Virus record (IMG/VR): IMGVR_UViG_2541047754_000003
DNA length: 40,869 bases
Reading direction: 5' to 3' (one strand)
Source: a virus
Lineage: Duplodnaviria > Heunggongvirae > Uroviricota > Caudoviricetes
The translations under genes and the position numbers were made by a program. Under the pieces are notes generated by a model, which was given only the letters and a program-made list of their open reading frames with translations, was not told the DNA's origin and did not search any database. Of the stretch, positions 1 to 40,869 are shown piece by piece (the first letter of the stretch is position 1; every line of letters starts with the position of its first letter).

Positions 1-516
1 ATGAAATTTAAAAAATGTCTTCTGCCTGTGGCAATGTTAGCGTCATTCACTCTGGCAGGATGCCAGTCAAATGCTGATGATCATGCTGCCGATGTTTATC
101 AAACCGATCAACTGAATACCAAACAAGAAACTAAAACCGTTAATATTATTTCCATTCTTCCCGCAAAAGTTGCCGTAGACAACGCCCAAAATAAACGGAA
201 CGCACAAGCCTTCGGCGCGCTTATTGGCGCTGTCGCTGGCGGTGTTATCGGCCACAACGTCGGGTCTGGCAGCAATTCCGGAACGACGGCAGGTGCAGTT
301 GGCGGCGGAGCTGTAGGCGCGGCAGCGGGTTCGATGGTGAATGATAAAACCTTAGTGGAAGGTGTTTCTTTAACATATAAGGAAGGCACCAAAGTGTATA
401 CCTCCACCCAGGTGGGTAAAGAGTGCCAGTTTACGACAGGTTTAGCCGTTGTTATTACCACGACGTATAACGAAACGCGTATTCAGCCAAATACCAAATG
501 TCCTGAAAAGAGCTAA
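1..516 (+). CDS. Outer-membrane lipoprotein, glycine-zipper type (YcfJ/SlyB/OsmB-like); possibly host flank
   Basis: N-terminal signal peptide with lipobox LAGC; Gly/Ala-rich GxxxG-type zipper segment (GALIGAVAGGVIGHNVG...); 171-aa ORF. Confidence 0.6.
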   Translation: MKFKKCLLPVAMLASFTLAGCQSNADDHAADVYQTDQLNTKQETKTVNIISILPAKVAVDNAQNKRNAQAFGALIGAVAGGVIGHNVGSGSNSGTTAGAVGGGAVGAAAGSMVNDKTLVEGVSLTYKEGTKVYTSTQVGKECQFTTGLAVVITTTYNETRIQPNTKCPEKS

Positions 517-531
517 TAATCAGGAGGAGTC

Positions 532-1071
532 ATGAAGAAAGTTTTTCTTTGCGCCATCTTAGCCTCCTTAAGCTATCCGGCTATCGCCTCATCATTGCAG
601 GATCAACTCTCGGCTGTCGCAGAAGCGGAACAGCAAGGTAAAAATGAAGAGCAAAGGCAGCATGACGAATGGGTCGCGGAGCGCAACAGGGAAATCCAGC
701 AAGAGAAGCAACGTCGCGCAAACGCCCAGGCCGCGGCTAATAAAAGAGCGGCAACGGCAGCGGCGAATAAGAAAGCTCGTCAGGATAAACTGGACGCCGA
801 AGCCACTGCGGACAAAAAACGCGATCAAAGTTATGAAGATGAGCTACGCAGCTTAGAGATTCAGAAACAAAAACTGGCGCTGGCGAAAGAAGAAGCCCGC
901 GTCAAGCGCGAAAACGAATTTATCGATCAGGAACTGAAGCACAAAGCTGCGCAAACCGATGTGGTGCAATCTGAAGCTGACGCAAACAGAAATATGACTG
1001 AAGGCGGTCGCGATCTGATGAAAAGCGTGGGTAAAGCAGAAGAGAACAAATCGGACAGCTGGTTTAACTAA
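532..1071 (+). CDS. Secreted, highly charged Lys/Glu/Ala-rich coiled-coil protein of unknown function
   Basis: Strong RBS caGGAGGagtc before ATG; cleavable signal peptide (..SYPAIA-SS); followed by intrinsic terminator. Confidence 0.6.
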   Translation: MKKVFLCAILASLSYPAIASSLQDQLSAVAEAEQQGKNEEQRQHDEWVAERNREIQQEKQRRANAQAAANKRAATAAANKKARQDKLDAEATADKKRDQSYEDELRSLEIQKQKLALAKEEARVKRENEFIDQELKHKAAQTDVVQSEADANRNMTEGGRDLMKSVGKAEENKSDSWFN

Positions 1072-1115
1072 GCGATGTCAGTAACTTCAAGCCTATGATT
1101 CGTGAGTATAAAAAA

Positions 1116-1142
1116 CCCTCTGTAGTAACAGAGGGTTTTGTT
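1116..1142 (+). terminator. Rho-independent terminator
   Basis: 8-bp GC-rich stem CCCTCTGT/ACAGAGGG, loop AGTA, then TTTTGTT; A-run upstream could make it bidirectional. Confidence 0.6.
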
Positions 1143-1289
1143 CATTCATAGTGCAGGGTTCAAATCATTCCCACTCAATTATTTACGAAAACCATAACCA
1201 ATTGACTGATAACAACTTTCCTCAACCTAATTTTCACCGTACCGTTTTATATACCGTCACCGGAAATCAGTACCATGAAAAATGCCATG

Positions 1290-1772
1290 CTATCTTGTCA
1301 GGGTGTCATACTGTTTTTCGCAGACTCTTCCGGCTTCGGCTGCCCGGTCAGCATACTCTGCCAGTTGTCTGTTTCTCTCGAGAGATTTGCTGAGCACGTC
1401 GGCAAGCAAAACTCCGGTGTCTGCGGCTGACGTCCCAGCGCCGACAATGGCGTTATACTGCCTGAGCTGCTCACGGATGGCAAAGAGTTGTTGCTGCAAC
1501 CTGCCAGCGCGAGCGGCAGCATCAAGAGCATCATTGCGCGCCTGGTCGATTCTTTGCTGCGCTTCACGTTCATTGGTCACTTTCTCCTGTTCGTAGTACT
1601 GACGAACTTTGTCTTCTTCGTCTTTGCGGTCTTCTTCCGCCTGCGCATACCCGGCATCGTACTGGCGACTACCGTGTATATTCCAGGCAACCACTCCGAC
1701 GATGAACAGAGCAGCAAGCATCACCACGATAACCAGTTGTTTCCAATATGCTTTTACGAATGCCCAGATCAT
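1290..1772 (-). CDS. Rz-like i-spanin (inner-membrane spanin subunit)
   Basis: N-terminal TM helix followed by charged coiled-coil; 4-nt overlap with endolysin stop; last gene of lysis cassette. Confidence 0.75.
1298..1573 (-). CDS. Rz1-like o-spanin lipoprotein, fully embedded in the Rz gene in another frame
   Basis: ATG at 1573 with AGGAG upstream; signal peptide with lipobox LALAGC; Pro-containing mature part; embedded architecture as in lambda Rz/Rz1. Confidence 0.7.
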   Translation of the reverse strand: MNVKRSKESTRRAMMLLMLPLALAGCSNNSLPSVSSSGSITPLSALGRQPQTPEFCLPTCSANLSRETDNWQSMLTGQPKPEESAKNSMTP

Positions 1773-2398
1773 ATAGCCAGCACCTTACTGGCAGTGACGT
1801 ACCGCGCGCGCCGGTCGTCGATGCCGTTCCGGCCACCATTGATAATCAGAGTTACACGTACAATATCTCCGGTATACTTCATGCAGCCTTTGCTGGAGAA
1901 GAACCAGGCCGCGCTACGAGCCGCGTATTCGTCCTGTGCCAGCAGTTCAGGATTCTCCAGCAGGTCCACTTTCAGGCCGTTTCCGCAATCACGATAGTTA
2001 TTCAAACCGGTAATCTGGATAAGTCCGCGGCCACGGTAATTCCAGCCATCGCCGGGGGCATTGTTCCCCATGCGTTTGCTGTACACCAGATTGGCAATCG
2101 CTCGCTGGCGCTCGAGTGGCAATGGTGGTTCACCAGCATGGCGACCCAGTGCATTAGCCTGCCCCTGAGTGAGACGCCCAGCCCGAACGAAGTTAGCCAG
2201 TCCGCTGACACTGTAGTTGAAATTCTCCTGCAACCTGGTGAAGCCCCCAGACTCATGCCCGACTTGGGCAATAAACATTGCCTGATCTTCTGCTTTGCTG
2301 ATACCAAACTCTTTCATCGCAGAAGTTATATGCGAGAACCAGCGTGCGGCCAGCGCCTCGCTAATACCAGCAGCTCGCTGGAATTGTTTAATCTCCAT
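1769..2398 (-). CDS. Endolysin, glycoside hydrolase family 19 (chitinase-like lysozyme)
   Basis: Start reassigned to ATG 2398 (MEIKQFQ...) rather than upstream extension; motif [12 protein letters not shown] typical of GH19 endolysins; sits between holin and Rz. Confidence 0.85.
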
Positions 2399-2696
2399 GT
2401 TTAGACCTCGATATTTTGAAAATCTGAACAACGTTACCGCGTGTTTTAATAACCGCGGCAAGCATGACAGCGTTGATAATGACCTCAGATAAATCCACAG
2501 CCATTGGCGTGCGTAACCAGATTGCATAGACGACACGAACAGGAATACTGGCCGCAGCAACAATAAGGAAATAAGCAAGCCACCCTCCCCATCTTCGATG
2601 TTGAGAGCCGTTACGCCGGAATGTGACAACGCGAATTGCTATGCCAGTACAAATAACTGCATTGGTGATAAGCAAAAAAAACTCATGCGTTACCAT
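2388..2696 (-). CDS. Holin/antiholin-like small membrane protein
   Basis: 102 aa with 2-3 predicted TM helices; overlaps endolysin start; lysis cassette position. Confidence 0.6.
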
Positions 2697-3087
2697 CGTC
2701 TTTTCTCCCCGGAATTAAATCGCGTGGATTGTCTGAACGGTGGTAGAGCCATATACCAATACGCACAGCGACAATTGCTGACACGAATGCGCCAGCAGAG
2801 AAAACAATCCCTTTTTCAAAAGAGTCCTGCGTGATGGTAGGGATCAGGCTGGCTATGCCGATAAGAATTGATGCTGCTGGTTTGTAGAAAAGAAGTCCAC
2901 AGAGAAAGCTAAGCATCGATAAGAGTACGCGACGATGAATTGGGTACTCTACCGCAGAGGTAACAAAAATTACCGCACCAGCAAGAGCACCGAGCGCCAC
3001 CTCTGGCGGAACGCCTACGATAACTGCAGCAAGAGAGCTCACACTAAGCCATTGATTTAAAGAATCAGTAGTTAGATGGGCTGACAT
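2683..3087 (-). CDS. Putative holin (multi-TM membrane protein)
   Basis: About 134 aa from first ATG (ORF track starts at GTG 3096); several hydrophobic helices; first gene of lysis cassette after tailspike. Confidence 0.6.
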   Translation of the reverse strand: MSAHLTTDSLNQWLSVSSLAAVIVGVPPEVALGALAGAVIFVTSAVEYPIHRRVLLSMLSFLCGLLFYKPAASILIGIASLIPTITQDSFEKGIVFSAGAFVSAIVAVRIGIWLYHRSDNPRDLIPGRKDDGNA

Positions 3088-3316
3088 AATGAACACCGTT
3101 TATTACGCATAACAATCTCCTTACTATTGAAGATTCACACATAATAAACCATTTAAGGATAATAGTTACCTCAAAACGCTGTATTTCTACCTTCTACGGC
3201 AATGAAAATTTCGTTCAGAAAATGGTCTAGTGTACCTCTCAGTCACAATTAAAGAAGAAAGAAGCCGAACTTACTTCGTAATAAGCAAGCCGGCTACTAA
3301 GATTAATCCTCAATAT

Positions 3317-6073
3317 TTAGCTACTTTCAAGCATTGCAAGACGTGATTCTATTTTTTCGATTCTTCTACGCAAATAAGCTGACTCAAGCCATAAACACTG
3401 GTCAGTACGGATACCCCACCTATTTCCAGCCTTGCAAACCAGAGTTCGCTCTTCTGTTTCGTATTCTTCTTCCATCTCAATTTCGACGCCATCCACAACT
3501 TTAGTGATCATCCTTACCGCCATCACTGGCGCGTATTTATCATCCCATTCATCGTAACAGAGAAGGCCAAATCTGGTTCCATCAATCCCATGCGCGAGGA
3601 AAGTGTCTCTCACTTGTTGTGCTATAACACCAAAATGCCAGCGGGCACCATCTCCCTTTTCCCTGACGGCATCAAGCCAGCGAAAAGCTACAATCCTGAT
3701 ATCTCCCCATGCATCCAGAATTGCATCACCTTCATAACCACGAGACATATACAAGCTGAGCTCACTTGTACTAATCGGTTCACTTTTTTCTCTACCATCT
3801 GATGTGTTTATCGAACCGTTCGCAGAATAAACCTGTGCCCATCTAAATGATGGTGCACCAAGAGATTTGCTGTTATCAATAATTGGTGAAAAATTACCTT
3901 TAATGGCAATATTTCCAGAGTCGCCGAATATATTAATAACTGCAGAGTCATCACCATGGTTTTTTACGCTTAAGTTTCTTGATGAAATATTTATATCTTT
4001 GTTATATCCACTAACATTAATCCATCTTTTACCATCAATGTGATACCCGTAAATATTTCCGTCTGATTGTTCGTCAGGTGACTCTCTAAGAACAATAGCA
4101 TCTGCTCCAGACGACCATTGTATTTTTGTATCTGTAGGCCTCCAGTTCTTTATAATGAACGAACCATCAGTAAACTCCGTTTTTATTTGTCTATTGTCTA
4201 CAAATGCGTCTCTTGGTTTAAACTCACTTGTGTTAACGCTGCTCTGAAGATCAGAAGCAAAAAATCTAAGATTTCCTGTATAACCCTGAGTCTCGGTCTG
4301 GTTATACGCAATCATAATTCCATTTTCAAACTCAGATGATGTTATTTTAACATCACGGCAATCACCAAAAATGCAATTTCCTTTATCAAATGTTGTTTGA
4401 GCTTTGAATTTATCAAACCTTAAATTACGAACAGGGAAACCATCAACCTCTAATGCAAAGGATGCAGGAAGGCCAAAGTATTCTGATGGCTTACCTGATG
4501 TATGATCAAGAGTAGTGGCTACTGTATTCTCAAAAACAGTCCCGCTAAAATTATTACCAATTGACGGAAACCTGATTACACTTATTGTACCTTGTATTTC
4601 AGGAGAAATACCAGATAGTGTGATGTTAGCTCCATCAAATGATGCATCTGAATACGTATATACTGATTCACTGCCAGCAATTTTAAACTGTTTAACTGAA
4701 GTTATTCTCATCGACTTTTTATGTTTAAATGTCACTGAGCTTTCAGTATTACTTACAAGATCAATCTGAGGGCTATTCCTTATCGCGATCCCTGACTGGA
4801 CATAAACGTTATTAAAGTGCGTTTTTTCAGGATTTCCCTTCATTGAAAGGCTCCCGTCATTTTCTGTCAGTAGTAGTCCTTTTACCCTCCAATAGCCGAC
4901 AATCTGTACGTTATCAATAACTGAATCACAGCTATCGTATACATGCAACCCTATATCCCAGTTATCACCCAATGAATAAGAATCAGGGTTATTGTATCCT
5001 TCAATACCATTTTTACTTACCATTATTCTCAGATTGCGTAACTGTGATGCCCTGTTGATACTAACAGCTACGCTCATGGCTTTTGGTGTAGCAGGAGTAA
5101 CACCTACAGAATCTTCATTTGTAAACTCAGTGAACTTACAAGATATCCCTTCAACAATTTTAACTGGTCTTTCATTAGAGATGTTAAAAAAATATTTGTT
5201 TTTTTCTCCATCACCAGTAAATACAAGATGGGTTCCTTTACTCCAACTTTTTAATAATCTTTCAGGCGCTGGTCTATATGTATCCCAGTAATCAATTCCA
5301 TCACCAATTAATGAAACTCCAGGAGGCACATCTATATTCTTAGAAATCATCCATTTACCTGCAGGTATTCTAACGACACTTGCACCAGAATTTATCGCAT
5401 TAATTAACCATTCAGACGCATCAACTTCAAAATTTAATGCAGCATATCTTTGCTCAAACGGAACAAAATCAAGAGCGTTAACGTTATCCCGCATCTTATC
5501 CTGGAACGTTCGGTATACTGCTCCAGAACCATACTGAATAAACCAACCAAAACCACCAATAACTCCGGCGATTGCAGCATCGACATAATTACGCATTGAG
5601 CGATTATTTACAGCGTCCTGCTCAAGTGATGGATCAGCAAGGTTAGATATTCTGTTTTGCTTTGCATCGTAATATTTTGCAAGCAAAGATGGTTTCATCA
5701 ATGCACGTCTGAACCACCCAAAACATTGCTGGATCAGCATCGTCAGGTAGTCAAAAGCATCTTCATGCACTTCGGGGAAAAATTTACCCTGATTGCGAAG
5801 GTCTGTCTCCTGCACTACATCAAGCACACGATCTATCGTAATTCGCCATCCAGCAGCAAGCGGAGACGGAAGAACAACAGAACCGCCACTATAAGTGCCC
5901 GCCCCAGTTACCGTATAACCGGTATCCAGAACCAATTCTGTTACGTTCCCGTTCAGGTCAGACACCTGAACAACCAGGTCGGATTTTTTGAAAATACGGA
6001 AGGTATACGGAAATGATGTCGTAGCGCCGTTACCAGTGTATTCGTTGTGGTCAACTTCGGTTGAGACCGTCAT
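3317..6073 (-). CDS. Tailspike: conserved podovirus N-terminal anchor domain, central beta-helix-like enzymatic domain, C-terminal self-cleaving intramolecular chaperone (peptidase S74-like)
   Basis: 918 aa; N-terminus MTVSTEVDHNEYTGNG...; Gly/Asn/Ser-rich repeats typical of beta-helix depolymerases; C-terminal motif S-D-G-R-E-K (Ser/Lys dyad spacing). Confidence 0.85.
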   Translation of the reverse strand: MTVSTEVDHNEYTGNGATTSFPYTFRIFKKSDLVVQVSDLNGNVTELVLDTGYTVTGAGTYSGGSVVLPSPLAAGWRITIDRVLDVVQETDLRNQGKFFPEVHEDAFDYLTMLIQQCFGWFRRALMKPSLLAKYYDAKQNRISNLADPSLEQDAVNNRSMRNYVDAAIAGVIGGFGWFIQYGSGAVYRTFQDKMRDNVNALDFVPFEQRYAALNFEVDASEWLINAINSGASVVRIPAGKWMISKNIDVPPGVSLIGDGIDYWDTYRPAPERLLKSWSKGTHLVFTGDGEKNKYFFNISNERPVKIVEGISCKFTEFTNEDSVGVTPATPKAMSVAVSINRASQLRNLRIMVSKNGIEGYNNPDSYSLGDNWDIGLHVYDSCDSVIDNVQIVGYWRVKGLLLTENDGSLSMKGNPEKTHFNNVYVQSGIAIRNSPQIDLVSNTESSVTFKHKKSMRITSVKQFKIAGSESVYTYSDASFDGANITLSGISPEIQGTISVIRFPSIGNNFSGTVFENTVATTLDHTSGKPSEYFGLPASFALEVDGFPVRNLRFDKFKAQTTFDKGNCIFGDCRDVKITSSEFENGIMIAYNQTETQGYTGNLRFFASDLQSSVNTSEFKPRDAFVDNRQIKTEFTDGSFIIKNWRPTDTKIQWSSGADAIVLRESPDEQSDGNIYGYHIDGKRWINVSGYNKDINISSRNLSVKNHGDDSAVINIFGDSGNIAIKGNFSPIIDNSKSLGAPSFRWAQVYSANGSINTSDGREKSEPISTSELSLYMSRGYEGDAILDAWGDIRIVAFRWLDAVREKGDGARWHFGVIAQQVRDTFLAHGIDGTRFGLLCYDEWDDKYAPVMAVRMITKVVDGVEIEMEEEYETEERTLVCKAGNRWGIRTDQCLWLESAYLRRRIEKIESRLAMLESS

Positions 6074-6177
6074 GTTAAATCTCCAGATAGTCGCAGCACC
6101 CGTTGCGCCGCATATCTGGTTATTCTATTACCTGAAAAACCATATATGGATAGATAACCCATAAATACGAAAAGATA

Positions 6178-6192
6178 TTACCTTTCAGGTGA
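6178..6192. promoter_or_regulatory. Operator-like palindrome TTACC-N5-GGTGA (one mismatch to TTACC-N5-GGTAA)
   Basis: Sequence TTACCTTTCAGGTGA upstream of the LexA-box gene. Confidence 0.45.
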
Positions 6193-6229
6193 TTTGCAAA
6201 ACGTGCTGGATAGCAAACAAATTATTTGA

Positions 6230-6249
6230 TACTGTATATTTATACAGTT
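6230..6249. promoter_or_regulatory. LexA (SOS) box
   Basis: TACTGTATATTTATACAGTT, 18/20 match to consensus TACTGTATATATATACAGTA with perfect CTGT-N8-ACAG core, about 20 bp upstream of start codon at 6269. Confidence 0.7.
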
Positions 6250-6268
6250 ATTGCATGGAGAAGATAAG

Positions 6269-6526
6269 ATGCAGCAGTATCACTATCCACTGGAAGACGG
6301 ATTTACCGAAAGGATTCACACGCCGGGAGGCGTCAGGTCACTGGTGGAGGGATCGCACTTGATGAAATTACTCCGGGATCTCGATAAGGATGGATTTAAT
6401 GTCGATGGCCCACTTGCCGAACTGACTGCACTGATTAACTACGTCACCAGCTCACAGATGTCTATGCAGGATCTGCAAACACATCTCGACTATTGTGCCG
6501 AACAATTACGAAAACAAACCCGGTAA
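6269..6526 (+). CDS. Small protein homologous to the C-terminal domain of the neighbouring antirepressor; SOS-regulated antirepressor candidate
   Basis: ATG 6269 with GGAG 8 nt upstream; about 45 percent identity by eye to C-terminus of the 7672-8358 product (shared IH.P.GV..L.E.S.LM.LL..L..DG..V.G..AEL...Y...Q.L.DLQTH..Y). Confidence 0.6.
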   Translation: MQQYHYPLEDGFTERIHTPGGVRSLVEGSHLMKLLRDLDKDGFNVDGPLAELTALINYVTSSQMSMQDLQTHLDYCAEQLRKQTR

Positions 6527-6560
6527 ATTTAAAGGCCGCAAGAGCGGCCTATCGTTTCGC
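6525..6560. terminator. Bidirectional intrinsic terminator between convergent genes
   Basis: Hairpin GGCCGC-AAGA-GCGGCC flanked by AAATTTAAA on one side and T-rich tract on the other. Confidence 0.5.
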
Positions 6561-7277
6561 TTTGTGCTCATCCCAGCACGTTTTGCACCATGCCATTAAG
6601 CCGTCCGCATTTTGATTATTAGGGTAAAAGCTGGTTCGTTTTCTGCGGACATTACAAATTGGGCACCACTTCATATGGCGTGTATTCTTTGGGCCATCGA
6701 GACACCTTGCACACCACTTAGTCAATCCATCTGGATTTTTTGACGATTTCCTGAATTTTTCATATGGAAGGTTTATTCTGCATCGCAAGCACTGCTTGCT
6801 ACCACTTGAAACTCTGTTAGCTGATTCTTCTTTTGGCGGCGATGCAGAAGGTATTCTTGCTGGCTCTGATACTGCCTGAGGTGCTTTTTTAGATGACTGA
6901 GACGATATGTCATCACCAGGGAATCTTCCATGATATGCCGGACGCGTTGACACTCCAGGTGGAAGCTCAGCTGTAAACGGCTTTGGCTGAATCAGTTGCC
7001 TCTCTTTTGCTAACTCCTGCTGTTTATAATATGTCTGGATTACCGCACTATCATAAGCAGGAGGTGCGGAAATATTAGGCGCATTACCTCCAGTTTTTTG
7101 AAACTGAGTAGAGGTGTGTTCTATCACCTGTGTACGATTAATCGTTATCTCCCCATCTTCGGTCTTTATCGTTTTGTTATGATTAACGACCGTACGATCA
7201 GAGATCTTAGTCTTGTTCTGGTTGATAACGTAAATAATCACCGCAACCACACCAACAACTATCCAGAAAACTTCCAT
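6549..7277 (-). CDS. Membrane-anchored protein with two C-terminal Cys4 zinc-ribbon modules; function unknown
   Basis: ATG 7277 with GAGGA RBS; N-terminal TM helix; Pro/Ser-rich linker; two C-x2-C...W-C-x2-C modules. Confidence 0.6.
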   Translation of the reverse strand: MEVFWIVVGVVAVIIYVINQNKTKISDRTVVNHNKTIKTEDGEITINRTQVIEHTSTQFQKTGGNAPNISAPPAYDSAVIQTYYKQQELAKERQLIQPKPFTAELPPGVSTRPAYHGRFPGDDISSQSSKKAPQAVSEPARIPSASPPKEESANRVSSGSKQCLRCRINLPYEKFRKSSKNPDGLTKWCARCLDGPKNTRHMKWCPICNVRRKRTSFYPNNQNADGLMAWCKTCWDEHKAKR

Positions 7278-7297
7278 TGCTTTTCCTCACAATAACA

Positions 7298-7312
7298 TTA
7301 CCTTAAAGGTAA
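7298..7312. promoter_or_regulatory. Operator palindrome TTACC-N5-GGTAA
   Basis: TTACCTTAAAGGTAA, perfect arms, between divergent genes 6549-7277 and ant. Confidence 0.6.
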
Positions 7313-7361
7313 TATCTTGCTTTCAGGTGATCAAGCGTTAAACGCAATCAACCAAATACGG

Positions 7362-7405
7362 TTGATTTTAATATTTCTTCGCGTTTATCATTACCTTTGC
7401 GGTAA
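7362..7405 (+). promoter_or_regulatory. Putative ant promoter (-35 TTGATT, -10 TATCAT) overlapped by operator TTACCTTTGCGGTAA (7391-7405)
   Basis: Sigma70-like hexamers with 18-bp spacer; perfect operator palindrome overlapping -10/+1. Confidence 0.5.
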
Positions 7406-7496
7406 ATTTACATCGCACTCCTCTTGTGCCATAGTAATCGGGCACTGGATTTTGCCAGTGCCGGGATTGGCGTCCCGGGTTACTACAGAGGCACAT

Positions 7497-7518
7497 ATGC
7501 CGCATAAGCGGTTTTTTT
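7497..7518 (+). terminator. Weak intrinsic terminator or attenuator in the ant leader
   Basis: Short GC stem (GCCGC/GCGGT) with loop ATAA followed by seven T; preceded by two stable hairpins at 7442-7478. Confidence 0.35.
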
Positions 7519-7671
7519 ATGTGTAAAGCGCACCTATTCTATGGTGGGCTGTGTGGGGGCACCGAAAGGTGCGCCGGGTCCTTTGTAGCCGGTTACGCCA
7601 ACCCTGCACAGTTCACCACCAACCGATTGGCGTCGGTAGTGGTGATTAACCTAACTACAAAGGTGATCACT

Positions 7672-8358
7672 ATGACTGCTAACGTAACCCCATCTGTTTT
7701 TCATTTTGAATCAGAGGCAACCATTCGAGCCATTGTTATTGATGGAAATCCTTGGTTTGTTGCCAAAGACGTTATTAAAGCTCTTCAACTGACAAACCCC
7801 ACTATGTCAATAAAATCTCTTGATGATGATGAAAGGGCTAAATTTAACTTAGGCCGTCAAGGCGAAACCAATATTATCAACGAGTCAGGCCTCTACACAC
7901 TGATCCTCCGCTGCCGCGATGCGGTGACACCAGGCACTATCCCCTACCGCTTTCGTAAATGGGTTACAGGTGAGGTTCTTCCTCAGATCCGCCGCACCGG
8001 AAGTTACATTAAAAACTCGCTCCCGCAGGAAGAACGCATAAAGATGGTTGCCGACCAGGTAGCCAACGCCACGGCGTCAGCAGTAATGCAGGCGATGAAG
8101 ATAGAGAACAAAACCTACAGTGCCCCGCTGAAGCCCGGCTACCGCAGCCTGATTCACTCGCCGTCTGGTGTTCTCGGCCTGACGGAGAACTCACTGCTGA
8201 TGAATCTGCTGAACCAGTTACAGGAAGACGGGCACGACGTATCGGGCGCGGCGGCAGAGCTGACCACCATGTTCTGCTACATCGTCGGTGTGAGCAAATG
8301 CCTGCGTGATATCCAGACGCACGCGGAGTACATCAACGACAAAGCAGGATTCTTCTGA
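7672..8358 (+). CDS. ant: Antirepressor (BRO-N-like N-terminal domain plus Ant C-terminal domain)
   Basis: ATG 7672 with AAGGTGA RBS; N-terminal FHFESEATIRAIVIDGNPWFVAKDVIKAL resembles BRO-N antirepressor domain; upstream part of ORF-track ORF is structured leader. Confidence 0.8.
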   Translation: MTANVTPSVFHFESEATIRAIVIDGNPWFVAKDVIKALQLTNPTMSIKSLDDDERAKFNLGRQGETNIINESGLYTLILRCRDAVTPGTIPYRFRKWVTGEVLPQIRRTGSYIKNSLPQEERIKMVADQVANATASAVMQAMKIENKTYSAPLKPGYRSLIHSPSGVLGLTENSLLMNLLNQLQEDGHDVSGAAAELTTMFCYIVGVSKCLRDIQTHAEYINDKAGFF

Positions 8359-8431
8359 CAGAACGGCGGCACATGGATGTGCCTTTAAATAATTCTGTAC
8401 AGATTGCAGACTGTTGGTGAATAGCGTACTA

Positions 8432-8446
8432 TTACCTCAAGGGTAA
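8432..8446. promoter_or_regulatory. Operator palindrome TTACC-N5-GGTAA
   Basis: TTACCTCAAGGGTAA about 60 bp upstream of the 8507 ORF. Confidence 0.6.
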
Positions 8447-8506
8447 ACGGATTGGTTTCATTTTTATTAATCCGTGTAATGAACTTATGAGATATGAGGT
8501 AATGTC

Positions 8507-8686
8507 ATGCGAAACGAAAAATTGCAGATGCGTAGAGCGCAAGCTGCCGCAAGACGTTCTTTCAATGGAAGCGTAGAGTGCGTAAAAGTTACTATGACAA
8601 AAGATCACGCAAGTCGCGTATCCCGCGCTTTCTTTGATTCTCGTAACAATAAGGAAAATTATGAGTTCGTCTGCGTCGCAGAATGA
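8507..8686 (+). CDS. Small ORF (59 aa) overlapping the next gene; candidate antitoxin or partner protein
   Basis: ATG 8507 with GAGGT RBS 6 nt upstream; 26-nt overlap with the 8661 gene; one codon below the ORF-track length cutoff. Confidence 0.4.
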   Translation: MRNEKLQMRRAQAAARRSFNGSVECVKVTMTKDHASRVSRAFFDSRNNKENYEFVCVAE

Positions 8687-9206
8687 TAAAAATCAAATTG
8701 TCAGATATAAGGGTCGAGTATTGCATACGCAAAATTTCTCGGCCCTTTGTGCATCTGATCTTGAGCTGAAGAAAGTATCTGATGCCTTTACCCAGTATTG
8801 GAAAACGGGATACCATCCATCTCTTGGTAAAGATGCTGCATTTGCTCGTCCGACAGAAATGCTTAAACTAAATGTCAGGCATACTCATGTCGATAACCAA
8901 GACTATATTCCAGAAGATAGTGATAAAAAACACACTGGTAAAAAATCATCTTGGGATGCATGGAAAAATATAGCGTCTGTGCAAGTAAAATGCATACCAA
9001 CAAGTGATTGCTTTTTAGTTTATTCGGTAAATCACAATCGTGATGCGCTGGTTATGTTTTTTGTTGACGCAGATGCCCACAACATAACTGAGCAAGAAGA
9101 GTTTAAAGAGGCAGCAATCACTATCAGTTATCAATTCTTTGAGAAAACAAAAACAGAACCAATGCCTTTAGAAGAAGATCTTTTTTCTGATAAATGGAAG
9201 GAATAA
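8661..9206 (+). CDS. Hypothetical protein with YafO-toxin-like motifs (possible ribosome-dependent mRNA interferase)
   Basis: ATG 8661 with AAGGA RBS; motifs D-F-x-Y-W-K-x-G-x-P..GKDA, H-T-H-V and D-C-F-L-V-Y recalled as similar to YafO; not confirmed by search. Confidence 0.5.
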   Translation: MSSSASQNDKNQIVRYKGRVLHTQNFSALCASDLELKKVSDAFTQYWKTGYHPSLGKDAAFARPTEMLKLNVRHTHVDNQDYIPEDSDKKHTGKKSSWDAWKNIASVQVKCIPTSDCFLVYSVNHNRDALVMFFVDADAHNITEQEEFKEAAITISYQFFEKTKTEPMPLEEDLFSDKWKE

Positions 9207-9228
9207 GCCCGCGTTGCGGGCTTTTTTG
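9206..9228 (+). terminator. Rho-independent terminator
   Basis: Stem AGCCCGC/GCGGGCT, loop GTT, followed by TTTTTT. Confidence 0.7.
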
Positions 9229-9262
9229 TGTCTGCGGATTCCCGCCCGGGCGGCGGTGGCAT

Positions 9263-9291
9263 TCGTTAAAAACAAGGCCGCGAAAGCGGCC
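9263..9291 (-). terminator. Rho-independent terminator ending the leftward virion operon segment
   Basis: Hairpin GGCCGC-TTTC-GCGGCC followed by TTGTTTTT on the minus strand. Confidence 0.6.
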
Positions 9292-9292
9292 T

Positions 9293-9304
9293 GTGACATG
9301 TCAC
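9293..9304. repeat. 12-bp perfect palindrome GTGACATGTCAC (copy 1 of 3)
   Basis: Identical copies at 26576-26587 and 28842-28853, all at gene 3-prime ends bordering the late operon. Confidence 0.6.
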
Positions 9305-9311
9305 GCTCACG

Positions 9312-9452
9312 TTATGACAAGCCTATGTACCCTGCTACACCAGATAATATCAAAATAACTGCAACAGCAAATTCGCCATCGTCAATGATACATTTACGGT
9401 TCATAACGCCAAGTGCAACAAGCGCAAACACAACAAGAATAAAAGCAATCAT
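9312..9452 (-). CDS. Small hydrophobic protein (46 aa, two predicted TM helices)
   Basis: ATG 9452 with AGGA RBS (taAGGAtgagaaATG); not in ORF track (below 60 aa); directly follows the 824-aa virion protein gene. Confidence 0.45.
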   Translation of the reverse strand: MIAFILVVFALVALGVMNRKCIIDDGEFAVAVILILSGVAGYIGLS

Positions 9453-9461
9453 TTCTCATCC

Positions 9462-11936
9462 TTATTGCGGAGTGACATCCTGTGGTCGCCACCAGTATGT
9501 CTGGTTAAACTCTTTCTTCGAACGTTGCTCCATTTTACGCAAATAGCCTGGTGAAAAATACTCCTGCATCTGGTTAAAGATCATGTGATCGAGAGCCGCC
9601 TTTAAGTACCAGAGATTCGCACCTGGCATCAAACCTTTCCCCAGCTTCACCAGATCACCACCAGTCTGCTCACTCTTCCCTTCCACAGCATTTAACGGTA
9701 TGCCCTGAGCAATCTTCACTACGTCATCAACCAGACCAGCTACCGGGCCAAGCATCGACGCCAGCGCGCCGCTTCCGTACCTAGTGTGATCTGACAATAA
9801 AAAGTCACCGTAAAGGCCAAGACCACCACCTTTCAGTAGAGCACCAAGCCAAAATTTAGCAGCATCTTCTCCTGTCATCTCGCGAGGATTACGACCAGAC
9901 GCAAGGTCGTTAAGTTGCTGCGACAAAGCGCCAAGAATGGTCGTACTGGCAATAAACGTCGCAATATATGCCGCACGCCCACCAGCAGACGGCATACCCA
10001 TAGCGCGTGACCAGTGACGCATAACTACCGAGATAGGGAACGATTTAAACAGGAAAACACTTCTCGTTAATTCACCTTTCCATGTTCCACGCTGAATACC
10101 AGAACCGGTTATCAGTTGCTCACGTGCTCCCGGTGTAATAACAGCCATATCAACTTCTTCAGTTACGGCACCGAGAAGTTTACGCATTGCCTCAAATTTC
10201 ACGCGTTCAGGCTCACCAAGATGTTTAACTGCTGAATCAGGGATACGCATAATGCTTTCCGGTGTCAGCATCGTATTATTGCCGTTCCCCCAGTCCTCCT
10301 GTTGCGCCAGCTTCCATACGCTCCAGTCTGTTTCAGTAATCCCTTTGCTTTTCAGGATACGAAAATCAGAGTCATCGAGGCTACGAAGGTCTGGTGTCCG
10401 TGACACTACCTCTCCCAGGCTTCCCATCATTGTTACGCCATAGGCGCGCTTGTGCGCATCTGACCATGCTGTAAGCCCACTGGCACGCATTACCGCCGTT
10501 GCCGCCCAACGAGACACAGACGGCCCCATATTATCCATTGCCCAGCGGTTAACACTGCCAAGTAGAGATTCCATCGCCAGACCAGCGCGGCGCGCCCGCG
10601 CAAGCTCAGTACGGTTCGTTGGGTCCATAGCTTCAAGCTGGTTGCGGAATAACTGGTTCATTGGAAGGTTGGTCACCTTCGCAGACAGATACATGGTTCC
10701 AAGATCAGAGAACGATGACAGCAACGCGGATCCTAGTCGGCTGGCAACCAGCCAGTTGCGGATATTGTCAGACCAGCGCGCGATGTGCGGATTCGCTACA
10801 GGCTGTGTCTTTCCGGAAATAAAGTTGTACAGATTCTCTGTGTTGTTCGCCAGCCGCTCGACTTTACCGGTTTTACTCGGGTTAGCTGTTGCCGTTTCTG
10901 CCTTCACCTGATCAAGAAGAGAGCGGAAAACATGATCGGGGTTTGGGCCATATGTTTCCACCAGTGCAATATCTTTACTGATACCTTCCAGGTGACCGAC
11001 CATGATTTCCCATAGAGAGCGATCGCCATAAAGTTGCTGATATTGCAGATAGGAATCTGCATCTTTGAAATGTATCTGTCGTGATGCATTACCCCGGTTA
11101 GCACGTGCGCCGGAAATTCGCATTCCGGTATCAGTAAGCTTATTCAGCCCACCAGTAGCGATCGTGTTATAAGCCTCTCCAAGAAATGCAGACAACTCGG
11201 CATCGTTCATCAGTTGTCCATCGACTCGGGTATAATATTTGCGATCCAGCTTACCTATAACATCGCTAACCCACTTATCCTTTGATACCGCCCCAACCTT
11301 TTCCATAGAATGATGTTGAGGGATCCCCCAGTTTTCGAGATAGCCAATGTCCCCACCAGCATCATTAAACCGGCGGCGCAGTAGCTCTGTCACTTCTCTC
11401 CACGCCTTAGCACCTTTTCTTGCTTTAGCATTGCCAGTATTTTGCCCTCGCATTTCATATACCAGGTCACGCACGCCAGCTTCATCTTCAAACAGGCCAA
11501 AAAAGCGAGGATCAACTGCTTCAAATGCCTCCTGCAATTGACTCAATGCATAATCACGAGTGGCTTTTGTTCTGGATTCAACAGAGAGGAAATTCGATTT
11601 ACCGTCTGCATTAAAAGCAATAGTACGGTTAAGAGCGCCAAGTTTCCCATCAGCCCCTTGATAGCTATTGATAAATTTATCCAATCTCTGACGTGCGGCT
11701 ATAGTGAGAGCCACACGACGTTTCTTTAATGCCGCTTCTCGCTGTAATTCTTCAGATGCCAATTGTGCTGCACGATACAACCGTTCTGATTCGGAAAGTT
11801 GTCGCCACGACATCGGATCATCACGAGCAATGGAGCGCATATTTCGATAAATGCGGTCTTCAATGTTCTGTATTTCTCGCGCCGTTAACGTGCGCTGCGC
11901 CGCCTGCTGGACCGCTTGTATACATTCCTGTCTCAT
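9462..11936 (-). CDS. Large internal virion/ejection protein (824 aa)
   Basis: Long ORF in collinear structural operon after capsid and tail genes, as in podovirus ejection-protein modules. Confidence 0.7.
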   Translation of the reverse strand: MRQECIQAVQQAAQRTLTAREIQNIEDRIYRNMRSIARDDPMSWRQLSESERLYRAAQLASEELQREAALKKRRVALTIAARQRLDKFINSYQGADGKLGALNRTIAFNADGKSNFLSVESRTKATRDYALSQLQEAFEAVDPRFFGLFEDEAGVRDLVYEMRGQNTGNAKARKGAKAWREVTELLRRRFNDAGGDIGYLENWGIPQHHSMEKVGAVSKDKWVSDVIGKLDRKYYTRVDGQLMNDAELSAFLGEAYNTIATGGLNKLTDTGMRISGARANRGNASRQIHFKDADSYLQYQQLYGDRSLWEIMVGHLEGISKDIALVETYGPNPDHVFRSLLDQVKAETATANPSKTGKVERLANNTENLYNFISGKTQPVANPHIARWSDNIRNWLVASRLGSALLSSFSDLGTMYLSAKVTNLPMNQLFRNQLEAMDPTNRTELARARRAGLAMESLLGSVNRWAMDNMGPSVSRWAATAVMRASGLTAWSDAHKRAYGVTMMGSLGEVVSRTPDLRSLDDSDFRILKSKGITETDWSVWKLAQQEDWGNGNNTMLTPESIMRIPDSAVKHLGEPERVKFEAMRKLLGAVTEEVDMAVITPGAREQLITGSGIQRGTWKGELTRSVFLFKSFPISVVMRHWSRAMGMPSAGGRAAYIATFIASTTILGALSQQLNDLASGRNPREMTGEDAAKFWLGALLKGGGLGLYGDFLLSDHTRYGSGALASMLGPVAGLVDDVVKIAQGIPLNAVEGKSEQTGGDLVKLGKGLMPGANLWYLKAALDHMIFNQMQEYFSPGYLRKMEQRSKKEFNQTYWWRPQDVTPQ

Positions 11937-11941
11937 TTAAT

Positions 11942-13744
11942 TTAACCTCTCAAGAAACACGCCACAGCAACATCAAACAGGCTGGAATCCTGTATTGCCT
12001 GCTCACTTTCCCTGTTCGCTTCATCCAGTACTTCACGCGCACTGCGCGATTGTGGATTACCATCATCATCCAGCACGGTGATTATCATGTCCGGAGATTC
12101 AAGCAGCGAGTCTTCAGCTATACGCAGATCAATATCTCCTGCCGGATCTGCCATCATTTTTTGTTCTGTCTGTTGCAATATCTTACCGGGCTCAAAAGGA
12201 GCTACTTCGTCTGGCGTCCTGACCTCTGCTGTTTTATAGAATGAAACAGCCTGAGCATTAAGTTCACTTTCAGCCTGCTGTCTCCGTGCCAGTTCTGCTC
12301 GAGCTTCAAAAAACTGACCGCCAGGCTCATGCGGTGCCAACGCGTTACGGGAAAATTCCAGGCGTTCTTGTGCCTGCCGGATTCGTTGGTCAATATCGCG
12401 AATTCTGGCCTGTTTATCTGATCGAGCACGAGACAAAGCTTTACCGCTACCAGTTGGCTCTTCTGCAAGAATTTGTGCGCGCTGTTCAGTGAGATTGTCG
12501 ATAATTCGTTGGCTATTAGCGATTTCAGACTGGTAAACCTGTCTATCGCCACGCGACAAAAGCTGCGCGGCCTGTTCTTCAAGCAACCGATTTTCTATAG
12601 CGCGCGCCGTTTTTCCATCATCTACAGATGACAGAGCCTCATTAACTGCCTGAGAAAGCAGACTCTTGTGCCCAGGGATTTCACTGAAAGATGCAGACTC
12701 AACAATGCTGGCAACGTCTACAGGTCTCCCCTGGCTAACATCAGACATGGCTTTTCGCAGAGCCTGAATGTGAGAATTACGCGAAAGCACGTTGATCGGC
12801 ACGCCAGGAGCAATATCAATTTCAGCATGATGAGCGGCATTCGCCGCCAGTGCAGCATCGATATCAACTGGTGAAAAATTTGGTGCGCTTGTAGACTCGC
12901 CGCGAGAGTTAATAAATCTGCCGACACCACCAAACGCCACCCCAAGAACAGCATCAATAGCAATTGCCTGTCGATCCAACACATCATACTGGTTAGCCAT
13001 TTCGCTATAGCCACCATCACGAAGCGTTTTTGCAGTAAGCCCACGCTGTGCCATACCGAACGCAATATTTGTACCTGCGGCATAGGCAATATCTGGCGTT
13101 GCACGTACTGCTGTTGCTGCGGCGCGTCGCACTGAACTCTCACCCGTCCGCGCAAGCTGAGCCGCCACACCTTCCGCCAGCGCACCACCAGCACGTAACC
13201 CGAGGCTCATAGGGATCAGTGTTCCGGCACCAGCAGTAATGCCCTGCACTAATCCCGCTTCCTGCGCCGTCCTGAAATCAACACCCTGTGCTATCAGCCG
13301 TTCAAACTCAGAAAAACCCTGTAGCGAAGTTACCGCCGCTGCACCTCCGACAGGACCACCGAGCGTTGTACCGACAACAGCCTGCCCGCCCATATCGAAC
13401 AACCCATAAAGAACCTGCCCGGCGGTTCCGGTTGTCGCGGCATCAGGCGTCAGCCGCTTAACCTGCTGCTCTGCTAGTTTTCTCTGCTCGGCAATGTATG
13501 AAACTGAAGTATCATTGAGCGAGGTGTTTTCGTTAATAAACTGAGCAATCGGGGATACGATTTTATCCATCCCAGCCCATAGCAACTGATCTGGCTTTGC
13601 CACCAGCCCGGAGTACAAACCAGACAATGCCGCTCCTACAGCATTGTCGAAAAAACCAACATCGCTGTTAAAGCCCGCTGGATTTGATGCTGCTTCGTCA
13701 AGTTGCTGATTCTGGTTTACTGGATTAAGGCCAAAGTAACTCAT
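11942..13744 (-). CDS. Internal virion/ejection protein (600 aa), Gly/Ala-rich
   Basis: Long ORF; Gly/Ala-rich hydrophobic stretches suggesting membrane interaction; operon context. Confidence 0.7.
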   Translation of the reverse strand: MSYFGLNPVNQNQQLDEAASNPAGFNSDVGFFDNAVGAALSGLYSGLVAKPDQLLWAGMDKIVSPIAQFINENTSLNDTSVSYIAEQRKLAEQQVKRLTPDAATTGTAGQVLYGLFDMGGQAVVGTTLGGPVGGAAAVTSLQGFSEFERLIAQGVDFRTAQEAGLVQGITAGAGTLIPMSLGLRAGGALAEGVAAQLARTGESSVRRAAATAVRATPDIAYAAGTNIAFGMAQRGLTAKTLRDGGYSEMANQYDVLDRQAIAIDAVLGVAFGGVGRFINSRGESTSAPNFSPVDIDAALAANAAHHAEIDIAPGVPINVLSRNSHIQALRKAMSDVSQGRPVDVASIVESASFSEIPGHKSLLSQAVNEALSSVDDGKTARAIENRLLEEQAAQLLSRGDRQVYQSEIANSQRIIDNLTEQRAQILAEEPTGSGKALSRARSDKQARIRDIDQRIRQAQERLEFSRNALAPHEPGGQFFEARAELARRQQAESELNAQAVSFYKTAEVRTPDEVAPFEPGKILQQTEQKMMADPAGDIDLRIAEDSLLESPDMIITVLDDDGNPQSRSAREVLDEANRESEQAIQDSSLFDVAVACFLRG

Positions 13745-16254
13745 TGCGGAATATCTCCGGAGAATCTCTGACGCTTCTGTGTCAGATCAAGAACAACAGG
13801 AGAACCATCATCTTTCAGCAGATAACCAGTACCAAGTTTCACCAGGTACTGACTATCGCCGTAACTTTGCAAACCATACTGACCAGGCGGTGTTTTTATC
13901 CCGGTGCCGACAACTTGTTCATTCCAAGCCTGATTAACCTGCTTATCGAATTGCTCTGCAGACATTCCCCACGGCAAAAGGACATTCCCCATTCCGTTAT
14001 AGTCATGCACGCCACCTGTAGCTACGTTAACAGCCTGTTTCCAGATATCAGTGTCAATTTCGCCTGATATCACGCCTTTTTTCGCCATCACACCAGCGTA
14101 ATAGTCCTTTGCGATCTCGTATGCCATTGATGCCCCCTGAGCATCACCAGCAAATGCATCCTTCACCATGTCAGAAAACTCAAGGCGAAGATCAGCATCT
14201 TTAGGCATCGGAATACCTTTCGCATCATCAGTACCTTTACGAGCCGCCGCGCCAGCAAGAATTGTCTGCGCAGCGGTTTCAGGAGACACGGAAACATCCG
14301 GATTAAACCAGTTTTTTTCTGCCAAAATACCACCAGGCTTGTCCATCAGTATCCCGGCAACGGCAGCAGATGGAGCGTTGGCACTGATCTGCTGTAGTGC
14401 TGACATATACACCTGCCCACCACCAGTGCTCTGCCTGATGGTATCGAGATATGCTGCCTGTTGAGAAACTGGAGCATCACGAAAGAAAACACCGATCTGA
14501 TTGGCCTCGTCTTTGGAAAAGAACGTCAGTGGAGTGCCATATGACTTAGCAAGGTCACTGACCTGAGCGGCACGCAAGGCAACGCTATGTCCAAAGTTAT
14601 CCTTATTGCTCATGTCGATAGGCTTTGCCTGTCCGGAGGCAAGAGAGAACTGCACAGGATCCGACTGCCGCTGCTTTATCACCTGATTTGCAGCCGAAAC
14701 AACGTTGTCATAAAGAGCTGCGCGAGACGCATAACCCTCCCCTGTCTCACCAGTATCCGGGCGTAATTGCTCAACATATGCTGTAATGCTGCTTGTCGGC
14801 ATGTTGCGGAAAGAGCCTATATACTGTCCGGCGATCTGCGTATTCTTAAACTCGGTATATCGCAGGTTTCCTTCTCTGACTCCATAAGCTGCAATAAAAT
14901 CATCCTCACCAGGTGGGTTAGGAAATTCAACGCCACGCATATACGCAGCTGTCGCATCGCGAACCTGGCTGTCAATCATCGTTTTATATTCATCCTGCTG
15001 CTGCCGACGCAGTTGATCCGCCTGTCGCATAAAACTTGCCTGCGCCTCAGAAGATGCCGCATCGAATGCTGCATTACCGGTATAGCGTTTGGTGTTGGTT
15101 GGAATTGTTGATAAACCAAGTGCTGCACTGACACCAGCAGTTAACTGCTGATCACTGTATGGATGGCTACCGTTCTCATGATGGATAATGGCTGCACAAA
15201 GCGCCTTCAGGGTATCAGGATTTGATGCATCGAGAGGCTCATCAGCAGAAACGCCAAGTTGTTCGCACACTGCTTTGATATACGACATAGTGTCATTTTT
15301 ATCAGTGGGCGGTGCCCAGCGATTAATTATCTCGCTGACGGTATCAATACCCTGCCTATGATACGACATCAGGTTCCGCCCTAATGCACGAATCCCGTGT
15401 TCAGGTGTTTCGAATTTAGCAAATCGACCATCATCACCGGTCTGGCCTACCCACGGATTAGTTTTGCTGTATTCGAGATTTCCTGGGTTATTGTTGCGTA
15501 TGCCACGGGCACGATCGGAAGAGTCACTATCGGCTACAGCACGGCGAGCTCCAGCAGCAGTATCACTTAACTCGCCATTACTTTGGATGAATGCGGTCGC
15601 ATTGTTTGCCGACCACTGGGACAATGCGGCATCAGCAACCTTCTCTTTAAACTCGATTTTCTTGGCCTGGATTTGCTCGTCGCTCCAGCCATGCGCAATG
15701 CCGTAATCCTCAATTTGCTGGAAAGTTTGCTTATTAGCCAATACGTATGCGGCGTTGTCGCCATACAATGCTGCGGCATTTTTACCATTGTTCAGCAGCG
15801 TAGCCTGAAACTGACCTTCTTCGTAGGCATTTATTTGCCCTATCTCGTGCCGCCCGGCCTGCGTAGTGAACTGAATACGCTGCTGCTGCGCCTGCTGCAT
15901 GAAAGCATTACGAGCCTGTTCATCCGGCAGCGACATAGCCAGTTGTTCGACCTGAGCATCAAACTGCTGCGTATACTCCTGACCTTTTCCAATAGCATTT
16001 TTCCCTTTCAGGTTAAGCAAACCTGTTTCAGGGTTATTCAGCAGATCGCTGCTTATCTGGCTTAAGCTAAGAGAAGCATCCTGAGCCATAGCAACATTCG
16101 CGCGCTGTTTTGCCTGCGCAATAATACCTGCATATTGCTCTGCAACATCGCCAAGTACATCACCGACATTTGGTGTCTGAAACGATGAGAATCCCTGCGT
16201 CGAAATCCCTCTGCTCTGAACCTGACGGCCCGATGTTGTTGGTACAACTGGCAT
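13741..16254 (-). CDS. Large internal virion/ejection protein (837 aa)
   Basis: Long ORF with 4-nt start-stop overlap to neighbour; structural operon context. Confidence 0.7.
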   Translation of the reverse strand: MPVVPTTSGRQVQSRGISTQGFSSFQTPNVGDVLGDVAEQYAGIIAQAKQRANVAMAQDASLSLSQISSDLLNNPETGLLNLKGKNAIGKGQEYTQQFDAQVEQLAMSLPDEQARNAFMQQAQQQRIQFTTQAGRHEIGQINAYEEGQFQATLLNNGKNAAALYGDNAAYVLANKQTFQQIEDYGIAHGWSDEQIQAKKIEFKEKVADAALSQWSANNATAFIQSNGELSDTAAGARRAVADSDSSDRARGIRNNNPGNLEYSKTNPWVGQTGDDGRFAKFETPEHGIRALGRNLMSYHRQGIDTVSEIINRWAPPTDKNDTMSYIKAVCEQLGVSADEPLDASNPDTLKALCAAIIHHENGSHPYSDQQLTAGVSAALGLSTIPTNTKRYTGNAAFDAASSEAQASFMRQADQLRRQQQDEYKTMIDSQVRDATAAYMRGVEFPNPPGEDDFIAAYGVREGNLRYTEFKNTQIAGQYIGSFRNMPTSSITAYVEQLRPDTGETGEGYASRAALYDNVVSAANQVIKQRQSDPVQFSLASGQAKPIDMSNKDNFGHSVALRAAQVSDLAKSYGTPLTFFSKDEANQIGVFFRDAPVSQQAAYLDTIRQSTGGGQVYMSALQQISANAPSAAVAGILMDKPGGILAEKNWFNPDVSVSPETAAQTILAGAAARKGTDDAKGIPMPKDADLRLEFSDMVKDAFAGDAQGASMAYEIAKDYYAGVMAKKGVISGEIDTDIWKQAVNVATGGVHDYNGMGNVLLPWGMSAEQFDKQVNQAWNEQVVGTGIKTPPGQYGLQSYGDSQYLVKLGTGYLLKDDGSPVVLDLTQKRQRFSGDIPQ

Positions 16255-16266
16255 CTTATTATCCCC

Positions 16267-16806
16267 TTATCGACCGGTTGGAGTGCCAACAGCAGCAGAA
16301 ATCGGCGCAGCCTTCTGAGAGAACGGGCTCCACGTTCCGCCGCCCATCTGGTATGCACCGTATGCTTTTAGTGGTGCCGTTAACAAAGTGCTGGTCATCG
16401 ATGATTTAGCAGCCGACTGAGCAGCAGCCCCCTGTGCCTGAGCATTCATTCCCTGAACCTGATACCCATATGCCTCACGCTGAGCATTATTCACTGTCGT
16501 TAACGCATCAAGAGTGCCGAACTGAGCATTATCCGCAAAAACGTCAAGAGCTGTTCCGCTACTTAATTCCGCACCGGTAGCCCCCATAGTGGCCGCCGCA
16601 GTGCCTGAGCGTTGACGCATTTCACGACGACGCTGATCCGCTTCAATATTCCCACGATTGATTGAATCCTGTGCCTGAACTTCAGCAATTTCAGCATTCC
16701 GATCAGCTATGGCTGACTGGTATTTTGCCTGCTTGCTCTGGCTGTACATTGACGCGGCTGTGGATGCCACTGTGACGGCAACCAAAGCGATGGCTGGGTT
16801 ACACAT
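16267..16806 (-). CDS. Virion-associated protein (179 aa), Ala/Gln-rich
   Basis: ORF in structural operon; hydrophobic N-terminus. Confidence 0.6.
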   Translation of the reverse strand: MCNPAIALVAVTVASTAASMYSQSKQAKYQSAIADRNAEIAEVQAQDSINRGNIEADQRRREMRQRSGTAAATMGATGAELSSGTALDVFADNAQFGTLDALTTVNNAQREAYGYQVQGMNAQAQGAAAQSAAKSSMTSTLLTAPLKAYGAYQMGGGTWSPFSQKAAPISAAVGTPTGR

Positions 16807-17270
16807 TATTTTCTCTCCATGTGAAATCTGTGGAAATTAAGACCAAGAGCACCATAAGGCGCGGCTTCTTCAAGCCTGAATCCAAGCCAGTGCAGCCATG
16901 CTTTGGCAACATGGTTTCGCTCGTCGACGTAGTTTTCCAGGCGCGGATAAACTGCCAGCATCTGCTGCAATACAGGGCGGCAGTGGCGAAGAAATGTCTT
17001 CTGATATTTTTCAATACGGCTGGTTCCGACCAGCCATGGCGTACCATTGCCACCGATCATTGACGCCGGAGATACACCAAACATGGTTACCAGTTCTCCG
17101 TTCGCGAACCCTGACCAGGCCATAGTCGCAGTGCGCAGACCAACGCGCAGCGCATCTTTGGTAGTCATCAGCGATACCGCATACAGTTCGTCAATATCAG
17201 CCTGACGAACATCCGGCAAAATCATCTGAAGATGCTCTTCGGTAGCGGGAATAATTCGAACATCGATCAT
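16806..17270 (-). CDS. Virion-associated protein (154 aa)
   Basis: ORF with overlapping start/stop to neighbours in structural operon. Confidence 0.6.
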   Translation of the reverse strand: MIDVRIIPATEEHLQMILPDVRQADIDELYAVSLMTTKDALRVGLRTATMAWSGFANGELVTMFGVSPASMIGGNGTPWLVGTSRIEKYQKTFLRHCRPVLQQMLAVYPRLENYVDERNHVAKAWLHWLGFRLEEAAPYGALGLNFHRFHMERK

Positions 17271-19741
17271 CAGAATCCCCCAACAGTAAGGCGAGGAATA
17301 ACGGCAAGAACAGACAGTGGCAACGGGTCAAGCTGACGGATTCTTACACGTCCGTTTTTGCCCCAGTTACTGTCCAGTTTCACTTCTACTTTTCCGGTAG
17401 CATCATCAACAGAATCATCGTAGAACTCGAATTCACGCTGTGGATATTCGTACCATTTACCGCCGGGCGTAGTCGCCCAGATGCCGCGACTGGCATTCAC
17501 AACCAGAGTAACGGACGGGATCACCTGTTTTTTGTCCAGCAGCGTTTCCTGTCCGCTAATGTTGATATCCAGTGTTTCGAATTCAGCAGTTATTGGCAGG
17601 CCGATGTGCACAACAGCCCCCGGTGATTCCAGCGTGACGGCACCTCCGGAAACCACTTTCTGTGGTTCCACGTTCGCATCAGAGAGAATGTTTACGGTCT
17701 GGCCTTCAAGATGAGACATGCCTCCAAATGTCCGGCGCGCCATCTGCCAGTTCGTGGTGGCCGCATTCCTGAGGGATGGCGGGACGTTCCTGTTAGCACG
17801 AACCACTACAGCGGTATTGCTGGTTACAGAAATAATGTCGCAACGTAATTCTTTTGACACTTCATCGCCAGTATCAGGATCAGTTCCGGTATAAGGGAAC
17901 TGTAGTTGCGCACCAACATCACTACTGGTGAAGTACGCACCACCAGAAACACTGATTGTATATTCCGCGCGGTAATCCCATTCACCAGAACCACCAGTGA
18001 TGGTCATCGTTCTGTCAGACGTATTTCTTCCATCATAGCTAAGGCCAGAATCAACAAAGAAAGCATCTTCATCGCTGGTAAATAAACGGCTGGACAGTCT
18101 CTCGATGTATCTCACTGTTTGCCCGTTAACGGTTCTGTTAACGACGAAATACACCGCATCTTCATTGCCTTCGCTGATACTGCATGTGCTTTCATATTTT
18201 CCGGTACTGGATTGTGGTGCCCATGCAAAAACCTGCTGATCACGCAAATAGGTCATCACCAGTAATTTACCGTCATCACGAATGCAGAAGGCGCTGGAGT
18301 AAGGGACAATCGAGAAGCACCAGTCAACAATGCTGTGCTTCTGAAAAAGATGATTGGCAAGGATGGTCAGGTCGTTCCCCTGATAGCCGTCAACATCGAA
18401 TGAGTAGGCCAGATCACGGACAACACTGCCTTTCTCCTGGACGAACAGAGCAATATTCGCCACGGCAATTGGTGGGACATTGCTCGAGCCATTTGATCCC
18501 TGAGAGCTGAATGCAAATGATGATGGGGTAAGCACTTTGTTCTGGTCGCCAGTGATGACGTACTCACCTCCGGAAGTCAGCGCCACCAGCGAACCAACAT
18601 CAATCAGGTGACGGATCTCATTAACCTGACGCCCGGCATAGGTGTAGATAATTCTGTCGTCATCCTGCGTAGGATTGCTTTTGCCAAAATCCTTATAATC
18701 CCCGGTACGGCTGGCCCAGATAGTCTGAGGGAACGCAGTCGATGCGGCGAAGTAAAGGCGTTGTTGATAATAAACAACAGTGCCAGGATAACCGTTAATA
18801 CTGTTCCAGGCATATTTAGCCCATTTATAGCTGGCATTATCCTCGCCAACTACCTGCGAAGGGATATAGGAAATCACCTCGGCAGTTGCAGTAGTTCCAT
18901 TTGCAGCAGAGATACGGGCAATGCCAAAACCACTGTGCAGATACTCCCACTCAATGCCGGTATCATCATCACCGGATCCGCCCCAGCCATCCCATGATGT
19001 GCCTTCTGTATGCGAAGGGCGCAAAGTGCCTGTTTTGCCTGCTGTAACGGCGCGATAGTAGTTACTGTCTGCACGGCGAATATCGCCAATCGACGTACTC
19101 TTACTGGTTTCCCATACCGGCACAGAATCCACTGCAGGCTGTTCCAGATAGAACAATTTGCCTACCTGCTCCGCGCCAAAAATTGAGGCGCTTGCCGTTA
19201 ACGTAATTGTCCCGGTGCTGGCGCTGGCATAAACCGTCACTGACTCGTCAATATTGATATCTTCAAATGGCCCGTTCTTCGTTACCACATCAACCAGTTG
19301 CCAGTTGTCATGCGCATAGCGGCGCAACTCTTTCGGCGGGTATGCCGGATGAACCAGCGTAAGCACGTCTGCGCTTTGCGTGAATTTAATTCGGAACAGA
19401 TCGGCTTCAGTATATGGCGTGGCAATTTCATAAATAACATTGCTGCTGTTCAGCACCAACGCACCATCTTTGATAACGCGCATGTACTGGTGTCCGAACT
19501 CCAGAGCATAAGTCTGAACCGTCGAGAACTGGAACGGGATCAGGCGGCATTTCCGATTTGGGTATTTGGCGGCACCGACAAAACGCGTACCAGGTCGATT
19601 CTCAACGCCGCCATACTGCCGCACGATAAAGTTATCGCACTTGCGCAATGCCACCTGGTACTTCGCCATGTCGATACGACCGTACAACGACGGTCCAATC
19701 TCACCACCGGCAAAGCTGGGCTGGATCCAACTGATAGCCAT
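17270..19741 (-). CDS. Large tail structural protein (823 aa), tail tube/nozzle candidate
   Basis: Long ORF following a 202-aa partner gene, an arrangement resembling podovirus tail tubular proteins A and B. Confidence 0.7.
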   Translation of the reverse strand: MAISWIQPSFAGGEIGPSLYGRIDMAKYQVALRKCDNFIVRQYGGVENRPGTRFVGAAKYPNRKCRLIPFQFSTVQTYALEFGHQYMRVIKDGALVLNSSNVIYEIATPYTEADLFRIKFTQSADVLTLVHPAYPPKELRRYAHDNWQLVDVVTKNGPFEDINIDESVTVYASASTGTITLTASASIFGAEQVGKLFYLEQPAVDSVPVWETSKSTSIGDIRRADSNYYRAVTAGKTGTLRPSHTEGTSWDGWGGSGDDDTGIEWEYLHSGFGIARISAANGTTATAEVISYIPSQVVGEDNASYKWAKYAWNSINGYPGTVVYYQQRLYFAASTAFPQTIWASRTGDYKDFGKSNPTQDDDRIIYTYAGRQVNEIRHLIDVGSLVALTSGGEYVITGDQNKVLTPSSFAFSSQGSNGSSNVPPIAVANIALFVQEKGSVVRDLAYSFDVDGYQGNDLTILANHLFQKHSIVDWCFSIVPYSSAFCIRDDGKLLVMTYLRDQQVFAWAPQSSTGKYESTCSISEGNEDAVYFVVNRTVNGQTVRYIERLSSRLFTSDEDAFFVDSGLSYDGRNTSDRTMTITGGSGEWDYRAEYTISVSGGAYFTSSDVGAQLQFPYTGTDPDTGDEVSKELRCDIISVTSNTAVVVRANRNVPPSLRNAATTNWQMARRTFGGMSHLEGQTVNILSDANVEPQKVVSGGAVTLESPGAVVHIGLPITAEFETLDINISGQETLLDKKQVIPSVTLVVNASRGIWATTPGGKWYEYPQREFEFYDDSVDDATGKVEVKLDSNWGKNGRVRIRQLDPLPLSVLAVIPRLTVGGF

Positions 19742-20349
19742 CAGGACAACCTCGCAATGGTAAACTCGTCAACCGGTGGCTGTGGTTCCTGTGATTCATT
19801 CTGGCTATGCGAGCCAGCACTAAGAATCACGCGATTGTACATATTGAGGGCAAACGTACCGAGGTCTGCATTCCCAGTGAGCGCCATGTTAATAGCTGCC
19901 GCAAGACGCCAGGCCAACGCCTCCATAAAAATGGCATCAAACATGTTCACATCTGAAACGCGAGAGACATACTTGAGCCATGCCTGCGGCTGGTCTGTGT
20001 AGATCAACTTTCCTGTTCCGTTGGTGTCTGCACCAACTTCGTACTGAACGCGCATTGCTGCTGTTGGATTGCGTACACCAGGAAGCATAATTTCAGTAAT
20101 GCGCAGACAATCGGACGGGTACTGGTACGCATATTCCCAGTCAGGCGGTGGATTGCTCGTATCTGCAAGCGCCACGCGTTTGGTAGCAAAGTTCCAGTCA
20201 AAATCAGAAAGAACAGCATCACGGCAGGCCTCAAAGTGCAGCGAACATTCCCCCGCTTCCTTGCTGGCTTCCGTCAGGCTGTTAATACTGCGGCTGTTGC
20301 CAATATTGGACAGCGCACGATTACAGATCTCTACTACAGAGGCCATCAC
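19741..20349 (-). CDS. Tail structural protein (202 aa), tail adaptor/tubular-A candidate
   Basis: ORF with ATGA overlap to downstream 823-aa gene. Confidence 0.6.
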   Translation of the reverse strand: MMASVVEICNRALSNIGNSRSINSLTEASKEAGECSLHFEACRDAVLSDFDWNFATKRVALADTSNPPPDWEYAYQYPSDCLRITEIMLPGVRNPTAAMRVQYEVGADTNGTGKLIYTDQPQAWLKYVSRVSDVNMFDAIFMEALAWRLAAAINMALTGNADLGTFALNMYNRVILSAGSHSQNESQEPQPPVDEFTIARLS

Positions 20350-20669
20350 TCACCTCCGTTACCGTACAGAGTTTCAGCCGCTGATTTTTCTACATCCCTG
20401 GAAACAGGAGCGATCGCCATATCAGTGATCTGCAGATCGGCGCTGCGATTAACACCATCGTCAGTTTCTCTGGCAGACAGGCCTCGAATAACAGCCTTTG
20501 CAGTTATCATCACTTCTGTTCCGACGCCCTGAGGTTGCGCCTTCAGCTTATTCAATGTGTCGTTATTAAGAGTGATGCACAGCTCCCACGGGTATTCATC
20601 GCGAGTTCTGGTTTCTCCGCTCTCATCCTGGTAGCTGTCAGTGCCGGTTTTGAGGTTTACGAGTTCCAT
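20346..20669 (-). CDS. Hypothetical head/tail-joining protein (107 aa)
   Basis: ATG 20669 with AGGAG RBS; structural operon. Confidence 0.55.
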   Translation of the reverse strand: MELVNLKTGTDSYQDESGETRTRDEYPWELCITLNNDTLNKLKAQPQGVGTEVMITAKAVIRGLSARETDDGVNRSADLQITDMAIAPVSRDVEKSAAETLYGNGGE

Positions 20670-20719
20670 ATACACTCCTGCAATAAAGGGGCCGAAGCCC
20701 CTTGTCGGATTCGCGAGGC

Positions 20720-21055
20720 TTACACGCCCAGTTCTTTACGCTTATCTGCGATCTTCTCTCGGAGCGTTTCGGCTTTAGCGTTATGGTGTGGCTTCTCGTT
20801 AAAGAGCAATTCGTACTCTTCACGGAGCTTATCCAGTTCACCATCATCTGACACATCGTTGATGATTTTGGTGCTGGTTGCTGCCATAGACACCTTTCCT
20901 GCTACCTTTGCTTTTGCCTGTCTGGCTGCATCGTTAACAGGTTCCAGTGCGCTACCAGGCTCACCTTCGTATTCGATTTCTGCCCCCTCCGGCCACAGTG
21001 TGTTATGGATATGAGAGAGGCGCAGAACGCGGTATCTTGGTTTCTCACCTGACAT
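20720..21055 (-). CDS. Small structural protein (111 aa), possible capsid decoration/stabilising protein
   Basis: ATG 21055 with AGGTGA RBS overlapping upstream stop; position just downstream of capsid gene. Confidence 0.55.
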   Translation of the reverse strand: MSGEKPRYRVLRLSHIHNTLWPEGAEIEYEGEPGSALEPVNDAARQAKAKVAGKVSMAATSTKIINDVSDDGELDKLREEYELLFNEKPHHNAKAETLREKIADKRKELGV

Positions 21056-21065
21056 CGATATCACC

Positions 21066-21503
21066 TTAACCAGTTACTTTTGAGCGGATCGGGTACGGCG
21101 TATTGGCATCAACATCCAGACTGATACCCGCAGTGAATTTGCCGGCCGTTAGTGGGCCAGTTGCGACGGAGTAGTTAACACGCAGATATCGCTGAACACC
21201 GGCTGGCACCTTTGCAGAAACAACTCGCTTACCTGCTGTCAGGGTGGCCTTTGCCAACGCACCACTATCATAAATAGTGGTCCAAGAGCTGTTATTCTCA
21301 CTCGTCTGCAACTGGATGTTTACAGTTGCCTCACCACTTGCCGTGGCGGCTTCGTTAACCAGCACCCAAAACTCAAGCGGGTAACCCACACCGATATCGC
21401 GACGGTTTCCATCAATTGGACCGAGATCGATTACGTCAGTAGAAGCCGCGGTATTCGTAACCGCCTGAGCTTCGGAGAACATCAACAGTTTGTCGGTGAT
21501 CAT
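21066..21503 (-). CDS. Hypothetical structural protein (145 aa)
   Basis: ATG 21503 with GGAGAAAG RBS; between capsid and small structural genes. Confidence 0.6.
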   Translation of the reverse strand: MITDKLLMFSEAQAVTNTAASTDVIDLGPIDGNRRDIGVGYPLEFWVLVNEAATASGEATVNIQLQTSENNSSWTTIYDSGALAKATLTAGKRVVSAKVPAGVQRYLRVNYSVATGPLTAGKFTAGISLDVDANTPYPIRSKVTG

Positions 21504-21554
21504 CTTCTTTCTCCATTAGTGGGTCTGTTACGACCCACAGGTTAATAACAGGCG

Positions 21555-22547
21555 TTACACCACGCGGGCTTCTGTTTCCAGAAGCGCATCAGTTTCACGG
21601 ATTGGTACACCACGGAATGACGTCCACCACTCGCCTTCAGTCTCTTTTACGCTAATCGCCAGAGATGTTTTCTCCAGAGACTGCAGATCAAGAGCCTGGC
21701 CTACAGTGCGGTTCATGTAGAACACCGGGCGACCCATGCCACGGTTTGGAATGCGATGCAGTGCTTTAACCATCAACTTCGCAATATTTGCGGCAGAGGA
21801 AGGTTCTGAAAGATTGCTGACATCGATGTTTGCAATGCGAACAACATAACGCCAGTCACGCAGAGCAAGTCCGTTGTCCCATTTGTAATGGGTACGGTAG
21901 CCTTCGTACTTGCCGCCATTAGCATCTTCCAGTGTCACCTGGCCTTTATCTTCCATCTGAATGCCAGCCTTCTGCCCTTTCGGGAAGATGCCATGCACGG
22001 TGTTTTCGCCCCACACCACTAACCAGATTGAGGTGTTATCTGTGCCCGTGCCACCAGCATCAATGATGTTCTGAGCATTACCTGCAGACAGGCTGGAATA
22101 GCGGGAGGACAGTCCCATAAACTGCTGAGGGTTAACGCTGGAATCACCATAAAACAGCGTCTGCGCCATCTGCTGATTCATCGCTTCAATAAATGCGCGG
22201 TCTTCAGACAGGCGGAATTCGGCGGTATTGCCGTTCAGATCAGCCAGTGACTTATCGACTTCAGCATAGGTTTCCAGCATGCCAACGGAATCGGTTACCT
22301 GCACTGTGGTTGATTTGCTTGGCTGTACGCCATAGTTCAGCAAACGCCAGGTAGCTGAAGGTAAACCAGAACGAATGGTGGTTCGGTGTCCGGTAGGAAG
22401 GTTCCCTTCGACAAAAGGCATATCCTGAAGGATCGGGTTAGTTTGACCGAGAAGCTCGATAATCTTATCGACTTTCCCGTTTGGATCGACGCGCTTACCC
22501 CAGTCAGCCAGCGTTAGCGCAGTTAAGCCTTTAACAGCCATTGTCAT
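21555..22547 (-). CDS. Major capsid protein
   Basis: 330-aa ORF immediately after scaffold gene; size and position typical of major capsid proteins. Confidence 0.75.
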   Translation of the reverse strand: MTMAVKGLTALTLADWGKRVDPNGKVDKIIELLGQTNPILQDMPFVEGNLPTGHRTTIRSGLPSATWRLLNYGVQPSKSTTVQVTDSVGMLETYAEVDKSLADLNGNTAEFRLSEDRAFIEAMNQQMAQTLFYGDSSVNPQQFMGLSSRYSSLSAGNAQNIIDAGGTGTDNTSIWLVVWGENTVHGIFPKGQKAGIQMEDKGQVTLEDANGGKYEGYRTHYKWDNGLALRDWRYVVRIANIDVSNLSEPSSAANIAKLMVKALHRIPNRGMGRPVFYMNRTVGQALDLQSLEKTSLAISVKETEGEWWTSFRGVPIRETDALLETEARVV

Positions 22548-22555
22548 TTCCTCTC

Positions 22556-23257
22556 TTATTTGCCATAGAGCACTTCGGCCGCACTACGCTGGCCTTCATT
22601 ACCACCGGTGACCATGCCATCTTCAGACATCGCCTTTCCGATTTTCACGAACGTTTTGACCAGGTCAGGGTGATTACCCAGTCCGGTGGTGTTCAGATAT
22701 TCTTTGAGTTCAGGTGTCCCGAACTGGTCAAGCGCACGCTGTGCGGCGCTAAGGTTAGAAATCAACTTGTCGCCACCGATTTCTTTGTCAGCTTTTACAT
22801 CCGCAGCCCACTGCTCGGTTGTTTTCTGCCAGGCTTCTGCCTGGCGCTGCTGAACACCTGCCAGAATCTTCGGATAAGCATCAACCAGCTTTTGCGCTTG
22901 CTCGTTGGTCAGGTTTAGTTCTCGCGCCACCGGCTCGAATTCCTTCAACGCTTCTGTATCCAGCTCTACGCCTTCGGCAGCCTGAAACTCGTACTTCTCA
23001 GGCGCACCCTCTGGTTTATCGCCGCCCTTTTTTTCATCCTGCTTATCGTTTTCAGGCTTTTTGTCATCAGCAGGTTTATCGCCATCAGAAACAGGTTGTG
23101 GCTTATCACCTTCCTGTTGTGATGGATCACCAACTGGAGCAGGGTTATCATCTGCATGCGCTGACGGTTCTGACGCAGCCGGAGCTGCCCCACCATCGAC
23201 TTGTTGCTCATTGCAAAGACGGCGATACAGCAAACGCTCAAATAAACTCATGATCAC
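22556..23257 (-). CDS. Scaffolding protein
   Basis: Acidic, Lys/Glu/Asp/Pro-rich low-complexity N-terminal half and helical C-terminal half; between portal and capsid. Confidence 0.6.
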   Translation of the reverse strand: MIMSLFERLLYRRLCNEQQVDGGAAPAASEPSAHADDNPAPVGDPSQQEGDKPQPVSDGDKPADDKKPENDKQDEKKGGDKPEGAPEKYEFQAAEGVELDTEALKEFEPVARELNLTNEQAQKLVDAYPKILAGVQQRQAEAWQKTTEQWAADVKADKEIGGDKLISNLSAAQRALDQFGTPELKEYLNTTGLGNHPDLVKTFVKIGKAMSEDGMVTGGNEGQRSAAEVLYGK

Positions 23258-23550
23258 TCCTGTTCACTGGCCTCTTTGGCCATCTTCAAATACTGTTCAG
23301 GGCAATGCGCCATAACGCGCTGAAACAGTTCCAGCGCCAGATTGCGTTGCCCCTCATTAAATGCCATTGCCATAGCATCCATCGGAGAGATAGCGGAAAA
23401 CACCCGGCCTTTCTCCAGCACCGACCAGACAACGCGACGCCCCTGTTCACTGCTCATGACAAAGCGAATGTCATCAATTTCACGCTGTGCCATGTCACGT
23501 TGCTTACGGGCGTTTTCTTCTTTCAGTTGATCGTCTTCGTAATCTGTCAT
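23254..23550 (-). CDS. Hypothetical protein (98 aa)
   Basis: ORF with ATGA overlaps to portal and scaffold genes. Confidence 0.55.
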   Translation of the reverse strand: MTDYEDDQLKEENARKQRDMAQREIDDIRFVMSSEQGRRVVWSVLEKGRVFSAISPMDAMAMAFNEGQRNLALELFQRVMAHCPEQYLKMAKEASEQE

Positions 23551-25226
23551 TGTGATTGCCCACCCTGACCACTAACTGCATTCGCCATAGCTGACAACAC
23601 ACTCGGATCCGAAGTTTTAGCTTCGCTTAGCGTCTTGGCCCCCTGTGCCGCCGCCATCCCCATCGCCATCATTTGTTGCTGCTGTTGTTGCTGTGCCCGT
23701 TGCTGGCGAGCCTGCTCAACCTGTTCCTGCGGAACAATGACGGTTGGAGACACTCCGGACATATCAGCGAATGCATCGATCGCCTGATCAACGTTGAGTT
23801 TGTCGAGAGCTTCTGGTTTCGCTTGCGCAAGTTGACCAATGAAGTTAACCGTGGACGCCAGACTGGACAGGCCGATAGACTTCTGCGCCTGAGCCATGAC
23901 GGAAATGTATTCGACCTTCAGGGGCATGCCTTCCATCGCGTCAGGCGGTGGCGGCAGCATGTTTTTGCGCACCATCATCGAGAAAGCGCGGTCAATGAGA
24001 GGATTAAGACATTCGTCGTTCAGACGCTCCAGAACCGGCCCCAACATCAGAAGTTTTTCTTCTTTCATTTCGATCACCGCTTCAACAGGCATCGAGCGGG
24101 TATTGATGTTCTGCAACATCATGAACAGATCGACAAAGTAGGCGCTGTTAATGATTTGACGAGTGTCCTGAATGTCTGCCACCAAATCTGCTGTACTGGG
24201 GTTAACCAGATAAGCAGGCCTGAAGCCATCCTGACCAGTAATCTGATCGATATACGTGATGTCGCCAGGAAGAAGGGAGGCGCGCTGATTCTTGAGGGAA
24301 GTCGGAGCAACCATCGGCGGATTGGTGGCTTTATCAATCAACTGCGACTTGCGCTTCTGGAGAAGCTGCAATGCCTTAACAGGTCCAAGCGCCAGCATAC
24401 CCGGGCATGATGATCCATAAACATCTTCGCCGTTAACTTCCCAGCGCGGAGCCATAATTGGAAACTCATCGAATCCGGACTCACGCAACAACTTGTCGTT
24501 ATCTCCACCAACCTCGTAATAAACCGATTTGAATGGCTTGTTCTTGCTATCCAGCTTCGATGTATCGCGGTCAATGTTCGGGTAAACCGAATGCCTCACT
24601 TCGATCCACTTCTCGTAGGTGCCGCTTTCCCACATGCTTTTTACGGATTCGCTGACGTTATTTAGCCCGAACTCCTGAACAAGCTGACGAACAGTCATAG
24701 AGAACTTGCGAAAACAGGTGTCAACACTGCCACGAGGTGAGTTAGCCAGGTAGTAACTGCCTATCGGGAATGGCATTGTGCGAATGATGTCCTCGTCATC
24801 CTCCAGCACTGCCATTGCACCAGTGCTGTATGTGCCGAGGCTTCCGTATAACTGCGGAAGAGACTGGTAGAGATTCGACTTATTGAACATATCGTTCATG
24901 CGGTTCTGAACTGCCTCAAGCCACAACTTAACAGGGCCATAATCCATCATTTCAGGATCTGGCGTAGCCAGGCGAAACCACGGACGCGCGGGGCTTGTGA
25001 TGCCTGACATCATGCCGCTGGCGAGAGTGCGCGCCGCCATAGTCCCGGTCGAATCAATAATGCGTGTATTGCGCCGATCGTTACGGTTGGCCTCAGAAGT
25101 CAGAAAGCGGGAACCACGCGGGTTGATGTAATCACTCAACTCGCGCCAGTGCGGCTCGAACGACTGACGCTCGCTTTCAAGTTGTGCGAACTGTTTGTTC
25201 AATCGCTCTTTAGTTGTTTCCGCCAT
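23547..25226 (-). CDS. Portal (head-to-tail connector) protein, podovirus type
   Basis: 559 aa; ATG 25226 with GGAG RBS; C-terminal Gln/Ala/Met-rich tail (QQRAQQQQQQQMMAMGMAAAQ) as in T7 gp8-like connectors; follows terminase. Confidence 0.85.
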   Translation of the reverse strand: MAETTKERLNKQFAQLESERQSFEPHWRELSDYINPRGSRFLTSEANRNDRRNTRIIDSTGTMAARTLASGMMSGITSPARPWFRLATPDPEMMDYGPVKLWLEAVQNRMNDMFNKSNLYQSLPQLYGSLGTYSTGAMAVLEDDEDIIRTMPFPIGSYYLANSPRGSVDTCFRKFSMTVRQLVQEFGLNNVSESVKSMWESGTYEKWIEVRHSVYPNIDRDTSKLDSKNKPFKSVYYEVGGDNDKLLRESGFDEFPIMAPRWEVNGEDVYGSSCPGMLALGPVKALQLLQKRKSQLIDKATNPPMVAPTSLKNQRASLLPGDITYIDQITGQDGFRPAYLVNPSTADLVADIQDTRQIINSAYFVDLFMMLQNINTRSMPVEAVIEMKEEKLLMLGPVLERLNDECLNPLIDRAFSMMVRKNMLPPPPDAMEGMPLKVEYISVMAQAQKSIGLSSLASTVNFIGQLAQAKPEALDKLNVDQAIDAFADMSGVSPTVIVPQEQVEQARQQRAQQQQQQQMMAMGMAAAQGAKTLSEAKTSDPSVLSAMANAVSGQGGQSQ

Positions 25227-25240
25227 TTCAATGACTCCGG

Positions 25241-25447
25241 TTACTGACCAAGCAGCGTTTTACCGCTGGTATTAGCGGTTGATGTGTCGCCCTGAGAACC
25301 GGTAAGCAGCGTAGAACTACGACCAGCAGCAGCGCGACGGCGACGTGTTTCTTCGTCGCGGGCATCAACAACGGCAGCATCCTGCTCCTGTGGTGCTGCC
25401 TGAACTTCTGGTGTTGCAGGCACTGATGGTGAGCTACCCATGCACAT
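25241..25447 (-). CDS. Possible small ORF (68 aa) upstream of portal
   Basis: ATG 25447 preceded by the same 13-nt translation-initiation sequence (CGGAGTCATTGA) as the portal gene; low-complexity product. Confidence 0.3.
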   Translation of the reverse strand: MCMGSSPSVPATPEVQAAPQEQDAAVVDARDEETRRRRAAAGRSSTLLTGSQGDTSTANTSGKTLLGQ

Positions 25448-25515
25448 ATCAATGACTCCGTACGCAATTAAATTATTACCAATTTAACCACATATGATTT
25501 ATTTATCGTAGATAG

Positions 25516-25552
25516 TTGACATTTAACGCGCGAATTATTACCTTTCAGGTAA
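25516..25552 (+). promoter_or_regulatory. Putative promoter (-35 TTGACA at 25516-25521) with operator TTACCTTTCAGGTAA (25538-25552)
   Basis: Consensus -35 hexamer; perfect operator palindrome immediately downstream; oriented toward tRNA and cargo gene. Confidence 0.45.
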
Positions 25553-25874
25553 CTAAAGAGTTCATTCCGGTTACTAACCTGACTGGCTTGTCGTTAAATT
25601 GAACAGGTGGAGTGAGCTTTTATTTTGAGCAGTACGGCGTATGGCACATGCGACGATAGCGGTCTGGATACGTTTAAGGGGCACCCTCCCTTGCTCGGGC
25701 AAACGAACCAGGTAGCCGGAATGTGCAAGTCGAGCGGTTTTATTCCGCGCACGGGGATTCACCATCCCGGCGATTCGGTGTGACGCCTCGGAAGAGACGA
25801 GGGTACAACGATGAGAGCATTTATGGAGCCGCGACAAAGTGTGGTGCCTTAACAGGCTAAGTGCTCTCAGCGTT

Positions 25875-25951
25875 GTGGCATTAGCTCAGTTGGACAGAGC
25901 AACCGCCTTCTAAGCGGTTGGTCGCAGGTTCGAATCCTGCATGCCACGCCA
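25875..25951 (+). tRNA. tRNA-Arg (anticodon TCT), phage-encoded
   Basis: 77 nt; 7-bp acceptor stem GTGGCAT/ATGCCAC, D-arm TAGCTCAGTTGGACAGAGCA, anticodon loop CTTCTAA, T-arm GGTTCGAATCC, 3-prime GCCA; acceptor stem differs from E. coli argU as I recall it. Confidence 0.9.
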
Positions 25952-25994
25952 GAATCACGCCTAAGGACCGTGATGCCAGAAGTTCCAAGGGCTT

Positions 25995-26037
25995 GGCGGT
26001 GATGGTTTCCCTTGAAGGACTATCACCGCCCTTTTTA
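25995..26037 (+). terminator. Putative terminator after tRNA
   Basis: 9-bp stem GGCGGTGAT/ATCACCGCC with large loop, followed by CTTTTTA. Confidence 0.45.
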
Positions 26038-26114
26038 CAGCAGGACGCCATTGCGATGACTTCATGCTGTAAACCAGTACAGCCACGGAAGGCATAACTC
26101 ATTGCTTCCAGTTC

Positions 26115-26138
26115 GCCCGGTTCGCCGGGCATTTTTTT
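26115..26138 (+). terminator. Rho-independent terminator abutting the RBS of the downstream gene
   Basis: Stem GCCCGG/CCGGGC, loop TTCG, followed by seven T; RBS AAGGTGAG and ATG 26150 follow directly. Confidence 0.6.
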
Positions 26139-26149
26139 AAGGTGAGATT

Positions 26150-26572
26150 ATGAAGACAATTGATATGTTGGCTAAGTATCTAAATGAATGGCCATTAAAA
26201 TATTCTCGTATCGTTCAGGCTGAAGACTGCGTTTTTTATGGCGTTTTTGCTGGTAATGAAATGCATTACGAAGTAATTCAGAGTGAGGGACTGACCGGGT
26301 TAACTCTTAGCGAAGACCATGGTACTAGCGTTACGTTCCATGACTGGATAACAGCACAACGTTCTGAAATGGAAAAAGGCGATGTGTTTGATATTTCTCG
26401 CTCTGTATACGCCAAAGAAAAAAGTGATGATGATTACATGCGCGAAAACTTATACAACATGAAGTTACAATGCCTGGCTGAAGTGCTTAGTAAAAGATCT
26501 TTACTTGATGTGGTTGGTGCTGAGCAGGACGCCAAGGCAATCAACGCCGCATTCGATAAAATAACCTTCTAA
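26150..26572 (+). CDS. Hypothetical cytoplasmic protein (140 aa); cargo gene downstream of tRNA
   Basis: ATG with AAGGTGAG RBS; antisense to flanking terminase and portal genes; terminator downstream. Confidence 0.65.
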   Translation: MKTIDMLAKYLNEWPLKYSRIVQAEDCVFYGVFAGNEMHYEVIQSEGLTGLTLSEDHGTSVTFHDWITAQRSEMEKGDVFDISRSVYAKEKSDDDYMRENLYNMKLQCLAEVLSKRSLLDVVGAEQDAKAINAAFDKITF

Positions 26573-26575
26573 CGC

Positions 26576-26587
26576 AGTGACATGTCA
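26576..26587. repeat. 12-bp palindrome GTGACATGTCAC (copy 2 of 3)
   Basis: Exact copy 4 nt after the stop of the cargo gene. Confidence 0.6.
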
Positions 26588-26591
26588 CAAA

Positions 26592-26618
26592 CAGCCAGCC
26601 GATGAGCTGGCTTTGTTT
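26592..26618 (+). terminator. Rho-independent terminator
   Basis: 7-bp stem AGCCAGC/GCTGGCT followed by TTGTTTT. Confidence 0.55.
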
Positions 26619-26662
26619 TATCCTCATCAGAGGATATCAACGACATTATCCCCACCAGCGGA

Positions 26663-28138
26663 TTAAGCATAGGGATCGTAATCTGTGATGGCCTTGCCTT
26701 GCTGGTTCTGCTGACCGGGAATTCGCAGACGCTTCGACACAGGGAACGCAAACGTCAGCAGTAGCGCATCGCCTTTACCAGGAGAACGCCCAAGCCGCTC
26801 CTTGATATCTTCCTTCTGTTCGATAATGATTTTACCGTCCACGCGAACTTTGTACTCTGCCGCCGACAGGTCGTCCGCTGTTTCCTGGTCATCCAGCATG
26901 CCGCCCAGCCTCAGCCATGTCTTGCATGAATTGAACATCTCCCCACGCTTGTTGAGCATCTGCGGGTCAGTAGACGCGCCACCGAACGGAACAAGTTGCC
27001 ATGTACGACCCCATCCGTCACCGATTGACTTCAAACCGGTTCCGTAACCGAAGTCGATGAACACCGCGTCAGCCTGATACTGGTCTTCAAAGTCAGCGAT
27101 ACGCTTTGCCATAATCAGATCGTCAGTGGTCTTGTTGCCAGTCCACAGCACCTTACTGTGCAGCCCCTGCCGCAGGTATATCACAGCGTCATCAACGCCT
27201 GAGTATGCCGGGTCAACGCCGATTATCACCGGAGCATGTGCAACCTGCGCAGCGGTGACCACCCGTTTCATTGCCTCGTCAGTAAGTCCGGTAGGGATAA
27301 ACTGCAATTCCGATGCATCCGGGAATATGCCGCGCACACGGATTTTAACGAAGTCGCTGTCTTCCCCGTAGTCATCAACCCATTTCTGCAACTGCTGTTT
27401 GTTGGTGCCTTCCACCGTCCGGCTGTCAATCTGCGCAGTTTTCCAGCGGTGTTTATATTTGCGGAAACATTCGCGGAAACGTCCGGTATTACGCGTCGGG
27501 TTTCCGAACGCCACCCAGATAATCTCAGTGTCTTCGTCCGTTAGCGCACCCTCGGCAACTTCCCACACCAGATCCGCAATGTTCGACGCTTCATCGAATA
27601 CCACGATGATGCGTTTGCGCTCGTTGTGTAGTCCGGCGAATGCCTCAGTGTTGTGCTCAGACCAGGGTATTGCGTCAGCTCGCCACCGCTTGTCGTGTCC
27701 AGGATCATTGCTGTACATCGCGGTAGCGGTACAGGTAAACCAGTCTTTCGTGATAGCAAGGTTCGACCACTTGATAATTTCCGGCCAGGTCTTCGTTCGT
27801 AGCTGGTTGTCGGTGTTGGCGGTCACCACAACCTTACAATCCTCGCAAGTGGACATGCCCCAGTTGATCAGCATTGAGATGAATGCGGATTTACCAATAC
27901 CGTGACCCGAAGCGCGTGCCAGCATAAGCGGCTGATAGCGCGTCTCTGGATTCTGCAGGTGATCACGTATCTCTCGGAACGCATCAGCCTGCCACTGACG
28001 TGGACCGGTGGCATGTGCCAGTTCAGTCCCATCTTCCCCCCACGGGAACGCATAGAGGGCATAGCCAAGCGGATCGTGAGTGAACCCTGCAATATCCTCG
28101 ATTAACTGCTCTTCAGGAGATAACGCTGTATCTGTCAC
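26663..28138 (-). CDS. Terminase large subunit
   Basis: 491 aa; Walker-A-like ASGHGIGKS near N-terminus; 4-nt overlap with small-subunit gene; followed by portal. Confidence 0.9.
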   Translation of the reverse strand: MTDTALSPEEQLIEDIAGFTHDPLGYALYAFPWGEDGTELAHATGPRQWQADAFREIRDHLQNPETRYQPLMLARASGHGIGKSAFISMLINWGMSTCEDCKVVVTANTDNQLRTKTWPEIIKWSNLAITKDWFTCTATAMYSNDPGHDKRWRADAIPWSEHNTEAFAGLHNERKRIIVVFDEASNIADLVWEVAEGALTDEDTEIIWVAFGNPTRNTGRFRECFRKYKHRWKTAQIDSRTVEGTNKQQLQKWVDDYGEDSDFVKIRVRGIFPDASELQFIPTGLTDEAMKRVVTAAQVAHAPVIIGVDPAYSGVDDAVIYLRQGLHSKVLWTGNKTTDDLIMAKRIADFEDQYQADAVFIDFGYGTGLKSIGDGWGRTWQLVPFGGASTDPQMLNKRGEMFNSCKTWLRLGGMLDDQETADDLSAAEYKVRVDGKIIIEQKEDIKERLGRSPGKGDALLLTFAFPVSKRLRIPGQQNQQGKAITDYDPYA

Positions 28139-28731
28139 TGATTACCATCCTGACGTTCTTTGAGTCGCTTCCTGGCTGCTGCTATGCGATCAGCAATTGT
28201 CACATTCACATTAACATCCAGACGTTCTTTGAATGCGTTGACATCAACATGCTTACCAATCAGCTCAAGGTTCTTCACCTTGTCAGGCCATTTAATTTTT
28301 TTGAGGATTGTCTCTATTGAATCCTCGTTCATGTTCATGATGGTCGATGACAGATCAAAGCCACTAAGCGTAGTGCGCCAGATTTTCGGCCACTCACGGA
28401 TTGGTTTAAGGCTCCCATCGTCGTTGAGGATGTCGATCACGTCCATCTGGTCGATCTCCACCAGGCGCATGAGAACGTAATCAGCACTGACACGCATTCG
28501 TTTGTTGCGCTCCTCCATCAACTCGGCAATCCGTTTCTGAATGCGTTCATCGCGCATCATGACACTGGCTTTAACTGCCGCTGTATTTGGGGAGAATCCT
28601 GCGTTAATCGCAGCCTGAGTCTGGTTTTCAGGCGTTTTGATGTATGACTGGCAATAAGCCTCCTGCATTGCTGTGAGCGGCTTAAATTGCGTTGATTTGC
28701 GTTTATAGGTTTTAGGTTCAGCAGGCATCAT
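28135..28731 (-). CDS. Terminase small subunit
   Basis: Start set at ATG 28731 (MMPAEPK...), because the ORF-track TTG extension covers a terminator and operators; basic DNA-binding N-terminal region; immediately upstream of large subunit. Confidence 0.7.
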   Translation of the reverse strand: MMPAEPKTYKRKSTQFKPLTAMQEAYCQSYIKTPENQTQAAINAGFSPNTAAVKASVMMRDERIQKRIAELMEERNKRMRVSADYVLMRLVEIDQMDVIDILNDDGSLKPIREWPKIWRTTLSGFDLSSTIMNMNEDSIETILKKIKWPDKVKNLELIGKHVDVNAFKERLDVNVNVTIADRIAAARKRLKERQDGNQ

Positions 28732-28763
28732 AACCACCGTGGTAATTGTTACCGTTGTGGTAA
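28731..28763. promoter_or_regulatory. Tandem operator-like palindromes at the head of the late operon
   Basis: TAACCACCGTGGTAA (28731-28745, one mismatch) and TTACCGTTGTGGTAA (28749-28763, perfect). Confidence 0.55.
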
Positions 28764-28774
28764 TAGTACCATGC

Positions 28775-28800
28775 AAAATAAAGCCGCCATAGTTGGCGGC
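28775..28800 (-). terminator. Rho-independent terminator upstream of the late operon
   Basis: Hairpin GCCGCC-AACTAT-GGCGGC followed by TTTATTTTG on the minus strand. Confidence 0.5.
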
Positions 28801-28841
28801 AGTATTCAAAATCCATCAAATTCATCATGCATAATCTACTC

Positions 28842-28853
28842 GTGACATGTCAC
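28842..28853. repeat. 12-bp palindrome GTGACATGTCAC (copy 3 of 3)
   Basis: Exact copy overlapping the stop codon of the 28850-29188 gene. Confidence 0.6.
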
Positions 28854-29188
28854 ACTATTAATTTCGTTTCATGCCAGCCTTTAGTCACCCAGCATTGCGA
28901 GTCACCATTACACGGGCATGAATTAACTGGAACTCTCTCGCCGCACTTACCGCAACGTTTTCTGCTGATCGATTTTATACGCCCGCGCACGCGTGCATCA
29001 TCCTGGCGGATCAGTAACGCTATATACTCACCAAATTCGTAAGGCGCACGCCCGGGGCGACGCGTGGCACAGTTACGCTCCAGCATTTCAATTTCCTGAG
29101 CATCAAGCACAATCTCCAGCTTACGCACACCAGATGCAGCTTGTCTGGCTCTCTGAGCGGCTTTGCGCTCTGCTGCTGATTTAGCCAT
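28850..29188 (-). CDS. Zinc-ribbon protein (112 aa), candidate regulator
   Basis: ATG 29188; basic N-terminal helix and C-terminal Cys cluster C-G-K-C...C-P-C...C; last gene before terminase. Confidence 0.55.
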   Translation of the reverse strand: MAKSAAERKAAQRARQAASGVRKLEIVLDAQEIEMLERNCATRRPGRAPYEFGEYIALLIRQDDARVRGRIKSISRKRCGKCGERVPVNSCPCNGDSQCWVTKGWHETKLIV

Positions 29189-29462
29189 CAATATTTACCT
29201 TTATCGCGAACACCTTTACCGGTTTATCACCGAAGTGCGGATGTGTGATTGTCTTGATTTCATATCCGTCATACGGGACGTCAATTCTTCGGCTGGAATC
29301 GTCGCGCTTCGGATATCCCTTTGTGATAATCAGGCGGTCATACTCCCGGAACATAATTCGCTTATTCCAGTAGTCATTACACAGGCGATACTCTTCCGTT
29401 TTCTCTCCACGAATCATGGCATCGAAGTATTCACCTTTGACGGCAAGTTGCAGGTTAGCCAT
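29181..29462 (-). CDS. ASCH/PUA-like (DUF3850-like) protein
   Basis: ATG 29462 with GGAGG RBS; N-terminal pattern KGEYFDAMIRGEKTEEYR resembles ASCH-type domains (from memory). Confidence 0.5.
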   Translation of the reverse strand: MANLQLAVKGEYFDAMIRGEKTEEYRLCNDYWNKRIMFREYDRLIITKGYPKRDDSSRRIDVPYDGYEIKTITHPHFGDKPVKVFAIKVNIDG

Positions 29463-29722
29463 TACCGCACCTCCAGTCTCCATACCGCCTGACCAATCCG
29501 GCTGGCATAGGTATCTTTGGATACTGCTCCGTCTTTAGCCAGCTCCATAAGAATTTTGCGCAAATCTGCCGAACGCCATTCTTCATCAGGAAATTCCTTC
29601 TCCATTGCCAACCGCAGATTCCAGGTTGCTATCGTGAATGGATATTCCCCGCCGAGAGCTTTATCTTGCAGGGCAGCCCGGGAACGCATCACCTGCAAAA
29701 CCTTCTCTTTTACATCCATCAT
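29462..29722 (-). CDS. Hypothetical protein (about 86 aa)
   Basis: ATG overlapping upstream stop as ATGA; ORF-track N-terminal extension overlaps neighbouring gene. Confidence 0.5.
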   Translation of the reverse strand: MMDVKEKVLQVMRSRAALQDKALGGEYPFTIATWNLRLAMEKEFPDEEWRSADLRKILMELAKDGAVSKDTYASRIGQAVWRLEVR

Positions 29723-30405
29723 TTCGCCCCCTTCGGAGGTTCTGGCAACGTCATCCAGAACAAGACGTTCCCTAACCACGATAAAGTGCCGTCGCTCAAC
29801 TCCACGTATTCCCCTTGCACCTGTCCTGCCATATACTCGCCGTGCTTTGAATAAATTAAAATCCAATCATCTTGAGGGGGCATTCGCTCACTACAGCTTA
29901 TCCAACCATCCGGAATTACCGGATAGTTGCCATTTACATCGAAGTTTGGCTCTGCGTCCTGAACCAGGAGGATGTAACCATTCTTGGCTGTATCAAGTTC
30001 TAACGCCTCGGTGACGGTGCCGAAATAGCGATTACCTAAATCAGCATCACAAGTGCTTACATCAATGGAAACTTCCATGCCTTCGATTAATTCTGGCAAG
30101 TTGTAAGTTTGGCTTACAGGTTGGCTACCCTGAAGCATGGCGGCGCGGTGACACCAGATAATCCAGCCAAGCGCCATATCCCATGCCATGTATTCTCTAT
30201 CGCCATTTTTTGCCCTACGGCGATCTACAGATTCCCCGAAACGCTTCTCCATAAATAATTCATAGGCTGCTCGTTCATCCGATACTGCTGCCAGCGATGC
30301 CAGTGCGATTTCATAAGCCAGGCGCTCAATATTGTCTCGCACGTCCAGGCTGCCGATTCGCTCTCTGATTTCTTTAATCAGTTCTTTGTCGGTAAAAGTA
30401 GTCAT
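29719..30405 (-). CDS. DUF551-like phage protein
   Basis: ATG 30405 with GAGGA RBS; C-terminal motif WISCSERMPPQDDWILIY typical of DUF551. Confidence 0.6.
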   Translation of the reverse strand: MTTFTDKELIKEIRERIGSLDVRDNIERLAYEIALASLAAVSDERAAYELFMEKRFGESVDRRRAKNGDREYMAWDMALGWIIWCHRAAMLQGSQPVSQTYNLPELIEGMEVSIDVSTCDADLGNRYFGTVTEALELDTAKNGYILLVQDAEPNFDVNGNYPVIPDGWISCSERMPPQDDWILIYSKHGEYMAGQVQGEYVELSDGTLSWLGNVLFWMTLPEPPKGAK

Positions 30406-30408
30406 GTG

Positions 30409-30696
30409 TTAGTCCTCATCCACTTCAACGCCATCTTTCAGCGTGATGCCGTGCCAATCATCAGCCCAACTGGTTAGCCCTGGCGCATCAATGCTAGGCA
30501 TATAGACGCTTGCAGTGTGGTAGCCCTTATCGTTATCAATGCTGGCAACGTGCTCGCCGTTGTATGCGCTCAGCGTGTCCAGGACGCTATAAAACTTTCC
30601 TCCGGCTGCCCTGAAATCCTTTACAGCCTTCACAAGGCGATTCCACGCTTTTTCCTGTTCTGGCGTCAGGTCGATTAATTCCTGCAAAGTTGCCAT
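30409..30696 (-). CDS. Hypothetical protein (95 aa)
   Basis: ATG 30696 with AAAGGAGAG RBS. Confidence 0.55.
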   Translation of the reverse strand: MATLQELIDLTPEQEKAWNRLVKAVKDFRAAGGKFYSVLDTLSAYNGEHVASIDNDKGYHTASVYMPSIDAPGLTSWADDWHGITLKDGVEVDED

Positions 30697-30697
30697 A

Positions 30698-31485
30698 TCA
30701 CTCTCCTTTGATGCGAATGCCAGCAAGCCAGTTTCTTATGCCGATATATTCAGCGTTCCTGAAACCGCTTTTTACATATATAAATGGCAAGCGAAGATTG
30801 TGACCATTGGCTGCCAGGTAGTCTTTACAACCCTGTTCGGTAAAACAGCAGGTAACGAATTCATCAATATCTTTCACAGCAACGCGCCGCCATTTTTCTG
30901 GTGGCTCCCGAAAGTTTTCATGAAGTAGTTCGAGACGACGACTTTGGAGTTTATTGGCTTCATTGCCATCTTCATCAACCCAGACAATCCGGTCATAGTC
31001 ATAATCAGCATCAACAACGATTTCGCGCTTTTGATACACACAAAACATAGGGTCTGACGTTATATGATTGTCCTGTGTTCGAATATTTTCACCGATGATG
31101 CCAAACGAATCTGGTGCAGATTTTGTCTGCAACTCTGCTATGCGCTTACTTCCATCCGCGATTACTCCCTCGTAATACACACGCTGCTCGTTGAGTTTTG
31201 ATTTTGTCTCCTCAAGCTCAACTCTCAGCTTCCCTACCGTTAGCGCAATATCCTCGTTCTCCTGGTCGCGGAGTTTGATGTATTGCTGTTTTTCGTCCAG
31301 CTCATCCAACAGCCCGGCGATAATGTCCACTTCCCGATGACGGATTTCTCGCTTAAACGCCGCTAAAGCTGCATCACAATCCTGTTCAGCGTTTGGACTG
31401 TCTGGCTTTTCCTGATACCACGCCAGAGTCGATTGATAGTTTTGTGCTGCCTTACGCAACGCCTGATAGTCAATCTCGCTCACTG
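30698..31485 (-). CDS. Ea22-like early protein (coiled-coil N-terminus, conserved C-terminal domain)
   Basis: GTG 31485 with AAAGGAGG RBS; coiled-coil region; C-terminal region recalled as Ead/Ea22-like. Confidence 0.45.
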
Positions 31486-32081
31486 GTGCCTCCTTTGCGA
31501 AGCTGGGCAGCAAAGTCAACTAACCACTCAGTCATTTCAACCTTCCCTACCAGGTCTGAACCAGGGTGCATACAGCAATCACTCTGCGCCGCTTTGAAAT
31601 CCTTATACTCATATTCTTGGGCCACCAGATTTTTTGCAGCTTCTATAGCAGCATCCACCCCCTGCGCCCGCACTTCAGACAGGAAAGCATCGGTGGCTGG
31701 AATGGGCTTTTGTGGTGATATAGCAATGCGAATTGTCTCAAGGTCTGGATCTGTTTCCGCTGCTGGCACCTTGATATAACCCATCTGCACCCCATTCATG
31801 ATGAATCTGCGACGGTCATCACATATCGCCTTTAGCCCCGCATTCTCCGCTGCCAGCGTCGAAAACTTCTCGTGTGCCAACTTAACAGCTGCATCAGCCT
31901 GCTTAATTGACTCAATCGCTCTCTGGTGGTCTTCGGCCAGCTCATTAGCACGCACCAACTGAACTTCCAGTTGCGCTGCCAAACAGCGAACAAGCACGGA
32001 TGGTGCGCCTGTCATGTCGTCAGCTAACGCATGCCCTGATGCCACTAAATCTTTGATCATACCTTCAGCCATACTTTCCAT
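31470..32081 (-). CDS. Hypothetical early protein (203 aa)
   Basis: ORF in early operon; helical, acidic. Confidence 0.55.
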   Translation of the reverse strand: MESMAEGMIKDLVASGHALADDMTGAPSVLVRCLAAQLEVQLVRANELAEDHQRAIESIKQADAAVKLAHEKFSTLAAENAGLKAICDDRRRFIMNGVQMGYIKVPAAETDPDLETIRIAISPQKPIPATDAFLSEVRAQGVDAAIEAAKNLVAQEYEYKDFKAAQSDCCMHPGSDLVGKVEMTEWLVDFAAQLRKGGTSERD

Positions 32082-32142
32082 CTTTACCCTCGCTTATCCA
32101 CATAACTTATTGATTACATTGATAACTAAAAAGATCGTCGAT

Positions 32143-32487
32143 TCAGAACTTTTCGATGTTCCAGCCACCACCTGCTTTCTTTGGTTTAACCGTTACCCCG
32201 ATGATTCGGAACGGATACTGATCTGCGGCGACTTTGGTTTTCACCCTGGCGTCGTCGCTCCAGAAACCTTTCACTTCGTGCAGTTCCATCTCGCCGGTGG
32301 CGAGCATCACAGCAAAATCGGGCGTATAGAACGTGTTGTCAGCTAACCGCAGCTTGATACCCTCAAATCGATACCAGACGATTTCTCCTGCACGTTTACG
32401 CAGCTCAAGGTGCTGGCAATACGCAGATTCTGTTTTGTTCATCTGGCCTGTTTTGAGTCGACCAAGAGCCTGTATCTGTTTTCTCAT
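32143..32487 (-). CDS. DUF1064-like phage protein
   Basis: 114 aa; N-terminal basic segment and E-x-x-x-Y pattern resembling DUF1064 (from memory). Confidence 0.45.
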   Translation of the reverse strand: MRKQIQALGRLKTGQMNKTESAYCQHLELRKRAGEIVWYRFEGIKLRLADNTFYTPDFAVMLATGEMELHEVKGFWSDDARVKTKVAADQYPFRIIGVTVKPKKAGGGWNIEKF

Positions 32488-32490
32488 GAT

Positions 32491-32567
32491 TTACCCCTTA
32501 GGTAATTAAAAACCACATAAGACACGAAATCAATAGATTTTAGAATATTTTATTACCTCGAAGGTAA
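32491..32567. promoter_or_regulatory. Pair of operator palindromes TTACC-N5-GGTAA inside the early operon
   Basis: TTACCCCTTAGGTAA (32491-32505) and TTACCTCGAAGGTAA (32553-32567), both perfect arms. Confidence 0.6.
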
Positions 32568-32604
32568 TTATCGAGACGTAAAAAAATGCGCTATCGCGCT
32601 GGTA

Positions 32605-33390
32605 TTACTTGATAAATCCTGACGCCTTTCCCCGCCTGTATTCCTCCATCAGCCACTGCGCCGGTGTTATTCCCCCAAGGGTGGCGGCGTTAGGCATGCA
32701 CCCGAAACTTCGCCCTGGTGGATGGTAAACGTCTCTCCCTGTGTCCGGAGGCGTACTCATGGGTTCTGGCTTTGCCTGTATGCTGATCACCGGATCGGGT
32801 ATCTGCTGTCCGGAAGCCACCTTTTTCGCCCAATCATCGAGCAGCCTGCGCGCGTGTTTCTCAACCTCAATCTCGCTAAGCTGGCGCTGATACATTGCAC
32901 GGCGGGTATCACATACGACCCAGTACATAACCGGATGTCGCCACGGGAATCTTTCGGGACCACCAGGATATAAACTTTTTTCCTTGCTGTACCGGTGAAA
33001 CTCCGCCATCACATCGTCAATGGTGACGCCAAGAACCATCTTGCTGTCTTTACACCACTTGATGAATTGCCCTGGCGACGGCCAGAACGGAGATTCACTG
33101 GCGCGGGCGTGGCGCATACCAGCAGAAACCTGTTCACGGGTTCGGATCCCCCCTTCGGCAAACGCAGCAATCCACTGCTGTTTTGCAGCAACTTCCTGCT
33201 CTGGCGTCTTCAGGTTGGTTACCACTGCCGCCGGAAACAGTTGTTTCAGCTGTTTGAAAAGGGCATCAACAAGCCTCTCTGCTGACATGTTCACCACGTT
33301 GTCATTGTTGGTGTACTGATGCTCATAACCTGACATGCGAGAAAGGGCTTCTCCGTCACGGTTTTGTATCGCGGTAAAAACGTTGTTCAC
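32605..33390 (-). CDS. Replication protein P-like helicase loader
   Basis: GTG 33390 with GGAGG RBS, overlapping O-like stop (GTGA); motif GMRHARASESPFWPSPGQFIKWC matches lambda P region GMRVARRQNRPFLPSPGQFVAWC. Confidence 0.8.
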   Translation of the reverse strand: MNNVFTAIQNRDGEALSRMSGYEHQYTNNDNVVNMSAERLVDALFKQLKQLFPAAVVTNLKTPEQEVAAKQQWIAAFAEGGIRTREQVSAGMRHARASESPFWPSPGQFIKWCKDSKMVLGVTIDDVMAEFHRYSKEKSLYPGGPERFPWRHPVMYWVVCDTRRAMYQRQLSEIEVEKHARRLLDDWAKKVASGQQIPDPVISIQAKPEPMSTPPDTGRDVYHPPGRSFGCMPNAATLGGITPAQWLMEEYRRGKASGFIK

Positions 33391-34202
33391 AAGAAATCCT
33401 CCCATGCTTCAGGGCTGTTCCAGTGCGGAACGTTGTTATCAGATAATGTTGATTGCTTCTGTCTGCTAATCTGCAGCCGCCTTGCCAGCTTCTGCTCCCA
33501 CTGTGCCTGATGGTATGCCTTACCCTCAGCCATCCAGTAAATTCTGAACTCTGCAAGTTCCTGTGCCGTTGGCAGACTGTCCAGGTAGATCCCCTGCAAT
33601 GAGCTTTTCCGAAGAAAGTCATCTGATGGTTGCCATTGTTCATGCATGACAAATTTGCCTAATTGCCCTGGCCCACCAGGAGGAACAAAGTTATTCATCA
33701 CGGCGTTGTTTGCGCCGGGGTCATGATGCACAGAATCCCCGTTTTTTGTCCTGCTCTCCCTCTCTTGGTTAAATGACTGGTTATATGACTGGTTCTGGAT
33801 CCCGTTTTTGGGATCATTCAACATCCCGTTTTTGGGATCATTCAACATCCCGTTTTTGGGTATATTCCCGTTTTCGGGTTCATTACCGTTTTCGGGTTCA
33901 TTACCCCCCTCCCGGTCGCCTTTAATGTTCCCGTTTTTGGTTATATTAAGAGAGAAAACCCGTACTCTTTTCGTCGCCCCCTTTCTCTCTCCGGTATCTG
34001 AAATAAGACCCATTTTCATGAGCGATATAAGCCCGGCCTGCACGGTTTTTTTATTCAGGCAAGTGTCTTTAACGAGGCGTTCTATGCTGGGGTAGCAGAG
34101 GTTATATTCATCGGCTCTGTCAGCCATCGAGAGCAGTATGAGCTTTAATGACGAGCTACCTGGATCTGTCTCCCAGGCCCAATCTGTTGCATGTCTGCTC
34201 AT
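33387..34202 (-). CDS. Replication initiator (lambda O-like role) with N-terminal winged-helix domain and internal repeat region
   Basis: ATG 34202 with GGAG RBS; N-terminal HTH-like domain; repetitive peptide NGNEPENGNEPENG...KNGMLNDPKNGMLNDPKNG encoded by DNA iterons; directly upstream of P-like gene. Confidence 0.75.
   Translation of the reverse strand: MSRHATDWAWETDPGSSSLKLILLSMADRADEYNLCYPSIERLVKDTCLNKKTVQAGLISLMKMGLISDTGERKGATKRVRVFSLNITKNGNIKGDREGGNEPENGNEPENGNIPKNGMLNDPKNGMLNDPKNGIQNQSYNQSFNQERESRTKNGDSVHHDPGANNAVMNNFVPPGGPGQLGKFVMHEQWQPSDDFLRKSSLQGIYLDSLPTAQELAEFRIYWMAEGKAYHQAQWEQKLARRLQISRQKQSTLSDNNVPHWNSPEAWEDFL
33799..33947. repeat. Iteron array (putative origin of replication) inside the initiator gene
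   Basis: Six direct repeats with core CCCGTTTT(T/C)GG: two identical 24-mers ATCCCGTTTTTGGGATCATTCAAC, then four shorter variants. Confidence 0.7.
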
Positions 34203-34217
34203 GATTAATCTCCGCTA

Positions 34218-34418
34218 TCAGCTTGAATGTTGTGGGGAGGAATTAATCATGATCTGCTTAATCTCTGCCCTGATGCGACGGTTTGATTCCATGGTGCACT
34301 CAACACAGTGTCCGTTGTAAACCCAGCGTTCACTGTCATGTCCGTGCTTACATTGTTTTCCGGTGTAATAGCGTTTAAGTCCGCGCTTTGCGGCATCAAT
34401 ACGTGTAATGATTTCCAT
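34218..34418 (-). CDS. Small Cys/His-rich protein (66 aa), cII-position regulator candidate
   Basis: ATG 34418; motif C-K-H-G-H...H-C-V-E-C; located between cro and replication genes. Confidence 0.45.
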   Translation of the reverse strand: MEIITRIDAAKRGLKRYYTGKQCKHGHDSERWVYNGHCVECTMESNRRIRAEIKQIMINSSPQHSS

Positions 34419-34498
34419 GGTAAGCCCTGTTATTAGTATTGGGATTACGGTTATTTTGTGCTGACACAAAAAAAAGATCAACCAGATTTGGTTTTTTA

Positions 34499-34513
34499 TT
34501 ACCTTTGAGGTAC
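34499..34513. promoter_or_regulatory. Operator-like palindrome TTACC-N5-GGTAC (one mismatch)
   Basis: TTACCTTTGAGGTAC between cro terminator and the small Cys/His gene. Confidence 0.45.
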
Positions 34514-34520
34514 GAATAGA

Positions 34521-34546
34521 TATGAAAAGACCGCCGGGTGGCGGTC
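34521..34546 (-). terminator. Rho-independent terminator downstream of cro (tR1-like)
   Basis: 7-bp stem GACCGCC/GGCGGTC followed by TCTTTTCA on the minus strand. Confidence 0.5.
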
Positions 34547-34568
34547 TACAGAGGGTTGTAGCTGGATA

Positions 34569-34799
34569 TCATGAGTAGAAGAAGTATGCCAGTTCTGCTT
34601 TTGAGCGCAGCCATTGTCTTGTTTTACAGGCTTTAAAAAGCCCATTCATCAATACTTTACCTGGCATTTTGCGCTTACCTGTTAAGTGAGTCTGGATATA
34701 GTGACTCGTCGTTCCGGCTTCCTGTGCGAAGGCTTCACGCTCATCCGGAGTAAGTGCAAGCCAGTGCTTTTTGAAATCGAAATGTCCGTTATCGCTCAT
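34569..34799 (-). CDS. Cro-like HTH regulator (YdaS/Cro family)
   Basis: 76 aa; divergent from repressor gene across operator region; motif LTPDEREAFAQEAGTTSHYIQ resembles Cro/YdaS-type HTH. Confidence 0.7.
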   Translation of the reverse strand: MSDNGHFDFKKHWLALTPDEREAFAQEAGTTSHYIQTHLTGKRKMPGKVLMNGLFKACKTRQWLRSKAELAYFFYS

Positions 34800-34835
34800 A
34801 GCTATTGCCTGATATTTATTTCAGATAATAAATAT

Positions 34836-34898
34836 TCACCCATAAGGTAACAAAAATCAAGGATAGTTACCTATGAGGTGCATTTACCTGTTGGGTAA
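34836..34898. promoter_or_regulatory. Tripartite operator (OR-like) between cro-like and repressor genes
   Basis: TCACCCATAAGGTAA (34836-34850), TTACCTATGAGGTGC (34867-34881), TTACCTGTTGGGTAA (34884-34898); first site lies between candidate -35/-10 of the leftward promoter. Confidence 0.7.
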
Positions 34899-34953
34899 TA
34901 TTGCTTTAAATTGAATCATCTACTGATTCATATATGAGACGATTTTCCAGAAA

Positions 34954-40869: not shown

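Follow-up and report, generated by a model that had tools for sequence, protein, structure and literature searches.

A candidate replication origin of lambda-like design inside the initiator gene of a phiV10-like phage

Why would a phage carry an array of near-identical DNA words in the middle of the gene for its replication initiator? The question is raised by a locus in the window, the 40.9-kb stretch of DNA that we analysed, whose source is a phiV10-like podovirus. According to the original prediction, the array is an origin of replication placed inside the initiator gene as in lambda, but served by a binding domain that is not the one of lambda O. Our sequence comparisons support this interpretation, and we estimate at roughly 0.8 the probability that the array is the core of the phage origin, located in the linker-coding part of the gene. 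Read in the orientation of the gene, the putative origin comprises the N-domain region, six iterons, three ~12-nt units of the AGAACCA type, a purine/A-rich tract and the region of a DnaT-like C-domain.

The gene (33387..34202, minus strand) was delimited from the list of open reading frames and from profile matches; it encodes 271 aa and holds all the origin-like elements. Its product had been called a replication initiator from its letters alone, and the profiles agree: the reading frame belongs to phrog_1032, 'replication initiation protein' (E 3.5e-108), and Pfam finds HTH_36 at residues 18-67 and DnaT at residues 184-251. At the nucleotide level the gene is 96-98% identical to the gene for phiV10 gp43. 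Directly downstream, and overlapping the initiator stop, lies a lambda-P-like helicase loader gene (32605..33405, minus strand; Pfam Phage_lambda_P, E 1.5e-56; phrog_109, 'P-like helicase loader'). The initiator consists of an HTH_36 winged-helix N-domain, a linker encoded by the repeats and a DnaT-like C-domain. The N-domain (residues 1-83; 33954..34202, minus strand), presumed to bind the iterons, is confidently predicted to adopt a winged-helix DNA-binding fold in a structure model built from a 10-sequence alignment; the protein homologue search behind it returned mostly truncated or frameshifted entries and served only to provide this small alignment. A single-sequence AlphaFold model of the full initiator reached a pLDDT of 35 and was discarded as unusable. 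The C-domain (residues 184-251; 33450..33653, minus strand; Pfam DnaT, E 1.4e-15) is presumed to contact the partner protein or single-stranded DNA, and matches the DnaT chains 6aep, 4ou6 and 9zbt of the PDB at E ~1e-19.

Between these two domains lie six same-strand copies of CCCGTTTT(T/C)GG (33801-33941). A repeat search recovered the six direct repeats that had been proposed as in-register units at 33799-33822, 33823-33846, 33847-33870, 33865-33888, 33883-33906 and 33928-33951, spaced by 24, 24, 18, 18 and 45 nt, with the first two being identical 24-mers, as claimed. On the plus strand five of the six cores are exact CCCGTTTT(T/C)GG, and the copy at 33885-33896 reads ACCGTTTTCGG. The pattern CCCRAAAAYGG is matched five times, against 0.07 expected from shuffles. 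With up to two mismatches, CCCAAAAACGGG has seven matches in the window, all within 33738-33941 and all on the minus strand; no copy of the repeat occurs elsewhere in the 40.9 kb. In gene orientation, the promoter-proximal iteron 1 (minus strand, as are all six; core ACCAAAAACGGG, 33930..33941) is followed by a GC-rich gap of 33 nt, then by the 18-nt-spaced iterons 2 (core CCCGAAAACGGT, 33885..33896) and 3 (core CCCGAAAACGGG, 33867..33878), by iteron 4 (core CCCAAAAACGGG, 33849..33860), and by iterons 5 and 6 (both core CCCAAAAACGGG; 33825..33836 and 33801..33812), which are 24-nt units with dyad arms ATCCC...GGGAT, iteron 6 being the last of the array. Each iteron is imperfectly palindromic, its G/C-rich arms of 5 bp enclosing an A-tract, for example ATCCC-AAAAAC-GGGAT, the dyad being imperfect especially in the 18-nt units. 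Three further arm positions (1-3) show more complementarity than the shuffle control, in which none of 2000 shuffles attained the value of the real arrays. Plus-strand 'terminator-like' matches within the array turned out to be pairing between the arms of neighbouring iterons and not terminators. Three Dam GATC sites fall on the arms of the 24-nt units. At the protein level the repeats encode residues ~84-135 (...ITKNGNIKGDREGGNEPENGNEPENGNIPKNGMLNDPKNGMLNDPKNG...), which is the repetitive linker peptide foreseen by the original prediction, and in the window all copies share one reading frame.

Distal to the array we found a further element that had been missed. It begins with three units of 12-nt period, (GATCC)AGAACCA, GTCATATAACCA and GTCATTTAACCA in gene orientation (33766..33801, minus strand), identified by repeat search and candidates for a DNA unwinding or second recognition element. 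They are followed by a purine/A-rich tract on the coding strand, AAGAGAGGGAGAGCAGGACAAAAAACGGGGAT (33735..33765, minus strand), seen as a strongly negative AT skew on the plus strand. This tract includes a degenerate seventh iteron-like word (33738-33749), which we did not count; most near-identical prophages encode TKTG or TKSG there. The segment after the array is 58% AT in the window, a modest excess over the 52% of the reading frame, yet it is strongly purine-biased. Among relatives, 53 of 76 have a three-fold [G/T]AAYC element behind the array, against 2 such clusters in 704 kb of other sequence, and its commonest start is 6 nt past the last iteron; in 67 of 74 loci the first 60 nt beyond the array exceed the reading frame in AT content, and A-rich tracts occur at the position of the purine tract. 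The GAAYC triple with its purine/A-rich tract looks like a DNA unwinding element, and 33735-33801 is probably part of the origin.

Absence or poor conservation of the repeats in related phages had been named as grounds for refutation, and the comparison gave the opposite. Relatives were retrieved with residues 1-83 of the N-domain only, which are encoded upstream of the array. Of 80 loci, 70 have 3-11 similar repeats at the matching site, within 330 nt after the N-domain, and these are kept as DNA whatever the frame; outside the array the loci hold 0-2 copies in ~5 kb. Spacing in the relatives peaks at 17, 22 and 24 nt, and near-identical prophages carry 4-9 copies, differing by whole units. 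Four named members of the family, Edwardsiella phage GF-2 (gp62), Vibrio phage H20 (gp38), Acinetobacter phage AP22 (ORF76) and PPompW ('phage replication protein'), have an HTH_36 N-domain like that of the window (47-58% identity), 3-7 CCC-(A/T-rich)6-GG(G/T) repeats at the matching position and then the GAAYC triple; none of the four records is annotated with an origin. They differ in their C-domains and partners: GF-2 has a lambda-O C-domain and a P-like gene, AP22 a DnaB-type helicase, and PPompW a DnaT-like C-domain and a P-like gene. GF-2 is in effect a chimaera, in which N-domain and array precede a C-domain that shares 62% identity with residues 156-299 of lambda O, with the P-like gene next. 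Therefore, the module of N-domain and array occupies the place of the lambda O N-domain plus ori-lambda.

These data also bear on the possibility that the array is a set of binding sites for the winged helix of the initiator with a regulatory role, and that replication starts elsewhere; the sites might mediate autoregulation, block transcription, or limit copy number through handcuffing or titration, as happens in iteron plasmids. Indeed, conservation at the DNA level and linkage to the N-domain show only that sites and domain have evolved together, not that replication starts there, and in plasmids the iterons serve for control as well as for the origin (PMC5043065). Nonetheless, we consider a purely regulatory array unlikely: the conserved three-fold 12-mer and the A/purine-rich segment after the array are typical of unwinding elements, the GF-2 module sits exactly at the place of ori-lambda in a protein of lambda-O type, and neither the ~5-kb loci nor the window showed another repeat cluster.

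Alternatively, the array might serve another host or phage protein, involved in packaging, recombination or nucleoid structure, and lie in the initiator gene by chance. The GATC sites on the arms would fit such a role, but we regard it as very improbable given how closely the repeats track the N-domain. The array follows this domain in phages and prophages of Enterobacterales, Vibrio, Acinetobacter, Desulfovibrionaceae and Sphingomonadales hosts, and the pair co-occurs with different C-domains and neighbouring genes, the partner being lambda P-like in 18 relatives, a DnaB-type helicase in 4-5 and IstB in 2. Moreover, two Desulfovibrionaceae relatives whose N-domain is without the DTGERKG wing motif have different, GC-rich repeat centres, and no DnaA box or IHF core was found within 33300-34300. 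We also looked for a simple code by which residues of the N-domain would specify the iteron class, and none emerged beyond a coarse correspondence with lineage.

Finally, the repeats could be a low-complexity peptide linker (N-x-P-K/E-N-G) generated by slippage and selected as protein, with no function as DNA, as the single frame and regular peptide of the window copies and the shifts in copy number by whole codon-multiple units among close relatives might suggest, but we reject this scarcely credible explanation as largely refuted by the reading frames and codons of the relatives. There, the copies fall into two or three reading frames in 58 of 70 arrays, so that one DNA word yields unrelated peptides, encoding PKNG, PQKR or HPKTD inside a single array. 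Central residues vary non-conservatively (N, I, Y, F), but the CCC-(A/T)6-GGG pattern is retained. Synonymous codons are fixed as well: proline in the repeat units is CCC in 73 of 73 cases against 72 of 485 (15%) elsewhere in those genes (p 6e-51, a value inflated by phylogenetic dependence among the relatives, of which about half are Acinetobacter prophages, and by array copies related through duplication), asparagine is AAC in 70 of 73 units and lysine AAA in 53 of 53. The multi-frame arrays and fixed codons therefore indicate a constraint on DNA and not on peptide; among the relatives, it is the DNA of the array that is conserved.

How might such an origin work? The N-terminal winged-helix domain, probably as a dimer, would bind the iterons and bend or wrap the DNA, the adjacent 12-mer and purine-rich segment would melt, and the C-terminal domain would recruit the lambda-P-like loader carrying host DnaB. 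In lambda, transcription through the gene activates the origin, and early rightward-type transcription across the present gene may have the same effect. A weak hint of origin activity comes from an 8.5-kb circular record that lists, as its sole replication genes, an initiator of this type and a P-like gene. The cumulative GC-skew minimum at ~33-35 kb was rejected as evidence for the origin, as it falls where transcription switches between divergent units and so carries no information. The phiV10 record has no annotated rep_origin, and the literature that we searched contained no experiment on binding or origin activity in any family member and no description of this origin, although a prior mention in the genome papers of epsilon15 and phiV10 or in Weigel & Seitz 2006 is possible. 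Literature matches to the repeat words were papillomavirus E2 sites, which we regard as coincidental, and those on Acinetobacter 'iterons' concerned unrelated Rep_3 plasmids.

If confirmed, the origin reading would assign a defined origin to phiV10, which appears in the literature on reporter phages for detecting pathogens, and to phages related to it. It would also provide a simple rule for finding origins (an HTH_36 N-domain followed by CCC-N6-GG repeats and a GAAYC triple) applicable to hundreds of prophages, whose initiators are now labelled only 'helix-turn-helix protein' or 'primosomal protein I'. The locus is a clear natural case of one stretch of nucleotides that serves both as a predicted binding-site array and as the code for a protein linker, in which the constraint on DNA dominates, the linker peptide being read in all three frames among relatives. 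The GF-2 chimaera indicates that a DNA-binding domain and its iterons move as one recombination unit, extending the lambdoid mosaic principle to a second initiator family. On the practical side, engineering or recoding the initiator gene would also alter the candidate origin, and differences in repeat number and truncated gene calls in databases are to be expected at this locus. Food for speculation is a more general proposal, which we hold only tentatively and think rather doubtful as a whole: a widespread and, as far as we found, undescribed class of origins in proteobacterial phages and prophages could combine an exchangeable HTH_36 domain with dyad A-tract iterons (CCC-N6-GGG) and a sequence-specific ~12-nt GAAYC triple. 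The triple would then be more than DNA that melts easily, and would itself be recognised by the initiator on single-stranded DNA or by the loader; the N-domains of the HTH_36 and lambda-O types would have diverged from a common ancestor and kept one iteron grammar.

How does this locus compare with known systems? In plasmids, iterons are usually found outside the rep gene, are bound by monomers and follow a helical phasing of ~22 bp (PMC5043065). The window repeats differ from those of iteron plasmids (Rep_3/RepA, pi, TrfA; staphylococcal RepA_N) in being inside the gene, dyad and irregularly spaced, and the window protein has no Rep_3 match and no sequence-family relationship to plasmid initiators. 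With E. coli DnaT (primosomal protein I), the initiator shares its C-terminal ~70 residues, which match the DNA-binding domain of DnaT; the match to DnaT chains is confined to residues 180-264. The N-terminal winged-helix domain, the internal repeats and the context of a phage replication module are not features of DnaT. Many database records name the initiator gene 'primosomal protein I', which is a partial-homology label because only the C-domain is common to the two proteins.

The closest parallel in arrangement is ori-lambda in gene O, together with its counterparts in the Stx phages 933W and P27 and the P22 origin in gene 18. The domains are where the systems part. As originally stated, the N-domain is not lambda-O-like: lambda O and P22 gp18 match Phage_rep_O (PF04492; E 1e-36 to 1e-38), the N-domain of the window protein has HTH_36 as its sole match, BLASTP of the initiator against these two proteins gave nothing significant, and hhalign to the lambda-O family is marginal (probability 51%, E 1.5e-4, over HTH and wing). 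The C-domain is DnaT-like and not of the lambda-O type, the iterons are shorter, with 5-bp arms and spacing classes of 17-18 and 22-25 nt, and the distal element is a conserved ~12-nt GAAYC triple, where lambda has a plain 40-bp A+T tract. The design is nonetheless the same in several respects, and the proposed parallel holds. In both, the array encodes the linker between the DNA-binding and the partner domain. Lambda iterons are inverted repeats bound by O dimers (PMC5043065), and in both systems each iteron is an imperfect inverted repeat whose G/C-rich arms flank an A-tract (ATCCCTCAAAACGAGGGA in lambda, ATCCCAAAAACGGGAT in the window). Iteron number differs between relatives, as between lambda with 4 and Stx phages with 6 (PMC7466680). 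In each case a segment distal to the iterons is A/T- or purine-rich, in the window with a modest AT excess and as a candidate for unwinding, and a P-like loader gene comes directly after the initiator.

The window comes from a phiV10/epsilon15-like podovirus (Uetakevirus), and the region considered here shares 96-98% identity with phiV10, phiv142-3 and PAS61. Its initiator, a protein of 271 aa encoded on the minus strand at 33387-34202, matches phrog_1032 'replication initiation protein' (E 3.5e-108) and contains the Pfam domains HTH_36 (residues 18-67) and DnaT DNA-binding domain (residues 184-251), with the C-domain also matching solved DnaT structures (E ~1e-19). The next gene (32605-33405) encodes a lambda-P-like helicase loader (Phage_lambda_P, E 1.5e-56), and upstream lie a small conserved ORF (34218-34421), a terminator-like hairpin, a cro-like gene (34569-34799) and a divergent two-HTH repressor: the layout of a lambdoid early right operon. 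The hairpin is strong (34528-34547, minus strand; 8 pairs, 6 GC), is also annotated in phiV10 and separates the cro-like gene from the small ORF, a position resembling that of lambda tR1. With a hairpin in that position, the replication genes would be regulated by antitermination or read-through.

Within the initiator gene, a repeat search recovered six in-register direct repeats at 33799-33951, spaced 24, 24, 18, 18 and 45 nt from start to start, of which two are identical 24-mers (33799-33822 and 33823-33846). Together with the word counts, this confirms what the original prediction had described. The 12-nt cores lie on the minus strand at 33801-33812, 33825-33836, 33849-33860, 33867-33878, 33885-33896 and 33930-33941. 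Five copies of CCCRAAAAYGG are present where dinucleotide-preserving shuffles predict 0.07, and CCCAAAAACGGG, allowing two mismatches, has seven matches in the entire 40,869-nt window, all on the minus strand within 33738-33941. The seventh (33738-33749) is degenerate and was left out of the iteron count because in most near-identical prophages the peptide at this point is TKTG or TKSG, not TKNG. As also predicted, the array encodes a repetitive linker (NEPENG NEPENG NIPKNG MLNDPKNG MLNDPKNG; initiator residues ~84-135); this linker lies between the HTH_36 and DnaT domains. A GC-rich gap of 33 nt (33897-33929; gene orientation ...GGCGACCGGGAGGGGGG...) between iteron 1 and iterons 2-6 is kept in the phiV10-like set. 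Three Dam GATC sites (33798-33801, 33812-33815 and 33836-33839), found in this lineage only, fall on the arms of the 24-nt iterons (GGGATC / GGATCC), where methylation or SeqA could modulate the predicted binding.

On sequence grounds, we consider the array to be probably the replication origin of the phage, at a probability of roughly 80%. It is DNA-conserved, dyad-symmetric, linked to a winged-helix domain and positioned like ori-lambda; after it come a periodic AT/purine-rich element, also conserved, and a gene for a helicase loader. That the array acts solely as a regulatory site appears improbable, and that it serves another protein more improbable still. Least credible is a repeat kept for its peptide alone. 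All copies in the window share one frame, so the window cannot separate a DNA element from a peptide repeat, and relatives were therefore retrieved with residues 1-83 only, upstream of the first repeat, using scan patterns wholly inside the N-domain. Eighty near-identical phiV10-like prophages came from the viral collection, and 80 diverse loci (40-87% identity) from the genome collection, the latter belonging to Enterobacterales, Vibrio, Pseudoalteromonas, Marinomonas, Acinetobacter, Desulfovibrionaceae, Sphingomonadales and others. A motif-agnostic search took, for each locus, the 12-mer with the most near-copies within 330 nt after the N-domain; nearly all loci had 3-11 near-copies there versus 0-2 in the remaining ~5 kb. 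Under a stricter criterion (at most one mismatch in 11) an array was present in 70 of the 80 loci, so the repeats are conserved in related phages, with spacing peaks at 17 nt (57 cases), 22 nt (41) and 24 nt (46).

More than one reading frame is used by 58 of the 70 arrays, and a single word can encode several peptides within one array (PKNG, PQKR and HPKTD in L105; SPKNG, IPKTE and SQKRT in L089, both retrieved loci). Where units are read in the P-[K/E]-N-G frame, proline is CCC in 73/73 versus 72/485 elsewhere in the same genes (Fisher p 6e-51), a statistic inflated, like the frame counts, by relatedness, given that about half of the loci are Acinetobacter prophages and that array copies arise by duplication. 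In the same units asparagine is AAC in 70/73 and lysine AAA in 53/53, and the pattern CCC-(A/T-rich)6-GGG is kept while the central amino acid varies non-conservatively (N, I, Y, F). Even so, the effect is a qualitative one, and the constraint acts on the DNA word. The mixed frames and fixed synonymous codons thus reject a peptide-only repeat: it is the DNA, not the peptide, that is conserved.

Each unit is an imperfect palindrome, such as ATCCC-AAAAAC-GGGAT in the 24-nt units of the window. The three positions flanking CC...GG are complementary in 41%, 66% and 57% of cases in the relatives versus 33%, 53% and 37% in shuffled pairings (the observed values were reached by 0 of 2000 shuffles), while the fourth position is not complementary. 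The arms also change in matched fashion across lineages (GTACC..GGTAC, GTCCC..GGGAC, CCCCC..GGGGG), and both observations point to a two-fold symmetric predicted binder. At 33809-33852 on the + strand, which is non-coding here, a scan for terminators marks two hairpins with T-runs; each forms where the 3' arm of an iteron pairs with the 5' arm of the following one (TGGGAT...ATCCCG TTTTT), and they are most likely a by-product of palindromic iterons, though the sequence could extrude as a cruciform. The iteron word ACCGAAAACGGT equals the papillomavirus E2 binding-site consensus (ACCG-N4-CGGT) found by literature search; the match is coincidental, yet in each case dyad arms flank an A-tract at a viral origin. 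Lineage variants are CCCAAAAACGG in enterics and Vibrio, CCCAACAAYGG in Acinetobacter and ACCAAAAGTGG in one locus (L127). AlphaFold2 models residues 1-88 (pLDDT 87.8) as a classic winged helix whose wing tip bears the conserved DTGERKG; fold searches returned generic winged-helix DNA binders, including a plasmid RepA_N initiator, and no specific relative. Two Desulfovibrionaceae prophages (L141 and L164) have neither the wing motif nor an A-tract, their repeat centres being GC-rich (CCCCCGCCGG, CCCCGAATGTGG), and this double difference hints that the wing may read the A-tract minor groove.

A second element, absent from the original prediction, directly follows the last iteron: three [G/T]AAYC units with a period of ~12 nt, then an A- or purine-rich tract (+ strand ~33735-33801; gene orientation AGAACCAGTCAT ATAACCAGTCAT TTAACCAAGAGAGGGAGAGCAGGACAAAAAACGGGG). 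The triple follows the array on the coding strand in 53 of 76 relatives, most commonly starting 6 nt past the last iteron core, and only two such clusters occur elsewhere in 704 kb of flanking sequence, both strands included. Its spacing is 12/13 nt and it is therefore read in different frames; in Vibrio phage H20, for instance, it yields QNQS and LEPV. Over the 60 nt that follow the array, AT content exceeds that of the ORF in 67 of 74 loci (mean 0.62 vs 0.55); in the window the excess is modest (0.58 vs 0.52) and the strand bias strong. Neither a DnaA box nor an IHF core was found within 33300-34300. At such an origin, initiator dimers would bind the iterons via the N-domain and bend the DNA, the segment of 12-mers and purine-rich tract would melt, and the DnaT-like C-domain, possibly touching ssDNA too, would recruit the P-like loader with host DnaB, while early-promoter transcription would run through the origin.

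Among the 80 prophages whose N-domains are 99-100% identical (L008-L087), the array varies from 4 to 9 copies (1-4 units of 18 nt, 1-6 of 24 nt), always by whole units, and phiV10 has one extra 12-mer (QSYNQSYNQSFNQ). Many database calls of the gene end or shift frame in or near the repeats, leaving fragments of 97-130 aa (P0005, P0009, P0025, P0031 and other protein matches); either assembly or annotation is error-prone here, or the fragments are genuine products of slippage. Two circular records of 41 kb labelled 'plasmid' are genomes of the phiV10-like type. A circular E. coli record of 8,461 bp (L168, NZ_CP148379.1) carries a repressor, a cro-like gene, YdaT, a PPompW-type initiator of the HTH_36 family and a P-like gene, along with HNH, ATPase, hokD and rem, and its PLSDB gene table, which is incomplete, lists no other replication gene. 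This gene set resembles lambda-dv (PMC5043065), and the record may represent a mini-replicon of the lambda-dv kind or a prophage fragment after excision; because of the incomplete table, it is only suggestive as replicon evidence.

How new is this probable origin? Lambdoid phages are the textbook case of an origin placed within the initiator gene, so this kind of origin is already known. In the searchable literature we found no description of an origin for the HTH_36 initiator family, although the epsilon15/phiV10 genome papers or the main replication-module review may mention one, and neither phiV10 nor the other records inspected carry a rep_origin annotation. A more novel reading, in which the window would represent a widespread origin class so far undescribed, marked by a sequence-specific triple of 12-mers and perhaps sharing an ancient ancestry with the lambda-O system, is a tentative proposal that we regard as rather doubtful.

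In lambda, four iterons (ATCCCTCAAAACGAGGGA type) at O codons ~117-145 precede a 40-bp A+T-rich, purine-asymmetric segment, and P22 has an annotated origin at the equivalent place, within gene 18. The iterons of lambda, which are inverted repeats, are bound by O dimers, with bending of the DNA and opening of the adjoining A+T region (PMC5043065); in Stx phages, six iterons add 13 residues to O (PMC7466680). The window array is like lambda in every positional respect and its iterons follow a similar grammar, with ATCCC...GGGAT arms on either side of AAAAC, which bears out the proposed parallel with ori-lambda. The DNA-binding domain differs: Phage_rep_O is matched by lambda O and P22 gp18 but not by the window initiator, BLASTP of the initiator against these two proteins found nothing, and profile-profile comparison with the lambda-O type was marginal (probability 51%, E 1.5e-4, across HTH and wing). 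The caveat that the N-domain is not lambda-O-like is therefore right at the family level.

The N-domain is common to all 76 relatives, while the C-domains (DnaT-like in 8, Phg_2220_C in 5, DnaA_N in 2, the rest unmatched) and the downstream partners (lambda-P-like in 18, DnaB-type helicases, IstB/DnaC-like) vary. The predicted DNA-binding domain and its sites behave as one exchangeable cassette. In Edwardsiella phage GF-2, gp62 (locus L002, 1501-2343) has an HTH_36 N-domain 58% identical to that of the window, then five CCCAAAA(A/T)(C/T)GGG repeats (CCCAAAATTGGG), and from residue 137 onward shares 62% identity with lambda O residues 156-299 (E 2e-67), with a P-like gene next. The N-domain and array thus take the place of lambda O-N and ori-lambda at the same junction, on a C-domain that is genuinely that of lambda O. 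This natural chimaera is the strongest single argument for the array as the functional counterpart of ori-lambda.
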